NCBI GenBank assembly: GCA_043803405.1
Contig: JAZDKB010000006.1
Span: 32,001 to 96,000 of the forward strand
Source: Spirochaetota bacterium
GTDB taxonomy: Bacteria > Spirochaetota > UBA4802 > JAFGDQ01
Direction of reading: 5' to 3'
DNA: 64,000 nucleotides
In this document: one piece after another, positions 1-64,000 of the stretch
How positions within the stretch are numbered: position 1 is the stretch's first letter
How the letters are laid out: each line of letters begins with the position of its first letter
The notes under the pieces: model-generated
Seen by the model: only the letters and a program-made list of their open reading frames with translations
Database searches by the model: none
Told to the model about the DNA's origin: nothing
Made by a program: the position numbers and the translations under genes

Positions 1-1
1 T

Positions 2-1156
2 ACAATAAAAGGCAGCATACCGGATGAATCATTTACCATACACAGGCTGCTCGGCGCAATACATGGCAGTCCGTATTTTCGTCATAACGCGCAAAATCAA
101 TTAGCTTATGATGTCGTAGTTGTGGACGAGTCTTCAATGGCAGACATTGCGCTTACCGCCAAGTTATTCGAAGCTGTGCCTGTCGCTTCCAGGCTTATCC
201 TGCTTGGAGACAGGGACCAGCTCTCCTCTGTGGAAGCAGGCGCTGTCCTTGGCGACATTTGCGATACCGGGAATACTCAAGGGTACTCGAAAAAGTTTGC
301 AGACAGGCTGAAACTGATCATATCTGCGGACATTTCCGGTAAGATCAGTATATCAAAGCGCGATGAGCCGCCGATCGCGGACTCTGTGTTGACGCTTTCA
401 AAAAGCTATAGATTTACTCAGAAAAGCGGAATCGGGCAGTTAAGCTCCGCAATCAGGCACGGAGAGGCGGATAGAGCAGTTGAATTATTGCAGAGCAAAA
501 GTTTCGATGATGCTGTATTGATCGGGAATAAACCCGGCATATCCCTGGCTTCTTCTTTATCGGCAATGCTTATTGATGGTTTCGGTTCATATATAAACAC
601 AAAAACACCTGATGAAGCGCTGAGGCTTTTCCCGGAATTTACAATACTCTGTGCACTGCGCAAAGGGGACTTCGGAGTGGGGCAGGTGAATATGCTTGCT
701 GAAGAAGTTCTCACAAGGCAGGGGTTAATTTCAACAGGCACACGATGGTACAATAAGCGCCCTGTAATGATAACACAGAATGATTACAGCATAAGATTGT
801 TTAACGGCGATACCGGGATAATGTTCACGGATGCGGAAGACGGCATTATGCGTTTTTCTACTCAGTCTGCAGACGGCAGCATCAGAAAAATACTGCCGCT
901 GAAACTTCCGGAGCACGAAACAGCATTCGCGATTACAGTGCACAAAAGCCAGGGTTCCGAGTTCGATAATGTGCTCCTTATCCTGCCAAATTACGCGGGC
1001 CCTGTGCTTACCCGTGAGCTGTTATACACAGCAGTTACAAGAGCGCGGAAAAAAATTCAGATATACGGCAACCCTGATACATTGCGTTACATGATAAACA
1101 ATCCTGCAGCGAGAATTTCTGGTTTAAGAGATGCGCTCTGGAAAAATACGAGATAA
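2..1156 (+). CDS. recD: Exodeoxyribonuclease V alpha subunit (RecD), 5'-truncated by the window edge
   Basis: The frame is open from base 2 (…FTIHRLLG…YDVVVVDESSM). SF1B helicase motifs LLGDRDQL, SYRF, FAITVHKSQGSEF and LLYTAVTRA are present. Confidence 0.92.
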   Translation, partial: TIKGSIPDESFTIHRLLGAIHGSPYFRHNAQNQLAYDVVVVDESSMADIALTAKLFEAVPVASRLILLGDRDQLSSVEAGAVLGDICDTGNTQGYSKKFADRLKLIISADISGKISISKRDEPPIADSVLTLSKSYRFTQKSGIGQLSSAIRHGEADRAVELLQSKSFDDAVLIGNKPGISLASSLSAMLIDGFGSYINTKTPDEALRLFPEFTILCALRKGDFGVGQVNMLAEEVLTRQGLISTGTRWYNKRPVMITQNDYSIRLFNGDTGIMFTDAEDGIMRFSTQSADGSIRKILPLKLPEHETAFAITVHKSQGSEFDNVLLILPNYAGPVLTRELLYTAVTRARKKIQIYGNPDTLRYMINNPAARISGLRDALWKNTR

Positions 1157-1167
1157 ATATGCCGGAT

Positions 1168-1707
1168 TTAGTTTTTGCGTTTTTTATTGAGTGTTTTCTT
1201 TATCGTTCTCAGATGATGCTCTGAAGTCAGCATGTAGTCAATGAATGTATTATGATTTATTTTATTTTGTATATTAACGATCTTTTCGACTATATTATAT
1301 TTCCGCCTTAAATGCTGTATAGTGGCTATGCTGCAAGAAAAACATTTTGCCAGTTCCCAGTCTTTGTAAACGTATTTACCGGAATCTTTTCTTATGTTCA
1401 TGTTTACAAAAAGTTCCATCCGGTAATGATTCCATGTTTTTTTTATGCCTGTTTTGTAATCATGTTTTTTTAAACGGATAATAGTCCTTTCAAGCGTACC
1501 CGTGATCTTTTTTTTTCTCCAGTACAAATGATGTACCCTTGCGTATCTTAAATCACTGCTTTCATATCCTGTCTTTTCAAGCCAGAGCCTGCTGATATAC
1601 GCTTTGCGCCCGGGGGAGATTTTAATTTTAATTGCCCTGTCTACATATTCTTCACAGGTTTTTAAGTTAAGCAATTTTTTTTCATCCTTAGTAAAATCGT
1701 GGGACAT
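1168..1707 (-). CDS. Basic hypothetical protein, possible helix-turn-helix DNA-binding protein
   Basis: 179-aa ORF with an AGGAG RBS. Very K/R rich, with an HTH-like segment DWELAKCFSCSIATIQHLRRKY. Confidence 0.6.
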   Translation of the reverse strand: MSHDFTKDEKKLLNLKTCEEYVDRAIKIKISPGRKAYISRLWLEKTGYESSDLRYARVHHLYWRKKKITGTLERTIIRLKKHDYKTGIKKTWNHYRMELFVNMNIRKDSGKYVYKDWELAKCFSCSIATIQHLRRKYNIVEKIVNIQNKINHNTFIDYMLTSEHHLRTIKKTLNKKRKN

Positions 1708-1852
1708 GCGAACTCCTTATTGTAACACAAGAAACCAACGTATAGAATAATGAATATTTATAAGTAGGCATTCTCCATCTCGATGATAAAATTCGCGGGG
1801 AGCATATCCCGTTTGAATAACACGCGTAGCATTTAACCTATAAAAATATACG

Positions 1853-3604
1853 CTATGCTATTCTTTCCACTTTAGAAACCAGATCTTTCTTTAATAATTC
1901 TATTTTCTCTTTTAGCTTTAATTTAATATTTTCAATATTAGCCTTATCTGCTTTTTCATTTACACTGAAATAAAATTTAATCTTCGGTTCAGTCCCCGAC
2001 GGTCTGATAGTTATCTTTGAGCCGTCTTTCAGGAAAAACTGGAGAACGTTGGACTTTGGGAGATTTATTGATCTCTCTTTCCCTGAGGACAAATCTTTCT
2101 GAACCAGAGATTCAATATCGGATATTTTTTCAATATTAACTCCGCTGAATTCTTCAGGCGGATTTTTTCTGAACCCGTCCATTATCCTGCCGATTTTTTC
2201 CATGCCGTCCATTCCTTTTAAAGTGAGAGAATGAAGGTCCTCAAGATAAAGCTTATAGTTTAAATATATTTCATTTAAAAAGTCATATAATGTTTTGCCG
2301 CGCCTTGCCAGCCAGTCAGCCATTTCGGCAAAGAAATAGCAGGCGCTCACCGCGTCCTTGTCCCGGACAAAGTTTACAGGCAGGTAACCGAAGCTCTCTT
2401 CTCCGCCGAATATGAACGACCGCTTTCCAGATTCATCGTATTCCTTCATTTTTTTCGCTATCCATTTGAAACCGGTCAGCACGTTTTCTGCCTTGCAGCC
2501 GAAGCTGTCCGCAATCTCTTCCTGCAGATCGGTTGTCACGATTGTTTTTATTATTGCGCCGTTTGCAGGCAGCTTTTTCGCTTCTTTTAATCTTGTTAAA
2601 ATATAATATTCGAGCATAACGCCCATTTGATTACCGTTGATTAGAACATATTTGCCGTCACTATTTTTAAAGCCGACTCCTATCCTGTCAGCATCAGGGT
2701 CTGTTGCTATAATAACATCTGCCGCTGTTTTTTCAGCTAAATTAATAGCCAGAGTAAGTGCTTCTTTTTCTTCCGGATTAGGATATTTGACAGTCGGAAA
2801 ATTCCCGTCCGGTATTGCCTGCTCGCTGACCAGAGAAATATTTTTAAATCCGAAATATTTTAATGTTTCCGGTATAATTTTATAACCCGTGCCGTGGAGG
2901 GGCGTGTAGACAATTTTCACAGAAGATTCCTGTCTGCTTCTTAGAGCCGCACCTTCCAGCTTTTTAATATACGAACCAATAAAATCATCTTTTATTATTT
3001 TTATTTTTCCGTCTTTTACTGCTGAATCAAAATTTATTTTTTTTATTTTTGATATTGAATCGATCTTTTTTACATGTTCAATAATTTCATTGTCCTGCGG
3101 AGGTATTACCTGCCCGCCGTCGTCCCAGTATACTTTATAGCCGTTATACTCCGGAGGATTGTGGCTTGCGGTAATTACAATGCCGGAAACTGTGCCGAAT
3201 TCCCTGATTGCAAATGAGCATAAAGGCGTGGGCGTTATGTCGGAAAAATAATATACTTTGATGCCGTTACCTGCAAGGATAGCCGCAGCTTCCATCGAAA
3301 AAACGTCCGACATCCTGCGGGAGTCGCGCGCAATCACTACGCCCATTGCAGATTTATTTTTGCTTTTAATGTAATCCGCCAGACCTTGCGTTGCCATCCC
3401 CACAGTGTATATGTTCATCCTGTTCGTGCCTGCTCCTATAACGCCGCGAAGCCCGCCTGTTCCGAACTCCAGATTCGTGTAGAACCTGTCCGTTAATTCT
3501 TTCTCGTTATTATTTTTTATTAGTTCTTTAATCTCGTTAATAGTATTTGCATCGAACGGAGGATTTGTCCATTCTTCTATTCTGTTTTGAATTTCTTTGT
3601 TCAT
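1853..3604 (-). CDS. pgm: Phosphoglucomutase/phosphomannomutase (alpha-D-phosphohexomutase)
   Basis: Motifs FGTGGLRG, TASHNP (catalytic Ser), DPDADR (metal loop), GEES and RPSGTEPK. Confidence 0.92.
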   Translation of the reverse strand: MNKEIQNRIEEWTNPPFDANTINEIKELIKNNNEKELTDRFYTNLEFGTGGLRGVIGAGTNRMNIYTVGMATQGLADYIKSKNKSAMGVVIARDSRRMSDVFSMEAAAILAGNGIKVYYFSDITPTPLCSFAIREFGTVSGIVITASHNPPEYNGYKVYWDDGGQVIPPQDNEIIEHVKKIDSISKIKKINFDSAVKDGKIKIIKDDFIGSYIKKLEGAALRSRQESSVKIVYTPLHGTGYKIIPETLKYFGFKNISLVSEQAIPDGNFPTVKYPNPEEKEALTLAINLAEKTAADVIIATDPDADRIGVGFKNSDGKYVLINGNQMGVMLEYYILTRLKEAKKLPANGAIIKTIVTTDLQEEIADSFGCKAENVLTGFKWIAKKMKEYDESGKRSFIFGGEESFGYLPVNFVRDKDAVSACYFFAEMADWLARRGKTLYDFLNEIYLNYKLYLEDLHSLTLKGMDGMEKIGRIMDGFRKNPPEEFSGVNIEKISDIESLVQKDLSSGKERSINLPKSNVLQFFLKDGSKITIRPSGTEPKIKFYFSVNEKADKANIENIKLKLKEKIELLKKDLVSKVERIA

Positions 3605-3745
3605 TTGTATTAACCTCGAACATTATCGAATTTTCATCATATTATAAAAAATAATTATTTCAACAAAAAATTGTTGGTTAAATATATGAAGAGCATATTA
3701 TATGTCGAATATTTTATAACAAAAAATAAAAAGGAATGTAACCCG

Positions 3746-4510
3746 ATGGCAGGCAACAACGCAGCAGACTATGAGTTTATCGTGGACAGCCACACGCACT
3801 GGGGTTATTCGCTTTCCATGGGCACGAACGTAAGCACGAACGAACTGCTGACACAGCAGAAGGAGGCAGGCATCACTCATATAGTAATAATGCCCTTCCC
3901 GTCAACAGCTATTGATGATAACGAAATCAATATTGATATACTTAATGAAGCAAATAAAATATCGCAGTTCATCCCTTATCATTATATAAGGGAAGATTAT
4001 GATAGAGCAGATTTTGATCCGATCCCTTCGGCATACTATGGAGGCAAGTGGCACTGGATGAGGGGGATACAGGACTCGAGTTCCAGTTATAAAGTCCTTG
4101 ATGACAGCGCACTTTTGCTGCTTATTGAGAAGCTGAAAAAAACCGGCAAGCCGGTCATCTTTGAAGAAGAACTTTTGTTCACAGAACGCTTTGCCGAAAT
4201 GGCGGACGGGCTTAAGCTCATAATTCCTCATCTTGGGCTGCTCGGCGGGGATCCGTACGATTTTTTAAACAGCTTTAAAAATAATAAAAATATTTTTTTT
4301 GATACTGCCCTTGGCGACAGGTCGGGCATTCTGAAGTTTGTTGAGACTATTGGCGCTGGAAGGGTTCTTTTCGGTTCAGATGTGCCTTTCGGTTCAATAA
4401 AATCCGAGCTTTCAAAGATTCTATCCATGCCGATACAAAAAGACGAGAAAGAACTTCTTTTGTGCAAAAATTTTCTTAAACTGACGGATTATAAATTAAT
4501 CACTTTTTAA
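3746..4510 (+). CDS. Amidohydrolase-family TIM-barrel metallohydrolase
   Basis: Motifs DSHTH, PHLG, FDT and LFGSDVPF. Start moved to the ATG at 3746, which follows AAGGA. Confidence 0.8.
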   Translation: MAGNNAADYEFIVDSHTHWGYSLSMGTNVSTNELLTQQKEAGITHIVIMPFPSTAIDDNEINIDILNEANKISQFIPYHYIREDYDRADFDPIPSAYYGGKWHWMRGIQDSSSSYKVLDDSALLLLIEKLKKTGKPVIFEEELLFTERFAEMADGLKLIIPHLGLLGGDPYDFLNSFKNNKNIFFDTALGDRSGILKFVETIGAGRVLFGSDVPFGSIKSELSKILSMPIQKDEKELLLCKNFLKLTDYKLITF

Positions 4511-4721
4511 TTTTTTTTAATACTGTTTATATGCATTAAAACTGTTTTTTCGGACAAATATTTTAAAATAAAGATAAAAGTCGCTTAAATAGTAAAAAAT
4601 AATCACAATTATTTCAAAATGCGAATGCCGTATTTCAATTTTTTATTGCATTTTTATACGCTCATTAATAATCCTGCTTTGTAATATTTAATAAAATTTA
4701 ATTCGTAATTAAAGTTGAAAA

Positions 4722-7433
4722 ATGTTTAAAAAATATAAAGGATTCAGTTCAAAAAAGAAAACTCAGGACACGAATGAAGGCGCGCAGAAACCCTTAATAG
4801 AACCTATTGATAAGCCCATAGAGTCAGATCCAATTATTAAAAATAATCTTAAATGGCCGTCCTTTAAATCGGAAACTGAATCGAACGGTGAGCAAAACAA
4901 ATCTACTAAGATTTTTACTGTAAAAAAAAGTTTTTCTTTCCCCGACATCACAAAAAGCTCTTTTGATTTTTCATCTTTTTTAAAAAAGATTCCGCAGTTT
5001 TTTAAAGAAAAAGTACATTCCCACAGACCTGTTTTGCTGGGAGTATTAATCGGATTGGTTCTGGCTGTCTTTTTTATTTTTATAACGGCAATTATCACCG
5101 ACTTTCGAAAGGTGAGGGCGCTCGCGGATTTTCAGCCGAATATCACAACGAATATTTACGATAAGAACGGGCTTCTTGTATCCGAATTGTTTAAACAGAA
5201 AAGAGAAATAGTGGCTCTTTCCAAAATACCGCCGCATCTAATAAATGCCTTTATTGCAATTGAAGACAACGAGTTTTACGATCATTTCGGCATTAACGTA
5301 AAAGGAATCGCAAGGGCATTTTTTGTGAATTTATTTTCCGGTAAGATTAAACAGGGCGGCAGCACTATAACTCAGCAGCTCGCAAAAATACTGCTGACAA
5401 CAAGAGAGCGGAATATTTTCAGGAAAATAAAAGAAGCAGCCATATCCATAATGATCGAAATCATTTACACAAAGAAAGAAATCCTGGGTCTGTACCTTAA
5501 CCAGATCTTTCTGGGACATGGAGTTTACGGCGTAGAGAGCGCTGCCAAGTTCTATTTTAATAAGGATGTGTGGGACCTTGACCTCGCAGAATCGGCTCTG
5601 CTGGCAACGCTGCCTTCGGCGCCGAACAAGCTTTCGCCGATACGGCACACAGAAAGATCAATAGAAAGACACAGAGTCGTGCTCGCGAAAATGGTTGATT
5701 GCGGGTTTACAACAATTCCTGAAGCTGAAAAATCATATCTTGCATTCTGGCCCGAGTATCTTGAATATATCAATGAACTCCCGCCATCTATAACATCATG
5801 GTCGAGTAAGGTAGATAAAGCCCCATGGTTTACCGAATACTTAAGAAGAAAACTTGTAAAACAGTTCGGAGAAGAAGCTGTTTATAGAGACGGACTTGCC
5901 GTATACACTACACTGGATCTGAAAAAGCAGCTGGCAGCTGAGAAATATATGAAGGAAGCGCTCGGAAAACAGGCTACGGTTTCGAGCGGGCTGTCCTTTA
6001 AGAACGAAGATTATATTATAGAGAATTTTTCAGAGATGACGGAGCTTTTCGCGCTGTTGCACGATGTTAATCCGTATTACAAAAAAGGCTCTCTTGAAGT
6101 AAAGCAGGTAAACGATTATTTCCGCACAGAAGTTCTTGATGAACTGGATTCTTTAGGATTTCTTTTCGGGAATAATTATGTTGCAGACACGGTGACATCC
6201 TACAGGGAGAAACAAACAGGGTATAAAAAATCCGAAAAGGTTCAGGGATGTTTAATTTCAATCGATCAGCGGAACGGATACATAGAAGCAATGATTGGCG
6301 GTGCCGAGTTTTCCAGCATCAATCAATTGAACAGAGTTATGCAGTCAAAGCGTCAGGCCGGCTCATCGATTAAAGGTCTTTTATATGCTGCCGCAATAGA
6401 ATCGAAAAAATTTACACCTGCGACTGCTATTCTCGATTCCCCGTATATTTCCCTTGATAAAGAAGGTACGGACTGGATTCCGGATAATTATGATGAAAGA
6501 TATTACGGGCTTGTCCGCTTGCGCCGCGCTCTGGAACTGTCGATTAATGTCATTTCCATCAGGATCGCGGAAGAGTTGGGATGGGATACGGTTTTTGAAT
6601 ATTATACAAAGCTGTTAAAGTTCGATAAAAAAGAAGCAAAGGAGCGTATCCCAAGGGACCTTACCGTTGCAATAGGAACTCTTGATGTTTCACCTTTTGA
6701 ACTCGCAAGGGCTTATGCAATAATTGCAAACGGCGGCAGGGATGTTATACCTTACAGTATAAGATACATTAAAAACAGGAACGGCGAAATAATAGATAAC
6801 ACAGAAGAAGAAACGCAGGCTAATTTAAAGAAGGAGGCCGAGGCAGGCGCCCTTCAGATAATAAAACCTCAGACTGCTCAGATTATGATAAGCATGCTGC
6901 GATCCGTTATGACCTCGGGGACGGGATTATCCGCTGCAATGGGTAGACCGGCTGGCGGGAAAACAGGGACAACAAGCAACTGGAGAGATGCATGGTTTGT
7001 CGGTTTTACTCCGCAGCTGACAACATGTATCTGGGCAGGCTACGATAATCCTGGCCTGTCGCTAGGGCACGGGCAGACCGGCGGCGGTGTAGTTGCCCCG
7101 ATCTGGCGCGAATATATGAAGGATGCTCTTGAAAATGAGCCGTATCTGGAGTTTCCGTATTATGGCGCTGTAATTGCTCAGAAGGTATGCGCGATGTCCG
7201 GCAAGCTTCCTTCTCCGTATTGCAAACAGACAATAGATGAAATTTTTATGGAAGATACGTTGCCCGAAGAAGAATGTACTTTCTGTAAAGATTTAAAATT
7301 TAACATCAATCCGTTTAAAACCGCTCCGAAAGAAAACATCGCAGGGAGTCAGCACGACTCTATAATTGAAAATATTCAGGAGAAGAGCGGGTCATCTGCG
7401 CTGGATAAAGTCGGAAAAGATTTACTGGACTAA
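4722..7433 (+). CDS. Class A penicillin-binding protein 1A (transglycosylase/transpeptidase)
   Basis: A TM anchor, glycosyltransferase motifs EDNEFYDHFG and GGSTITQQL, and transpeptidase motifs SSIK, SIN and KTG. Confidence 0.93.
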   Translation: MFKKYKGFSSKKKTQDTNEGAQKPLIEPIDKPIESDPIIKNNLKWPSFKSETESNGEQNKSTKIFTVKKSFSFPDITKSSFDFSSFLKKIPQFFKEKVHSHRPVLLGVLIGLVLAVFFIFITAIITDFRKVRALADFQPNITTNIYDKNGLLVSELFKQKREIVALSKIPPHLINAFIAIEDNEFYDHFGINVKGIARAFFVNLFSGKIKQGGSTITQQLAKILLTTRERNIFRKIKEAAISIMIEIIYTKKEILGLYLNQIFLGHGVYGVESAAKFYFNKDVWDLDLAESALLATLPSAPNKLSPIRHTERSIERHRVVLAKMVDCGFTTIPEAEKSYLAFWPEYLEYINELPPSITSWSSKVDKAPWFTEYLRRKLVKQFGEEAVYRDGLAVYTTLDLKKQLAAEKYMKEALGKQATVSSGLSFKNEDYIIENFSEMTELFALLHDVNPYYKKGSLEVKQVNDYFRTEVLDELDSLGFLFGNNYVADTVTSYREKQTGYKKSEKVQGCLISIDQRNGYIEAMIGGAEFSSINQLNRVMQSKRQAGSSIKGLLYAAAIESKKFTPATAILDSPYISLDKEGTDWIPDNYDERYYGLVRLRRALELSINVISIRIAEELGWDTVFEYYTKLLKFDKKEAKERIPRDLTVAIGTLDVSPFELARAYAIIANGGRDVIPYSIRYIKNRNGEIIDNTEEETQANLKKEAEAGALQIIKPQTAQIMISMLRSVMTSGTGLSAAMGRPAGGKTGTTSNWRDAWFVGFTPQLTTCIWAGYDNPGLSLGHGQTGGGVVAPIWREYMKDALENEPYLEFPYYGAVIAQKVCAMSGKLPSPYCKQTIDEIFMEDTLPEEECTFCKDLKFNINPFKTAPKENIAGSQHDSIIENIQEKSGSSALDKVGKDLLD

Positions 7434-8171
7434 ATATTCTTCGAATTCTTTTCTGATGCGCAGCTCTTCATCAATAGGCATCGGATTTGATGACAGATTA
7501 TGATTGGGCGTTCTTTCCAGTTTTATCAATTTGTCGATATATGACGGATTATATGTTAATAGTTCGTAGCCGTTCAGTTTGTTTTTCTTCATAAGCCGGG
7601 TTATGCCAAGAAGATTTTCTTTAGCAGTAATAAATGGAGGAATAAGCGGCACTCTTATAACTATTTTTAAGGAAGATGTGCTTGCCCTGCCAAGATTTTC
7701 GATTATTATAGCGTTGTCCACTCCAGTCAGTACATAGTGTAATTTGGGATCAATTATTTTTAAATCAAAAAGAAGCAGGTCTGTATATTTGATTAACTCT
7801 TTCCCGAAGTCGTTGTAATTAAAGTAACCGCTTGTATCATAAGCTATCGAAATATTTTTTTCTTTCAGTCTTTTCGCGATCTCGCATAAATAAGTTATGT
7901 GCATCAAAGGTTCGCCGCCGGAAAAAGTAACGCCGCCTCCTGACTCATTATAGAAATGATTATCCAGTATGATTATTTCATATAATTCATCGACCGTATA
8001 AGCTCGTACTGTTCCGGATAACTCTCTATAACAGGCTTGCGATTCGGGATTGTGGCACCACGCGCATGTAAGAGGGCACCCCTGCATAAAAACAACAGTG
8101 CGTATTCCGGGCCCGTCGCAGAAAGAACCGCGTACAATATCGAATATTATCGGTGGCTGTTCTGTTTTCAA
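7422..8171 (-). CDS. Glycyl-radical enzyme activating protein (radical SAM), without a ferredoxin insert
   Basis: DGPGIRTVVFMQGCPLTCAWCHNPESQ (CxxxCxxC), GGVTFSGGEP and FDLK. Lies downstream of a GRE gene on the same strand. Confidence 0.9.
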   Translation of the reverse strand: MKTEQPPIIFDIVRGSFCDGPGIRTVVFMQGCPLTCAWCHNPESQACYRELSGTVRAYTVDELYEIIILDNHFYNESGGGVTFSGGEPLMHITYLCEIAKRLKEKNISIAYDTSGYFNYNDFGKELIKYTDLLLFDLKIIDPKLHYVLTGVDNAIIIENLGRASTSSLKIVIRVPLIPPFITAKENLLGITRLMKKNKLNGYELLTYNPSYIDKLIKLERTPNHNLSSNPMPIDEELRIRKEFEEYLVQ

Positions 8172-8219
8172 TTAACTACAACTTTTATCAAAATTATAAA
8201 TTTATACAAACTATTCACA

Positions 8220-8347
8220 ACAGATCGAAATACATTACAAAATTTACTCCGGAATCAGGCCTTCCTGGTCTGTCTTTCATATTTTCGAAGGTATTGCATC
8301 AGGCCTGAAAGGCGTCCTCATAAATTTTGTAATGTATTTCGATCTGT
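8220..8347. mobile_element. MITE-like element with a perfect 27-bp terminal inverted repeat
   Basis: acagatcgaaatacattacaaaattta (8220-8246) is the exact reverse complement of 8321-8347, around a 74-bp non-coding core. Confidence 0.65.
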
Positions 8348-8385
8348 AAAATAATAAAATCTAATTTTGAAATGACTTCTAATTA

Positions 8386-8850
8386 TTAAAGAAATCTTAG
8401 CTGAAGATGCTTTGCAATATAACCGAATTTGAATATGTAATTCAGGTTCCCGCTGACATTTACGTTGTTCTCAAGAATAGCGTTCAGCACATCGGGATTG
8501 CCCGAGAAAAGAAAATCCCTGAGCGATTTTGCGTCTTTAAAAATGACTTCTATGTTTTTATCCGGTATTTTTTTTTCGGATAAATGCATAGTGCTGTTTT
8601 TAAAAATTACTCCTGTGTAAACATCTTTTGTCTTGTCTCTGAATACATATTTCGCATCGAAGTTTTCAATATTGCGTCTGAATTTCCTGTCAAAAAGAAA
8701 GACAAGCGACATTGCGCTGAGAAGGATTGAAAGGAAAAGATCGGTTGCATCTTCTTCCATATTCCTTTTTAAACGCCGGATTTCAGTTATTAGCTTAAAT
8801 CCTTTAACCGGATGAATTAAATAATTAAATATTTTTAATAATGTATTCAT
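8386..8850 (-). CDS. SCP2 (sterol carrier protein 2)-like lipid-binding domain protein
   Basis: The C-terminal pattern IEVIFKDAKSLRDFL…DVLNAILENNVNVSGNLNYIFKF resembles the SCP2 fold signature. A GAGGTG RBS precedes the ATG at 8850. Confidence 0.6.
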   Translation of the reverse strand: MNTLLKIFNYLIHPVKGFKLITEIRRLKRNMEEDATDLFLSILLSAMSLVFLFDRKFRRNIENFDAKYVFRDKTKDVYTGVIFKNSTMHLSEKKIPDKNIEVIFKDAKSLRDFLFSGNPDVLNAILENNVNVSGNLNYIFKFGYIAKHLQLRFL

Positions 8851-8930
8851 TGAACTCACCTCGCACTTTATATTAAACACGGCTGTGTCTGCCGGTTATT
8901 TCCTGAGATGATATATTAAAAATATTCTGT

Positions 8931-11390
8931 TTACGGCAATGGAACCGCTTTCCCGGTTGAAAGATCGTACTGGGTTCTTTTTATCAGTTCGTCTTTCATT
9001 GCATCATTTAAGTCATTGAAGAATGCTGAATATCCCGATACGCGCACAATGAGATCCCTGTACTTATCCGGGTTTTTACGCGCGTTTATAAGATCATTAT
9101 AGGATTGTATGTTATATTGAACCTGCATACCGTTCTTTTGAAAATAAGCTCCGATCATGGAACTGAATTTTTCTTTAAATTCATCCTGCCCGATCATGGC
9201 CGGAGGGGTGTACTTTATATTAAGCGCGTATCCACCCGGTATATTCAGAAATCCCAAACTCCCAATCGCGTTATATGCTGCGGTCAGCGAAGTTGCAGAC
9301 TGCGATGCGGGCGTTATCCCGCTTGAAAATACTTCGTGCGCTGCTCTGCCGCTCGGCAATGCCCACGCTATTTTACCAAGCCCGGCATGATTTGTCATTG
9401 ACCAGAACGCGGGACGGTATTTCCCTCCGCGGTAATTAGTGTATGACTGGTAAAGCCCATATAAAAATGAAATAAGCTCTTTTGAATTTGAAAGAGCAAT
9501 CGGATCTTCGGTGCCGTATTTCGGGGCGGACATCAGCAGTGTCCGGACTAAGCGTCCTTCGGCATCGCTAAAATTATTTTTTACTGCTTTCACTATCTCT
9601 TTCATTGTTGCTGTTTTTAAATTTAACACATATTGTATGGCATTCAGTGAATCACAGATATCCGCGAAACCGATATGAGTAACTCCCGAAGAATTGTATT
9701 TTGCTCCGCCGAATATAAGGTCATGGCCTTTTTCAACAGGGCCTTCAAACAGGCCGGATAAAAGCGGGGTAGGAAGATATTTCTGATATGTTCTGCCAAA
9801 AGCTTCATTAAGCGATATTCCCTGATCAATCAGCCATTCGAGCTGTTTATAGAATGCATCGCGGAATTCGGGATAATTCGTAAAAGCAGACGCGTCCCCG
9901 CTTTCGAAACTGATAAGCTCGTTCCCGGAGATATAAGGACGCCTGCCGTTATACAGGGCAAGGTCCATTGCCGCAGACAGATTTATAAGCAGAGAGGAGG
10001 ACGATGAGTACTCGCGGCCGGCGCTCCCCAGCTCAACGCATCCTATTACAGCATAGTCGCGTGCGTCGCTTTCGGATACTCCCTGGTTCACCAGTGTCCC
10101 TATGTTTGTAATGTCATTATAAAAAGCAGGGATTGCGCGGGTGTTAAGAACAACCTGGCTTACCCTGTCTCTGTATTCCCTGCTGTTCTTTTCAAGATGA
10201 TAGCGCGCGTTTACGTTTGGATCGCGAAGCTTAAGAAGCTCAGTTACACGAAGCATAATATAAGTGAGATCGTTCACCGCGTCTTCGCCATTTCTGTCCA
10301 CGCCGCCGAGCGTTACTGCGGGCACTGAAGCAGCGCCGCCGAACAGTTTTTCCGCCGATTCCGGTACAAGGTTGGTGTTGTCTCCGAATTTGAGCCATAA
10401 ACAGCCGCAAATACTAATTGCTTCTTCAATACTTATTTTATTATCCAGATAATCTTTTTTAAAGAATGGATACAGCAGCTGGTCGACGCGTCCCGGATTA
10501 AGAGCCATGTTTACGTTTTCGGCCAGCACTCCGATGTGGCAAAGCAGGAGCGCGTTTGCCGCCTCGCGGAAATTCCGCGGAGGATTCGCCGGCACATTAT
10601 CGCAAATTCCTGCTATTGAAAGTAAGTTATTTTTCGATCGGGGATCAGAAGCACCTTTTGCTTTTTTGCGGGCTGCTTCTGCCAGGTTCGATGCGTAATT
10701 AATAATACCGCGCAAAGCAATTTGCACAGATAGATAAAAGTTAATTTTATTTTTTTTATCTTCCGAATCTGGAACGCTGAAAAGCATATCTATTTTTTCC
10801 TGCGCTTCTGCAATAATGCCGTTCAGTCCTATAGCCAGCATCTTCTCATAATACGGAGTAGTGTGCGATATAACCGAAGCTTTGCCTGCCAGGAAAAAGT
10901 TTATCTTCTCCAAAAGGGCCATTGCCGGAGGATTAAGTTCTTTTCTCGTCCTTTCAGTAATGCTTTTGTCAATCCAGTACGGATAAACCGAGAAATTAAG
11001 CGTTTCCGCGTCCTTTTCGCTTAAATATTGCGGATTTACTTTTCTTTTGCTTATCGTATCAAGCTCCGGCCATATTGCCAGTCCCATGTAATCAGGATAC
11101 ACAGGCGCGCCGAACGTTTTGGAAGTCGAATTACCAGCTAATAGATTATTATCATGAAAAATTGCTTTTCGGTTTGTAAGATAATGATTTACGGCGCCTG
11201 CCCTCTGTATCTGAACCGGTTCGCTTTCATGATTTTTAATATACTCGGTAACAAGAACAGCTCTTTCAATGCAGACTTCTGTTCTTGCATTTACAAGGTT
11301 TTCCCTGAGCTCTTTTAACAGGGGGATGGTGTCGTAATTATAACCACAAAGGCTTATATCAGACTGAGTCTCTTTAGAAACAATAAGCAT
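8931..11390 (-). CDS. Glycyl radical enzyme (PFL superfamily), substrate unassigned
   Basis: C-terminal Gly loop LIVRVSGYS, single-Cys loop IGCVELG, and GRVDQLLYPF. 819 aa with an AGGAG RBS. Confidence 0.93.
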   Translation of the reverse strand: MLIVSKETQSDISLCGYNYDTIPLLKELRENLVNARTEVCIERAVLVTEYIKNHESEPVQIQRAGAVNHYLTNRKAIFHDNNLLAGNSTSKTFGAPVYPDYMGLAIWPELDTISKRKVNPQYLSEKDAETLNFSVYPYWIDKSITERTRKELNPPAMALLEKINFFLAGKASVISHTTPYYEKMLAIGLNGIIAEAQEKIDMLFSVPDSEDKKNKINFYLSVQIALRGIINYASNLAEAARKKAKGASDPRSKNNLLSIAGICDNVPANPPRNFREAANALLLCHIGVLAENVNMALNPGRVDQLLYPFFKKDYLDNKISIEEAISICGCLWLKFGDNTNLVPESAEKLFGGAASVPAVTLGGVDRNGEDAVNDLTYIMLRVTELLKLRDPNVNARYHLEKNSREYRDRVSQVVLNTRAIPAFYNDITNIGTLVNQGVSESDARDYAVIGCVELGSAGREYSSSSSLLINLSAAMDLALYNGRRPYISGNELISFESGDASAFTNYPEFRDAFYKQLEWLIDQGISLNEAFGRTYQKYLPTPLLSGLFEGPVEKGHDLIFGGAKYNSSGVTHIGFADICDSLNAIQYVLNLKTATMKEIVKAVKNNFSDAEGRLVRTLLMSAPKYGTEDPIALSNSKELISFLYGLYQSYTNYRGGKYRPAFWSMTNHAGLGKIAWALPSGRAAHEVFSSGITPASQSATSLTAAYNAIGSLGFLNIPGGYALNIKYTPPAMIGQDEFKEKFSSMIGAYFQKNGMQVQYNIQSYNDLINARKNPDKYRDLIVRVSGYSAFFNDLNDAMKDELIKRTQYDLSTGKAVPLP

Positions 11391-11427
11391 AATAACTCTC
11401 CTTATAAAATAGATTATAGTTACAGCT

Positions 11428-11601
11428 TATTTCTGCAGGTAAGATCGTAGACCGGATAACCGGAAATTCAGATAGGCAGGCAAGGGGAGTTTTGCATTTT
11501 TAAAACAGATAAAGATATGCTCTCTGCCCGATTTGAGTGACAGAGAAATTGAATTTCTGATTTACCATTAATAAAACAATGGAATTTAACCTGCAAAAAT
11601 A
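11428..11601 (-). ncRNA. Candidate structured leader or ncRNA upstream of the GRE gene
   Basis: Nested complementary segments 11428-11446/11582-11601 and 11461-11470/11550-11560, plus inner hairpins. Several mismatches become G-U pairs on the minus strand. TATAAT lies at 11613-11618 (minus). Confidence 0.4.
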
Positions 11602-11641
11602 TTATCTTAAGGATTATATTCTTATATTTTTCGTTTAAGGG

Positions 11642-12901
11642 TTAAATTTTTATCGATTTAATATCTTTTCCGGTTTCATAAACAAATACAACCGGGCCGG
11701 AGGCAATTGAGCTTTTATTCGCTGTAAGCCAGCCGCCGGAATTTAAAAGGGTAATTCTTTTATTATCAAATAAATATGATTTATTGTCATTTGATACAAC
11801 CGGTACATGAGTGTGTCCGAATAAAAATGTGTCCGGTATTCCGGAGACATTTTTTATGCGTCCATCTCTTTGCAGCTGCTCTATTTCAAGTCTGGAAGAT
11901 GTAATATAATCATTGAATCTGTCAATACAGCCTTCATCTTTATTTATTGTAAGATCGGAAATGTAATCCGAATTTCTCATTTTCTTTAATGATTTTATTG
12001 TAATATTAGTGAGGATTTTTTTCAGAATCCAGGAAGTTAAGCCGAATAATTTTGCTATCTTCAGCTCTTTGATGATATAAGGAACAATATTTTTTATGCT
12101 GTTTTTTATCGGGGCATATTTGCCGTCTGTAACAGCCTTTTCTATTTCGAGTGCAAAATCCGTAAGCGGGCCTGCCTGTCCTATTCCTATGGAACCGAGT
12201 TCGCATAACGGGAAATTAACGGCAATAAAATCTTTTATATTAAACGAATCTTTCTTTGCCGTTAAAACTTTGTATAATAGTGAAAGAGCAGACCAGTATG
12301 TTTCCAGGTATTGCCCGTGCGTCATCAGAATTGTTTTTTCTTCGGTAAAAAGATACAAATTCGGGAAAGCCACAAGGAACGGAATGTAATCGGGTGTTCC
12401 GGGCTTATTATCCGGGATCAGGTTATCGAGAAACATACCCCCGTATGCTTCAACGGAATCATCCTGATCTTTTCTGGTCACACCAGCCAGGGTATATTTA
12501 TTAATGGCGTCCTTCCTGTCATCCATAATAAAAGGAACGGACATTTTAAATTTTCTTGCAGGTTTGCCGTTATTTATTTGATTAATTACATTTGATTGAT
12601 GTTCGATCGTATGCCATATATTATAATCATGATTGCCCGGAATGTATACAATGCGTTTTACGGCTTTTGCTTCCTTAATACTCTTGAAAAACCTGTAGCT
12701 GTACTGGTATACATCTTCGTAGTCGTTTATTGCAAAATCCATTATATCGCCGAGCAGTATCAGGCAATCATTGTCCTTGCCCATTATATCAAGCAGTTTG
12801 CCGAGATTCGCTCCGTCCTTTATGCTCCCGTCGGCATTTTTATCGAAAAGCGTGCACTCCGGATCGCCAAGATGCGTGTCAGATATTATCGTGCATTTCA
12901 T
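11642..12901 (-). CDS. Calcineurin-like metallophosphoesterase
   Basis: Motifs SDTHLG, LGDIMD, PGNHD, THG, FGHTH and NSGGW. Start placed at MKCTII; the ORF is open to 12979. Confidence 0.85.
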   Translation of the reverse strand: MKCTIISDTHLGDPECTLFDKNADGSIKDGANLGKLLDIMGKDNDCLILLGDIMDFAINDYEDVYQYSYRFFKSIKEAKAVKRIVYIPGNHDYNIWHTIEHQSNVINQINNGKPARKFKMSVPFIMDDRKDAINKYTLAGVTRKDQDDSVEAYGGMFLDNLIPDNKPGTPDYIPFLVAFPNLYLFTEEKTILMTHGQYLETYWSALSLLYKVLTAKKDSFNIKDFIAVNFPLCELGSIGIGQAGPLTDFALEIEKAVTDGKYAPIKNSIKNIVPYIIKELKIAKLFGLTSWILKKILTNITIKSLKKMRNSDYISDLTINKDEGCIDRFNDYITSSRLEIEQLQRDGRIKNVSGIPDTFLFGHTHVPVVSNDNKSYLFDNKRITLLNSGGWLTANKSSIASGPVVFVYETGKDIKSIKI

Positions 12902-13076
12902 GTGTTTGTCTGCAAAATAATTAATGTGTAATTGTTCCAAAAGATGCGAAAAAATATTGTAGGCGCTATAAGCAGGCAATTAATGTTTAATATATTAAAT
13001 TGTTATTATTAAAAAAGCAAGGTAATTTTATAAATCAGACAGGATATTTTTATATATTATTATTTCCGCTAAATAT

Positions 13077-13859
13077 TTACTTCAGCAGTGAATCCCAGTT
13101 TACAATGCGGCCGTCAAAAACAGGACCGTCAACGCAGGCTCTTTTAATTCCGGAGATCGTTTCAACCGCGCATCCGAAACATAACCCTATTCCGCAGCCG
13201 AAATAATTTTCAAGCGAGGCTTCTATTGGAGTGTCCGATTGTTTAGCAATGCCGGCAATGGCTTTCATCATTACGGAAGGACCGCATGTATAAATTATAT
13301 CGAATTTATTTTGCTGTAAAATAGCTGCTGCGGCATCTCCTGCTGTTCCTTTTTGCCCTTCGGAACCATTATCCGTATATAAATAAAACATATCCGCTAT
13401 TGCTTTAAAATCATTCTTATTAAAGATGAATTCTTTTGATCTTGCAGCGTAAATATAATGAATTTTATTATTTCCGGTATTTAATGTTCTTGCAAGATAA
13501 TATAACGGCGCATTTCCAACTCCCCCTCCGATCAGCAATACGCTTTTATTCTCTGCGATCGAAAACCCATGGCCAAGCGGACCTATAACATCAAGCAGTG
13601 ACTGCGCTTTAATATCTTTCAGCAGTTTTGTCCCTTTGCCGACTATTCTAAAAATTATTTCAATGGTATTGCTGTTCTGGTTATAAATTGAGAAAGGACG
13701 CCTTAATAAAGGTTCCAGATCGCCGATTTTTATATTCACGAACTGGCCCGGAGCGGAATAATTTTGTTTAATATTAATTTTTAAAAGATAATGATCTTTG
13801 CAGACTTCCAGAGGTTTTTCTGTTACAAGAGCTATGCAGGCTTTAGGATTCGGGTTCAT
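13077..13859 (-). CDS. pyrK: Dihydroorotate dehydrogenase electron-transfer subunit
   Basis: PGQFV, LRRPFSI, GPLGHGF, GGGVG, CGP and the 2Fe-2S motif CGIGLCFGC…C. Confidence 0.88.
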   Translation of the reverse strand: MNPNPKACIALVTEKPLEVCKDHYLLKINIKQNYSAPGQFVNIKIGDLEPLLRRPFSIYNQNSNTIEIIFRIVGKGTKLLKDIKAQSLLDVIGPLGHGFSIAENKSVLLIGGGVGNAPLYYLARTLNTGNNKIHYIYAARSKEFIFNKNDFKAIADMFYLYTDNGSEGQKGTAGDAAAAILQQNKFDIIYTCGPSVMMKAIAGIAKQSDTPIEASLENYFGCGIGLCFGCAVETISGIKRACVDGPVFDGRIVNWDSLLK

Positions 13860-14427
13860 CTTTTGTAAATTTGATTGATTTTAGTTCAGTATAAATCGGG
13901 CCTTCTTTTGTTAAGGAAGACGAATACAGCGATAACTTTGTAAATGACGATTGGTATAAAAATAACTCTTTATTCTCGACAAGATATTGCCTCATGTTTT
14001 CACTCAGCTTTTTGCCTTTTCGTATCCTGGCCAGCGTAATATGGGGCGTAAATACATTTTTTTCTTTCTTGAATTTTAAGTCTGTGCCAAATTTTTCAGC
14101 GATCTGTGCCAGCTTATTAATCAGCTGTTCATCGGTTTTAATCCCTGCCCATATAACGTTCGGATTTTTTAAATCAGGGAAAACACCAAGGCCGAACAGC
14201 GTAAATGGGAAGATTTTTTTGTGCCAGGCAGTATTTTCAAAACCCTCTTCGATTTTATTTTGCATCTTTTCGCTGCATTCACCGAAGAATTTTAAGGTAA
14301 TATGATAATTTTCCGGCGATACTATTTTAAGCTCATTATCGAATCTTTTGAGGTAGCCGAAAACATCGTTTAATCGCTCATGTATGGTTTCATTGTTTAA
14401 TGGAAGCGCAATAAAAAGCCTGGGCAT
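13843..14427 (-). CDS. thpR: RNA 2',3'-cyclic phosphodiesterase (2H family)
   Basis: N-terminal RLFIAL and two HITL (HxT) motifs. Confidence 0.9.
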   Translation of the reverse strand: MPRLFIALPLNNETIHERLNDVFGYLKRFDNELKIVSPENYHITLKFFGECSEKMQNKIEEGFENTAWHKKIFPFTLFGLGVFPDLKNPNVIWAGIKTDEQLINKLAQIAEKFGTDLKFKKEKNVFTPHITLARIRKGKKLSENMRQYLVENKELFLYQSSFTKLSLYSSSLTKEGPIYTELKSIKFTKDEPES

Positions 14428-14448
14428 AAGAGTTCTCCATATTGTTTA

Positions 14449-15150
14449 TCACAGATCTTCAATGTCTTGTTCCGGATTAGTAAAATATTTTCCCGATTTT
14501 CTATATTCAAATTTTATAAGTTTGAAATCAATTGTTTTTTTTCTTATGTCGGATTTAATTTCGATTGTAATATTAAACTTTCTAACCTCGACAGGTAAAG
14601 AATTGAATGCAATAAATCTTAAAATTTTTTCTCCCGGTTTAATTAGCAGGTCATGTTTACTAATGTCCGTTGTGAAATCAATATAATTATCGCATAATTC
14701 ATCCGTGACTAACTTAAACTGGCTGAATAATTCTTTAAAATTTATACATGAATATTCGGATGATCCATATTTTAATTTTATATTATCTTCTGTTAATGCT
14801 TCAGATATTATATTATCATAGCGGAGTTTTATTTCCCCGATCTCGATGGGGAAATCTCCTGTGTTTTCCAGCACAATTTTAAAGAAAAGCAGCCCCGGGA
14901 TCCGGAAGGGAATATTACCGTTTTCTTCATTAATAAAGATTTCGTTTTTTAATACATCAGGTATTAGTTCCTTTTTTATTTCCTGAAGCGCAATGCTGAA
15001 ATTAGAGCTTACTATAAATGTGCATCTTTTATCTATAATTCTGGAATCAATCGTATCTGCGGGAATAACATCTGTTACAATTGCCGTTCTTGATGAGCAG
15101 GTATTTAAAAACAGAACGAATATCAGGCTAATATATTTAATAAAATTCAT
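14449..15150 (-). CDS. Hypothetical lipoprotein
   Basis: MNFIKYISLIFVLFLNTC signal peptide ending in a lipobox-like Cys. The ORF is open to 15186. Confidence 0.6.
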   Translation of the reverse strand: MNFIKYISLIFVLFLNTCSSRTAIVTDVIPADTIDSRIIDKRCTFIVSSNFSIALQEIKKELIPDVLKNEIFINEENGNIPFRIPGLLFFKIVLENTGDFPIEIGEIKLRYDNIISEALTEDNIKLKYGSSEYSCINFKELFSQFKLVTDELCDNYIDFTTDISKHDLLIKPGEKILRFIAFNSLPVEVRKFNITIEIKSDIRKKTIDFKLIKFEYRKSGKYFTNPEQDIEDL

Positions 15151-15197
15151 GTGCTTGTTTAAATTGAGCGGTTTATCCGGAATCATGATAATTTATA

Positions 15198-15344
15198 AAA
15201 TAATGATTATAAGTTCAGAACTTATTGTTATAATTCGTGAAGTTATTGTTATAAGTTGTTAAATAATCATTATAAGTTCAGAAGTTATTATCATAACTTG
15301 TGAAATAATGATCATAAGTTCACAAATAATCATCATTATTCTCC
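15198..15344. repeat. Degenerate tandem array, 7 x 21 bp
   Basis: Units: aaataatgattataagttcag / aacttattgttataattcgtg / aagttattgttataagttgtt / aaataatcattataagttcag / aagttattatcataacttgtg / aaataatgatcataagttcac / aaataatcatcattattctcc. Confidence 0.85.
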
Positions 15345-15396
15345 AAATAATTAAGGCTTAGGAAGCAATTTTAATAAAAAAACGCAATATAAGCAC

Positions 15397-17436
15397 TTAT
15401 TTTAATACGATCAAAGCATCAAGTGCAATCAGCCCGTCTTCATAGACCCGGACCGGGTTCAGATCCATTTCCTTTATTTCCGGGTGGCCTGTCATTAAAA
15501 GGCCGATCCTTACAAGCGCTTCTGCTATCCGGCGCTTGTCAACAGCAGGGGAGCCGCGCCATCCGTTAAAGAGCGCTTTCCCTTTCAGCTCGCTTATCAT
15601 TTCCTCTGCGTCAAATTGAGTCAGAGGAGCAAGACGCATGCTCACATCGTCAAGCGCTTCTGCTGTTACCCCGCCCAGGCCTAGCAGAACAGCAGGGCCG
15701 AAGCTTGCATCATTAATTGCTCCTATTATGATCTCAAGCCCGGGCTTTGCGGTTTCTTCTATAAGATATTTCTTTTTGCTTCCTGTTTTGATTTTATCGA
15801 TTTGTTTAAGCGCAGCCTCAAGCTGCTTTTCTGTTTTAACTCCGAGAATAACACCGCCTACCTCGGTTTTATGCTTTATTGTTTTATCCAGCACTTTAAC
15901 AACGCACGGTTTCCCAAGCTTTGCAAAGGCTTTTTTTGCTTTATCATGGCTTGCGCAGATGATCCGTTGCGGTGTGGTTATGCCTGTCCTGTCCAGAATA
16001 TCCAGCGCTTCCGCTTCGTCAGGGATTTCGGTCAAAGGAGCGATATCGATTTTGTCTGTAGCTACGTCCGCTCTTCTGCTTTTGCGATAAGCTGCCTTTG
16101 AGTCATCTACCAGGGCGCGAATTGCCTTTGCCGTCCTGTCGGGGGAAGGAAATGACGGAATATTATTTTCCGCGAGCGCCTTCTGCGTTGGATGTATATG
16201 CTCGGGAAAGCCGCCTGTACCTAGAATTAAAGGCTGCTTAATATCTTTAAATTGCTTAAAAAGGCTGACCGGATCAATTATTGCAGGCTCGTGAAGGGCG
16301 AATACGCTTAGAATATCTATTGCCGGATCATCCGCCATTGCCCTCATCACATTCGGGAATGTGTCGCCCGGACGCGTGGTATCAACCGGGTTCCTTATGA
16401 ATGATATCGGCGGCAGCTCCTTCTTTATCTTTTCAATTGTCGAAGGCTGCAGCTCCGGGATGAGGACGCCCTTGCTTCTAAGATAATCAGCAATCACAAG
16501 TCCGGGCCCTGCCTGGCCTGTCAGCAGCCCCACGCCCGGGTTTTCTTTAGGCTGAATACGCACGCGCGACAACAGATCTGCAGCGTCTATAATGTCGTCG
16601 CTCGATTCCGCCATAACCGCGCCTGCCTGAATTAAAGCTGCAATCTTTAATCTGTACGAACCAATCAGGTTTCCAGTGTGCGACGACGCGAATTCGGAAA
16701 TATCGGACTTGCCTATGGTTAAAAACAGGACCGGTTTCTTTTCAGCGGTTTTTTTTACAATATCATACAAACGCCTTCCCTCTTTTACTCCCTCAAGATA
16801 CAGAACAATTGCTTTTGTGTTATCATCATCCGCCAGGTATTCGACCACGTCCGAAACATTCACAACAGCTCCGTTACCGATTCCGGTAACAAGGCTTACT
16901 CCGAGATTCTGGGTCTGGATGAGCGCAACCAGGGTAAAGCTCATTGCGCCGCTCTGGGAAATAAGTCCGATGTTCCCCTGGCGCACATCGCCTATCCACG
17001 GATTGAAGTTGGCCGTTACGCCAAAGCGCGGATTTGCGAATCCGGCTGTGTTTGGGCCAAGAAGGCGTATGCCGTATTTGCGGCAAACGGAAACCAGTTC
17101 ATTCTGCATTCTTTCTCCTTCTCCGCCGGTTTCCGCAAAACCGCCGCCAATAATGAGAGCTGCTCCTGCGCCTGCTTCCCCTGCTTCCTTTAAAGCATCA
17201 ACGCATCTTTGTGCCGGAATAGTAAGGATGACGAGATCTATGGGATTGCCGATCGATTTAAGATCCGGATACGCCTTAAAGCTGAGGATGGAATCCGCTT
17301 TAGGATTAATAGGGTACAGCTTTCCGGGGAATGCCCTCAAGGCATACACCATTTGATATCCGGCCTTTGTTTCGTCAGCCGATGCGCCTACAACTGCGAT
17401 GGATTTAGGTTTATATAAGCTGTCCAAAGAATGCAT
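15397..17436 (-). CDS. ADP-forming acyl-CoA synthetase (acetate-CoA ligase family, fused alpha/beta)
   Basis: CoA-binding IAVVGAS, LLGPN, SQSGA, SHTG (phospho-His) and NPVD, followed by the ATP-grasp motifs HKTEVGGV and DLNPV. Confidence 0.9.
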   Translation of the reverse strand: MHSLDSLYKPKSIAVVGASADETKAGYQMVYALRAFPGKLYPINPKADSILSFKAYPDLKSIGNPIDLVILTIPAQRCVDALKEAGEAGAGAALIIGGGFAETGGEGERMQNELVSVCRKYGIRLLGPNTAGFANPRFGVTANFNPWIGDVRQGNIGLISQSGAMSFTLVALIQTQNLGVSLVTGIGNGAVVNVSDVVEYLADDDNTKAIVLYLEGVKEGRRLYDIVKKTAEKKPVLFLTIGKSDISEFASSHTGNLIGSYRLKIAALIQAGAVMAESSDDIIDAADLLSRVRIQPKENPGVGLLTGQAGPGLVIADYLRSKGVLIPELQPSTIEKIKKELPPISFIRNPVDTTRPGDTFPNVMRAMADDPAIDILSVFALHEPAIIDPVSLFKQFKDIKQPLILGTGGFPEHIHPTQKALAENNIPSFPSPDRTAKAIRALVDDSKAAYRKSRRADVATDKIDIAPLTEIPDEAEALDILDRTGITTPQRIICASHDKAKKAFAKLGKPCVVKVLDKTIKHKTEVGGVILGVKTEKQLEAALKQIDKIKTGSKKKYLIEETAKPGLEIIIGAINDASFGPAVLLGLGGVTAEALDDVSMRLAPLTQFDAEEMISELKGKALFNGWRGSPAVDKRRIAEALVRIGLLMTGHPEIKEMDLNPVRVYEDGLIALDALIVLK

Positions 17437-17674
17437 ATATTTTCTCCTCGTATAATACTAGGTTTTGTGATGCACTCAAAATAATAAGAATAAAAAGATT
17501 TGCATGTCAATAACGAAATTATAGAATTATAATTGACTTGGATGACATCTTCACTATTGTTTTTTAGTAATTATTTCTTAATATAAAGTTTTCGTTAATA
17601 AATAGTTCGTTAATAGAATTTTAGCTCGGGCTGTCTCACACGAAATTTTTTAGTTGTAAATGGGATAAGCTCCC

Positions 17675-17777
17675 GGCCCCCTAAATCCCCCTAGAGGGGG
17701 ACTTTCGGCTTTTTTTAAAGAGAAAAGCTTGTACTTTTTCCGTTTTTAAGTCCCCCTCTAGGGGGATTTAGGGGGCC
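17675..17777. repeat. REP-doublet-like palindrome with a perfect 30-bp inverted repeat
   Basis: ggccccctaaatccccctagagggggactt (17675-17704) and its exact reverse complement at 17748-17777. Each arm holds its own hairpin, tcccc-taga-ggggga. Confidence 0.85.
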
Positions 17778-17923
17778 AGAATGGTAATGGCATACTATAA
17801 TAATTGATTTATGTCCATCTTAGATACTTAAAATTATATTTATATTATTATGTAATAATTACTTATATGTTTTTAAAAATAAACTACTTCTTTATTTACT
17901 GAATAGGAATAGCGGTAAAATGC

Positions 17924-18664
17924 ATGCCAAAAGCGCCTTTGAATTTACAGACAACTACATTATGGGATTATCCGTCCCAGGCATATAAACGTTCAATGGA
18001 GTCGGAGAAAAAATTCCCAGGGGCCACACCCGCGTACGTTATATGGAATCTGCTGCAGCGTTATACAAAAGAAAAAGACCTTGTAGTAGATCCGATGTGC
18101 GGGAGCGGGACAGCAATGGATGTTGCGCGCGACCTGAAAAGACGCGCGCTCGGCTATGACATAAATCCTGTGCGCAAAGACATATTCAGGGCAGACGCGC
18201 GGAAAATTCCATTAGAGGACGGGAAAGCGGACTTTGTATTTGTGGACCCGCCTTATTCGGATCACATACGCTATTCGGGATTAAAGGAGTGCATAGGAGA
18301 ATTAAGCGCCCTAAGCGAAGAATATTATAAAGCAATGAAAATAGTAATAACGGAAATGCACCGCGTACTTAGAGAAGAGCGGTACATGGCGCTGTATGTT
18401 TCGGATTCATTTGAAAAAAGCAAACCTTTCATGCCTATCGGATTCAGGTTGTTTTCGATGTTGAACGAATTTTTCGTTCCTGTTGATATAATTGCAGTTA
18501 CCCGCCATAATGCCAGTATGTCAAAAGGAAACTGGCATAAAGCCGCAGCAGAACAAAATTATTTTCTTCGCGGCTTTAATTATCTTTTTATCATGTTTAA
18601 ACCTTCGGAAAAGAAGAAACAATATTTCCTGCCGGACAGAAGAAATATAAAGAGTGAATCTTAA
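17924..18664 (+). CDS. Orphan N4/N6 amino-methyltransferase (DNA or RNA target)
   Basis: SAM-binding DPMCGSGT followed by catalytic DPPY. Confidence 0.8.
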   Translation: MPKAPLNLQTTTLWDYPSQAYKRSMESEKKFPGATPAYVIWNLLQRYTKEKDLVVDPMCGSGTAMDVARDLKRRALGYDINPVRKDIFRADARKIPLEDGKADFVFVDPPYSDHIRYSGLKECIGELSALSEEYYKAMKIVITEMHRVLREERYMALYVSDSFEKSKPFMPIGFRLFSMLNEFFVPVDIIAVTRHNASMSKGNWHKAAAEQNYFLRGFNYLFIMFKPSEKKKQYFLPDRRNIKSES

Positions 18665-18676
18665 CAAGAATGTAGC

Positions 18677-18755
18677 TTAGAGTGCGTCCTAAAACCTTCA
18701 GACCTATATTGTCTTACATTACGATATCGCAACAGGTTTTAGGATACACTTTTAA
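18677..18755. repeat. ~78-bp inverted-repeat element (MITE-like family, copy 1), probably also a bidirectional terminator
   Basis: agagtgcgtcctaaaacct…aggttttaggatacact between convergent genes. Related to 32324-32403. Confidence 0.7.
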
Positions 18756-18776
18756 TCAGAATTTAAAAGAATTACT

Positions 18777-19577
18777 TTACCAGCCCATATCCGCGGGCTG
18801 CCAGTTTTCATAAGGCCTGTGTATTTTGGAATATAATTGTTCAAGTTTTCCCGAAGCTCTTAATTTTCTCAAAGCATCGGAAAGAATGTTATTGATTCTG
18901 TCGCCGCCGGGTCCTTTTGAAATTATAATTGCGTCTTCAAAATCCTGCCATAATTCTCTGCGAATGTTCTTTAATTTAAGATTTTTTATAGTAAAATCAA
19001 CTTCTTCCTGAGCCCATACCAGGGCATCAATTCTTTTGTTAGCCACTTTTCTTAATCCCTGTGTAACATCGTTAGTTGAAATAACAGGAAACGGGTATTG
19101 ACTTTCAATGCCGCTGGCGCCTTCAATTTTATAAGGGAACTGGCCGCTCTTTGCATTAAGGATCGCATCATCAAGCATCTTTTTATTTATTGGATTGTCC
19201 GTATTCGAATAAATAACAAATCGGACTTTCCCCATCTTTTCAGTAACTGTACCATAAGGGAGTTTCGATTGGTCAATTTTTAAATTTCTAAATGTCGGTA
19301 TGTGAAAATCAGCTTTACCTGCAATAACATTATTCACGGACCGCGCAAACGGATACAATTCTATTTTAATTGTGCCCTCTGTATATACTTCATCAATAGC
19401 TTTTACAATATCCACAAATGCACCTTTATCGGGCGTGTCCGCAAGCCCCGGCAATTGAGCCAGACTGGCGACTAAATCCGTTGAGTTCCCGAGTCTGAGT
19501 AAAAAAGGAAGTGATAACAACATAAAAAGACAGGCTGCGGATTTAAAAAATCTTTTAATTTGCATGCAAACCTCCAT
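18777..19577 (-). CDS. Periplasmic substrate-binding protein (family 3-like)
   Basis: Signal peptide plus PFARS…GKADF, KRIDALV and C-terminal LRASGKLEQLY patterns. Confidence 0.75.
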   Translation of the reverse strand: MEVCMQIKRFFKSAACLFMLLSLPFLLRLGNSTDLVASLAQLPGLADTPDKGAFVDIVKAIDEVYTEGTIKIELYPFARSVNNVIAGKADFHIPTFRNLKIDQSKLPYGTVTEKMGKVRFVIYSNTDNPINKKMLDDAILNAKSGQFPYKIEGASGIESQYPFPVISTNDVTQGLRKVANKRIDALVWAQEEVDFTIKNLKLKNIRRELWQDFEDAIIISKGPGGDRINNILSDALRKLRASGKLEQLYSKIHRPYENWQPADMGW

Positions 19578-19787
19578 GTAATTATTTTATATAATTTTAT
19601 TTATTACTGAATAAAAATAAAATATATATTATGTAACTTATTATTAATATTTTATGCCCCTTATTTTAATTCTGTTTTGCCGGAAAAGTCAAATTAATAT
19701 TTTTTGTTTGATTTTTCTGTTCTTATAACATATAATTAAACCGATTATTTTAGTACCCTGCTAGAAATATAATTGGAGTGAAAAAAA

Positions 19788-21401
19788 ATGAACTTAAAAA
19801 TGGATTTATTAAAAAAGGATTTTTTTAAAAATTTACTGATTTATCAAAGAATTATTTTAATACAATTCATTTCAATATTGCTTATAATGACTTTTTTCGG
19901 CATTTATTTATATACTTCCAACCGGTCGAAAGAAATTAAGCAGCTTGTCCTGCAGACAGATCAGCTAAAAGAAAGACTTTCGTCCAACCTGTCGATTCCA
20001 TTGTGGAATTTCGACAATGACAGCTGCGACAGAATGTTTATGCAGGAAATAAAAGATAAATATATTTCGGCCATTGTGCTTAATCAAAATGAAAAATTGT
20101 TTCTTGGCAAAATTAAGTCGGAAAAAGGCGATATCGTTAGCATCGATGATATTAAAAAATATGAGGGATCATTGACTAAAAGTTATGAAATAAAAAAAAC
20201 AAAGGTGATATATAAGGAAAATAATGTTGATAAGGAAATCGGAGATCTTGTACTTTATGTTACGGATGACTACGTTCGCGACAAATTGACAGGGTTATTA
20301 ATCCAGACAATTCTACAGGCAATTATTCTGGTGATAGCATTAAGCATAATCACTTTCTTTATATTAAATCTATTTTTAAATAAACCGCTGAAGGAGATAA
20401 CCAATACCGCCGGCAGAATAGCTAACGGGGAAAACGAACTTAAGGCCTCGGTGGAAGGGCCTACCGAGATCGCAACGATGGCTCTGGCATTCAACACCAT
20501 GACAACACAGCTGAGCAGCAAAGCCGAGAGCTTTAAAAAGTCGAACGAACTGCTGACCGAGATCATTTCCAAGGCAAAGGATATAATACTTAATCTGAAC
20601 TCATCCTCTACAGAAATAGAGGCTGCAGCACAGGAGCAGTCCGCAGGCGCAGGCGAGCAGGCAAGCGGTGTTACCGAGGTCAGCGCCACCCTCGAAGAAC
20701 TGACGATCACAGCCAAGCAGATAACAAAGAACGTGGGTGAGCTGGTAATTTCAAGTGAAGAAGTTGCAAGGCTGCTGACCGAGAGTGAAAAGCAGCTGCT
20801 TGATATGGTAGCGCATCTGGATGATGTCGCGGCCATAAGCGCGAAGAATACATCTTCCATAGGAGAACTTGGAAAGAGGTCCGTTATTATTAATGAGATG
20901 GTTGAAATGATTAAGACAATTGCTAACAAGACGGACATGCTCTCGATTAACGCGTCCATTGAAGCTGCCAAAAGCAAGGAGTCCGGAGCAGGTTTCTCGG
21001 TAATTGCGACAGAAATTCGGGAACTTTCGAAAGAGACAATAGATTCTGCCAAAAAAGTGGAAAATGCAGCAAAGGATATCCAGGAGCTTTTGCATACAAT
21101 TATCATTTCTTCCGAAAGCGAATCGAGCAAGGTTATTGAGAGCGGTAAAGTTACAAAATCGGTTTACGGAAACGTGGAAAAAATTGTTTCCCAGATAAAT
21201 GATAATTACAGTTTCACACAGAAAATCGACGTATCGATAAAGCAGCAGGAGATTGGCTCCAGGCAGGCGGCTGATACAATGAAACAGATGGCTGAGATCG
21301 CGAGACAATCGGCGGAAACGGCAAGGCAGACTTCGGTTGCTGTTATGGATATTGTAAATTTAGGAACCGAACTCGACAAGGTCGTTAAAAAATTTGATTA
21401 G
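19788..21401 (+). CDS. Methyl-accepting chemotaxis protein (2 TM, HAMP) with a divergent signalling tip
   Basis: Two TM segments, a HAMP domain (EIATMALAFNTM) and the tip TDMLSINASIEAAK…GAGFSVIATEIRELS. Confidence 0.88.
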   Translation: MNLKMDLLKKDFFKNLLIYQRIILIQFISILLIMTFFGIYLYTSNRSKEIKQLVLQTDQLKERLSSNLSIPLWNFDNDSCDRMFMQEIKDKYISAIVLNQNEKLFLGKIKSEKGDIVSIDDIKKYEGSLTKSYEIKKTKVIYKENNVDKEIGDLVLYVTDDYVRDKLTGLLIQTILQAIILVIALSIITFFILNLFLNKPLKEITNTAGRIANGENELKASVEGPTEIATMALAFNTMTTQLSSKAESFKKSNELLTEIISKAKDIILNLNSSSTEIEAAAQEQSAGAGEQASGVTEVSATLEELTITAKQITKNVGELVISSEEVARLLTESEKQLLDMVAHLDDVAAISAKNTSSIGELGKRSVIINEMVEMIKTIANKTDMLSINASIEAAKSKESGAGFSVIATEIRELSKETIDSAKKVENAAKDIQELLHTIIISSESESSKVIESGKVTKSVYGNVEKIVSQINDNYSFTQKIDVSIKQQEIGSRQAADTMKQMAEIARQSAETARQTSVAVMDIVNLGTELDKVVKKFD

Positions 21402-21601
21402 TTCCTGGTGAAATCCGGATTTCCAGATTGGGGGAATCCGGTAATTTTAGCACCGCTACATGAATTATTCAACTCAGAAGCAGGGACGGTATTTTATATC
21501 TTTCAGGTTACGGGTTTAACAATACGCCGAACCGGACTACTAGACTACAAATTTAAATACTATATACAGAATAAATGCTCTTTTAACCAGGAATTTACTA
21601 A

Positions 21602-22693
21602 TTGAATAAAATAAAAGTTTTAATAATAGATGACTCGCGTTTAATACACGTTCTTCTCGAAAAAGTAATATCATCACATGAAGATATAATAGTTATCGGA
21701 AATGCTTATGACGGGAAAGAAGGTGTAGACCTCGCAAATAGTTTATCTCCCGATATAATTATTATGGATATCGGAATGCCGAGAATGGACGGGCTTGAAG
21801 CGATTGAAGAAATTATGGATAACAAGCCAACCCCGATTATTGTCTTCTCCGGCCTGAGCAAAAAGAAAATAGACCTTGGCTTTAAGGCAATGGAATTAGG
21901 CGCAGTGGATATGATTGAAAAGCCTGAAGCCGAAAACCTGTCCTCCTCAACACTTGAACAATATCTCGAAGAAAAGCTGATAAAATCGATTAAAACCTTT
22001 GCCGACATTAAATTAATAAGAAGAAGAAAAAAGAAAATAATTACTTCATTAAAGGCCGAAAAAAAGCCTTTAGCCCTGAAGGAAAATAAAAGAAATGCAG
22101 CAATCAGTAATTTTCCTGTTATTGGAATTGCTGCCAGCACAGGAGGGCCTCAGACTTTAAAACATTTAATTGAAGATCTTTCAGCCAGGAAGGTAAATGC
22201 TGCAATAGTGATAGTGCAGCATATAGCAGAGGGATTCATGAACGGTTTCCGTGACTGGCTTGCGTTATACTCGTCTTTACCTGTCATATTGCCGAAGAAA
22301 GGCGATAGCGTTGAGCCGTATAATATTTATGTCGCACCGGGTGAGCATCATTTGATTTTTGACGGAAACAGACGCTTTTCGTTCCTTGATTCACCGCCTG
22401 TTCAGGGTATACGTCCTTGTGCGGACATTATGTTTTCTTCACTGGCTGAAACATTCAAAGAAAGAGCAATCGCTGTTGTGCTTACAGGTATGGGCAGCGA
22501 CGGTACACAGGGATTGTATAAAATAAAGGAAAACAACGGATATATTATCTCTCAGGACGAAGAAAGCAGTCTTATCTTCGGCATGCCGAAAAGTGCGATA
22601 GAAACCGGTTTGGTTGATAAAATATTGAATATTTCCGAAATTTCGCAGTATTTAGAAAAAATTTGCAACGATAAACTAGCTGAGCTTGTATAA
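21602..22693 (+). CDS. cheB: Chemotaxis methylesterase CheB (REC + methylesterase)
   Basis: REC motifs IIDD and MDIGMP; esterase motifs AASTGG, VQH and LTGMGSDG. TTG start. Confidence 0.93.
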   Translation: MNKIKVLIIDDSRLIHVLLEKVISSHEDIIVIGNAYDGKEGVDLANSLSPDIIIMDIGMPRMDGLEAIEEIMDNKPTPIIVFSGLSKKKIDLGFKAMELGAVDMIEKPEAENLSSSTLEQYLEEKLIKSIKTFADIKLIRRRKKKIITSLKAEKKPLALKENKRNAAISNFPVIGIAASTGGPQTLKHLIEDLSARKVNAAIVIVQHIAEGFMNGFRDWLALYSSLPVILPKKGDSVEPYNIYVAPGEHHLIFDGNRRFSFLDSPPVQGIRPCADIMFSSLAETFKERAIAVVLTGMGSDGTQGLYKIKENNGYIISQDEESSLIFGMPKSAIETGLVDKILNISEISQYLEKICNDKLAELV

Positions 22694-22797
22694 TGAATAA
22701 TATTTGATTATATTTAGGATATAATAAAATTCACCGGGGCAAGTCCCCGGATAATTACGGATATGTTTATCAATTTGAGAAAAAAGTTTACTCTAAA

Positions 22798-24246
22798 ATG
22801 AACGAAAACGACGCTATTTCAATTATCGAAGATATCATCAAAGAACAGGCCGGCATAATAATTGAAAAAGGCCGCAAAATTGATCTGGAAATAGTTCTCC
22901 GCAGCAGATTAATTTTCCATAAAATGCTTCCGGAAAAATATGTTGAATTTCTTAAACATAATCATGATGAGATTATTTTCGTTGCCTCGTGTTTTACTAT
23001 ACAGGAAACAAGTTTTTACCGTTATAAATCGCATTTCGACAGGTTGAAACTCGACATCATACCGGAGCTCCTTCTCAGCAAACAAAGTAAAATAAAAAAA
23101 ATAACGATTTTATCAGCAGGCTGTTCTACAGGCGAAGAGCCTTACACTATTGCCATGATACTGAATGACCTGATCCCAAATATCAAAGAATGGAATGTGA
23201 AAATCATTGCTACTGATATCAATGAAAAGGCGCTGCAGATGGCAAAAGAAGCTGTGTATTCCGAATATAAGCTCAGAAATATCGAGCACTGGTATATAGA
23301 CAGATATTTTAATGAAGTCAAAGAAAGGAAAAGCAAGATTTACGAACTGAAAGACTCGGTAAAAAATCTTGTCACTTTCAGGCACTGCAATTTGATCAGG
23401 GAGCCTTTCGAACTTTCGGATTTATATGATATTGACGTAATTTTCTGCGAAAACGTAATGATTTATTTCTGCATGGAATCAATTCAGCGGCTGATAAATA
23501 ATTTTTATAATATACTTCGAATGGACGGCTACCTGTTTTTGGGATATTCCGAAACGCTGAATTTTATTAAACATAAATTCAGCCTGTCCTGGTGGAAAGA
23601 TTCATTTACCTATAAAAAATCGGAAACACCGGATGACCCGGGCAATAATCCTTATAACCTTATCCTTGAAAAAAAAACTAAAGAATATATCGATGAGGGT
23701 TTGACGGATATCAGCAAAAAAACCTACGAGGACATTATTAATTTAATATTAAGAAACTACAATGAAGAACTGTATGATAACGTTTCCATCCTATTTAAAA
23801 AAATAGAACAAAGCAAGATAAAAATAGATGAAATGTTTCTGCTTATCAAAGCTGAATTCCAGTATGACAGAAAAGATTATCTGAACGCGGCGAACGAATG
23901 CAGAAAAGCAATAAATGTAAATTCTTCTTCGCTGGATGCTCATATTATGCTGGGTGTTATTTATCTGGAACTGAATATGCTCGAAAGCGCGGCATTTGAA
24001 TTAAAAACTTCTCTGTATATTGATAAAACATCAGTACTGGGAAATTATTATTATGCTCTGTATCAGAAAAAAATAAATAACGAATCCGAATATAAAACTT
24101 ACTTAAATACGGCAAGGCAGTTGTTTAATAAAAACGGCGGAAAGTTAAGAAACAGGCTATTCCCCATTAATGAAAAAAGCCAGAAAAAGATATTTGATGA
24201 TTTACTTAACCTGAAAATAGACAACAACTTAACCGTAGCAGTATAA
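22798..24246 (+). CDS. cheR: CheR methyltransferase with C-terminal TPR repeats
   Basis: ETSFYR, SAGCSTGEEPY, ATDI and LFLGYSE, followed by a TPR-like helical C-terminus. Confidence 0.9.
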   Translation: MNENDAISIIEDIIKEQAGIIIEKGRKIDLEIVLRSRLIFHKMLPEKYVEFLKHNHDEIIFVASCFTIQETSFYRYKSHFDRLKLDIIPELLLSKQSKIKKITILSAGCSTGEEPYTIAMILNDLIPNIKEWNVKIIATDINEKALQMAKEAVYSEYKLRNIEHWYIDRYFNEVKERKSKIYELKDSVKNLVTFRHCNLIREPFELSDLYDIDVIFCENVMIYFCMESIQRLINNFYNILRMDGYLFLGYSETLNFIKHKFSLSWWKDSFTYKKSETPDDPGNNPYNLILEKKTKEYIDEGLTDISKKTYEDIINLILRNYNEELYDNVSILFKKIEQSKIKIDEMFLLIKAEFQYDRKDYLNAANECRKAINVNSSSLDAHIMLGVIYLELNMLESAAFELKTSLYIDKTSVLGNYYYALYQKKINNESEYKTYLNTARQLFNKNGGKLRNRLFPINEKSQKKIFDDLLNLKIDNNLTVAV

Positions 24247-24250
24247 TCAG

Positions 24251-24279
24251 GAGATTTCTCACATTCGTTCGAAATGACA
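24251..24279 (+). repeat. Short REP-like half element (copy 1)
   Basis: gagatttctcacattcgttcgaaatgaca, closely similar to 34612-34639. Confidence 0.55.
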
Positions 24280-24333
24280 CAGTACTAATCATTTCGTAAC
24301 TGCTAAAGGTGCTGGGTAATCGTTTTTATCTGC

Positions 24334-25407
24334 TTATCTAAGTACAAAGCTGCCTTCGCCCAGAAACTGTCCGCCGGAAGTCCAGATTTCTACCGTGTAA
24401 ATTCCAGGCCCCTCCATAATAGTGTGTTTGGACCATGTCCCGAATCCGTAATTACGTCCCCCGCTTATTTCGCTCAGATGAATCGATAATAATTTTTTGC
24501 CGTTAAAGTACCATACATGATCGATCTTTTCTTTTAATCCTTTGGGAGCAAATATTGATGAGAAGAAATAAGCTTCATTTACGTTCTCAATACTATTGAT
24601 AGTAAAAGGCAAAACAGGCCTGTATTCTTCTATGCCCTCGCAGGCAATTGCACTGATAAGCTTAAGCGGGGCGGGCGGTATAAAGCTCCTTCCGAACCAG
24701 ACCAGCGCTAGGGACAGCACAAGCCCGGATGTGAATTTGGCCGCAGCTTTAAGATCTTTTTTTATCCGGATATGGTGATATAGAAACATTAATGCTGTTA
24801 CTGCTGCAATGCTTCCCGATATCACAAGGCTCCAGATGTTCCTCATGCCGAAAATAACCGGAAAAATAAAATTAAGCACGCAGAAAAAAATGAGCGCGTA
24901 ATAAACGGAGGAAGCAAATATCGAATTTAAAATTAATTTTTCGAAAAGGTAATACCAGTTCGAAATAACTGCAAGTCCGGCAATAATAAGACCGAAAACA
25001 ATATTCCTTGACGGGAATGTCATCGATTCAAAATAAAACGGCAGGATAAAAAGAAGCATGTAATTTACTGAAAACATTACGGTAATATCAGCCAGTTTTG
25101 CCGGTATAGCTGAACTATTTTTCATCAGATAAATTTTAAACGCCAGATAAACGAAAGTAAAAATAATAAAAACAGTTATTATAGGAATATACTCAAATCC
25201 TCTTTTTAAAAGAAAGATGACTGCGAATCCGGAACCGAAAGCAATGACAGGCTGGAGTTTCAATACTCTGGAAATACCCGGAGGCATTTCATTAAATATA
25301 TTTTTTATATATAGCAGCAGCCCCGGAAAACCTGCCGGGAAATTTTTTCGTGGAGGTATGCCCTCGCTGTAATACCGGATAATTTTTTTTATCAAGATCA
25401 TCCCCAA
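24334..25407 (-). CDS. Multi-pass membrane protein with a C-terminal DUF2914-like domain
   Basis: About 8 hydrophobic segments, then IPPAPL…IFAP…HVW…GGR.GF.TWS. Confidence 0.7.
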   Translation of the reverse strand: MGMILIKKIIRYYSEGIPPRKNFPAGFPGLLLYIKNIFNEMPPGISRVLKLQPVIAFGSGFAVIFLLKRGFEYIPIITVFIIFTFVYLAFKIYLMKNSSAIPAKLADITVMFSVNYMLLFILPFYFESMTFPSRNIVFGLIIAGLAVISNWYYLFEKLILNSIFASSVYYALIFFCVLNFIFPVIFGMRNIWSLVISGSIAAVTALMFLYHHIRIKKDLKAAAKFTSGLVLSLALVWFGRSFIPPAPLKLISAIACEGIEEYRPVLPFTINSIENVNEAYFFSSIFAPKGLKEKIDHVWYFNGKKLLSIHLSEISGGRNYGFGTWSKHTIMEGPGIYTVEIWTSGGQFLGEGSFVLR

Positions 25408-25426
25408 ATGCAGTGCTGTTGCGATT

Positions 25427-26440
25427 TTATCCTTTATCCCCTGAACTGATATTGTAATAATCAGCCTTGTCTGTTGCAGAAATATTGATGCTGATCGGTA
25501 TGTCCGGTTCGTTTGCGCCGTACATTACTGTTGCGGTCTCCTGTTTTAAGTCCGAATATCTCAGTGTCAGTGCTGCCGCAAGTTCAACTGCTGCCGCATT
25601 TTTCGGCCCCTGCAAAACGGTAGTAGGGCCCGGGATTTCTTCCGGAAGCTCGAATATATAATCTTCTGCTTTTTTCATTCTGCGCAGGTACCCGTTCTCT
25701 TTTTCGTTCCTTCCGACAATTATTTTATTTTCTCCGTACCGGAAATGTCGTCCTTTGGACAGGATTAATATTTCATCCAGGGTAACATCTTCATTATGCT
25801 CAAGGATATCTTTTAATTTTTTTGAAAAAATTTTGTCCGTTAAAATACATCCTCCGGCCGCGGGAATAAAGGTTTCGATTCGCATATTTTTTGCAATGTA
25901 TAATTGTTCTTTTCTGCTTCTGCCATTTATAGAAAGCATTTTTTTCCTGTCAACTAAGCCTTCTTTCTCTGCATCGGTTTCCGAAAGGAATGTAGCCGAG
26001 AGCGGCCTTAAAAGCTTCCCCCTGAGCCCGGAATCTTTTTCTATTATGTTAAGGGCTATTCTGTGCTGTGACATAGGCCTTTGATTTAACACTTCGCCTG
26101 TAGCCACCAGGGAGGCGCATTCGCTTTCCATGATTTCTTTTGCTCGTCTAAGCATGAATATTTTGCAGTCTATACATGGGTTCATTCCGGTTCCATGCCC
26201 GTATTTCGGGTGCTTGACGATCTCGAGATAGTCTTCTCCCATCTGCTCAAAGCGGCATTCGATCCCAAGTTTTTCTGCTATTTCCTTAATAAGGCTGTTT
26301 CCTTTTTTATCAGGGCCGCAAAACGGCAGGGTAAAGTAAACGCCTATGACATCAATACCCTGATCCATGAGTACTTTTATTGCGAGTATAGAATCCAGCC
26401 CGCCGGATAAAAGAGCAATGGCTTTTGTTTTATTGTTCAT
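25427..26440 (-). CDS. PP-loop ATPase, ThiI/MnmA-like tRNA thiolation family
   Basis: SGGLDS, NPCIDCK, TGEVLNQRPMSQ, PAAGGC and GRHFR…VGRN. Confidence 0.8.
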   Translation of the reverse strand: MNNKTKAIALLSGGLDSILAIKVLMDQGIDVIGVYFTLPFCGPDKKGNSLIKEIAEKLGIECRFEQMGEDYLEIVKHPKYGHGTGMNPCIDCKIFMLRRAKEIMESECASLVATGEVLNQRPMSQHRIALNIIEKDSGLRGKLLRPLSATFLSETDAEKEGLVDRKKMLSINGRSRKEQLYIAKNMRIETFIPAAGGCILTDKIFSKKLKDILEHNEDVTLDEILILSKGRHFRYGENKIIVGRNEKENGYLRRMKKAEDYIFELPEEIPGPTTVLQGPKNAAAVELAAALTLRYSDLKQETATVMYGANEPDIPISINISATDKADYYNISSGDKG

Positions 26441-26778
26441 TTAGTTACTGCCGCTTTTTCACATTTGAAATTGTGGATGCAATGTATTTCAGTTTCCTGT
26501 ACTATCAACTCCTGAAATCGAATGTGACAGGGTACTAAGTTGCATTATGAAATAATGCATTAAAAATTATTCGTTAATACTAAATAAATGGTTGCTTTTT
26601 TGCAACCCAAAACCGATTATCCTGTCTAATCTAATAAAATAAAAGCTAAATCCGCAATAATAAATCTTACCCTGTAATTTATACTAATCAACATGAATAT
26701 CAGGTTCCGGGATGATGTTTTTGCATTCACCATCTGGGCTCTTATTTTGTCTTAAAAAATATTACTAAGGAAAACTAA

Positions 26779-28527
26779 ATGACTTTAACCCCAACTAATT
26801 CAGCAGGATCAAAATCGAGGATCCTGCTTACAAGCGTATTCGGGCCATTCGCGCAGGATGATGAATACGGCAGCAGAAAAATAAATCCTATGGAGCTTTT
26901 TCATAACCAGGTGACCCGCGTTCAGGGACCTTTTTCTCTTCGCATGTTTCATCCGTCATTCGGATTGATGCTTATAAAGGAAAATATTAACGCGCCCTGT
27001 ACTTTGCTGGATTTTCCCGATATGAACCGCTTCATTGAAGAAATAAAAAATAATGTGTATGATATCATTGGCATAAGTTCCATTATTCCAAATGTAGATA
27101 AAGTAAAGAAGATGTGCGAACTGATACGCGAACATCAGCCGAATGCAGCGATCGTTGTAGGCGGGCATGTAGCCAATTTGCATGACCTGGAGAGCAGAAT
27201 CGATGCGGATCACATTGTAAAGGGCGAAGGCATTCGCTGGTTCCGGAATTTTCTGGGACAGGATGAGGACGCTCCGATTAAGCATCCTGTTTCCGTATCC
27301 GCATTCGGGGCGCGGATACTGGGCATGAGTTTAAGTGAAAAGCCGGGTGAAGTTGCGGCCATTGTTATTCCGTCTGTGGGCTGCCCGATGGGCTGTAATT
27401 TCTGTTCTACGTCCCATTTGTTCGGAGGCAAGGGGAAATCCATCGAGTTCTTTAAAACAGGACGCGAGCTTTTTTCCATAATGAGTAATCTCGAAACTAA
27501 ACTAAAAGTCCGTTCATTTTTTGTTATGGATGAAAACTTTTTGCTCAATAAAAAAAGAACTCTGGAACTGCTTGACCTGATGAAGAAGCATAACAAGAGC
27601 TGGTCGTTCAGCATTTTCAGTTCCGCAAGGGTAGTCAAATCATATACAGATGAAGAGCTGGTAAGGCTCGGTATATCCTGGATATGGATGGGGCTTGAGG
27701 GCGAAGAAAGCCAGTACTCAAAACTTGACGGGATTGACACGAAATCCATGATTAAACATCTTCAGTCGCTGGGGATCCGCGTTCTGGGTTCTTCAATTAT
27801 CGGTCTGGAAAATCATACGCCGGAAAATATAAATGAAGCAATTGAATGGGCGGTAAGTCACGATACGGTTTTTCATCAGTTTATGCTGTATACGCCGCTT
27901 CCTGGCACGCCGCTTTTTGAAAAGCACAAGAAGGAGAAATCGCTCCTTTCAGAGAAGGAATGTCATGTGGCGGATACGCATGGCCAGTACAAATTCAATC
28001 ATAAGCATCCTTTTATTAAAAATCAGGCTGAGACCGAATTCCTGCTAAGGGCTTTCGACAGCGATTTTAAAGTCAACGGGCCAAGTCTTCTAAGGCTAAT
28101 ACGCACAATGCTGGCAGGCTGGAAAAACCTGAAAGAGCATTCCGATCCGTGCGTACGGGACCGCGTCAGATGGGAGTATGCTCCGCTCAGGTCAACACAC
28201 GCAGCGGCGTTATTCGCGATGAAAATATGGTACAGGAATGATAAGCCGGTTTATAAAAAAGTCACTGCTGTTTTAAAAGATGTTTATAACGAATTCGGAT
28301 GGAAGACGGAATTAATTTCGAAGTTACTTGGTCCGGTTTTCTTTATCTTAATGAAAATGGAAAACCGCAGGCTTTTAAAAGGCTGGACCTACGAGCCGTC
28401 TTCAAGATACGAAAAAAATGCCGCTGCAAAGATCGTGGATCTGAAAGCAAAGGCTGTTAGCTTAAAAGAGGATAGTGCGCAAACACAGATCAGGAGACTG
28501 TCGCCTGTGCCGGAAAATATAGACTAA
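26779..28527 (+). CDS. Cobalamin-binding radical SAM protein
   Basis: B12-binding region (IIGISS…VVGGH…GEG), CPMGCNFC, MDENF and TPLPGTPL. Confidence 0.88.
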   Translation: MTLTPTNSAGSKSRILLTSVFGPFAQDDEYGSRKINPMELFHNQVTRVQGPFSLRMFHPSFGLMLIKENINAPCTLLDFPDMNRFIEEIKNNVYDIIGISSIIPNVDKVKKMCELIREHQPNAAIVVGGHVANLHDLESRIDADHIVKGEGIRWFRNFLGQDEDAPIKHPVSVSAFGARILGMSLSEKPGEVAAIVIPSVGCPMGCNFCSTSHLFGGKGKSIEFFKTGRELFSIMSNLETKLKVRSFFVMDENFLLNKKRTLELLDLMKKHNKSWSFSIFSSARVVKSYTDEELVRLGISWIWMGLEGEESQYSKLDGIDTKSMIKHLQSLGIRVLGSSIIGLENHTPENINEAIEWAVSHDTVFHQFMLYTPLPGTPLFEKHKKEKSLLSEKECHVADTHGQYKFNHKHPFIKNQAETEFLLRAFDSDFKVNGPSLLRLIRTMLAGWKNLKEHSDPCVRDRVRWEYAPLRSTHAAALFAMKIWYRNDKPVYKKVTAVLKDVYNEFGWKTELISKLLGPVFFILMKMENRRLLKGWTYEPSSRYEKNAAAKIVDLKAKAVSLKEDSAQTQIRRLSPVPENID

Positions 28528-30659
28528 GCACGTTTTTTTTGAATTGATTTTTCTACGCTTGGGAAGCTGCGGATATTCGTATGCGGAAGGAAGAGTGCCT
28601 GCATATACTCATCGTAGAAAAGGTTAGATGATGAGAAATCCAGATAGGTCATTTTTTTTGAAAGGGCGAGCAGTTCCCTGCGGGCGTCTTCTGAAACCAG
28701 CGCGAGATAAGTCCCTGCAACCGAGCTGTTGCCGAGATACTCAAATTTTTTTACTTCCACGTCCGGGAGCATCCCGAGCATAATTGCCATTTCGAAATCG
28801 ATTTGCCTGCCGAAGCCCCCGGCAAGCTGGATACGCTCTATCTTATCGGGAGTAATCCCCGCGCTTTTAAGCAAAGTCATAATGCCTGCATACACAGCGG
28901 CTTTACTTTGAATAAGAGTCGCTATATCTGTTTCAGTTATTATTATGTCCTCTTCAAGCTGCGAATCCTTTTGCCACGCGACAACGAACTCAGGGCCGAA
29001 TTTTCCCTGTCTTACACGGTCTTCGGGGGATTTATCGTGGAATTTGCCTGCTGAATCCAGAATATTGTTTAGAAAAAGGGAAGCTATAAGGCTTATCATG
29101 CCGCTTCCGCAAATACCTGCAGGCAATTCGCCGTCAATAGTACCGAGAGTCACCGCATGCGTTTCCCTGTCTATTTTAACGCTATCAATAGCTCCCGGCA
29201 AAGCGCGCATCCCGTGTCTTATCCCTCCGCCTTCGAACGCGGGGCCTGCAGAGCATGAAGCTGTCATTATCCATTCCCTGTTGCCGAGTACCATCTCCCC
29301 GTTTGTGCCGACATCAATAAACAGGGAAACGCTTTCTCTTTTATTAAGGCCGGATATTAAAATGCCTGCGGTTATGTCGCCGCCAACATAAGCCGCGTTG
29401 CCGGGTACAACATAGACGCCTGCCATGGGAAAGATATTGAGCCCGATATTTTTTGCATGAAATACAGGGAAGTCCACAGCGACAGGCACATAAGGCTCTG
29501 TGCGTATGCCAGACGGATCGAGTTTAAGAACCGACTGTATCATAACGGTATTGCCGGCAACCGCGAACGATAAGATCTCTTCGCGTTTTACGTTTGTCAC
29601 TGCAACAAGTTCGTCCACAAGCGAATTTATTGTGCTTATAGCGTAATCGTGGAACTGCTCCAGCCCGTCCTTGCCCTGCGCACAGATTATGCGCGATATT
29701 ACATCCTCCCCGCAGACCACCTGCCTGTTCTGGGTCGAAGTCAGACCGGTTACATGTGCAGTGGACAGGTCAACGAGGTACGCAACTACGGATGTTGTCC
29801 CCATGTCTACGGCGATGCCGTATAATTTGTATGATGGAGCATACGCGTCTGCCTTAATTATCTCGTCAGTAAACCCGTGATGCAAAAGAACTATATTTAT
29901 TTTCCAGTTGTTGTTTCTGAGCAATAACGATAGTTCGCGCAGTACTGGTAAGCTTATAAATGTATATGCTTTTCCGAAGCCGGCTTTTGCAAGAGCATGG
30001 CGTACGCGTTCAAGGTCGCTTGAAGCGTCATCGAGAGAGGGCGGAGTCAGCTCCAAAGGCACGATAGAGACGAAGGGGCTTATTGAACGTCCTGCCAGGA
30101 GCTTCTCTCTTACTTCCGATCCTTCTTCGAGAATTTTTAGAGCGCGGGCTTTGTTTTCTTCAGGAACAAGTACTGTTGTGCTGCCTGTTATCTTGGCTTT
30201 GCAGGCAAGAACATATCCTTTATTTTTATCATCTTCGTCGAATAACGGCGTGTCTTCGCATTCGACTTTTCCTTCTTTTATCTTTACTTTACAGCTTCCG
30301 CAAACACCTTTTCCGCTGCAGCGCGCGTTTATGTATATGCTGCCTTTAAGCGCAGCTTCCAGCACAGTTGCGCCTTTCGGGATTTCAACTGTTTTATCCG
30401 ACGGCAGAAAGGTTATTTTTACAGGCTGAGCAGCAGTATCCGCTCTATCAGTTCTTATTTCATTTTTTACAGAATGCGCGGCATCCTGCATTGCGGGCGT
30501 ACCTCGCTTCGCGATCTCCCATAAAAAGCACATCTGCCTGAATTTGCAGTAAATGTTTGGGTCCTGGCACGCTATGCACTCATCGCATAAATATCTTTCG
30601 TATTTTGAGCAGAAATATTTTCCCGGCTTATCCGTATGTCTAAAGCATACTGCTTCCAT
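28524..30659 (-). CDS. ASKHA-family reductive activator of corrinoid proteins (RACo-like), with a 2Fe-2S domain and an extra N-terminal Cys/His-rich domain
   Basis: CSGKGVCGSC…LAC (2Fe-2S), DMGTT, GEDVISRI, DVGTNGE, AGPAFEG, GICGSG and LAGGFG. The ATG at 30659 is preferred; the ORF is open to 30704. Confidence 0.88.
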   Translation of the reverse strand: MEAVCFRHTDKPGKYFCSKYERYLCDECIACQDPNIYCKFRQMCFLWEIAKRGTPAMQDAAHSVKNEIRTDRADTAAQPVKITFLPSDKTVEIPKGATVLEAALKGSIYINARCSGKGVCGSCKVKIKEGKVECEDTPLFDEDDKNKGYVLACKAKITGSTTVLVPEENKARALKILEEGSEVREKLLAGRSISPFVSIVPLELTPPSLDDASSDLERVRHALAKAGFGKAYTFISLPVLRELSLLLRNNNWKINIVLLHHGFTDEIIKADAYAPSYKLYGIAVDMGTTSVVAYLVDLSTAHVTGLTSTQNRQVVCGEDVISRIICAQGKDGLEQFHDYAISTINSLVDELVAVTNVKREEILSFAVAGNTVMIQSVLKLDPSGIRTEPYVPVAVDFPVFHAKNIGLNIFPMAGVYVVPGNAAYVGGDITAGILISGLNKRESVSLFIDVGTNGEMVLGNREWIMTASCSAGPAFEGGGIRHGMRALPGAIDSVKIDRETHAVTLGTIDGELPAGICGSGMISLIASLFLNNILDSAGKFHDKSPEDRVRQGKFGPEFVVAWQKDSQLEEDIIITETDIATLIQSKAAVYAGIMTLLKSAGITPDKIERIQLAGGFGRQIDFEMAIMLGMLPDVEVKKFEYLGNSSVAGTYLALVSEDARRELLALSKKMTYLDFSSSNLFYDEYMQALFLPHTNIRSFPSVEKSIQKKRA

Positions 30660-30860
30660 CTGCCTGCACCTTCCTGTCTTTGTTCGGCACTGTTTAAGCT
30701 GCAAAGATAACTCAGGAAAACAAGTTTATGCAACTAATTTAATTTTATCAATAATAATAAATTTGTTTTCCGGCAGGAATTTTTTTTATTGTGTATTATC
30801 CGGCAAAATAATAAAATGGTTTTAAATAAATATAATTTCTGAACCAGAGAGAGTAAAGCC

Positions 30861-32327
30861 GTGCAAAGTAACCTGACCTATCGAATTGTTGAATTAATAC
30901 CGGGCATGAAATACCTGCTAAAGAGAGGCGGGATAAAGTTAAAATGGACGCTTCTGATCTCCTTTATCACTGTGCTCATAACCTCGCTTTTCGGGCTTAT
31001 ATTTAATTTTATGTCCGCAGCTTCGCTGGAAAATTCTTCACGGCAGCTGTGCCTTACTATTGCGGGCAACATATCATCTTCGGAATCCATCATTACCGCG
31101 GAAAAAAAGACCTTCAAACGATCAGTCATCCTTCAGGATATTGTTAGCGGGCTTTCAAAAAGCGGCATAAACGGCTTTGAATATGCCATTGTTTACGATA
31201 CAAGCGGCAAACTGGTTGAAAAGAAGGAAGCGTATGCCGCTCACACGGATGCAACAAAAAGAGCGACTCTTATCCCACGTAAAATATTCGGCGAAATATT
31301 AAAAGTTAACGAATTCCGTGAAGAAAGGATAGTCCATGTGCGGCCGGACAACACAAAAGTTCCGTGTTACCGGTACCGGGTTCCGTTTAATTTTTTTGAC
31401 GTGCGGGTCGGTGTGATCGAGGTGGCCTTTTCCGAGGAGTCCATACTTGGGCCGTTAAAAACGATGAGACTGTATATAATTATGGCCGGCGCGTTTATGC
31501 TTTTATGCGGCATTTTTATTTCGATCCTGGCAGCGCGGAAAATGGTTCGTCCCATTAAATCCCTCTCATCCGCTATTTACGATGTTCGATCCGGCAACCT
31601 TGATGTAAAGATAGATGTAAACCGCCATGATGAGATCGGGGATCTGGAAGTCGAATTCAATAACTTTATTGTTCATTTGCGTGAAAAACTTCAAATGCAG
31701 AAATTCGTTTCGGAGTCGACCATTTCCATGATAAAGAAGCACTCAAAAACCGGTGAGATAGCTCTGGGCGGCACGCGCGAGAATAAGGTTTTTCTTTTCT
31801 CGGATATACGCGGATTCACCGCCATGTCGGAGAAACTGGAACCCGAAGAGGTTGTTAAAATACTGAACAAATATCTCGACCTGCAGGCGCAGATAATCAA
31901 AGATAATCATGGGGATATCGACAAATTTGTCGGTGATGAAGTCATGGCTGTATTCGACGGACCCAGGAAAACAGACAACGCTATTAATGCTGCGATTGAG
32001 ATAGTTGAAGCAATCAGAAAATTCAACAATGAAAGAATGCAGGAAAAGCTGCATACAATAGAAGTCGGGATCGGAATAAACGGCGGCGAAGTAGTTTATG
32101 GAAGAATGGGGTCACAGGACAGGATGGATAACACGTGCATCGGCGACGCTGTCAATCTCTCAGCAAGGCTTTGCTCACACGCCGACGGGGGCAGTATACT
32201 CATCACTAAAAAAACGGCCGCTACTGCGGACAAAGGAAAATTTCTGGGGAAAAGACTCGATCCGATCAGGGTGAAAGGGAAAGTAAAACCTGTTGAGATA
32301 TACCAGATAACCGGAAAGAAAGGCTAA
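30861..32327 (+). CDS. Class III adenylate cyclase with 2 TM and HAMP
   Basis: FSDIRGFT, DKFVGD (Lys suggests ATP specificity), GDAVNLSARL and VKGK. Confidence 0.9.
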   Translation: MQSNLTYRIVELIPGMKYLLKRGGIKLKWTLLISFITVLITSLFGLIFNFMSAASLENSSRQLCLTIAGNISSSESIITAEKKTFKRSVILQDIVSGLSKSGINGFEYAIVYDTSGKLVEKKEAYAAHTDATKRATLIPRKIFGEILKVNEFREERIVHVRPDNTKVPCYRYRVPFNFFDVRVGVIEVAFSEESILGPLKTMRLYIIMAGAFMLLCGIFISILAARKMVRPIKSLSSAIYDVRSGNLDVKIDVNRHDEIGDLEVEFNNFIVHLREKLQMQKFVSESTISMIKKHSKTGEIALGGTRENKVFLFSDIRGFTAMSEKLEPEEVVKILNKYLDLQAQIIKDNHGDIDKFVGDEVMAVFDGPRKTDNAINAAIEIVEAIRKFNNERMQEKLHTIEVGIGINGGEVVYGRMGSQDRMDNTCIGDAVNLSARLCSHADGGSILITKKTAATADKGKFLGKRLDPIRVKGKVKPVEIYQITGKKG

Positions 32328-32403
32328 CTGTGCATCCCAAAACCTATATATCGCTGTATTTTTTATCGAGACAATATCACAATAGGTTTTAGGACACACT
32401 CTA
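32324..32403. repeat. ~78-bp inverted-repeat element (MITE-like family, copy 2)
   Basis: gtgcatcccaaaaccta…taggttttaggacacac between convergent genes. The right half is nearly identical to 18721-18750. Confidence 0.7.
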
Positions 32404-32937
32404 ACTGTGCGTCATATAATACTTTAATATATTTATAATCGAGGGAAAACAAATAACTTCAAAATTAATATCTTTTGGATGGATCAGCAATGCTTCCGCA
32501 ACATCATCCGCCGGTTTAAGACCTGATAAATCATTCATGGGACAGACAAAGGCCATATCGCAGGTAAAATAACTGATCCCTTTAAATACATATTCATTTG
32601 GGAAGGAAGCTAAAAACTTCATACTGCCTACGGACACACCCAGTTCTTCAAAAATCTCACGCTTAGCAGCATCTTCAGCGCGCTCCATGCAGTCCACAAA
32701 TCCGCCGGGCAAATCAAAGAAACCGGACCTGGGTTCAAACTTACGTTTGGTTAGCACAATTTTGCCATCCATGGCTTTGAGAATTACTGCAACAGCAGTA
32801 GCTGTATTTATGTAGAAATCAAAATTACAAGACGGGCAGGTAAACTTTTTTTTATTGTCGAATTTAAAACCGTGCCGGCCGCAGCGGGGACAATAAGAAA
32901 AAACATTTAAAGGATGTGTTTTGGAAAATTTTTGCAT
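32401..32937 (-). CDS. NUDIX hydrolase with an N-terminal zinc ribbon
   Basis: CPRC…CPSC and the Nudix box PGGFVD..E.AEDAAKREIFEELG. Confidence 0.9.
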   Translation of the reverse strand: MQKFSKTHPLNVFSYCPRCGRHGFKFDNKKKFTCPSCNFDFYINTATAVAVILKAMDGKIVLTKRKFEPRSGFFDLPGGFVDCMERAEDAAKREIFEELGVSVGSMKFLASFPNEYVFKGISYFTCDMAFVCPMNDLSGLKPADDVAEALLIHPKDINFEVICFPSIINILKYYMTHS

Positions 32938-32984
32938 GTTTTAGACAGTTTTTCGGGCATGGATTATAAAATGTATTTCCGACG

Positions 32985-33374
32985 CTATTTCGATTCAATA
33001 ATCGCGTTCATTTCTTTTCTTATGAACGCCGCGATTTCGCTTAGCGACTGCTTGTAGGGCTTTCTGTTGTTCTTGATGTTTTCGAAAAGCAATGCGCCCC
33101 TCAGCAGATTATCCAGGTCTTTTTCAGATACGCCTTTTGAATGAAGCTCCGCATGTTCGGTCGTATCCAGCACCAGGTTAAATTTCCTGGCGATTTCCTC
33201 CAGCAGTATTATCTCAATTGATATGTCGAGCAGGTCGCCTATTGAGTTCCCGATCCTCATCGCATTATACGCAAAGTTATCCGTAAGGAAAGAGTTGACG
33301 TTTATCTTTTTTACGATCAGCGCCGGCACTTCATGCTTTTTTAAATAGCTGTCCAGTATTTCTTTTCTTATCAT
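32985..33374 (-). CDS. Hypothetical protein
   Basis: 129-aa ORF starting 2 bp after the TPR gene stop, with a GGAG RBS. Confidence 0.7.
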   Translation of the reverse strand: MIRKEILDSYLKKHEVPALIVKKINVNSFLTDNFAYNAMRIGNSIGDLLDISIEIILLEEIARKFNLVLDTTEHAELHSKGVSEKDLDNLLRGALLFENIKNNRKPYKQSLSEIAAFIRKEMNAIIESK

Positions 33375-33376
33375 AC

Positions 33377-34417
33377 CTATTCTCCTTTTAATGATTTTTG
33401 AATGTCGAGTTTAGCCTGCGCTCTCTGGCGGTATTCTTCGGCCATCGCGTGATCGGGATCTATTAATAGAACTTTATTGAATTCAGTTATAGCAGCCTTG
33501 TAATCGCCCTTGTCGTAAAGCGAGACACCTTTATTATAAATAGTACTTAATTGTTTACTGAGGATTACATTAATTTTTTCAAGATATTGTTCCGTTGCCC
33601 TGTACCCGGGTTCCATGTTATGAATGGACAAGAATGATGATCTTGCTTTGAAATAATCAGCATCGTTGAATTCCCCGACAGTAGTATTGTAAAAATTATC
33701 AAGATATATCCATCTTCTGGCATGGGTTAAAAGATCCCTGGACTCCCTGTCCCATGGGTTGTTATTAAGCGCAAGCTCGAACTGCTGCTGTGCATTGGCG
33801 TACTGTTTTTTAGCGTAATGTTCTTTTCCTTTCGCGCGGTATTTACGGCATTTCTCATCGAGCTTATCTTCAATTTTACTTTTTAACTGCGCGGCATCGG
33901 GACTTGACGGGTCAAAGAGAGCTGCTTTCAGATAAGCGTTATAAGCCTGAATATACTGCCTGCGGCCGTATAAACGCTCGCCCTGTTTAAGAGTTTCGTT
34001 CAGCCTGGGCACAAGCTTCTGCCTGCATTCCGTTATTTTTAAATCAACTGTCCCGTGATCCGGGTTGTCGGCCTTAACAAGCAGAAAATAGTTCAGGGCG
34101 TTTTCGTACTGACGCTGCTTCACGAACGCAAGGCCTTTGGCATAGTTGGCATTTGCTCTCTGGATCGCCTGCTTTTCCTTGCTCCTGATTATATTGTCCA
34201 GCATGGCCCAGTATTTTTTTGTGTCCCTGTAACCGGGCTCAATATCCATTACTGTTTTAAAACGGTCGCGGGCTCCCTCGTAATTTTTTTTATTGTAAAG
34301 CTCAATCCCTTCCTTATAGTTCTGGTTCCTCTTGTCTATTACGGATTTATAAAATGAAGAGCAACTCACAGAAAACAAAAACATAATTATAATAATTCCG
34401 TATTTACCTGTTCTCAT
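33377..34417 (-). CDS. TPR-repeat lipoprotein
   Basis: Signal peptide ending SVSC and repeated Y..G…Y..A…F…L..DP units. Confidence 0.85.
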   Translation of the reverse strand: MRTGKYGIIIIMFLFSVSCSSFYKSVIDKRNQNYKEGIELYNKKNYEGARDRFKTVMDIEPGYRDTKKYWAMLDNIIRSKEKQAIQRANANYAKGLAFVKQRQYENALNYFLLVKADNPDHGTVDLKITECRQKLVPRLNETLKQGERLYGRRQYIQAYNAYLKAALFDPSSPDAAQLKSKIEDKLDEKCRKYRAKGKEHYAKKQYANAQQQFELALNNNPWDRESRDLLTHARRWIYLDNFYNTTVGEFNDADYFKARSSFLSIHNMEPGYRATEQYLEKINVILSKQLSTIYNKGVSLYDKGDYKAAITEFNKVLLIDPDHAMAEEYRQRAQAKLDIQKSLKGE

Positions 34418-34611
34418 ATATCCTTTATATTTTTTAATGATTTTGATTTTAGAATAATATTTTTAATCTGAAAGGCCACATATCACATTATCATAAAGTC
34501 AAAACAAATTCAAAGAAAAAGTCATATAAAAAGCCGCATAAGGCCGGTAATGCGTCAATAACTTTTTTTGATAAATAATAAGGGGCAGCAGATTAAATAA
34601 TCTATTTTCTT

Positions 34612-34639
34612 GAGATTTATCCCTTCGGTCGAAATGACA
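34612..34639 (+). repeat. Short REP-like half element (copy 2)
   Basis: gagatttatcccttcggtcgaaatgaca, similar to 24251-24279. Confidence 0.55.
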
Positions 34640-34679
34640 TTATTTATTATTAATAAATTACTAGCCGCATATTATACAA

Positions 34680-34812
34680 ATCCTGATGCCGGCGCAACGG
34701 AGTGTGCATACGTTGCCGCAGAGCCGAGTATGATTCCCGCAGGTCGTGTATGGAGATATCGATACTGCGCCGCGGGGGCAGCACAAGAGAAGACGCGCTT
34801 CCGCAGCAGGAT
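34680..34812. other. GC-rich foldable non-coding element A
   Basis: Closed by atcctg/caggat, with an inner gcaacg/cgttgc hairpin and a cccgc/gcggg pair. Shares the words gaaga(c/t)gcgc, cgcagca and gcagcac with elements B and C. Confidence 0.5.
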
Positions 34813-34889
34813 GGAACAGATATTTTTTACTTGAAAGATAATGAATAACATTATTTTTGATAACCAAAAAGAAAGGTAATGGAAATAGT

Positions 34890-35276
34890 ATGGATACAGA
34901 AAATAAAAAGAAATACCCGGTATGGAACCGTATAATGGATATTGTTTTCCGGACAATTCATGTCGGAGTGATAAGCATTCTATTCGGAGGAATGGTATTC
35001 GGAGTGCCTCACCAACGATTAGTAATATGGGGATATCTTGTTATTATTACAGGATTCTTTCTTGTTGCTTCAGAAATATATCATCGGCTTCACTGGATAA
35101 ATCAAATTAGAGGAATTATGGTAATCTTACATGCCGGTCTTTTTGGGGTATTGCATTTTTATCCGGATTTGGCAATACCGTTTTTAACCGGGGCAATTAT
35201 TTTCGGTATGGCGGGCAGCCACATGCCTAAAAGATTTCGCTGTTATTCTCTTTTACATAAACGCATGTTAGATTAA
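34890..35276 (+). CDS. Small 4-TM hypothetical membrane protein
   Basis: Four hydrophobic helices with His residues (RTIH, ILH, GSHMPKRFR). The ATG at 34890 is preferred. Confidence 0.7.
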   Translation: MDTENKKKYPVWNRIMDIVFRTIHVGVISILFGGMVFGVPHQRLVIWGYLVIITGFFLVASEIYHRLHWINQIRGIMVILHAGLFGVLHFYPDLAIPFLTGAIIFGMAGSHMPKRFRCYSLLHKRMLD

Positions 35277-35336
35277 TATAAATGGAATTATGAAACCTGA
35301 ATATTTAAAATATTAAATTTATTGTAAACTGCTTAA

Positions 35337-36131
35337 ATGAATATAAATGAAAAAAATCCGGTTATAACGACCGGTGCCGGTGCATTAATCGGAACATTAG
35401 GAGGGCTTATTGGACTTGGCGGCGCCGAGTTTCGTTTGCCGCTTCTCATAGGCTTGTTTGGATACTCTGCTCTGCCGGCAGTCATATTAAATAAAGCGAT
35501 GAGCCTCGCAGTTGTAGCATCCGCTCTTCCGTTTCGGGCATCCGTTATTCCGTTTAGGGATATTGCTTCACATTGGAATATTATTGTTACGCTTTTAGCA
35601 GGAAGTCTTTTAGGAGCATGGTTTGGCGCGGATTTAGCTACTAAAATGAAGTCTCACACTCTTTACAGGGTTTTATCTATACTGCTGGTTGTGATAGCTG
35701 TGGTGCTTTTTTTCGGGCATAATCCTGCTGCTTCGTCTGACTATAGTCTTACCGGTTTATGGCGCATAGTTGCAGGAGTAATTGCCGGTTTTGGTATTGG
35801 AGTAGTCGCAGCGCTCATGGGAGTTGCAGGCGGCGAACTATTAATTCCAACTATAGTCCTTCTTTTTGGTGCCGATATAAAATTGGCCGGAAGTTTATCA
35901 CTTGCAGTGAGCCTTCCTACTATGATTGTGAGCTTTACCCGGTATAGCAGGGATCAGGCTTTTTCTGTTATTAAAAGCGAACGACGTTTTGTTGTTTTAA
36001 TGGTTATAGGCTCTCTTTGTGGATCTTTTATAGGAGGCTTATTGCTTAATATTATTCCAACAAGTATGTTGCTTCCTTTGCTTTCGGTGATCCTTCTTAT
36101 TTCTGCAGTAAAAATCTGGAACCATGCATAA
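35337..36131 (+). CDS. Sulfite exporter TauE/SafE (TSUP) family protein
   Basis: Duplicated Gly-rich motifs GGLIGLGGAEFRLP and ALMGVAGGELLIP, about 8 TM. Confidence 0.88.
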   Translation: MNINEKNPVITTGAGALIGTLGGLIGLGGAEFRLPLLIGLFGYSALPAVILNKAMSLAVVASALPFRASVIPFRDIASHWNIIVTLLAGSLLGAWFGADLATKMKSHTLYRVLSILLVVIAVVLFFGHNPAASSDYSLTGLWRIVAGVIAGFGIGVVAALMGVAGGELLIPTIVLLFGADIKLAGSLSLAVSLPTMIVSFTRYSRDQAFSVIKSERRFVVLMVIGSLCGSFIGGLLLNIIPTSMLLPLLSVILLISAVKIWNHA

Positions 36132-36204
36132 CTATCAAAAAATTTGATATCAGTTCAGGCAGGCTATTGCCCGTGTGTTTAATCAGAAGCAAGTAATCAA
36201 GCCT

Positions 36205-36371
36205 TCGATGCAGCAATTCAGCATTCGCTTTCCGGCTGTCGCAGCGCACAGGCTAACGCATGATCGAAACAGAGAATGATAAGTAAGTTTCGAAACGCGT
36301 TCGGGAAGATGCGCGCTTTGCGTAATCCGCGTTCGCAGCAAAGGGCGTGGGAGCAGCACGGGCGCGCGGGG
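36205..36371. repeat. Structured direct repeat, element B
   Basis: 36218-36371 matches 37309-37462 at 147/154 positions by manual alignment and contains multiple stems. Confidence 0.92.
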
Positions 36372-36473
36372 TATTTATTTAATATTTTTTCATTACCGTA
36401 TAAAAGAATTGCAATAATCCGGAATAAATATATATTACTGTAAAATATGTATTTGTAATCCGGAGTTAAGCAA

Positions 36474-36782
36474 ATGACGATTGAAAATGAAATCGGCCTG
36501 ATAATAAAGCAACTCAAAGAAAATGTCGAAAGAAAATATCACATTGTTGACATGAAATTATTCGGTTCATCTGCGCGGGGTGATTCTTCAAAATCTTCAG
36601 ATATCGACATTTTAATTAAACTACCAATTGTAAACCGCAGTATTGAAGAGGATATTTTTGATATAGCATACGAACTGGAATTGGAACATGATTGTATTAT
36701 TGATGTAATCGTAGTGCCGGAAACTGTTAATATTAATATTCCTTTATATCATAATGTTGAAAAAGAAGGAATCGCGATTTGA
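36474..36782 (+). CDS. Minimal nucleotidyltransferase (MNT antitoxin)
   Basis: LFGSSARGD…SDIDI and a third Asp in IDVIV. Confidence 0.9.
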   Translation: MTIENEIGLIIKQLKENVERKYHIVDMKLFGSSARGDSSKSSDIDILIKLPIVNRSIEEDIFDIAYELELEHDCIIDVIVVPETVNINIPLYHNVEKEGIAI

Positions 36783-37186
36783 CTAATGAAGAAAAAATCA
36801 TACTTATTAAGTATCGGTTGGAACGCGCGGATGAATCGCTAAAAGCTGCTTCTTTAATGTTTGAAAATAATTTGTATATCCCCGCAATTAACCGGATTTA
36901 TTATTCAATGTTTTATGCTATCCAGGCATTGCTTGTAATAAGTGAAAGTACTTTTACAAAACATGGCCAGGTCAAAGGTTACTTTAACCGTGCGTTTATA
37001 AAAACCGGAATTTTCCCGAAAGAATTCGGCAGGCTTTTCAATACCGTATTTGAATACCGGCAAAAATTTGACTATGTAGATTTGGTTTTACCAGGGAGAG
37101 AACTTGTATCAGATTATATAATCGAAGCAAAACGATTTAATGAAAGAATTTCACTATATTTGAACAACAAATTAACAAACCTTTAA
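36779..37186 (+). CDS. HEPN domain protein (partner of MNT)
   Basis: NRIYYSMFYA, KHGQV and FEYRQKFDY. Overlaps the MNT gene by 4 bp. Confidence 0.88.
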   Translation: MTNEEKIILIKYRLERADESLKAASLMFENNLYIPAINRIYYSMFYAIQALLVISESTFTKHGQVKGYFNRAFIKTGIFPKEFGRLFNTVFEYRQKFDYVDLVLPGRELVSDYIIEAKRFNERISLYLNNKLTNL

Positions 37187-37294
37187 GTGATTAAAATAAA
37201 TTTCCTGCCATTTTATAAATTCTAAAAATATTGAATAGCAACTGTTGCTTCTCCGGTTACCTGTTTTTTGCTTGTAATGCTCGCTGCCAGGTCA

Positions 37295-37462
37295 TCGATG
37301 CAACAGGATCAGCATTCGCTTTCCGGCTGTCGCAGCGCACAGGCTAACGCACGATCGAAACAGAGAATGATAAGTAAGTTTCGAAACGCGTTCGGGAAGA
37401 TGCGTTCTTTGCGTAATCCGCGTTCGCAGCAAAAGACTTGGAAGCAGCACGGGCGCGCGGGG
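37295..37462. repeat. Structured direct repeat, element C
   Basis: Second copy of 36205-36371. Confidence 0.92.
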
Positions 37463-37514
37463 AGTACAGGCTATCTTAACTGGTAAATATTTTTGTTTCA
37501 ACACATTAAACATA

Positions 37515-37576
37515 ATACCTTTGCTTTCGCGTCGGCCGACACCGCAGGTGGCGGCTGGTACGTCAGTACGGGGATT
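37515..37576. other. GC-rich hairpin element D
   Basis: tcggccgacacc-gca-ggtggcggctgg. Has a c-GCA-g loop and ends in cgggg, like elements B and C. Confidence 0.45.
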
Positions 37577-37827
37577 CTATTACACCTTCAATTATTTCAT
37601 TAAGTTTTTTTTACTTTAATGACCCCAGCTTTATAAAGAATTATTTTTAAATCAGCCGTAAAATTTTTTTATTAATTTCTTTGTTACGATCCCCATCCAT
37701 TTTACGCTTATATGCAAATTCTGAAAAACATTATTTGTGGTGATTTGTCCGGAATCAGAGCTCATTTCCAAAGATAATTCTATCAGAAAGAAATTATTAT
37801 CAATTTTAAATTATTTAGGAGGATAAT

Positions 37828-38598
37828 ATGAAAAACTGTGTCAAATTATTCGTCATATTGTTTTGTTTATCGTTTGCGATGATCGGATGCGGCGGCGGAG
37901 GCAGCGGCGGCGGTTCCGGTGGGTCTATTCTAACCCTGCCTGAGCTTGAAGATGTAGAGGGTAATAAATATGGTACATGCATGATAGGCAATCAATTATG
38001 GATGGCGGAAAATCTTCGCACTATATCCTTCCGCGACGGGTACTGGATGCTGACCGGACCTTTTGACAGTGTAGAATGGGCTAGCGCCGGAGCAGCCACT
38101 TGCGTATATCCGTACGATGCAATTGGTTTAGATTCAGCTGCAGCGGTAATTGAAGCCTATGGAAGGCTTTACAACTGGTATTCAGTGAATGACAGCAGAG
38201 GCCTTTGCCCTGAAGGGTGGCGCGTACCCACTGAAGAGGACTGGCTGGAACTTATCGACTACCTCGGAGGAGAGGAAGTTGCAGGAGGTAAACTGAAAAG
38301 TTACCGTACTGCTCCCATTTCCAATCATCCGCGCTGGGAAAGCCCCAATACCGGCGTTACCGGTGACTATCGTTTTAATGCACTTCCAGGAGGTTATCGC
38401 ACAGGGCTTACCGGTTTTTTTGATGAAGTTGGCTACTATGCATCATTCTGGAGCAGTACGGAATTTGAGACTACTTTTGCAGGTACAATGTCTCTTGACT
38501 ACAGTAGTACTTTTGCGGATTATGGTTATAGTCATAAAAGGGCTGGTTATTCGGTACGTTGTATATGCGGCGACGGAGGAGGAGTAGTCGCTCCGTAG
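37828..38598 (+). CDS. Lipoprotein with a Fibrobacter succinogenes major paralogous (FISUMP)-type domain
   Basis: Lipobox MIGC and a Gly linker, then IGNQLWMAENL, YGRLYNW, LCPEGWRVPT, FNALPGG and GYSVRC. AGGAGG RBS. Confidence 0.88.
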   Translation: MKNCVKLFVILFCLSFAMIGCGGGGSGGGSGGSILTLPELEDVEGNKYGTCMIGNQLWMAENLRTISFRDGYWMLTGPFDSVEWASAGAATCVYPYDAIGLDSAAAVIEAYGRLYNWYSVNDSRGLCPEGWRVPTEEDWLELIDYLGGEEVAGGKLKSYRTAPISNHPRWESPNTGVTGDYRFNALPGGYRTGLTGFFDEVGYYASFWSSTEFETTFAGTMSLDYSSTFADYGYSHKRAGYSVRCICGDGGGVVAP

Positions 38599-38627
38599 AC
38601 CTAAGCATTCAATTAAAAACATGGAAG

Positions 38628-38669
38628 ATCAGGGACCGCGATTGCTTTTTGTATTAACGGATCCCTGAT
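38628..38669 (+). terminator. Hairpin after the lipoprotein gene
   Basis: atcaggga-ccg…cgg-a-tccctgat followed by an AT-rich run. Confidence 0.5.
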
Positions 38670-38885
38670 TATTTAAAACTACAGGACAGGTAATCTATGT
38701 ACCTGAATGGTTTAAGGCAGCAGTAATATAAAATTATTATATTGCTTAAAGAAAATTATCAAACCTCCTTCTACCGTCACCTATGCTTCGTTGGATAGTT
38801 TTTCGCTGTGTTAGGGCAGGGCGATGGTTGAATTGCCTGGTAAAAAGAGATAGCAGATGTATAAAGCAGAAGGGAGATAAATATG

Positions 38886-38914
38886 TTGACAAATGAGTGA
38901 CACGAGAGTATCTT
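38886..38914 (+). promoter_or_regulatory. Sigma70-type promoter of the Phd-PIN operon
   Basis: TTGACA-17 bp-TATCTT, 30 bp upstream of the ATG at 38945. Confidence 0.65.
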
Positions 38915-38944
38915 TCTGTTATAAACGTATTATCGAGGCAACAA

Positions 38945-39226
38945 ATGAAATTTATTACAGTCAGAGATTTAAGAACCACTCCGGCAAAGATATGGAAAGA
39001 TTTGCCGGATGAACAGGAAATGGTAATAACCAATAACGGTAAACCAATTGCTCTTTTAACTCCTTTAACTGACTCTGATATGGAAGATACATTGTCAACA
39101 ATAAGAAAGGCGAGAGCGGGCAGCGCAATCAGTAAAATGCAATTTTCTGCAATTAAAAATAATCTGTCTGATATGACATCGGAAGAAATTGAAAAAGAAA
39201 TAAAAGCAGCCAGAAAAAATAAATGA
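38945..39226 (+). CDS. Phd/YefM-type antitoxin
   Basis: MKFITVRDLR…VITNNGKPIALL, with a GAGG RBS. Confidence 0.85.
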   Translation: MKFITVRDLRTTPAKIWKDLPDEQEMVITNNGKPIALLTPLTDSDMEDTLSTIRKARAGSAISKMQFSAIKNNLSDMTSEEIEKEIKAARKNK

Positions 39227-39633
39227 AAATTGTCTTAGACACTAATGTCTTAATTTCTGCTTTATTAAATCCTGAAGGAATCCCCGCGGTGTTGTTAAGT
39301 TTAATTGTTAACGGTAAGTTGAAATTACTCTATGACAATAGAATATTATCAGAATATTTTGAGGTTTTAAACCGCAAAAAGTTCAATTTCAAATCTGAAT
39401 GGATAGAGCCTCTGATCGATTTCATTAGAAATGAAGGTGAATTTATAATTGCTAATCCGGTTTTCAAATCATTTAAAGATAAAGATGATATAAAATTTTA
39501 TGAAGTAGCCAAATCCGGTAACGCAAAATATATAATTACCGGAAATATAAATCATTTCCCAAAAGAAGATTTAATTAAAACTCCTGCTGAGTTTTTAAAT
39601 ATTTACACAAGAATAAATAAACAAAATAATTAA
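39223..39633 (+). CDS. PIN-domain toxin
   Basis: IVLDTNVLISAL, EY.EVL, DKDD and ITGN..HF. ATGA overlap with the antitoxin. Confidence 0.9.
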   Translation: MKIVLDTNVLISALLNPEGIPAVLLSLIVNGKLKLLYDNRILSEYFEVLNRKKFNFKSEWIEPLIDFIRNEGEFIIANPVFKSFKDKDDIKFYEVAKSGNAKYIITGNINHFPKEDLIKTPAEFLNIYTRINKQNN

Positions 39634-39719
39634 AATTCCGGAATTAGCGCATATGGTTAAACAAAGTATTTTTTTACTGCCGGTTTTAGCGCCAGCCAAC
39701 TTTCTTAACTTTAAGTTTA

Positions 39720-41789
39720 TTATACTTTAAAGAAGTTAACCTTTGCTTTTAAGGCATCAGCCGAACCAGATATTTCTTCGGACATCCCTGCCATCTCCTC
39801 TGCACCTGCCGCTATTGACTGAGTCATTTCATTTATGTTCGCAGTTGCCCGCACAATTTCTTCTGTAGATTTAAGATGCTCGAAAGTTGCGTTCTTGATT
39901 GTGTCCGTTTTTTCTTTTACAACATCGGACAATGCATTCATTTTATCCTTGGCTTCAAGCTGGTTAATCATAAAACCTTTCATGGAATTCATCATGGAAG
40001 ATATTGATTCGACACTTTTTATTATGCCTCCGATTGTTCTGCTTGTTTCATCGGAAATCTCTATTCCCCTGACAATTTCCGAATTGTTTAATTTAATGAG
40101 CTGGTCAATCTCCTTAATGCTCCCTGCTGTTCCGTCGGCGAGTTTGGATATTTCCTGGGCAACAACTGCAAAGCCGCGTCCGGCCTCTCCTGCGCGGGCG
40201 GATTCAATAGCGGCGTTAAGAGAGAGAAGGTTGATTTTATCCGAAATATCCGTGATGATCTGAATGATGCTGCTCACCTTTGCCGAGCTATCATTAATTT
40301 TATTCATGCTTGCATTCATTGATAGAATTGATGCTTCACCAGTTTTTGCGCTTTGAGACATTGCGCTTGTGAGCTCATGGGATTTTCTTATATTTGCTTC
40401 CATAGTGTTAATTAAACCCGAAAGATCGGACATTTTTTCAACCATAGCTGAAAGGTTTTCATGCTGTGTTTGTGTTATTTCATTGATGAATTCCATTCCG
40501 GCGGAGAGCTCTTCCGTTGTGGCATTAACTTCTTCCACCGAAGCTGCCTGTGTCTGGGAACTTTCGGAAAACGACTTCGTGTTTGAATATAGCTGAGCGG
40601 ACATCCTGGTCATCTCCCCTGACACATTCATAATATCACTGATTACATCGCGTATTTTCTTAACGAATTTGTTGAAGTTCCCGGCAAGCGTGCCCAGTTC
40701 ATCATTTGACTCAATATCGATAGTAATTGTAAGGTCTCCTTCTCCTTCGGAGAGATCCTTTACAACATCGTTAAGCTTGTTGAAACGTACCATAATCAAT
40801 TTTTTTACAGCGAAATAAAGAACAATAAGTATTACAATACTGCAAAGAAAAAATCCTGCGAATAAATAGTTGCGCATTACCAGGCCATCGGAAATAAGTT
40901 CACGTTCCATAGCGCTTGATGCAATGATCCAGTTCCATTCATCATAGTAACTGAAGACCGCATATTTTATACCTGTTCCGCGTTCATCAGTCCAGTCGTA
41001 TTTTATCATTCCGTTCATTTCACGAAGCATGGTTTTAATAAATTCATTCCCGTCTTTATCTTTAAGATACGAAATGTCTTTATTTTCCAGCTTATCCGAT
41101 TTATGAACTACAGCTTTGCCCCTGTCTTCGCTTTTGTTGCCTTCGATAATGTAAACATAGCCGGTCTTTGCTACGGTTATGGACCGTATCTTGTTTTTTA
41201 AATTTTTTATTCCTTCGGTAAAATCGAGGCCGATAAAGTGAATGCCGGTTACCCTGTCGCCGTCCTTGACGGGCTCATAATGCGTCATGTAATTGCGGCC
41301 GAACAGTACAGCCGGTCCTGTATAGCTTTCCCCTGCCAGAACTTTTTTGTAGCCAGGATGATTCTTGTCAAGAAGAGTCCCCACAGCCCTAGTTCCGTCC
41401 TGCTTCCTTAGAGATGTGCTTGCGCGCCTGAAATCGTCACCTTCTCTGATAAAGAGTGTAGCCACAGCTCCGGTAATCCTGGTGAAACGGTCTATGTTGT
41501 CCTGCGAAATGTTCTGGTTCTTTCTTCCGTTATTACTGTAATTAATTAACACATTTGCAAGCGAAACAGCATGTTCTTTAAGTTTAAGATTGTAAACATC
41601 GATCATTTCAATGATGCGTTTATTCAGATCGGTCATTTCATTAGTGCTTTGTTCCGTAAACCTGCTTTTAATCAGCTGACCGGCGATCAAAGCCAGTACT
41701 AATAGAACAATAATAATTACAACGGCCTGAAAAATTATAAGTTTGCTTCCAAGCTTTAATGTGCTGTTATGAAAAAAATTTTTCATGAT
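39720..41789 (-). CDS. Methyl-accepting chemotaxis protein with Cache sensor domains
   Basis: Cache3/Cache2-like ATLF…RASTSL…RAVGTLL, a HAMP domain and the canonical tip [24 protein letters not shown]. Confidence 0.92.
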
Positions 41790-42168
41790 GGTACTTTCCA
41801 TAGGTAACAAAAAGTTTTAACGGATATCGAAAATAGTATTTGTTTGCTACAGTAATTTTTGCTAAATAACGGGCTGCAGATCACGATTCGATTATTTGAT
41901 TTATAATTCTAGTATATTCTTCACGGCAGGTCAATATACATTTTTTATTTTAAAAATAAAAAGTTATCTTGTTCTGTTTTCCATTTCAACGTAATATAAT
42001 AATTTTAAAACTATTATGTTTGATAATTATCGATAGTACATCAAAAAAATTTAACAATTTCTGTTTGCAAATTATGATCTTCAATGTAAAAATATAGGAA
42101 ACAATATAGTTCTGTCATCGGGAAACGAAACGGAATTATATTGGAAAAATAAGTAAAAGGAGATCATT

Positions 42169-42720
42169 ATGAGCAAATACGAAATCGCTGTTATTGTTGG
42201 GAGCCTTCGTAAGGATTCATTTAACCGTAAACTGGCAAATGCTATTGTAAAGCTTGCGCCGTCCGACTTCTCTTTTAACCAGGTAAAAATCAGTGATTTA
42301 CCGCTTTACAATCAGGATGATGATGCTAATCAGGCCGAGGTTGTCAAACGATTAAAGGACGAGATTAAAAGATCAAATGGCCTTTTGTTTCTTACTCCGG
42401 AATATAACCGTTCGATTCCGGGAGTACTTAAGAATGCAATCGACCATGCTTCGCGACCTTACGGCCAAAGCGCCTGGGCCGGAAAACCGGCCGGTATCAT
42501 AGGCGTTTCAATCGGTGCCATTGGTACAGCGGTTGCGCAACAGCATTTGCGCGGTATTCTTGCGTACCTGGACATTCCAACCCTTGGACAACCGGAAGCA
42601 TTCATCCAGGCGAAAGACGGACTCTTTGACGATGCAGGCAATATCGGGCTGGACAGTAAACAATTTTTTCAAAACTGGATGAGTAAATATATAGCGTGGA
42701 TAAAAAAGCACGCTGCATAA
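42169..42720 (+). CDS. NAD(P)H-dependent FMN reductase (chromate reductase-like)
   Basis: GSLRKDSFN, LPLYNQD and TPEYNRSIPGVLKNAID. Confidence 0.92.
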   Translation: MSKYEIAVIVGSLRKDSFNRKLANAIVKLAPSDFSFNQVKISDLPLYNQDDDANQAEVVKRLKDEIKRSNGLLFLTPEYNRSIPGVLKNAIDHASRPYGQSAWAGKPAGIIGVSIGAIGTAVAQQHLRGILAYLDIPTLGQPEAFIQAKDGLFDDAGNIGLDSKQFFQNWMSKYIAWIKKHAA

Positions 42721-42910
42721 TCAGAGTGAAAAACTGCACCCCGTCAGTCAGCGGTAAATTTTATCAGGACACAACCTTATCTTCCTTATGCATTGAAACT
42801 TAAAATACTTTTACCGGAAGTAATTCACTTGAAACTTAATCCTGCGTTTACTTAAGTACGTTATTAATATTACAGAAAAATTCAGCCGATATAAGAAAGG
42901 ATATTATTAC

Positions 42911-43663
42911 ATGAGTAAATCAATACAGCAAAAGATAATCGATTTTTTAAAGCCTTCTGCCGAAGGGCTTGCAGTAACAGATGTGCGCGTTGGCCTTGGG
43001 TACACAAGCGTGCGTTTAGATAACGGCAGCATAGGGATTGCGTGGACGGCGGACAGCCAGTCAGGGAGCTGCACGCACGAAGCCAGGGCAGGGACGCTCG
43101 CAGGCAGGCCTGCACCAGAACTCCTTGAAATGCTGGGAGGCCTCCGCAGCCCTCTTTCAAGGAGTATCGGCCTTGCAACTGCCAATGCCCTCGCAGCAGG
43201 CCTTCCGCGTCCGGAGACGACTTCGGTCGATGTCCTGGAACTTGTTAATATACAGGCTGCCGACCATGTAGTAATGGTGGGCTTTTTTGGGCCGCTTATA
43301 CCGAAGATTCGCGCGACTGACTGCCGCCTGGACATTCTGGAGCTGAAAAGCGGCAAACCGGGCACCATAACTCCGGAGGAGGGACGCACGTCGCTTGCAG
43401 TTTGCAGTGTCGCAATAATAACGGCAACCAGCATTGTAACCGGCACTATGGACGAGCTTTTAGCCGGTCTGGGCAAACCGCGCGCTGTAGTTTTACTGGG
43501 GCCGTCAACTTTCATACGGCCGGAGGTTTTTGCAGGAACACTGGTTACACATATAGCAGGAGCAAGGATACGCAATGCTGAAGCTGTAGTGAAGATTGTC
43601 TCCGAAGGCGGCGGCACAATGATACTTCGGCAGTATATGGACTTTGAAACAGTATGTCTTTGA
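42911..43663 (+). CDS. DUF364/DUF4213-type Rossmann-like protein
   Basis: VGLGYT, IGLATANA, VVMVGFFGP, IITATSIV and LLGPST. GAAAGG RBS. Confidence 0.75.
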   Translation: MSKSIQQKIIDFLKPSAEGLAVTDVRVGLGYTSVRLDNGSIGIAWTADSQSGSCTHEARAGTLAGRPAPELLEMLGGLRSPLSRSIGLATANALAAGLPRPETTSVDVLELVNIQAADHVVMVGFFGPLIPKIRATDCRLDILELKSGKPGTITPEEGRTSLAVCSVAIITATSIVTGTMDELLAGLGKPRAVVLLGPSTFIRPEVFAGTLVTHIAGARIRNAEAVVKIVSEGGGTMILRQYMDFETVCL

Positions 43664-43709
43664 TGATAAGACAAGAAATGGCAGGAATAGCCTGGAATGG
43701 GGTTGTTTT

Positions 43710-43756
43710 AAAATATGCCACAGAGATACACACTTTGTGCCTCTGTGGCATATTTT
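43710..43756. terminator. Perfect 16-bp inverted repeat, likely bidirectional terminator or REP-like element
   Basis: aaaatatgccacagag / ctctgtggcatatttt between convergent genes. Confidence 0.7.
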
Positions 43757-43800
43757 TCATTACAAGACGGTCCCTGGACGCGCTTTATAAAAAATTTTTT

Positions 43801-44274
43801 TTAAATAATTGAGAAGTCGACCCTTCTGTTTTTATTTCTTCCGTCCGGGGTTTTATTGTCCGCAATCGGTAATGTGTCGCCGAAACCTTTGGCAGTCAGC
43901 CTGGCAGCGGGCAGTTTACCTTCCGTTACGAGCCACTTAACGACAGCTTCCGCTCTTTTCTGAGACAGGTTAAGATTTGCTTTTGCATTGCCTACATTAT
44001 CAGTATGGCCTTCGACCTGTACTTTAAAATTACCCGGATAATTATTTACAATGTTTACAATTGCATCAAGTGTCTTCCTGCATTTTTCAACATCTATAAC
44101 TGCGCTTCCTGTCTTAAATATAATCGGGCCCTTTTCGTTCTGGACATTTTTCAGCTTTGCCGTAAGCTGTTTTTTTGACTCATCCTTTGCGCCCGATTTG
44201 ACGGACTTTAAATCGAGAGCATAAAGCCCTGAGCCGGCAAAAAGGATAATCAATACTGTTAACAATTTTTTCAT
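43801..44274 (-). CDS. OmpA-family peptidoglycan-binding protein
   Basis: Signal peptide, EGHTDNVG, NLNLSQKRA and NRRVDF. Confidence 0.92.
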   Translation of the reverse strand: MKKLLTVLIILFAGSGLYALDLKSVKSGAKDESKKQLTAKLKNVQNEKGPIIFKTGSAVIDVEKCRKTLDAIVNIVNNYPGNFKVQVEGHTDNVGNAKANLNLSQKRAEAVVKWLVTEGKLPAARLTAKGFGDTLPIADNKTPDGRNKNRRVDFSII

Positions 44275-44451
44275 CAGAGTTTCTCCTTGTGTAAATTTTA
44301 ATTTTTTTATTTTAATAAAAAAACTAAAATTGTCAATAAAATTTAAAGATAAGAACCGGAACCGGATTTTTCTCAGTTTGAAAGCTGTGCTTTATTCTAT
44401 AAGATATTTACTTTCTATAATATGAACTATTGCTATACTATTTTAAGCATA

Positions 44452-44480
44452 TTGACAGTTAAATAACAATGATTTATACT
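44452..44480 (+). promoter_or_regulatory. Sigma70-type promoter upstream of the diguanylate cyclase
   Basis: TTGACA-17 bp-TATACT. Confidence 0.65.
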
Positions 44481-44642
44481 GTTATCGTTTGGTAAGAAAA
44501 CTATACATTTTTTTTAATTTTAAAATAAATATTTTGACTTCATAAATATATAATATATATTCAAAAAGCTAGTTAGTTCCTGGTGAATCAACGGATTTTG
44601 TTTATTGACTTGCTGAGAAATGGGAAATGGAGCCTGTAATTA

Positions 44643-45704
44643 ATGGAATTATACAAAACAGAAAGCAATTCGGACTTATTGCAGAAGCTGGAGATCTGCG
44701 AAAGAAAGATATATGATCTGAATCAATTAATCGAGATTTGCAAAGGGTTAAACTCAACACTAATTGATTCCAGCAAACTGATTGATTCTATTCTGCTGAC
44801 GTGCATGGGACAAATGCAGCTTATAAAAGCAGGTATATTTCTTAAAAAGGACATAGGCCAGAATATATTTGTTCTCCACAGAAATTATAAAGGATTTGAA
44901 CTTTCACACTCAAAAGAATATGAGATTGACAGTGAGTCGGCGCTTGTCGTTTTTATGGAAAATAATTTTAAATGTTATGAATTATCCGAACTTGTTAAAA
45001 TATTTTCAAATGACCCTGCATTAAATACAATGAAACTTGTTAACCCCTGTCTCATCGTTCCGCTCAAAGGCAAGAATAAAATAAACGGAATAATTGTACT
45101 TGGCGAAAGAATCTGTAATAAGCCATTTACACAGGAAGAAAAAGAATATCTTATGCATATAGCATCACTCGCGGGCATTGCTATTCATAATGCGTATTTA
45201 TACGAAATAGCAACAACCGATATGATGACAAGACTGAAATCGCATCATTATTTCTATACATCATTAATTGAAGAGAAAGAAAAATCGGTTAAGAATAAAT
45301 CGCATCTCTCTCTGATAATGTTTGATATTGATCATTTTAAGGATTTTAACGATACTTTTGGACATATTTGCGGGGATATTGTTTTAAAGGAAGTCGGCCA
45401 AACGATTTTAGCAAAGATCAGGCGTATAGACATAGCTGCGCGGTATGGCGGAGAGGAATTCGCGCTGATATTGCCGGAAACCGGTATAGAAGAAGCATAT
45501 TTAATAGCCGAAAGAATAAGAACGAGCATTGAACAGCTAAAAATTGATTATGAAGGTAAAACAATGTATATTACCATATCCGGCGGAGTTACCGAATTGT
45601 TCCCTAAAATTGATATTGATTACATGACTTTTGTCGATAGAGCAGACAAAGCGCTTTATATATCAAAAGAAAACGGAAGGAACAGAACAACTATTCTGTC
45701 TTAG
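44643..45704 (+). CDS. GAF-GGDEF diguanylate cyclase
   Basis: A GAF-like region, then DIDHFK.FND.FGH and RRID…RYGGEEF (I-site RxxD present). Confidence 0.92.
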   Translation: MELYKTESNSDLLQKLEICERKIYDLNQLIEICKGLNSTLIDSSKLIDSILLTCMGQMQLIKAGIFLKKDIGQNIFVLHRNYKGFELSHSKEYEIDSESALVVFMENNFKCYELSELVKIFSNDPALNTMKLVNPCLIVPLKGKNKINGIIVLGERICNKPFTQEEKEYLMHIASLAGIAIHNAYLYEIATTDMMTRLKSHHYFYTSLIEEKEKSVKNKSHLSLIMFDIDHFKDFNDTFGHICGDIVLKEVGQTILAKIRRIDIAARYGGEEFALILPETGIEEAYLIAERIRTSIEQLKIDYEGKTMYITISGGVTELFPKIDIDYMTFVDRADKALYISKENGRNRTTILS

Positions 45705-45810
45705 AAAATGCCTAAAATATCCGATAATTTATCTAAAATTCCTTGATTTTTTTTTATTATAATATATTACTTTAACGGCCAATTTTTAATAATATCACTT
45801 TGAATATGTA

Positions 45811-46407
45811 ATGGGGTTTTATATGAAACCACGAGAAGACAAATATAAAAGGATTTTTTCACACAATTTTAAAATCCGGCCATACGGAATTATTTCGTTT
45901 TGCCTGTTAATAACTTTTACATTGCATTTTTGTATTTTACCTTCTGTTTCTGCATTAACAGTTGAAGAGCAGGCAGGTAAAAAAGCAGCGGATACAACTG
46001 CCATAACAGAGGATGAATTTGTAAGGAAAACGCAGGCCAGAAGGGGATACAACACCAATGCCGAACAAAAAGATCCCAGGCTTGCATGTCTTTTATCCCT
46101 GGTTGTCCCCGGCGGAGGCCAGATATATTTAAAAAAGGATTTAAAGGGTATTGCTTTCTTTTCTTTAACTGTTGCAGGATATTCTGCTGCCGGTTTCTAT
46201 CTGTATAAAGCGATTAATAATGATTATTCGGGTTCCGAGAAAAAGTCTAAAATCGTTATATCCGGATTATTTTTTCTTGTCGGCATAATATTCCATACTG
46301 TTGGGATTGTTGAAGCATACAATGATGCCATTGAAATCAACGAAAAAAGTTTTTATTATGGCGGGTATTCGAAATTTCCTTATATAGCAGGACTGGAATT
46401 GAAATAA
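45811..46407 (+). CDS. Hypothetical membrane protein
   Basis: KDP..ACLLSLVVPGGGQIY motif plus TM helices. Confidence 0.65.
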   Translation: MGFYMKPREDKYKRIFSHNFKIRPYGIISFCLLITFTLHFCILPSVSALTVEEQAGKKAADTTAITEDEFVRKTQARRGYNTNAEQKDPRLACLLSLVVPGGGQIYLKKDLKGIAFFSLTVAGYSAAGFYLYKAINNDYSGSEKKSKIVISGLFFLVGIIFHTVGIVEAYNDAIEINEKSFYYGGYSKFPYIAGLELK

Positions 46408-46642
46408 TCACACATTATCCGGAAATGCTTAATAGAACGCAAATATACACTGACTTAACCTTTTTTTATGCATTTCAATTTTTGGCACTATTCACCACTA
46501 AAAACAAATGTGATAGTGTTGTAGTTAAATGGCATAAAGTTATATGCCATTTGAATAAAAAGTTGAATTTATAATCTTAGCAGGCATAATATTTACTTGA
46601 CATGATTTACAGCATTGTATTTCTTTAACCAAAGTTTTTTTT

Positions 46643-46716
46643 GGGCCCATAGCTCAGTCGGTTAGAGCGGCTGACTCATAATCAGTAGGTCCAAGGTTCA
46701 AGTCCTTGTGGGCCCA
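46643..46716 (+). tRNA. tRNA with CAT anticodon, probably tRNA-Ile2 (lysidine); CCA not encoded
   Basis: gggccca/tgggccc acceptor stem, D-arm agctcagtcggttagagc, anticodon arm ctga-ctCATaa-tcag and T-loop ggttcaagtcc. Lacks initiator features. Confidence 0.93.
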
Positions 46717-46792
46717 AGCTAATAATAGCTTGCTTAATTTTTAAACAGTCAATATTTTAAATTGAAAATATATTTTTAAGGATAAATATACA

Positions 46793-47104
46793 ATGTACGC
46801 AATTATTGAAATCGGTGGAAAGCAATACAGGGTCGAAAAGGATCTTACTATCAATGTGGATAAAGTTGAGGATCAGAACGAAACTGTAACCTTAAATAAA
46901 GTGCTTATGTATGCAGATGGCGAAAAAGTAATTCTCGGACAGCCCTATTTAAGCAATGTTAAAATAACTGCAAAGAATTTAGGCGTTGTAAAAGGAGAAA
47001 AAGTCCGCGGCATCAAATTCAAGAAAAGAAAAAATTACACCAGGACTCTGGGACATCGTCAGCAGTATCTGCAATTAAAGATAAATGATTTGTCAGTAAG
47101 CTGA
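46793..47104 (+). CDS. rplU: 50S ribosomal protein L21
   Basis: MYAIIEIGGKQYRV…GHRQ. Confidence 0.97.
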   Translation: MYAIIEIGGKQYRVEKDLTINVDKVEDQNETVTLNKVLMYADGEKVILGQPYLSNVKITAKNLGVVKGEKVRGIKFKKRKNYTRTLGHRQQYLQLKINDLSVS

Positions 47105-47109
47105 TGTAA

Positions 47110-47475
47110 GTGATTGAAATATATTTAAGCAATTTAATTCACAACGGAAGAGGCGTTAAAGCAGGAAGCGGGAAAGAGATAAAAATTAAAGTAACAGGAC
47201 ATGCCGGGTTCGGCAAAACGGGTACCGACATTGTCTGCGCTGCTGTTTCCGCTGTTGTACAGACCTCTGTGATATCCATAACAAAAGTTGCAAGAGTTCG
47301 GCAGAAAATAAGACAAAAGCAGGGCTTTTTAGAATCCGTAATAAATATCAGCAGGCTGGATGAGGCTGATTTAAATAATTTAATTTTGATTATCAATACC
47401 ATGCTGACAGGCCTGGAAGAGATATTAACAGAGCATCCTGAAGCGTTAATTATTAATTTTGAAAGAAGAGGTTAG
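47110..47475 (+). CDS. prp: Ribosomal-processing cysteine protease Prp (YsxB/DUF464)
   Basis: GHAG…DIVCAAVS catalytic His/Cys, positioned between rplU and rpmA. Confidence 0.88.
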
Positions 47476-47477
47476 AA

Positions 47478-47735
47478 ATGGCACATAAAAAAGGCGCCGG
47501 GTCCACAAGAAACGGCAGGGACTCAAATTCCCAGAGGCTGGGCGTTAAAAGATTTGGTGGCGAGCATGTAAAGGGCGGTACAATTATTGTCCGTCAGCGC
47601 GGCACCAGGATTCACCCAGGTAAAAATGTCGGCTTAGGAAGAGATGATACGCTTTTTGCGAAAATAGACGGTGTAGTTACTTTTGAACGTTTGGACAAAA
47701 CCAGGAAGAAGGTATCGATTTATCCCTCAGTATAA
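47478..47735 (+). CDS. rpmA: 50S ribosomal protein L27
   Basis: [24 protein letters not shown]. Confidence 0.98.
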
Positions 47736-47843
47736 TTTATAATTTATTCATTAAATATTGAATATATATATACAATAAGGATAAAGGCTGATTGAAATTA
47801 TTGTAAAAAGCCTGACATTCTTTTAACAAGTATAATAATACAG

Positions 47844-47886
47844 GAGATCGCGTAGAGATTCATTCTTTTACGCGATTTCTTTTTTG
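47844..47886 (+). terminator. Rho-independent terminator between rpmA and obgE
   Basis: gagatcgcgtagaga/tcttttacgcgatttc stem followed by a T-run. Confidence 0.65.
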
Positions 47887-47905
47887 TATTTAACAGGAAG
47901 GACAA

Positions 47906-48883
47906 TTGAGCAAATTTACGGATTCAATAACGATACACATTCAAAGCGGCAAAGGCGGCCCCGGCGCTATTTCCTTTAGACGGGAGAAGTATGTCGCTAA
48001 AGGCGGACCCGACGGTGGCGATGGAGGACGCGGCGGATCTGTTTTCCTTGAAGCTAACGCGTCTTATGTTAATTTGTCCCATCTGTTTAAAGACCGGATT
48101 TATAAAGCGGAAAGCGGCAGCCAGGGTATGGGACAGAACAAACACGGCCGCGACGGAAGCGATTTAATTATAAAAGTTCCGGCCGGAACCGAGGTGATCG
48201 ACGCTGAAACCGGCGAAGTTTTATGCGATTTACTTGAAGAAAACGAGAAAGTTGAGATTGCCAAAGGTGGCATAGGCGGGAAGGGAAACGAATATTTTAA
48301 AAGTTCCACGAACCAGACCCCAAGATTTTCCCAGCCGGGAATGGATGGTGTAAGTAAAACGCTGGCGCTTAATTTAAAGCTGATAGCCGATGTCGGGCTG
48401 GTCGGGCTCCCGAATTCAGGTAAGTCTACGCTCCTGTCCAAAGTCACGAACGCGACGCCAAAGATTGGCGATTATCCGTTTACTACGCTTATTCCGAATC
48501 TCGGGACCGTGCAGCGCAGCGACGGATCGTATTACAAAATTGCCGACATCCCGGGCATTATTGAAGGGGCGCATAAAGGCCTTGGGCTTGGGCTTTCTTT
48601 TCTAAGGCATATTGAAAGAGTGAAAGTAATCCTTTTCCTTATTGAATCGACAGAAGCGGATCCCGAGTATAATTTCAGACTATTACAGAATGAGCTGGCA
48701 ACTTATAATAAGGAGCTTGTAAATAAACCATATTATATTATTATATCAAAAGCCGATCTTTTATCCGAAAATGAAATAGCAGCAAAAATTGAGCTGTTAA
48801 ATAATAAAAACACTTTAGCAATATCCTCCTTAACCGGCTATAATATTAAAAAACTGATTGATATTATTGATGGGTTGCTTTAA
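47906..48883 (+). CDS. obgE: GTPase ObgE/CgtA (no C-terminal extension)
   Basis: Gly-rich Obg fold GGPDGGDGGRGG, GLPNSGKS, YPFTTL, DIPG and SKAD. Confidence 0.96.
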   Translation: MSKFTDSITIHIQSGKGGPGAISFRREKYVAKGGPDGGDGGRGGSVFLEANASYVNLSHLFKDRIYKAESGSQGMGQNKHGRDGSDLIIKVPAGTEVIDAETGEVLCDLLEENEKVEIAKGGIGGKGNEYFKSSTNQTPRFSQPGMDGVSKTLALNLKLIADVGLVGLPNSGKSTLLSKVTNATPKIGDYPFTTLIPNLGTVQRSDGSYYKIADIPGIIEGAHKGLGLGLSFLRHIERVKVILFLIESTEADPEYNFRLLQNELATYNKELVNKPYYIIISKADLLSENEIAAKIELLNNKNTLAISSLTGYNIKKLIDIIDGLL

Positions 48884-48929
48884 TTGTATTTGATTTAAAT
48901 ATTTTTTATAAAGGAATTCGGGAGTCGTT

Positions 48930-50117
48930 ATGCCAGGTAAAGATAAAAACAATTCCATATTTACACGATCGATACATGCGGGTGAAGACAGATGGCGGTA
49001 TGCGGACGCGATTACTACACCGATCGTGCAGTCTTCAACTTACACTTTTAAAGACAGCAAAGAGATCGAAGCTTATACCAAGAACGATAAAATAAGATTC
49101 GAATACGGGAGATACGGTAATCCTACTGAAAAGGTCGCGGAGAAGAGGCTGGCTGATCTGGAAGGCGCGGAGGACTCACTCATGTTCTCTTCCGGGATGA
49201 TGGCTATTACCACGACAATACTTGCGCTTGTGCAGAGCGGAGATCATATTGTAATTACCGACGATTGCTACGGCAAGACGCTGGAATTCTGCAGATCGTA
49301 TCTTAAGCGCTTTGGAATAGAATGTACGATAGTTCCATTTGGAAATTACGAACTTCTGGATTCTTCAATTAAGAAAAATACGCGTTTTATTTTTTCCGAG
49401 TCCCCTACAAATCCATATTTAAATGTTTTTGATCTTATAAAATTCAGTAAGATCGCTGATAAACATAAAGTGATAACGATTATTGACAGCACTTTTGCTA
49501 CCCCATATAATCAGAGGCCGCTGGAATACGGCATTGATCTTGTGATACACAGCGGAACAAAATATCTGGGCGGGCACAACGATATCCTTGCGGGGGTTCT
49601 TCTCGGTAAGAAAGAACTGGTAATTAAAGTAAGGGACTTGCATAAATCGATGGGCGGGGTTATTGATCCGCACTGCTGTTACCTGCTGCTCAGGGGCTTA
49701 AAGACATTTCCGTTAAGAGTTAAAACGCAAAACGAAAATACGCTCAGGATAGCGGAATATCTTGAGAAACATCCTAAAGTTGAAAAGACATATTATCCTT
49801 TTCTAAAAAGTCATCCCCATTACAACGTAGCCAAAGAACAGATGAAAGGCGGAGGCGGAGTTGTGACATTTACCATAAAAGGCGACCTTGATGCTTCTAA
49901 AAGATTTATGGATTCACTCGAAATGATCTATATAGCGCCAAGCCTTGGCGGCGTCGAAACTCTCATTACTCATCCTGCCACTGTGACATATTATAAATAT
50001 ACGCGTGATCAGAGATATGATCTGGGAATAGTTGATAATCTGTTCAGGCTGGCTGTAGGGCTTGAGGATCCGGACGATATTATCGCAGACCTCGAAAAAG
50101 GATTTGCCAGGGTATAA
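48930..50117 (+). CDS. PLP-dependent trans-sulfuration enzyme (cystathionine gamma-synthase/lyase family)
   Basis: YGRYGNPT, SSGM.A, ESPTNP, DSTFATP, HSGTKYLGGH and SLGGVETL. Confidence 0.92.
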   Translation: MPGKDKNNSIFTRSIHAGEDRWRYADAITTPIVQSSTYTFKDSKEIEAYTKNDKIRFEYGRYGNPTEKVAEKRLADLEGAEDSLMFSSGMMAITTTILALVQSGDHIVITDDCYGKTLEFCRSYLKRFGIECTIVPFGNYELLDSSIKKNTRFIFSESPTNPYLNVFDLIKFSKIADKHKVITIIDSTFATPYNQRPLEYGIDLVIHSGTKYLGGHNDILAGVLLGKKELVIKVRDLHKSMGGVIDPHCCYLLLRGLKTFPLRVKTQNENTLRIAEYLEKHPKVEKTYYPFLKSHPHYNVAKEQMKGGGGVVTFTIKGDLDASKRFMDSLEMIYIAPSLGGVETLITHPATVTYYKYTRDQRYDLGIVDNLFRLAVGLEDPDDIIADLEKGFARV

Positions 50118-50130
50118 TGACCTCATTCTA

Positions 50131-50182
50131 AAACCTCACCCCGACCCCCTCTCCCAATGGGCGAAGGGGAGTTGTGAGGTTT
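50131..50182. repeat. REP-like palindrome
   Basis: aaacctcac…gtgaggttt enclosing cccctctccca-a-tgggcgaagggg. Confidence 0.6.
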
Positions 50183-50198
50183 CGTTGGAGATAGTGTT

Positions 50199-51305
50199 TT
50201 GCCGCGCAAAAAATTATTAAAAGACGTTAAAAGAATAGTAATAAAAATCGGTACTTCAATTATTACCGAGAACGGTGCTATATCCAAAGCGCGGGTTGCA
50301 GAACTGGTATCCGATATAATATCTTTAAAAAAATCCGGTTATTCGGTTATTATTGTTTCTTCCGGGGCAATCAGCGCAGGTGCGGGCGCTTTAAGTGTTA
50401 GCAGGGAGAATGCATCAATACCGAAAAAGCAGGCGCTTGCTGCCATAGGCCAGACTATTCTGATGAACACATGGCGGGAGAGCTTTTTAAAGGAAGGTTG
50501 CGAAGTCGGCCAGATACTGCTTACCGAAGACGATGTAAAAAACAGGGAGCGGTTTATTAATGTGAGGCATACTTTTAATACGCTTCTGGAAATGGGGATT
50601 GTGCCTGTTGTTAATGAAAACGATTCTGTGGTAATTAAAGAAATAAAATTCGGCGATAATGATATATTATCAGCCCATGTGACGAATATTGTTGAAGCGG
50701 GTCTCTTAATTTTGCTTTCGGATATTGACGGTTTTTACAACGATTTATCCGATCCTGAGCCGGTTGAAGAGATATATGCGATAACAAAGGATGTTCTTTC
50801 CAGGGCAGGAAGTTCCGGCAGTATTCATGGGACGGGAGGAATGCTTTCCAAATTAAGGGCAGCGCAAGTAATTATCAGATGCGGCGAAAGGATGATAATC
50901 GCAAACGGAAGATTAAAAGGTATTCTTCCAAGGATAGTAAAGGGAGAAAAGATCGGCACTATTTTTTTCGGGACGGAACAGCTTTGCAGCAGAAAGAGGT
51001 GGATCGCTTTTAATATGAAATCTTCAGGCAGGATAAAAATAGATGACGGCGCAGTAAAAGCCCTGAGCAATAATAAAAAATCATTGCTGTCAACAGGGAT
51101 TATTGATATAGAAGGCAAATTTCATCTTGGCGACGCTGTGGAAATAATAAACACCGTAGGAGATGTAATCGGGAAAGGCATTGTTAATTATAATTTCGAT
51201 GAACTCAATATTATTAAAGGGAAAAAGACAGCGCAGATAAAAGATATCCTCGGCAGTTCATATTTTGATGAAGTAATAAACAGAGATGATCTGATATTAT
51301 ATTAA
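50199..51305 (+). CDS. proB: Glutamate 5-kinase with PUA domain
   Basis: KIGTS, VSSGA, NENDSV, FGDND, GTGGM.SK and a C-terminal PUA domain. Confidence 0.95.
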   Translation: MPRKKLLKDVKRIVIKIGTSIITENGAISKARVAELVSDIISLKKSGYSVIIVSSGAISAGAGALSVSRENASIPKKQALAAIGQTILMNTWRESFLKEGCEVGQILLTEDDVKNRERFINVRHTFNTLLEMGIVPVVNENDSVVIKEIKFGDNDILSAHVTNIVEAGLLILLSDIDGFYNDLSDPEPVEEIYAITKDVLSRAGSSGSIHGTGGMLSKLRAAQVIIRCGERMIIANGRLKGILPRIVKGEKIGTIFFGTEQLCSRKRWIAFNMKSSGRIKIDDGAVKALSNNKKSLLSTGIIDIEGKFHLGDAVEIINTVGDVIGKGIVNYNFDELNIIKGKKTAQIKDILGSSYFDEVINRDDLILY

Positions 51306-51317
51306 ATTGGACAATAA

Positions 51318-51408
51318 ACTCATCCCCCTTTCTCCCTTCTCTTAAAAAAAGAGAAGGGAGGGAAAGTTCCCCTTCTTTGCAAAGCAGAGAAGGGGACATG
51401 GGGTGAGT
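51318..51408. repeat. REP-doublet-like palindrome
   Basis: actcatccc…ggggtgagt enclosing two hairpins, ctcccttctctt/aagagaagggag and ccccttct/agaagggg. Confidence 0.7.
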
Positions 51409-51425
51409 ATTTCAAGGGAGAAAAT

Positions 51426-54179
51426 ATGTTTTTAGATAATATTTTAAGTATTTTTTTCGGCACTAAACATGAAAGGGATATCAAGAGGCTTCAGCCGCTT
51501 GTTGAGAAAATTAAATCTTTTGAACCTGATATAAAAAAGCTGTCCAATTCGGAAATGCTTGCAAAGACCGGCGAATTCCGAGGACGCATTGAAAAAGGCG
51601 AATCCCTTGACAGTATTTTGCCTGAGGCATTCGCACTGGTAAGAGAAGCCGGCATACGCACTCTCGGTATGAGACATTTCGATGTTCAGCTTATGGGCGG
51701 TGTTGTTCTTCACGAGGGTAAAATAGCTGAGATGAAAACAGGGGAAGGGAAAACGCTGGTTGCCACACTTCCCATTTACCTGAATGCGCTTAGCGGCAAA
51801 GGAGCTTTTCTTGTTACAGTCAACGATTATCTTGCAAAAAGGGACTCGGAGTGGATGGGGCCGATATACAAGTTTTTAGGCCTTACGGTAGGTGTAATTC
51901 AGCATGATATGGATCCCTTTGAAAGACAGGAAGCCTATGCCTGTGATGTAACATACGGAACCAACAACGAATTCGGATTCGATTATCTCCGTGATAACAT
52001 GGTTGAACATAAAAGCCTTCGTGTTCAGAAGTTTTTAAACTATGCCATAGTTGACGAAGTGGACTCAATCCTTATAGACGAGGCGAGAACGCCTCTTATT
52101 ATTTCCGGATCTGCCGAGGAATCCACAAAGAAATATTATCTTGTAAATAAAATTATTCCCAGCCTTAAGGAAAAGGCCGATTACGAAGTAAACGAAAAAG
52201 ACAGGAACGCTCTTTTGACCGAGGACGGGGTCCGCCATGTTGAGCGGTTACTGAAAATAGATAACCTTTATGATAATCAGAATATCGAGCTTGTGCATCA
52301 TGTTAACCAGGCTTTGAAGGCGCATACAATATTTCATAAGGATATAGACTATGTAATAAAAGACGGACAGGTTATTATTGTAGACGAATTTACCGGAAGG
52401 ATAATGCCCGGCAGAAGGTATTCCGACGGCCTGCACCAGGCTCTTGAAGCAAAGGAAAATGTTACAATTGCCAGGGAAAGCCAGACGCTTGCAACAGTAA
52501 CATTTCAGAATTATTTCAGAATGTATAAAAAACTTGCAGGCATGACAGGCACGGCCGATACGGAAGCAGTAGAATTTAAAAAAATATATAATCTCGATGT
52601 GGTAGTTGTTCCGACAAACGTGCCCCTGATACGCCCGGATTATCCGGACAGGATATACAGGACAGAAAATGAAAAATTCAACTCGATTATAAATGAAATA
52701 GAAGAGCTGCAGAGCAAAGGCCAGCCCATACTTGTAGGCACTATTTCCATAGAGAAATCAGAAAAACTTGCGAATCTGCTCAAAAGAAAGGGAATTATAC
52801 ATAATGTCCTTAATGCCAAATATCATGAAAGAGAAGCTAATATTATAGCAGAAGCCGGCAGATCCAGCACAGTTACAATTGCTACAAATATGGCAGGCCG
52901 CGGCACCGACATTGTACTCGGCGGGAGAAAGACATACATGGATGAGCTTGAACATCATGTGCCCATACATGATGTGAAGCTATGGGAGGATTTTAAATTA
53001 ACCGTATATACAAATGATTTTACAAAAGCAGGCGAACTCGCTGAATCAATGAGCGGGCAGGATAAGCTGAAAGCGAAAGACATTGTTCGCATGGGAAGCG
53101 ACTGGATACAGGATCATGAAAAAGTAGTAGCGGCCGGTGGTCTCCATATTCTGGGCACTGAGAGACACGAAGCGCGGCGTATCGACAACCAGCTGAGAGG
53201 GCGGTCGGGCAGGCAGGGTGACCCTGGTTCATCAAGATTCTATCTTTCTCTTGAAGACGACCTTATGCGGATTTTCGGCTCTGAAAGAATATCTTCAGTT
53301 ATGCAGAAGCTTGGGATGGAAGAGGGGCAGGAGATCGAGAGTAAAATGGTGAGCAAAGCCATTGCCAATGCGCAGAAACGCGTTGAAGGCAGGAACTTTG
53401 AGATAAGGAAGCATCTTCTGGAATATGACGATGTAATGAACAGCCAGCGCGAATATATTTATAAATTCAGGAACGAGATTTTGGACGGTGCCGATATTTC
53501 ACAAAAGATCAAAGAGTACATTCATGATATTTGTGAAAATGCTGTGGATATTTATTCGGGCGGGCATCGGAGCTCCGATGACTGGGATGTCGATGGATTG
53601 AAAGGATTTTTTAAGACCAGGTTTTTGCTGGATATTGATTATCCCGGCGCTCTTTCGGTTAAAGATTTTCAGATGAAGATAAATGATGAATTATTGAATC
53701 AGTACAAACTAAAAGAAGCTGAGCTTCCTCCTGAAGATATGAGAACGCTTGAACGTCTTATAGCGCTTCAGGCAATTGACACAAAATGGCGCGAACACCT
53801 TTTATCTATGGACGAATTGCGTGATGGAATATGGACAACAGGCTATAGCGAAAAGAATCCGCTTGTGGAATACAAACTTCAGGGAATGGATATATTCAGG
53901 CAGATGATGGACCTCCTTAAACAGGATATTGTAGAATATTTATTAAAGGTTCAGGTTAAAGAAGTGATTAAACAGGAACCCGAATATGATTATGTGCCGA
54001 TGGGAGGCGAATTCCATGCAGAAGTCGAACAATTCGGCGCAGGCGGAATCCCTTTATCTGCCCCTAAACCTCAGCAGCAGATGCCTGTCAGAAAATCGCA
54101 CGCATCTGACGATGAAGAGGATGATGAGGCACATGCAGGCGTGAAAAGAAAAAAGACGAGAAGAAGCAGAAGGAGATAA
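51426..54179 (+). CDS. secA: Preprotein translocase ATPase SecA
   Basis: [38 protein letters not shown] and [13 protein letters not shown]. Confidence 0.98.
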
Positions 54180-54183
54180 ATAA

Positions 54184-55548
54184 ATGTCCTCACAACTTAT
54201 GAAAAGCGTTTCCGGGATCAGGGGTGTAGTCGGGGACACTCTTACCCCGGATCTGATAGTAAAAGTTGCGTCTGCATTTGCAAAATATACAAAGAACGGA
54301 CAAATCGTTGTAGGCCGCGATACGCGCCCCACCGGATCTGCCATCTCGGATATTCTGGAATCCGTTCTTATCCTTTCCGGATGCGATGTAATCGATATAG
54401 GAATTGTGCCTACCCCTACTGTGGAACTAATGGTGAGAAATCTGAAGGCAGACGGCGGCATAATGATTTCCGCTTCACATAATCCGGTAGAATGGAATGC
54501 TTTTAAACTGATCAATAATAGCGGGGTCTTTTTAAACGAAAAAGAGATAGCCAGGTTTTTTGAATATCTGGATGCGGAGTTTAGGTATGTTCCATGGAAT
54601 AAGACCGGTAAGATAACTTATAACTTAAGTGCAGAAAGTGTTCATGTAAAAAAGGTCATAAGCGTAATTAATAAAAATAAAATAAGAAAGAAAAATTACA
54701 AAGTTGTGCTTGATTCCGTAAACGGCGCCGGATCTGAAATTACACTTAGGCTGCTGTCGGAGCTGAACTGCAAAATTGTGCCGCTATACTGCGACATCAC
54801 TGCGCCTTTTCCGAGAGGCGCGGAACCTGTTCCCGAAAACCTGAAAGACCTTGCAAAGGCGGTGAAGAAGTATGGCGCCGATATAGGCTTCGCCCAGGAC
54901 CCGGACGCAGACAGGCTTGCGATTGTTGATGAAAACGGAAACCCTATTGGTGAAGAAAATACTCTTGCCCTGGCAACGGATCATCTTCTTTCCAAAAAGA
55001 AGGGAAGAGTGGTAATAAATCTTTCTACAACAAAGGCGATCGAAGATATTGCAAAAAGACATGGTGTGAATGTAAAGAGGACAAAGGTCGGCGAGATAAA
55101 CGTTACTGACGAAATGAGAAGAAACGGCGCGAGAATAGGCGGCGAGGGCAACGGCGGTGTTATTTCGCCGGAGATCAACATGGGCAGGGACAGCCTTGCA
55201 GGCATAGGCTATGTGCTCGAAATGATGGCCGAACGCAACCTGAGCGTATCCGGGCTGGTAAGCAGCCTTCCGCAGTATGTAATGAAGAAAGGGAAAATAG
55301 CTGTCGGGGATGCCGGGAAAAACAAAGTAATGCTGGATAAAATCGCGAACCAATTTAAAACCGAAAAGATTACTACCATAGATGGATTAAGAATTGACTT
55401 TGTAAAACATGATGAATTTAAAGACGGATGGGTGCACCTAAGACCGTCAAACACCGAACCTATATTCAGGATCATTACCGAAGGCAAAGACGCTTCACAG
55501 GCAGCAAAAATTTATAATCATTTTGTAAAGATGTTTAACGGGAAATAA
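54184..55548 (+). CDS. glmM: Phosphoglucosamine mutase/phosphomannomutase
   Basis: SGIRG, SASHNP, DPDADR, GEGNGG and RPSNTEP. The family is certain; the substrate assignment is tentative. Confidence 0.75.
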   Translation: MSSQLMKSVSGIRGVVGDTLTPDLIVKVASAFAKYTKNGQIVVGRDTRPTGSAISDILESVLILSGCDVIDIGIVPTPTVELMVRNLKADGGIMISASHNPVEWNAFKLINNSGVFLNEKEIARFFEYLDAEFRYVPWNKTGKITYNLSAESVHVKKVISVINKNKIRKKNYKVVLDSVNGAGSEITLRLLSELNCKIVPLYCDITAPFPRGAEPVPENLKDLAKAVKKYGADIGFAQDPDADRLAIVDENGNPIGEENTLALATDHLLSKKKGRVVINLSTTKAIEDIAKRHGVNVKRTKVGEINVTDEMRRNGARIGGEGNGGVISPEINMGRDSLAGIGYVLEMMAERNLSVSGLVSSLPQYVMKKGKIAVGDAGKNKVMLDKIANQFKTEKITTIDGLRIDFVKHDEFKDGWVHLRPSNTEPIFRIITEGKDASQAAKIYNHFVKMFNGK

Positions 55549-55716
55549 TTGATATTACTGTTATCCCTGTCATTCTTGTTCCTATCTATTAAATATCTGC
55601 ATCAAATATGTTAAGATATTACCTTCTTTTTAATGTTTAATAAATTTGTTTAGAACCTGCTTATATTAAATCGTATTCTCCGCCTTTTATACTGTACCTT
55701 AAACATTAATTATTAT

Positions 55717-55745
55717 GGAACCTTTCGCTTAATTAAAAGGTCTAA
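55717..55745 (+). promoter_or_regulatory. Candidate ECF (sigmaE-type) promoter
   Basis: GGAACC-17 bp-GTCTAA, 30 bp upstream of a Spy/CpxP-like gene. Confidence 0.5.
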
Positions 55746-55775
55746 TCTTTCAAATAAGTAAAAGGAGTAAATATT

Positions 55776-56132
55776 ATGAATAAAAAATTAGTCATTCTCG
55801 CAATACTGGCAGCATCTCTTATTGCAGCCGGCGACTTATCGGCATGGGGACGCAGAGGCGGTTACTGTGACGGTCCGGGAGCAGGGTATGGGGCGGGCCC
55901 CAGACATCTGGAATACATGCAATCAGAACTTGGACTTTCTGATCAGCAGGTAAAGCAGATATTTGATATCGGAACTCAATACAGGCAGAAATATTTTGAA
56001 AACAGGAATAATACTGACAAAATAGATGAGCTTAGAATTGAGCATCGTAAAGCCGTCCAGTCGGTGCTGACAAAAGAACAGCAGGAAAAGTTTAATAAAA
56101 TACGCAATAATAACTGCCGTAACAGATGGTAA
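55776..56132 (+). CDS. Spy/CpxP-like periplasmic protein
   Basis: Signal peptide, a Gly-rich segment and two LTxxQ-type motifs (LGLSDQQ, VLTKEQ). Confidence 0.75.
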   Translation: MNKKLVILAILAASLIAAGDLSAWGRRGGYCDGPGAGYGAGPRHLEYMQSELGLSDQQVKQIFDIGTQYRQKYFENRNNTDKIDELRIEHRKAVQSVLTKEQQEKFNKIRNNNCRNRW

Positions 56133-56222
56133 GATGATCAACAGTAATGTGATTAAGCGCTGACATTTTAACAATGCAGCGCTTACCATTAATTCAAAAT
56201 TTTGATGTAAGAGAGGCATAAC

Positions 56223-56537
56223 ATGAAGCGAATAACAACACTTATAACTTTACTGATTCTGACTCTTCCTGTTGCTTTAATGGCCAGATGGCGGGGCGAT
56301 GGATACGGATTTGGATGCGATTTAGGCTTTAATCGTTACTTTGGTTTTGGAGGCGGCATTATGATGATAACCGGTATTATTATACTGGCATTGCTGATTT
56401 TCCTGGCAATCAAAATGATTAACGGGGGAAATTCTAATCCATTTAAAACGCAGGATCCTTTAAATATATTAAAATCCCGTTATGCAAAAGGAGAAATCAG
56501 CAAAGAACAATTTAATGAAATGAAAAGGGAAATTTAA
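56223..56537 (+). CDS. SHOCT-domain membrane protein
   Basis: A TM helix followed by LNILKSRYAKGEISKEQF. Confidence 0.85.
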   Translation: MKRITTLITLLILTLPVALMARWRGDGYGFGCDLGFNRYFGFGGGIMMITGIIILALLIFLAIKMINGGNSNPFKTQDPLNILKSRYAKGEISKEQFNEMKREI

Positions 56538-56598
56538 TTATTATCAGGTTTTGATCAAAAGATCAAAAGTTGTTTTATTGATCAACTTCCAATAAATT

Positions 56599-56642
56599 AA
56601 TAAACATCATGGCTGTGGAGAACGCTGGCCATGATGTTTATT
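56599..56642. terminator. Bidirectional terminator-like 15-bp inverted repeat
   Basis: aataaacatcatggc / gccatgatgtttatt between convergent genes. Confidence 0.65.
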
Positions 56643-56643
56643 T

Positions 56644-57651
56644 TTACATGATTTTTTCTGTTTTTTTTGACTTAATGGATTTGTAAGCTGATTCTACCAG
56701 CTTAAGTTCCAGCTTAATCCTTTCAAGTGAAGGTTTCCACGGAACATTATTAATATAGTCTTCAATGAATGACCTATGCATTGCTTTGAATCCCAGAAGA
56801 TCAAAAGGATTAATAAATATAATGCGCTTCTTTTTGCCGTGTACGGAAAAGAACAGCCCGTTGCTTTCAAAAGTAATAAGACCGTCTGTGCCGTATATCT
56901 TTGAAAGGCTCATTCCCATAGCCGGATTTACGATTCGCCAGGAATGTAAAAGCTTTCCGACTGAGCCGTTTTTAAAAGCGACATTCAGCATTATAGAATC
57001 TTCAAAAGGGATGTCGGTTTTATATTTTACTTCAGGTTTAAATGCCGCGACTTCGACCGGGACCGAACCGGCAATGGAAACAAGAGCGTTTATCCAGTGA
57101 ACCCCGCCTTCCAGAAGCGCGCCCCCGCCCATCATTTCTTTATTTATTCGCCATCCGCTTTTAGTTGAAACTCCGGTTTTATTCAGCTCAATAAAAAGAA
57201 CATCCCCAATAAAACCTTCTTCAATATATCTTCTTATTTTTTTTATTATAGGCTTATAAAAATAATTTTCCGCAACAGCACATCTCACTTTATTTTTTTT
57301 AACCGCATTTTCTATTGCTGACAGTTCTTTTAGATTCCTGGTCACGGGTTTTTCAATAATTATGTCTTTATGGTTATTTGCCGCCATTACCGCGAGCCCG
57401 GAATGCAAAGCAGGCGGTGTTGTGATGAAGGCAATATCAAATGATCCGGAGACAAGCGCTTCTTTGTAGGAGCCGAAATACTGACTGCTCTTAAATGTAT
57501 CGGAAAAGCTCTTTGCTTTTTCTTCGCTTCGGCTTGCAAATAAAAGTTCAATAGCGGGATATAGCTTTTTTAAAATTCTGGCATGCCTGGAAGCAATGTC
57601 GCCGCACCCGATAAAACAAATACGCGGTAATTTATTTTTCATATTATTCAT
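56644..57651 (-). CDS. Gfo/Idh/MocA family oxidoreductase
   Basis: IGCGDIA, ITTPPALH, EKP and GGGALLEGGVH. Confidence 0.9.
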   Translation of the reverse strand: MNNMKNKLPRICFIGCGDIASRHARILKKLYPAIELLFASRSEEKAKSFSDTFKSSQYFGSYKEALVSGSFDIAFITTPPALHSGLAVMAANNHKDIIIEKPVTRNLKELSAIENAVKKNKVRCAVAENYFYKPIIKKIRRYIEEGFIGDVLFIELNKTGVSTKSGWRINKEMMGGGALLEGGVHWINALVSIAGSVPVEVAAFKPEVKYKTDIPFEDSIMLNVAFKNGSVGKLLHSWRIVNPAMGMSLSKIYGTDGLITFESNGLFFSVHGKKKRIIFINPFDLLGFKAMHRSFIEDYINNVPWKPSLERIKLELKLVESAYKSIKSKKTEKIM

Positions 57652-57848
57652 TATTATTATTATTATTCAGTTGTGGGTTCAATAAAATTATAGCTGATTA
57701 ATTATAAATATTTATCATATTCTGATATTTATTAATTTATTATTGTTTACTGTCAACTATAATCATTGTTTAACACAATATAAGATGTTCTTGACAACTG
57801 GTTATATACTGTTTTATAAAATAGTTAAATATCAGCGGGGCAAAATGC

Positions 57849-58910
57849 ATGAAGAAATATATCATATTAGTTATTTTTATTTTTTTGTTTAGCTGCGGCA
57901 GATGGAAAACCACAAAAATGAAATCCGCGCAAATGTGTCTTTTAAATCCCGGAGACTCACTCGGTAGTGTTATGCTTAAATATGACGATAACGATATACT
58001 CGATATCTCATTTAAAATCGCAGTGCATCAGGGCAATATATATGTTGCTGATAATATTTTGAAAAGAATGCAAATACTTAACAAGAATTGCGAACCAGTG
58101 TTATTAATCGGAGAAAAAAAATCCGGCATAGGCGAAAACAGCCCGGCCAGGTATTCTAAGTTCCAGTTCAGCATAATAGAAGCGATAGCCGTTGACTCCA
58201 ACCGAAATATTTTTGTCCAGAACAGTTTCACATCTTCGCAAAAACATAATAATGTACCAGGCAGGGACGCAGGATTCGCATTATCATATATACCGGTTTT
58301 TGACCAGAAGGGAACCCTTCTCTATACGCTCGGGAAGACCGGTTCTCCAGATATGCCATTCAACGCTATAGAAAGCCTTACTATCGATAAAGCAGACAGG
58401 TTATTTGTAATTACAAAATCTTTAGATACATGGAGCGTGTATCGTTTTTTAAATAAAAGAAGGGATTTTAATATTAATTTCAGTGAGAGCGATTTTAAAG
58501 ATCACGAAGGCAAAGAAGCATATTCCGGAAAAATTGAAAAGGTCGTTGCGCATCAAAGCGGCGATGAAATTTTGATATCTGTCGCTTATTATCACGCGGC
58601 TGATTTTAAATACAGAAAAATATTTACTTATTCAATTCAAAAGGAAAAGATTCTTGCTGCATCTATTATAATCCCTGATCCTAAAAATGAACTCTTTAAT
58701 ATTTCCAATGACAAAATTTATTTATGGGATATTGATGAAAAAAACATAAGATATATGATTTGTAATCTGAAGGGAGATGTAATAAATAATATTTCAATTA
58801 AATTCCCGGAAGCAGTTAATTCATTTGATGAGATATTAATAGACTCTTCTGGAAATTTTTATTCATACCATGGTTTAAAGAGAGGAGTTGAAATCCTGGA
58901 ATGGAGATAA
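57849..58910 (+). CDS. Lipoprotein with NHL/beta-propeller-like repeats
   Basis: Lipobox LFSC and repeats IYVAD, IAVDSNRNIFV, LTIDKADRLFV and LIDSSGNFY. Confidence 0.7.
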   Translation: MKKYIILVIFIFLFSCGRWKTTKMKSAQMCLLNPGDSLGSVMLKYDDNDILDISFKIAVHQGNIYVADNILKRMQILNKNCEPVLLIGEKKSGIGENSPARYSKFQFSIIEAIAVDSNRNIFVQNSFTSSQKHNNVPGRDAGFALSYIPVFDQKGTLLYTLGKTGSPDMPFNAIESLTIDKADRLFVITKSLDTWSVYRFLNKRRDFNINFSESDFKDHEGKEAYSGKIEKVVAHQSGDEILISVAYYHAADFKYRKIFTYSIQKEKILAASIIIPDPKNELFNISNDKIYLWDIDEKNIRYMICNLKGDVINNISIKFPEAVNSFDEILIDSSGNFYSYHGLKRGVEILEWR

Positions 58911-58955
58911 CCGGGATCGGATTACAATGAGAATGATCTCCGGAGGAATATTTCA

Positions 58956-60533
58956 ATGAAAGTCGTTACAGCCGAAGAAATGCAGAGAATCGACAGGATC
59001 ACGATTGATGATACAGGTATTCCGGGTGAAGTGCTAATGGGATATGCCGGCAAATCAATAGCCGACTATGTAATTTCTTCCTTCGATTCATTAAAAAAAA
59101 TAGCCGTATTTTCCGGGACAGGGAATAACGGAGGTGACGGCTTTGTCATTGCGTATTTTCTTTTTAACAGGGGATTTGAAGTAGATATATATATAGCGGG
59201 AGATATTCATAAGATTTCAGATACTTCAAATGTATATCTGAACGTATGCAGAAAAAGCAGCATCAAAATTATTTTGATTGAAGACGAATTGGATAAAATT
59301 AACCTTGAGTGCTATGACCTGATAATTGACGCATTGCTGGGTACCGGTTTCAGGGGAAGCCCCAGGGGTGTCGTAAAGGATGTTATTGAGAAAGTTAACG
59401 ACTCTTCTGTAGAAGTGCTCTCTGTAGATTTGCCGAGCGGCCTTCCTTCCGACGGCGAGGCTCCCCGGGGTGCTGTTGTGAATGCTGACTATACTGTTAC
59501 GATCGGCCTGCCGAAAGTGTCGCTCGTTACGCATCCCGGAATCCGCTACACTGGACGTCTTCACATTACCGATATAGGGTTTCCAGCAACGCTTTCCGCT
59601 TCGCCTGAGCTTCGGATCGATCTTCTTGACAGCGATTATGCAAAGCGGCATATTAATTTATCTCTTGATGCCGATTCGCATAAAGGCAAAGCAGGCCACC
59701 TTTTGCTTGCGGGCGGATTTGACGGCATGGAGGGCGCAATAATAATGTCGGCTATGTCCGCGTTTGAAACAGGTGTAGGCCTTGCGACATTACTTACAAC
59801 GGAAAATGCCAGAAAAATTATTGCAGGCAGGATCCCGGAACTTATTACCAGAACATTGCCTCCCTTTAATCTACAGAATCAACCGGATAATATCCTTAAA
59901 GAAATTACTGATTTTTTTAAAGAAGACAGGCATTATGATGCCATGATTTTAGGCCCTGGTATGGGCAGAACCGGATACGCATCGGTTATATTTAATTTTA
60001 TTATTGATAATATAAAACACAGCGGGATTAAAAAAGTTTTAATTGACGGTGACGGGCTTTATCATTTATCGGAATATTTAAAAACAAAAACCCTGCCAAA
60101 AAATATTTCATTCGTTTTAACTCCTCATTTCAGTGAAGCGTCGAGATTACTTGAAATGCCGGTTGATGAAATAATAAATAACAGGCTTAGTTCTGCAAAA
60201 GAACTGGCTAAACGGACTTCGTCTGTGGTTTTACTTAAGGGTCCGGCGACAATTATTACGGACGGAAACAATACACTGATAAATTCTACAGGAAATCCCG
60301 CACTCGGGACAGCCGGTTCCGGAGACGTTCTTTCAGGTATTATCGGAGCGCTATTTTTAAGGAACATGGCTGTTCCTGATTCTGCAGGCATTGGGGCATA
60401 TGTTCACGGCCTATCAGGAGATATTTATGTTGAAGAGAATAATGTGCAGATTCTAAAAGCGACTGATATTATAAATAATATTCGCCTGTCTCTTGAGATA
60501 ATTATGGAGAATGATGCCGATGTAAATATTTAG
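58956..60533 (+). CDS. nnr: Bifunctional NAD(P)H-hydrate epimerase/dehydratase
   Basis: GNNGGDG, DALLGTG and VDLPSG, then HKG, GPGMG, LTPH..E and AGSGDVLSG. Confidence 0.94.
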   Translation: MKVVTAEEMQRIDRITIDDTGIPGEVLMGYAGKSIADYVISSFDSLKKIAVFSGTGNNGGDGFVIAYFLFNRGFEVDIYIAGDIHKISDTSNVYLNVCRKSSIKIILIEDELDKINLECYDLIIDALLGTGFRGSPRGVVKDVIEKVNDSSVEVLSVDLPSGLPSDGEAPRGAVVNADYTVTIGLPKVSLVTHPGIRYTGRLHITDIGFPATLSASPELRIDLLDSDYAKRHINLSLDADSHKGKAGHLLLAGGFDGMEGAIIMSAMSAFETGVGLATLLTTENARKIIAGRIPELITRTLPPFNLQNQPDNILKEITDFFKEDRHYDAMILGPGMGRTGYASVIFNFIIDNIKHSGIKKVLIDGDGLYHLSEYLKTKTLPKNISFVLTPHFSEASRLLEMPVDEIINNRLSSAKELAKRTSSVVLLKGPATIITDGNNTLINSTGNPALGTAGSGDVLSGIIGALFLRNMAVPDSAGIGAYVHGLSGDIYVEENNVQILKATDIINNIRLSLEIIMENDADVNI

Positions 60534-60659
60534 GAAGAAATGCAGAAGCTCATTTTTATCATGTTAAATACAAGTCATCTCAAAATTAAGATTAATATTC
60601 AATTTAAAGTCAGCTAATAAAATTTTATTTATAAGATGGGGTTAATAATAATTTATTTC

Positions 60660-61202
60660 TTAGAAGGAGCACTTTTTCACAGCCTCAATAAATTCCTTCA
60701 TCATTGTAAGGTTTTTTACTCCGTCTTTTTCGACACTGCTGGAAACATCAACGCCAAAAGGATGAATTTCACGGATAATATCACATACATTGTCCTTGTT
60801 AAGTCCGCCGGCAATCAAAAGCTTATCCGATCTGTTTTTAATCCATTCAGGAAATTTTTTAAAAACACCGCTGCCTGCGCTGGCATCATAAATAAAAAAT
60901 TCATATTTAATACCGGGAGGAGGCATATCTTTTGACGCAAATGCTAGATTGGGCAATTGTCTGATTTCATATATTTGTATATAATCGAAAGCATGTGCAG
61001 CTTCTTCAACATCGCAAAAATTTATACCGACAACAAAAGTTTTAATTCTGCCTTTTGCGTATTCTGCTAATTTTATTGCATTTTCAGGAGGGCAATAGCG
61101 TTTACTTTTTTTGTAAGTGACAATTCCGATTGCATCATATCCGTACTCAATCGCTTTATCTATTTGTTCTTTTGTTTTTAATCCGCAAACCTTAGTGAAC
61201 AT
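60660..61202 (-). CDS. trpF: Phosphoribosylanthranilate isomerase
   Basis: KVCGL, SKRY, GSG, AGGLN and GVDVSSSVE. Confidence 0.88.
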   Translation of the reverse strand: MFTKVCGLKTKEQIDKAIEYGYDAIGIVTYKKSKRYCPPENAIKLAEYAKGRIKTFVVGINFCDVEEAAHAFDYIQIYEIRQLPNLAFASKDMPPPGIKYEFFIYDASAGSGVFKKFPEWIKNRSDKLLIAGGLNKDNVCDIIREIHPFGVDVSSSVEKDGVKNLTMMKEFIEAVKKCSF

Positions 61203-61255
61203 GTATAACTCTCTATTCTTCCAATAGGAATTTCTTTAAGATCTGACGAACAGGA

Positions 61256-61564
61256 TTATACTCTCCTTCTATCGGTAATTACCCTTCGATCGCTTAGGCG
61301 TCTTTCCGTATTAACTTCAATCGTTTCATTTGTTCCTGCGAGTTCCACTTTAACATTGCTAAATCCGATTGTTAATATCCTTCGGTCATTAGCGCGCGCT
61401 GTCCCTCTGTTCATGAATAATCTTCTTTCGTTAATTCGTCTGTCGAACACTCCTCCATGATTACGGGAAAACTTGTAAAATATAAAATATCCTGTAATTA
61501 ATAGAATTTCGATGATTAAAAAAATATAGAATTCTGCATCAAATGCTATTAAATTGTTAAACAT
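61256..61564 (-). CDS. Small single-TM protein with repeated (D/E)RR motifs
   Basis: An N-terminal TM helix, then DRR, ERR, DRR, ERR, DRR and DRRR. GGAG RBS. Confidence 0.65.
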   Translation of the reverse strand: MFNNLIAFDAEFYIFLIIEILLITGYFIFYKFSRNHGGVFDRRINERRLFMNRGTARANDRRILTIGFSNVKVELAGTNETIEVNTERRLSDRRVITDRRRV

Positions 61565-61730
61565 TTTTGAACACTCCGTATTTATTTATTTCAATAAAAT
61601 ACAAATTCAAAAATATCGACAATAATGATATCAGTTAGATATACGGAAAAATTGCAGAAAATATTAGCTATTTTAAACGCTTTGTCAAGAAAATTGGGAA
61701 ACTGCTGCAGGTTAATTTGGTTGTGACAGA

Positions 61731-61776
61731 GGGCGCCGGTGTAATTAATGACTTTTAAACAAAATAACCGGCACCC
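61731..61776 (-). terminator. Hairpin downstream of the CsgG-like gene
   Basis: gggcgccggt…accggcaccc imperfect inverted repeat. Confidence 0.4.
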
Positions 61777-61821
61777 ATACGAATAATGAAATATTATAAT
61801 CCCGGTATAGGTTTTACCATG

Positions 61822-62439
61822 CTATTTGGCTTTAGCAGGTTCAGGCGATGCTGCTTTTGTTTCTTCCTTGGGTCTGGCAGCAGCTTCAGCAGCTTTTTGC
61901 CTGGCTTCTTTCTTTCTCTCAATAGTGTTCATGGCATCAATAACTTCGGAAACCATATCTCTGGCAAGATCATCGTATCTTGGGTTTTTGCCTTCGGCCA
62001 TTCGAATTGTAACCATATGAGTTCCGGTTTCGACGCTTATCATCTTTAATGAAAAAGATTTTATGCAATTGTAGCCTTTAACTTCTTCTGCTGTGCCGCG
62101 TCCCAGAATAATGGCGTCTACTCCGAGCTTTTTCCCAATTGCCGCAGCTTTTCTTTCGTCTATTAAACCTGTCATTGAAAGCTTGTCTTCATCAATCAGT
62201 TTGTCGAGCGCTTCCCTCTCAACTACATCAACTTTTTCGGATTTGACAAACTGATGCGATACAGCGTCGGAGAATTCGGATCCGCATTTTGTGCCTGTTA
62301 TCTGAAAAGGAAAAACAACCACTTTTTCTATCTTTTTCTGTGTGTCGAATTTGTTCGAAACAGCAACATCCAGGCTGGAACATCCGGCAAGGCCTGCAAC
62401 AATAAAGAAAATAGCCGTTAAATTTAATTTGTTTAACAT
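61822..62439 (-). CDS. CsgG/HfaB-like lipoprotein
   Basis: Lipobox LAGC, VVEREALDKLIDE.KLS.TGL, IGKKLGVDAII.G and ISVETG. Confidence 0.78.
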   Translation of the reverse strand: MLNKLNLTAIFFIVAGLAGCSSLDVAVSNKFDTQKKIEKVVVFPFQITGTKCGSEFSDAVSHQFVKSEKVDVVEREALDKLIDEDKLSMTGLIDERKAAAIGKKLGVDAIILGRGTAEEVKGYNCIKSFSLKMISVETGTHMVTIRMAEGKNPRYDDLARDMVSEVIDAMNTIERKKEARQKAAEAAARPKEETKAASPEPAKAK

Positions 62440-62551
62440 CTGGACTCCCTTAATTTAAGCAATTAATTTTTAAACAATGCAGTTAATAAATTAATTGTGT
62501 TGTAAATTTTAAGTCAAACGTAATTTCAATAATAACTGCAATTTATATATA

Positions 62552-62857
62552 TTATTCGATGACGATTCCATTGCCGGTCTTCATGTGCTCGATCTCTATA
62601 CGTTTAACGAACTCAATTCTGCCACGCGAATCGAGTCGAAATCCATTCTCGTTGCACCACTTGGTAAATGTTTCCGGATCGATATCTGCACGAATAGCGA
62701 TATCGCCGCTATCCTTGATTTCTTTGATTTGTCTTTTAACAAAAGCCTGCCACTCTTTAAATGTGGATGGCATATTTTTGGAATCGATAAAGAGATCAAA
62801 CGCTTTGCGATAAGTAATCTCATCCTTGTACCATGCAATTCCTGTGACATTTTTCAT
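62552..62857 (-). CDS. Hypothetical protein
   Basis: 101-aa ORF with an AGGAGG RBS. Confidence 0.7.
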   Translation of the reverse strand: MKNVTGIAWYKDEITYRKAFDLFIDSKNMPSTFKEWQAFVKRQIKEIKDSGDIAIRADIDPETFTKWCNENGFRLDSRGRIEFVKRIEIEHMKTGNGIVIE

Positions 62858-62975
62858 TCCGATACCTCCTTTGGTTTACGATTGTATAAGCAAGCACCCG
62901 GTTTTGGCAAAAGCATATTTTTTTCGGGTATCCGACTTGACGCTATAAGATATTAAATTGATTATAATTATTGTC

Positions 62976-63998
62976 TCATTTTATTGCTAATTTTTTAATT
63001 AAGTTTTTAGGTAAACCATATTTATTTATCATAACTGATATGGTTTTTGCAAGAATATAAGATTCAGACATATAAATGAAACCGCTGTGCTTCTTATCCT
63101 TCGTTCCTCTGGAGTCTTTGGCAATATAATATCCGGTATTATTTTGATCTTTCGCTATTCCAATAATATGCATTATATGATTATCTTCGGAAGCATAATT
63201 ATTAAATAATTCCTGACGGAGTTCCTGGGTCACTTTTTTTTCAGTTTCAGGTGAATTGCAAATACTGTCTTTTTCCGCCTCAGTTCTATCGTACCAGTCT
63301 TTTAACGGAAGAATGGCAATCCCTTTCTTTAAGTTAAAACTTTTTTCACTGGTATCACCTTCCCAGCAGACTGAATATCCGTTTTCTATCGCGTAATTAA
63401 TTACCAGGATAAAATCATTTATTGGCAGATTATAAAATTTACCTAATGACCAGTTATCAGGTATTTCCAGTATGAACCTGGAGTAAAACGGATGGTGCGT
63501 ATAGGAAGTTATTTCTATATAATCGTCCGGATCAATGGCACATTCCTTAAGAAATATTTTAGGCGTGTAGGTCTTTCCGTTATAGATAAAATTTTCCGGA
63601 TGTTTTCCGAGATACGCATCTAAAATCGAGTCAATTGCATTCGGCCATACATTACTTATTTTACCGTTATCATTTTTTACAATCCCGTCAATTGCTCCTC
63701 TTAACACCGCATCCATTTCTATGTGATTGAGTCTTTTATCTTTGAGATATCTGCCTTTATATATTTCCTCAGGCACAATGCCAAACTCTCTGATGACATT
63801 AATCACATCATGGGCGAGGCTGCCGGGTCCAAAAACTGTTTCCCCGTGCATCCTGACATAATTCCTGGTTTTTGATGGATAAGTATATCTTACGATAAAC
63901 ATTTCCGATAAATCGATATCGCCTTTTCCATATCTGATAAGTTCTGTTTCTATAAATGAAATTGTACCAAAGCTCCAGCATGTGGCTGTAAACCCCTG
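62976..63998 (-). CDS. C1 family cysteine aminopeptidase (PepC/bleomycin hydrolase-like), 5'-truncated by the window edge
   Basis: The frame is open to the edge: QGFTATCWSF (catalytic Cys), DLSEMF, EIPDNW and NHIMHIIG (catalytic His). Confidence 0.88.
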   Translation of the reverse strand, partial: QGFTATCWSFGTISFIETELIRYGKGDIDLSEMFIVRYTYPSKTRNYVRMHGETVFGPGSLAHDVINVIREFGIVPEEIYKGRYLKDKRLNHIEMDAVLRGAIDGIVKNDNGKISNVWPNAIDSILDAYLGKHPENFIYNGKTYTPKIFLKECAIDPDDYIEITSYTHHPFYSRFILEIPDNWSLGKFYNLPINDFILVINYAIENGYSVCWEGDTSEKSFNLKKGIAILPLKDWYDRTEAEKDSICNSPETEKKVTQELRQELFNNYASEDNHIMHIIGIAKDQNNTGYYIAKDSRGTKDKKHSGFIYMSESYILAKTISVMINKYGLPKNLIKKLAIK

Positions 63999-64000
63999 AT

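Follow-up and report, generated by a model that had tools for sequence, protein, structure and literature searches.

Genes and repeats of the island

The window analysed here is a stretch of 64,000 nucleotides from one contig (C6 in our numbering; JAZDKB010000006.1) of a Spirochaetota metagenome-assembled genome (GCA_043803405.1). Between a minus-strand TPR gene (33377-34417) and a minus-strand Cache MCP gene (39720-41810) it carries an uninterrupted run of seven plus-strand genes, as a preliminary description had reported, and the GC-rich patches A, B, C, D and E are present where that description had placed them. The features are as follows.

34600..34655, no strand assigned: R0, a REP-like short dispersed repeat (21 HMM matches), absent from the preliminary description
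34680..34812, plus: spacer A, GC-rich and present once in the genome, its ends imperfectly complementary over 10 bp
34890..35276, plus: 4-TM membrane protein of an unnamed family
35337..36131, plus: TauE/SafE (TSUP) exporter (PF01925, 2e-27)
36205..36371, plus: spacer B, first copy of a local direct repeat (family tail at ~36337-36365)
36474..37186, plus: MNT (36474-36782; PF01909/PF18765) and HEPN (36779-37186; PF05168) toxin-antitoxin pair
37295..37462, plus: spacer C, the other copy of this direct repeat (family tail at ~37428-37456)
37490..37575, no strand assigned: D, a MITE/REP-like dispersed repeat (33 copies on 20 contigs)
37828..38598, plus: FISUMP-domain lipoprotein (PF09603, 2e-38; TIGR02145)
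38754..38840, minus: E, a weak hairpin whose attC-like outline is at chance level
38945..39633, plus: Phd (38945-39226) and PIN (39223-39633) toxin-antitoxin pair

The family calls for six of the seven ORFs were backed by Pfam/NCBIfam profile matches, with Phd under the cut-off (PF02604 at 25.3 bits, below 29.8) and PIN matching PIN_3 (PF13470/TIGR00305). The 4-TM protein matched neither Pfam nor NCBIfam; its family comprises 237 clusters at E<=1e-3 (Atlas feature score 0.95) and is real, though unnamed. HEPN homologues were found in 7 of 121 genomes of the order, at 39 to 46% identity, and none at E<=1e-25 across 6 genomes of the family. At 80 metagenome loci with close TauE homologues there were zero other island genes and zero spacers, and Rfam gave no match at E<=1 in 34400-39750.

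Runs of at least seven genes on one strand are frequent in this genome (114 of 1017 runs, containing 1232 of 3322 genes), as counted with a crude ORF caller that divided the island itself at a shadow ORF. Shared repeats are frequent too, since 505 of the 1611 intergenic regions of at least 100 nt have a repeat in common with another such region. Furthermore, synteny breaks at the island in both same-genus genomes. Framed as it had been, as a cassette-array-like gene-capture island, the locus is mostly ordinary.

Folding, kinship and attC content of the island spacers

It had been proposed that a GC-rich foldable spacer precedes each module and that the spacers form one site family. The gap between the 4-TM and TauE genes contradicts the first point, being 60 nt long at 17% GC. 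Folded as DNA, spacers A, B, C and E were no better than shuffled sequences (z on the plus/minus strand: A -1.17/-1.06, B -0.14/-1.31, C +0.22/-0.71, E -0.50/+0.56), and D scored -2.07/-0.69; folded as RNA, B reached -0.84 and A -1.16. In 42 pairwise comparisons of seven spacer pieces in both orientations, only B and C clearly exceeded shuffles (p = 0.003, the floor of the test), the second-best pair having p = 0.02. D and B/C are unrelated to each other in sequence.

D and R0 are typical REP/MITE repeats, with numerous intergenic copies across the genome and no preferred orientation. The flank orientations of D are split 9/8/7/7, with 2 further copies at contig ends, and many copies are also found in genome G002; R0 occurs on 10 contigs in all four flank orientations. 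Four unrelated repeat types share 5 kb here. Across 121 further genomes of the order spacer A had no real match, the best being three matches of 22 to 24 nt at E~0.007. Because A to E are unrelated except for B and C, do not fold significantly, and include or adjoin repeats (D and R0) dispersed genome-wide, the specific model of a structurally related site family fails its own test.

Spacers B and C (167 and 168 nt) are identical at 157 of 168 positions, with perfect runs of 52, 43 and 27 nt, and the full-length element has only these two copies in the genome. The MNT-HEPN pair sits between them, so that the repeat-to-repeat unit measures 1091 bp. Both copies end at the 3' side in a purine-rich tail, …AGCAGCA[G/C]GGGC. 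Of 453 inverted pairs, the 25 longest included no arms that would link the two ends of B or of C, the flanks showed no target duplication by eye, B/C had no tandem period, and the promoter/terminator scan placed no terminator-like site in either copy. A minus-strand hairpin within B/C resembled attC in shape but did not survive visual inspection (4/7 R-box pairs, zero extrahelical bases). An 18-mer scan with spacer B returned 100 GTDB matches, none extending past the seed and all attributable to chance; blastn against plasmids and a search of 40 relatives found none, viral pattern scans gave 0 matches, and 400 genomes of the phylum gave 3 short matches, all coding. Neither an empty site nor a circular form of B-MNT-HEPN-C was seen in the relatives, in which synteny breaks, or in a single sequencing run containing the genome at trace depth (0.07 share), whose short contigs show no joint, a result that speaks neither for nor against.

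The absence of an integrase, noted previously, is correct for the locus but not for the genome, in which IntI is encoded on contig C9 (C9:269625-270626; TIGR02249, 453 bits) with its own array; attC clusters also occur away from IntI, some with TA-like cassettes. No canonical attC site was found in the island: a host attC model with 14 genome matches at E<0.01, 10 of which are its training sequences, had no match on C6, its maxima being 9.1 bits at the island edge (39703-39741) and 7.2 inside, against 29 to 133 for the genome matches. A generic attC scan of the island likewise gave 0 matches at >=11.5, at a sensitivity of 8/15 known sites. Element E shows the outline RYYYAAC...GTT on the minus strand and scored 10.9 in the generic scan, under the 11.5 threshold (background, 0.8 matches at >=11.5 per 5.3 kb), with no match to the host model. 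Nor does a site stand behind each cassette of the island, there being none between 4-TM and TauE and none beyond PIN. The genome has 5 tyrosine recombinases, which we read as IntI (the firmer call), two Xer-like and two island-type enzymes. Neither a resolvase nor a Y2 transposase was found in the MAG, which is 94% complete, and no recombinase was found at the array loci inspected.

A tailed spacer family in the genome and genus

B and C are members of what appears to be an undescribed family of one-directional spacers separating swappable modules in this spirochaete genus. Its members are non-coding, GC-rich and purine-skewed, with locus-private bodies of 100 to 330 nt and a 3' tail in common (consensus CAGAAAGGCGnTGGGAGCAGCAGGGGCG). 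At 8 loci of the genome, mostly between toxin-antitoxin modules, locus-private spacers terminate in this tail, which is also present in both same-genus genomes. A position weight matrix (PWM) of the tail gave 29 non-coding matches of at least 20 bits at 8 loci, against 1 match of that score in a reversed-genome control, and in 6/6 loci with at least two matches all lay on one strand. Similarly, the exact tail 12-mer occurs 20 times in 3 genus genomes and once in the control; 15 of the 20 lie in non-coding parts of accessory patches and the other 5 in coding sequence. The PWM also picks Gly/Ala codon runs, at up to 27 bits.

With the island contig left out of training, the tail of B scored 33.8 bits; that of C scored 27.5, the best coding match in the genome being 27.1. 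Compared with 18 family spacers, B reached z>=2.5 in 10/18 on the same strand and in 0/18 on the opposite strand. Spacer A was similar to 0/18 on the same strand, and its tail score was 6.8 bits. Against a Markov background A lay at the 72nd percentile and its 3' half at the 94th. On the PWM, neither side of the Phd-PIN pair carries a spacer of the family. The promoter/terminator scan stood at chance (21 vs 17.8 and 4 vs 4.2). Within the island, the idea that a non-attC repeat punctuates accessory modules is borne out by B and C alone.

A co-oriented gene lies upstream of 16 of 21 family spacers, the tail mostly falling just past its stop codon, and tailed spacers also stand before divergent or convergent genes. 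Tail strand agrees with GC skew at 6 of the 8 loci, with 1 flat and 1 opposite. A tail lies within 1 kb of 7/36 PIN/ParE/MNT genes (29/36 are without), compared with 38/3202 genes overall and 21/681 small genes, an enrichment with some circularity, since TA-flanking repeats had led to the loci used for training. REP-like pieces are nested inside some family spacers. Among six spacer copies on contig C21 similarity stops near the tail, and 0/50 pairs were compensatory, the copies being too similar for this to have much power. Beside one of them lies a 45-codon fragment which we take to resemble an IS91-type transposase.

The C21 spacer was not found in 121 genomes of the order. Outside the genus, the tail model gave 6 single matches at E 0.01-0.05 in 119 genomes, which is chance level, 4 of them inside ORFs of at least 100 aa; weaker family-level matches are coding, as is G001:C92. 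A coding origin of the spacers, from an integrase end or other decayed gene, was rejected, variable columns being distributed 16/16/13 by codon position. BLAST of 12 six-frame-translated spacers yielded a REP insert within a helicase gene as the sole match, and the ORF over C had no usable Atlas feature match. A search of mostly open-access papers returned no description of spacer-punctuated TA arrays.

Self-BLAST of the genome yielded 40 local direct-repeat pairs, many near TA genes. In genome G001, contig C31 carries a single RelBE-type pair with a spacer on either side; the syntenic site on contig C44 of the present genome has a degraded orthologue of this pair (77.8% nt) together with other TA pairs, extra spacers and IS genes. 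Contig C40 of G002, which was outside training, has small accessory genes interspersed with 4 tails, all on one strand. Furthermore, an antitoxin/RelE module of 612 nt is 91.5% identical between the arrays on contigs C15 and C19, and C19 is without genes between this module and the next common one, as expected from deletion between repeats. The two common modules keep their order, and 3/4 of the junctions picked in these arrays have no tail. PIN modules elsewhere are bracketed by duplicated gene ends (an adenylate-kinase-like 3' end in G001, the 3' end of another gene on C18 of this genome); duplicated flanks are not peculiar to tailed spacers. Overall, punctuation by repeats is better supported at these other loci than at the island, on account of the common tail, the single strand per locus, the variable module number and the module present in two arrays.

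Origin of the arrays and relation to known systems

With a probability of roughly 55%, we favor a joint reading, in which the island, a patch of accessory genes specific to its lineage, lies at a rearrangement breakpoint and gathered several unrelated repeats, and in which the arrays gain and lose modules by homologous recombination between repeat copies while addictive modules persist. RecA-type recombination between directly repeated spacers, for which perfect runs of 52 and 43 nt suffice, would bring modules in and remove them; a single crossover or unequal exchange would leave a duplicated spacer behind, and a dedicated recombinase would be unnecessary. TA modules would become over-represented because their loss between repeats kills or stalls the cell. 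Spacers in one orientation per locus, a module number that varies at one orthologous site and a module found with its flanking spacers in two arrays back this reading. Pure homologous recombination does not, however, account for a short tail kept across loci and species although the bodies are unrelated, and the unseen empty site or circle, together with the majority of PIN/ParE/MNT genes lacking a nearby tail, also counts against it. For the remaining five island genes the model has little to offer, since only 2/5 spacers belong to the family.

It is unlikely that the pattern reflects coincidental accretion, with TA genes and repeats gathering in a dispensable region, B/C being a one-off duplication and the tail a set of low-complexity words. 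The repeat-rich genome, the four repeat types within 5 kb, the Gly/Ala codon runs scored by the PWM and the many TA genes without a spacer would all fit, but not the strict one-strand polarity per locus, the independent arrays of G001 and G002, the module common to C15 and C19, or the non-coding position of 15/20 exact 12-mers in a genome that is ~83% coding.

We also consider it rather improbable that the AGCAGCAGGGGC-tailed spacers are sites of an undescribed, genus-restricted cassette system beside the host integron, capturing TA and small modules, with B-MNT-HEPN-C as one cassette and the tail as the point of recognition or crossover for a trans-acting recombinase or HUH transposase. The short motif with a variable body, the polarity and the co-oriented upstream gene parallel attC arrays, and the end of C21 similarity near the tail, the five tyrosine recombinases and the presumed IS91-like fragment would suit such a system. 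Against it stand the lack of a recombinase at inspected arrays, of a resolvase or Y2 transposase and of a tRNA anchor, the tailless junctions, the absence of compensatory pairs, the kept order of common modules and the chance-level tail matches outside the genus. If true, it would be a second capture system beside the canonical integron, with non-hairpin sites, widening known gene-capture chemistry.

Polarity, the position mostly past a co-oriented stop and a conserved motif in a divergent body could also point to a one-strand transcriptional signal (a protein-binding word, or termination or insulation) that gathers beside foreign genes and plays no part in movement. This is quite doubtful, as the tail also precedes divergent and convergent genes, B and C hold no terminator-like site, and local duplication of bodies of 100-300 nt is left unaccounted for. 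Finally, a decayed CALIN of the host integron, in which E would be the only attC trace left, next to a Phd-PIN cassette in inverted orientation, is scarcely credible: the host IntI, the distant attC clusters with TA-like cassettes and the outline of E agree with it, but not the low attC model scores at the edge and inside or the empty generic scan, which recovers 8/15 known sites.

Among known elements, D and R0 behave like REP/BIME and MITE, with many copies in all orientations, whereas spacers of the B/C type occur in clusters, are polarised and form no palindromes. An additive flexible genomic island occupies a fixed chromosomal site at which module content varies between relatives. The comparison of C44 with G001:C31 resembles this, but the nearest tRNA is at least 10 kb away, or there is none on the contig, at all 8 loci, and a tRNA-anchored array was rejected. 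In repeat-flanked units such as IMU, NFM2-MITE and the Bacillus bcr5, as reviewed in PMC3184786, two direct non-coding copies, each a few hundred bases long, bracket cargo as B and C do, and homologous recombination is suggested for excision of NFM2-MITE. Unlike these units, B/C showed no terminal inverted repeats or target duplication, is 93% rather than fully identical, and belongs to a family with locus-private bodies.

Integron arrays and CALINs, as described by Cury et al. 2016 (PMC4889954), likewise place co-oriented non-coding sites between small accessory genes and TA pairs; these sites are more alike within than between arrays, and the integrase may be encoded elsewhere. The island differs in having no R/L boxes, extrahelical bases, significant hairpin or host attC match, and in that some modules have no site behind them. 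In the "cassette loss killing" of chromosomal integrons, TA modules retain repeat-bounded cassettes, and loss is driven by IntI at attC (Richard et al. 2024, PMC13108822), whereas no site-specific enzyme was found here. The same selective logic would keep TA modules between recombining repeats. The arrays would then be a clean natural example of TA clusters building up without an integrase, in which repeats provide the homology, addiction fixes the product and the tail is a sequence tag marking such patches across the genus.

The island and its spacers

All seven open reading frames of the island between the TPR and Cache MCP genes are real and lie on the plus strand, and profile searches bore out the named families for six of the seven. 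The 4-TM protein (window 34890-35276) belongs to an unnamed, widespread family of at least 237 clusters in several phyla, with no Pfam match. The co-orientation of the seven genes is by itself unremarkable, since 114 of the 1017 same-strand runs in this genome (G000; 3.98-Mb assembly, 54 contigs, 94% complete; the window is C6:32001-96000) hold at least seven genes by a crude ORF caller.

The preliminary description had described a GC-rich foldable spacer ahead of each module and suggested that these might form one site family. This was not borne out. When the island spacers were aligned, B-C was the sole outlier among 42 pairwise comparisons, and the spacers are otherwise unrelated. As single-stranded DNA, A, B, C, and E fold no better than shuffles, D alone doing somewhat better on one strand (z -2.07). 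The 4-TM gene and TauE are separated by 60 nt of 17% GC, and the island has no Rfam match. D occurs in 33 copies on 20 contigs with every flank orientation, a further island repeat, R0 (34600-34655), has 21 matches on 10 contigs, and A and E have one copy each in G000. B and C form a direct repeat, 1091 bp apart and identical at 157 of 168 positions, on either side of the MNT-HEPN pair; no further copy of the full element was found in G000, 40 relatives, 400 phylum genomes, plasmids, or a GTDB seed scan.

In the same-genus genome G002, a leuC-like gene comes after the TPR gene, and in G002 and a second congener, G001, the MCP orthologue adjoins an RND efflux operon and is inverted with respect to the GGDEF block. 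This marks the island as lineage-specific and places it at a rearrangement break. A search of the six family genomes found no close orthologue of TauE or HEPN. At 80 metagenome loci with close homologues of TauE, 64 of which extend at least 600 nt upstream, neither a spacer nor any further island gene was seen. The variable zone exceeds the island (window 32401-33374 and 42169-44274): the G002 locus lacks the NUDIX and 129-aa genes, and in G002 the FMN-reductase and DUF364 genes are on different contigs.

A family of spacers with a purine-rich tail

Self-comparison of G000 gave 40 local direct-repeat pairs, with many private non-coding repeats around toxin-antitoxin (TA) genes, and at several of these loci the spacers have the purine-rich tail in which B and C also end. 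Strong non-coding tail matches number 29 at 8 loci, on a single strand within each locus, and the gene upstream of the spacer is co-oriented in 16 of 21. A tail lies within 1 kb of 7 of 36 PIN/ParE/MNT genes versus 38 of 3202 genes, an enrichment that is partly circular and omits two family matches lying in long frames; the other 29 have no tail nearby. Spacer bodies are locus-private, a 5' block being common to the spacers on contigs C15, C19, and C21 only. The tailed spacers showed no coding signal, no structure so far as tested, and no tRNA anchor. Three loci of G000 are set out here.

C15:228000-234000 and C19:70800-72500, the clearest tailed-spacer arrays, in which a type I restriction gene has four TA-type modules and a SEC-C gene behind it
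C21:12100-24100, private spacer of 210-330 nt present six times (identity to one copy about 89-93%)

The C15 and C19 arrays share one TA module including its spacer flanks (91.5% identical) and part of a second (88.5%), with order kept and the intervening genes absent at C19; they lend themselves to testing better than the island does. Interspersed with the C21 copies are two TA pairs, an attC remnant, and a short fragment that resembles an IS91-type transposase.

Sequence likeness places B and C in this family, B clearly and C by its identity to B. A tail weight matrix, built from 16 sites at other loci, gave 33.8 bits for B, 27.5 for C, 6.8 for A, and less than 5 for D and E; the core word used to pick its training sites also occurs in B and C with at most one mismatch. 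With only the 16 upstream columns, B reached 14.4 and C 8.1, whereas the 82 coding occurrences of the core peaked at 8.3; it is therefore through B that C is assigned. Against a background of 228 GC-rich patches, a tetranucleotide model ranked both at the 99th percentile and A at the 72nd. Of 18 family spacers, 10 aligned with B above shuffles in the same orientation and none in the opposite one; for A, D, and E the same-strand count was 0 and the opposite-strand counts were 1, 2, and 1, respectively.

Elsewhere in the genus, a RelBE-type pair of G001 has a tailed spacer on either side (both later entered model R2), at a site syntenic with C44 of G000, which now holds several TA pairs and IS genes. 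Independent tail matches adjoin a MazEF-type pair on C69 and a contig end on C86 of G001, and four, on one strand, lie in an accessory patch on C40 of G002, where no TA pair was recognised. Across the genus there are 20 exact copies of the tail 12-mer, 15 of which lie outside coding sequence; a model search of 119 genomes beyond the genus gave chance level only. No description of the family was found in the literature accessible to the search.

Other repeat-associated loci were also observed.

G000:C23:60600-65500, four copies of an AT-rich private direct repeat (280-420 nt, no purine-rich tail), between which lie two PIN modules and regulator/methyltransferase genes
G002:C13:58000-66000 and G000:C10:138000-144685, RHS loci; in both, TA pairs and DUF559 genes accompany private repeats of 200-300 nt
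G000:C15:215746-219915, helicase gene with an in-frame insert of about three REP-like units
G000:C7:56247-57000, RAYT/Y1-type transposase gene between short repeats, then a 21-nt minisatellite

Proposed recombination and the comparison with integrons

The simplest reading of these sequences is recombination between direct copies combined with retention of addictive modules. Direct spacer copies would recombine homologously, whereby modules would come and go, a process for which PMC3184786 suggests a precedent in the excision of repeat-flanked units. Addictive TA modules, once between repeats, would stay on, an idea taken over from integrons, where PMC13108822 describes TA retention of repeat-bounded cassettes. 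In favor of this reading, B and C contain long perfect runs, three of four inspected C15/C19 junctions lack the tail, and no recombinase was found at the arrays inspected. Duplicated gene ends likewise bracket TA genes: on C62 of G001 (L304:945-2097) and at G000:C18:97978-99397, PIN-type modules lie between duplicated 3' ends of the preceding gene (88-89% identical). Against the reading, it leaves the conservation and polarity of the tail unaccounted for, which makes a site-specific system a less likely alternative. Neither an empty site nor a circle was observed.

The island is neither an integron array nor a CALIN (an attC cluster without a nearby integrase). The earlier statement that no integrase is present holds at the island, but a true IntI is encoded on C9, in a complete chromosomal integron (C9:269625-282264, continuing on C10:1-2600) where IntI is followed by cassettes on its own strand, the attC sites measure about 130 nt, and the array includes a group II intron RT gene. 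Further attC clusters were seen at C9:148-151 kb and on C45, C2, C1, C21, and C39. A host-specific model, based on 10 attC sites, found 14 sites in G000 at E<0.01, none of them on C6, the contig of the island; with filters off, its best scores were 9.1 bits at the island edge and 7.2 within. A generic scanner, at a threshold that detects 8 of 15 known sites, gave no match in the island; the minus strand of E scored slightly under that threshold, at background level. The attC features applied came from PMC4889954 and the general attC consensus. With the integron or CALIN and the A-E site family set aside, the preliminary observation stands in part and its interpretation has partial support: the island behaves somewhat like a cassette array, with repeat punctuation holding for B and C only.

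Follow-up and report, generated by a model that had tools for sequence, protein, structure and literature searches.

How does a toxin-antitoxin (TA) pair that brings no mobility gene come to stand between two long, near-identical stretches of intergenic DNA? To our knowledge, it is not settled how small TA modules of this kind spread through chromosomes. The locus considered here lies in a 64-kb stretch of spirochaete DNA that was analysed as a whole (hereafter the window), in which a minimal nucleotidyltransferase (MNT) gene and a HEPN gene are flanked by two direct repeats. The original prediction described these repeats as GC-rich, intergenic and identical at 147 of 154 positions, all of which we confirm, and it saw in them either recombination sites or a repeated non-coding RNA mobilising the TA pair.

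The repeat pair and its MNT-HEPN cargo

The two repeat copies (Table 1) are spaced by about 0.92 kb and differ at 36261, 36314, 36315, 36343, 36345, 36347 and 36351 in copy 1 numbering. On the 5' side their similarity reaches ~36205 and ~37295 (168 columns, 93%), which gives a repeat length of 154-168 bp, and the 5' flanks of the two copies are not significantly alike (p 0.20). The GC content is 58% in copy 1 and 55% in copy 2, 30% in the interval between them and 40% in the window. TRF detected no tandem-repeat origin for the repeat, and one 154-nt contig from sequencing run X2, possibly derived from the source sample, matches 36108-36261 exactly. The 5' end of a group II intron was also considered as the identity of the repeat and was rejected by eye; the host's own intron, on contig C9, is dissimilar.

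Table 1. Features of the locus, in window coordinates, and of related arrays, in contig coordinates
Feature	Position	Strand	Basis or remark
TauE/SafE-family membrane protein gene, left neighbour	35337..36131	+	PF01925 E 2e-27
Short terminator-like hairpin after tauE; holds left CAGGCTAT (36160-67), overlaps 5' arm of copy 1 outer stem	36158..36171	+
Repeat copy 1	36205..36371, near-identical core 36218-36371	+	sequence alignment
55-nt hairpin, attC-like AAC/GTT spacing, no extra L-box base	36251..36305; copy 2 37342-37396	-
Tail unit with AGCAGCAnGGGCG motif, copy 1	36343..36367	+	33.3 bits, best site outside training loci
Cargo unit: AT-rich promoter region and MNT-HEPN	36384..37186	+	extent common to relative L071
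MNT, predicted antitoxin	36474..36782	+	PF01909 E 2.5e-11, PF18765
HEPN protein, HEPN-T type, putative toxin	36779..37186	+	PF05168 E 1.8e-15
Repeat copy 2	37295..37462, core 37309-37462	+	sequence alignment
Tail unit, copy 2	37434-37458	+	26.8 bits
Degenerate further tail unit; holds right CAGGCTAT (37467-74)	37451..37475	+	13.6 bits
Dispersed REP/MITE-like repeat, near TTCAA start	37486..37580	+	17 hits in host genome, 33 in G002, 3 in G001
Fib_succ_major-domain gene, right neighbour	37828..38598	+	PF09603 E 2e-38
TA-module array	C15:227200-234000 (L158)		host genome
TA-module array	C19:70800-72500 (L159)		host genome
TA-module array	C44:28700-32200 (L160)		host genome
TA-module array	C21:12100-24100 (L161)		host genome
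Similar array elements	C18:124700-128000		host genome
Similar array elements	C10:140000-144600		host genome

The surroundings of the repeat pair are rich in small elements of other kinds. The dispersed repeat family at 37486-37580 is, we assume, possibly derived from IS200/605. On the left, a GC-rich intergenic element that is unique in the genome (34661-34826) marks the edge of the variable region and is preceded by a dispersed short palindromic repeat (~34596-34660), and about 1.4 kb to the right of the repeats lies a second TA pair (Phd-like and PIN_3, 38897-39633). Elsewhere in the window we observed a 21-nt AT-rich tandem repeat of about eight units (15188-15355) and perfect inverted repeats of 30 nt (17675-17777) and 27 nt (8220-8347), which belong to dispersed families with 28 and 36 blast hits.

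MNT and HEPN are the sole genes between the copies, and the insert holds no other mobile-element gene. The MNT protein scores below the cut-off of the MntA model. In the HEPN protein, the Rx4-6H RNase motif of Type VII HepT/MntA is replaced by R94-QKF-D-Y (R-x3-D-Y), and an upstream histidine, H62, is conserved in an alignment of 14 sequences; the variant corresponds to HEPN-T as characterised in PMC3710099. Since this HEPN lacks the canonical catalytic histidine, addiction by the pair is treated as putative throughout. Relatives of the HEPN protein are known up to 84% identity, and none was found in viral contigs. The cargo of the closest relative (L071) is 82% identical at the DNA level; the homology begins at 36384, 13 nt past copy 1, and stops at the HEPN stop codon, and it includes a promoter-like site (36409-36436) that is not above chance. 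The cargo occurs elsewhere without the repeat. Indeed, the repeat is absent from all 80 metagenome loci where HEPN relatives lie, which speaks against a travelling unit of repeat, TA pair and repeat.

In the host assembly (3.98 Mb, 94% complete), blastn, nhmmer, k-mer chaining and a covariance model all return two copies of the repeat only. Further copies in relatives, which the original prediction had suggested looking for, did not appear: there were none in 121 genomes of the order, none by blastn in 40 relatives, none in plasmids and phages, and no exact 22-mer in metagenomes. A sample of 400 genomes of the phylum gave three weak matches, all in coding genes; a gapped repeat pattern gave 15 matches in genome contigs, none alike beyond the seed; and repeat patterns gave 8, 15, 0, 0 and 2 matches in viral sequences, which were seed-only or coding. 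The covariance model produced weak matches only (E 0.07-4), on array elements of the host genome that are described below.

Alleles with a single repeat or a single 8-mer were likewise sought in G001-G005 and in three low-depth sequencing runs, and none was found. The locus is not syntenic in G001-G005; in G002 a conserved gene that borders the region on the left has unrelated genes after it, which leaves no empty site to be read there, and the short contigs of runs X1-X3 (4, 2 and 0) hold no empty-site joint. The original prediction had named a repeat confined to these two copies, with no empty site in relatives, as the outcome that would count against it, and this is the outcome obtained as far as the data reach.

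Fold, outer stems and the attC-like hairpin

Each copy had been predicted to adopt a multi-branched fold. Although all of the named stems can be drawn, the 154-nt core, folded as RNA, does not exceed its dinucleotide shuffles in stability, with z = -1.08 and +0.66 for the two copies on the + strand and z = -1.41 and +0.55 on the - strand, and with 8-74 of 100 shuffles equally stable over both strands. The outer closing stem of each copy is present where it had been placed, and the 5' flank of each copy can pair with its own tail; together with this stem, copy 1 reaches borderline stability (z ~-2) and copy 2 does not depart from shuffles (z ~0). The compensatory change reported for the last stem gives no covariation signal: one of 11 pairs changes on both sides, while another three lack pairing in one of the copies (copy 2 has lost two and gained one), and the covariation score, for which only two sequences can be compared, is reached by 252 of 500 shuffles. 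Recognition of the repeat as a specific folded single strand is therefore not borne out, given a fold at the level of shuffles, no covariation signal between the two copies and no structural homologue among the 121 genomes of the order.

The same results bear on the idea that the repeats represent a duplicated structured non-coding RNA or cis-regulator. Their intergenic position 3' of genes and their drawable stems, which include G-U pairs on the + strand, would suit such an element. However, the fold does not exceed shuffles, the two copies show no covariation signal and the covariance model has no match in any of the 121 order genomes; moreover, the repeat has no Rfam match at the gathering score or at E<=10, in agreement with the earlier judgement that it is not a known RNA family. 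We consider this reading very unlikely.

One part of the repeat does stand out against shuffles, namely a 55-nt hairpin (36251-36305; z -1.3 to -4.5), which was chosen after inspection. In attC sites the R boxes are set apart by spacers of 5/6 nt. The - strand of the hairpin (36305-36251) holds R boxes of the form AAC...GTT, although R'' fits RYYYAAC poorly. The embedded hairpin could be a degenerate attC, and the locus a CALIN of two sites whose TA cassette is reverse-oriented and mobilised by the host's integron integrase (IntI). This is consistent with the arrangement AAC...GTTAGCC, spaced by 5 and 6 nt, on the - strand of a significant hairpin, with an IntI on C9 whose 453.6 bits exceed the cut-off of 265, and with the passing of a strict attC rule by two of 72 HEPN-relative loci (background 3/782); TA cassettes are common in integrons, according to PMC13108822. 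Yet the hairpin lacks an extra-helical base, its L box pairing at seven of seven positions without one and at five with one, whereas two attC controls from the host integron score better with an extra-helical base, and the same pattern without this base occurs at 18 other places in the host genome. In addition, cassette logic does not account for an identity of the two repeats that runs past the hairpin by ~45 nt and ~65 nt. Taken together, we regard an attC origin as highly improbable.

The host's integron on C9 (C9:269625-282264, L050) is complete, with IntI and ~130-nt attC sites, and one of its attC-like sites is interrupted by a group II intron that carries a reverse transcriptase (RT). 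A further attC-like site lies away from the integron, near an IS110 gene (C10:1790-1885, L051).

A tail motif, the flanking 8-mer and other TA arrays

At six other variable loci of the host genome, most of which hold TA modules, the cargo is spaced by GC-rich mosaic repeats that lie on the same strand and have a tail motif in common. The array elements are 100-330 nt long, each array has its own subtype, and their tails often directly precede AT-rich promoter DNA. Two TA cassettes are found in both C15 and C19, amid different neighbours (612 nt, 91.5%; 226 nt, 88.5%), and in a hybrid C21 element a C15/C19-type head is joined to a C21 core. The cargo breakpoints do not fall at one fixed base, and two of the cargos are also found elsewhere without an element.

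The repeat pair shares the tail motif of these arrays. When a 25-nt matrix is built from those six arrays, copies 1 and 2 rank first and second among all sites outside the training loci, and no site in the reversed genome reaches 25 bits. Similarly, AGCAGCAVGGGC occurs 17 times in the host genome, 12 times in intergenic DNA including both repeat copies, and not once in the reversed genome. End-to-end alignment of the repeat with four C21 elements gave z 3.7-5.4, on the same strand only, in a set of 64 comparisons. Both the seed of the motif and the targets of these alignments were chosen after the repeat copies had been seen. Profile HMMs built with elements left out gave E 0.35, E 6.8 and no match at E<=5. 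Given the good scores of the motif and the poor ones of these HMMs, the tail motif's kinship with the array spacers is firm, while that of the element as a whole is weak. The predicted role of the repeats as recombination sites that mobilise a TA cargo survives in the broad sense that the motif is common to cargo-separating repeats at six loci, and the repeats have the look of recombination products or substrates that are tied to TA cargo.

Beyond the host genome, exact tail patterns gave coding or isolated matches only (in three of 121 order genomes and two of 300 phylum genomes), and the C21 element was absent from the 121 order genomes and from plasmids. A C15-A query matched 25 of the 121; the 23 loci inspected held its short REP-like hairpin parts only, of a kind that is embedded in C15 elements and common to other genomes of the order, and some other matches fell on the adjacent MNT gene. 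The tail motif resembles, with T changed to C, one arm of a GTAG-type repeat which we take to be a REP, and full GCAG-type palindromes are present at C45:47034 and C4:10408.

The tail motif also bears on the 8-mer CAGGCTAT, which had been read as a target-site duplication. The 8-mer is indeed present at 36160 and 37467, but as a target-site duplication it remains within the range of chance, some 8-mer match being expected in 1.1% of shuffled real flanks (65x20 nt) and, for random intergenic sequence, in 4.7% (65x20) or 17.5% (65x65) of cases. CAGGCTA is found inside each repeat copy as well, at 36249 and 37340. The right CAGGCTAT falls within a degenerate further tail unit, which offers an alternative explanation to target duplication; its score is reached by 298 sites outside the arrays and 75 in the reversed genome, so that this is modest evidence. 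The search for terminator-like hairpins, one of which holds the left 8-mer, returned two sites against 2.1 expected by chance.

A composite of two MITE-like ends (unit 36168-37466), moved by a transposase acting in trans and leaving CAGGCTAT as its 8-bp target-site duplication, would account for the exact 8-mer on both outer sides, rare as this is in shuffled real flanks, and for an outer stem on each copy, in a host genome rich in small repeats. Nevertheless, the 8-mer is not flush with a terminal inverted repeat: the outer-stem arm is offset by 1 nt from the left 8-mer and by 12 nt from the right one, and the head-tail complementarity of the copies is not significant (equalled in 201 of 300 and 16 of 300 shuffles). 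The right 8-mer, moreover, sits in a unit of the tail family, CAGGCTA recurs inside both copies, and dispersed copies, expected of MITEs, are lacking, with no third copy anywhere searched. The target-site duplication is thus not supported, and we think the MITE composite improbable.

TA toxins are enriched between direct repeats in this genome. Direct repeats of at least 40 nt bracket 8 of 37 TA toxin hits (PIN, ParE, HepT and HEPN, the present locus being counted), against 10 among 752 controls of similar size that a crude ORF caller supplied (Fisher p 3.4e-7). Five of the eight bracketed toxins have the GC-rich mosaic class, and three have unrelated sequence, including a duplicated gene end. 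Among the metagenome loci of HEPN relatives, 10 of 80 (or 7 of the 41 whose flanks are long) lie between direct repeats of at least 40 nt that consist of unrelated local DNA, which corresponds to eight independent events, as three of them represent one. The duplicated DNA varies between gene ends, promoter regions and REP-like sequence, and at some loci is, we presume, the 5' end of a group IIC intron. The MNT-HEPN relatives at L088, L092, L102, L146 and L112, for instance, lie between duplicated copies of host gene ends or of intron 5' ends. The locus studied here is one case of a genome-wide pattern in which TA modules lie between duplicated spacers.

The arrays could alternatively belong to a cassette system independent of the integron, in which an enzyme acting in trans (a recombinase or HUH transposase) reads the repeated AGCAGCAnGGGCG unit, the 150-330-bp mosaic spacers serve as docking sites, promoter-bearing TA and other modules are shuffled at no fewer than seven loci, and our repeats form a two-site array. 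Such a system would fit the same-strand elements that separate TA modules at C15, C19, C21, C44 and C18, the recurrence of cassettes between arrays, the hybrid element and the resemblance of the tail motif to a GTAG-type REP arm. Candidate enzymes of the types that the original prediction proposed to look for do exist in the host genome (an integron integrase with its array on C9, a Y1 transposase and three IS110 hits), as does one RT; however, none of these hits is on contig C6, and the arrays adjoin different genes. Furthermore, the cargo breakpoints do not coincide at a single base, two cargos stand elsewhere without an element, non-motif sequence brackets TA genes equally well (3/8), and exact tail patterns outside the host are only coding or isolated. 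We therefore judge the cassette system unlikely. The Y1 transposase gene itself (C7:56100-57200, L053) is flanked by REP-like palindromes, degenerate arm repeats and a 21-nt tandem repeat.

Origin of the duplication and closest known systems

We hold, with moderate confidence, that the repeats are a ~155-170 bp duplication of one GC-rich spacer, made as the promoter-MNT-HEPN unit inserted or recombined there. The unit may have entered by homology-assisted recombination or break repair without a dedicated enzyme, either through Campbell-type entry of a circle carrying a near-identical element or through an insertion that leaves a long duplication of its target. Insertion of the latter kind was reportedly described for restriction-modification (RM) genes by Nobusato 2000. 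The differing 5' flanks would then be hybrids of donor and host, and the seven differences between the copies would reflect either ordinary drift after the duplication or differences between donor and host. TA modules may persist between direct repeats because their deletion would cost the cell; such retention by addiction is suggested by analogy with TA cassettes in integrons, as presented in PMC13108822. The pairing of each flank with its own tail, despite dissimilar 5' flanks, is not predicted by a plain duplication and counts against it, and, no empty-site allele having been found, a target duplication lacks the proof that would define it.

These data suggest that TA pairs, too, are inserted with long flanking duplications, and that a genome-private repeat class may concentrate such insertions into arrays. 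Were the tail motif read by a dedicated enzyme, the gene-shuffling system would be new; if it is not, the two repeats are an ordinary local duplication. In the literature consulted, which comprised the accessible text of papers free of subscription and without supplements, we found no description of such an arrangement for MNT-HEPN pairs, nor of the tail motif.

The locus shares features with several known systems. Like REP/RAYT systems and CGTC/GTAG-tagged repeats, the elements are GC-rich and extragenic, with a tail that resembles a REP arm, while the repeat pair differs in being two-copy and without a tagged short palindrome (PMC3733652, PMC5581495). Like integron arrays and CALIN, same-strand sites separate promoter-bearing TA cassettes in a host that has an IntI (PMC4889954, PMC13108822); unlike attC, the host sites are 150-330 nt mosaics without an extra-helical base, whose identity runs far past the hairpin. 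The NIME arrays of Neisseria, which consist of lineage-private mosaic intergenic repeats and were proposed to be recombination substrates or recombinase targets, are similar in forming dynamic arrays of mosaic intergenic repeats beside variable genes (PMC1797815). In contrast to NIME, no dRS3-like 20-bp inverted repeat is evident by eye in the host repeats, the conserved unit is a one-directional purine-rich motif, and whole TA modules are spaced by it.

Finally, restriction-modification genes insert with long target duplication, the duplications being unique in the genome and the flanking repeats enriched over average genes (Furuta et al., 2010, PMC2853133). The cargo described here has no DNase, and hence the rationale of double-strand breaks given for RM genes is not directly applicable; the duplicated DNA also differs in being a mosaic repeat that shares a motif with other arrays. 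As the cargo is an MNT-HEPN and not an RM pair, the locus is not a member of this class as published but works like it: the repeats exceed the 30 bp and the insert stays below the 20 kb used there, and in both cases a small, possibly addictive gene pair without a mobility gene stands between long, unique direct repeats.
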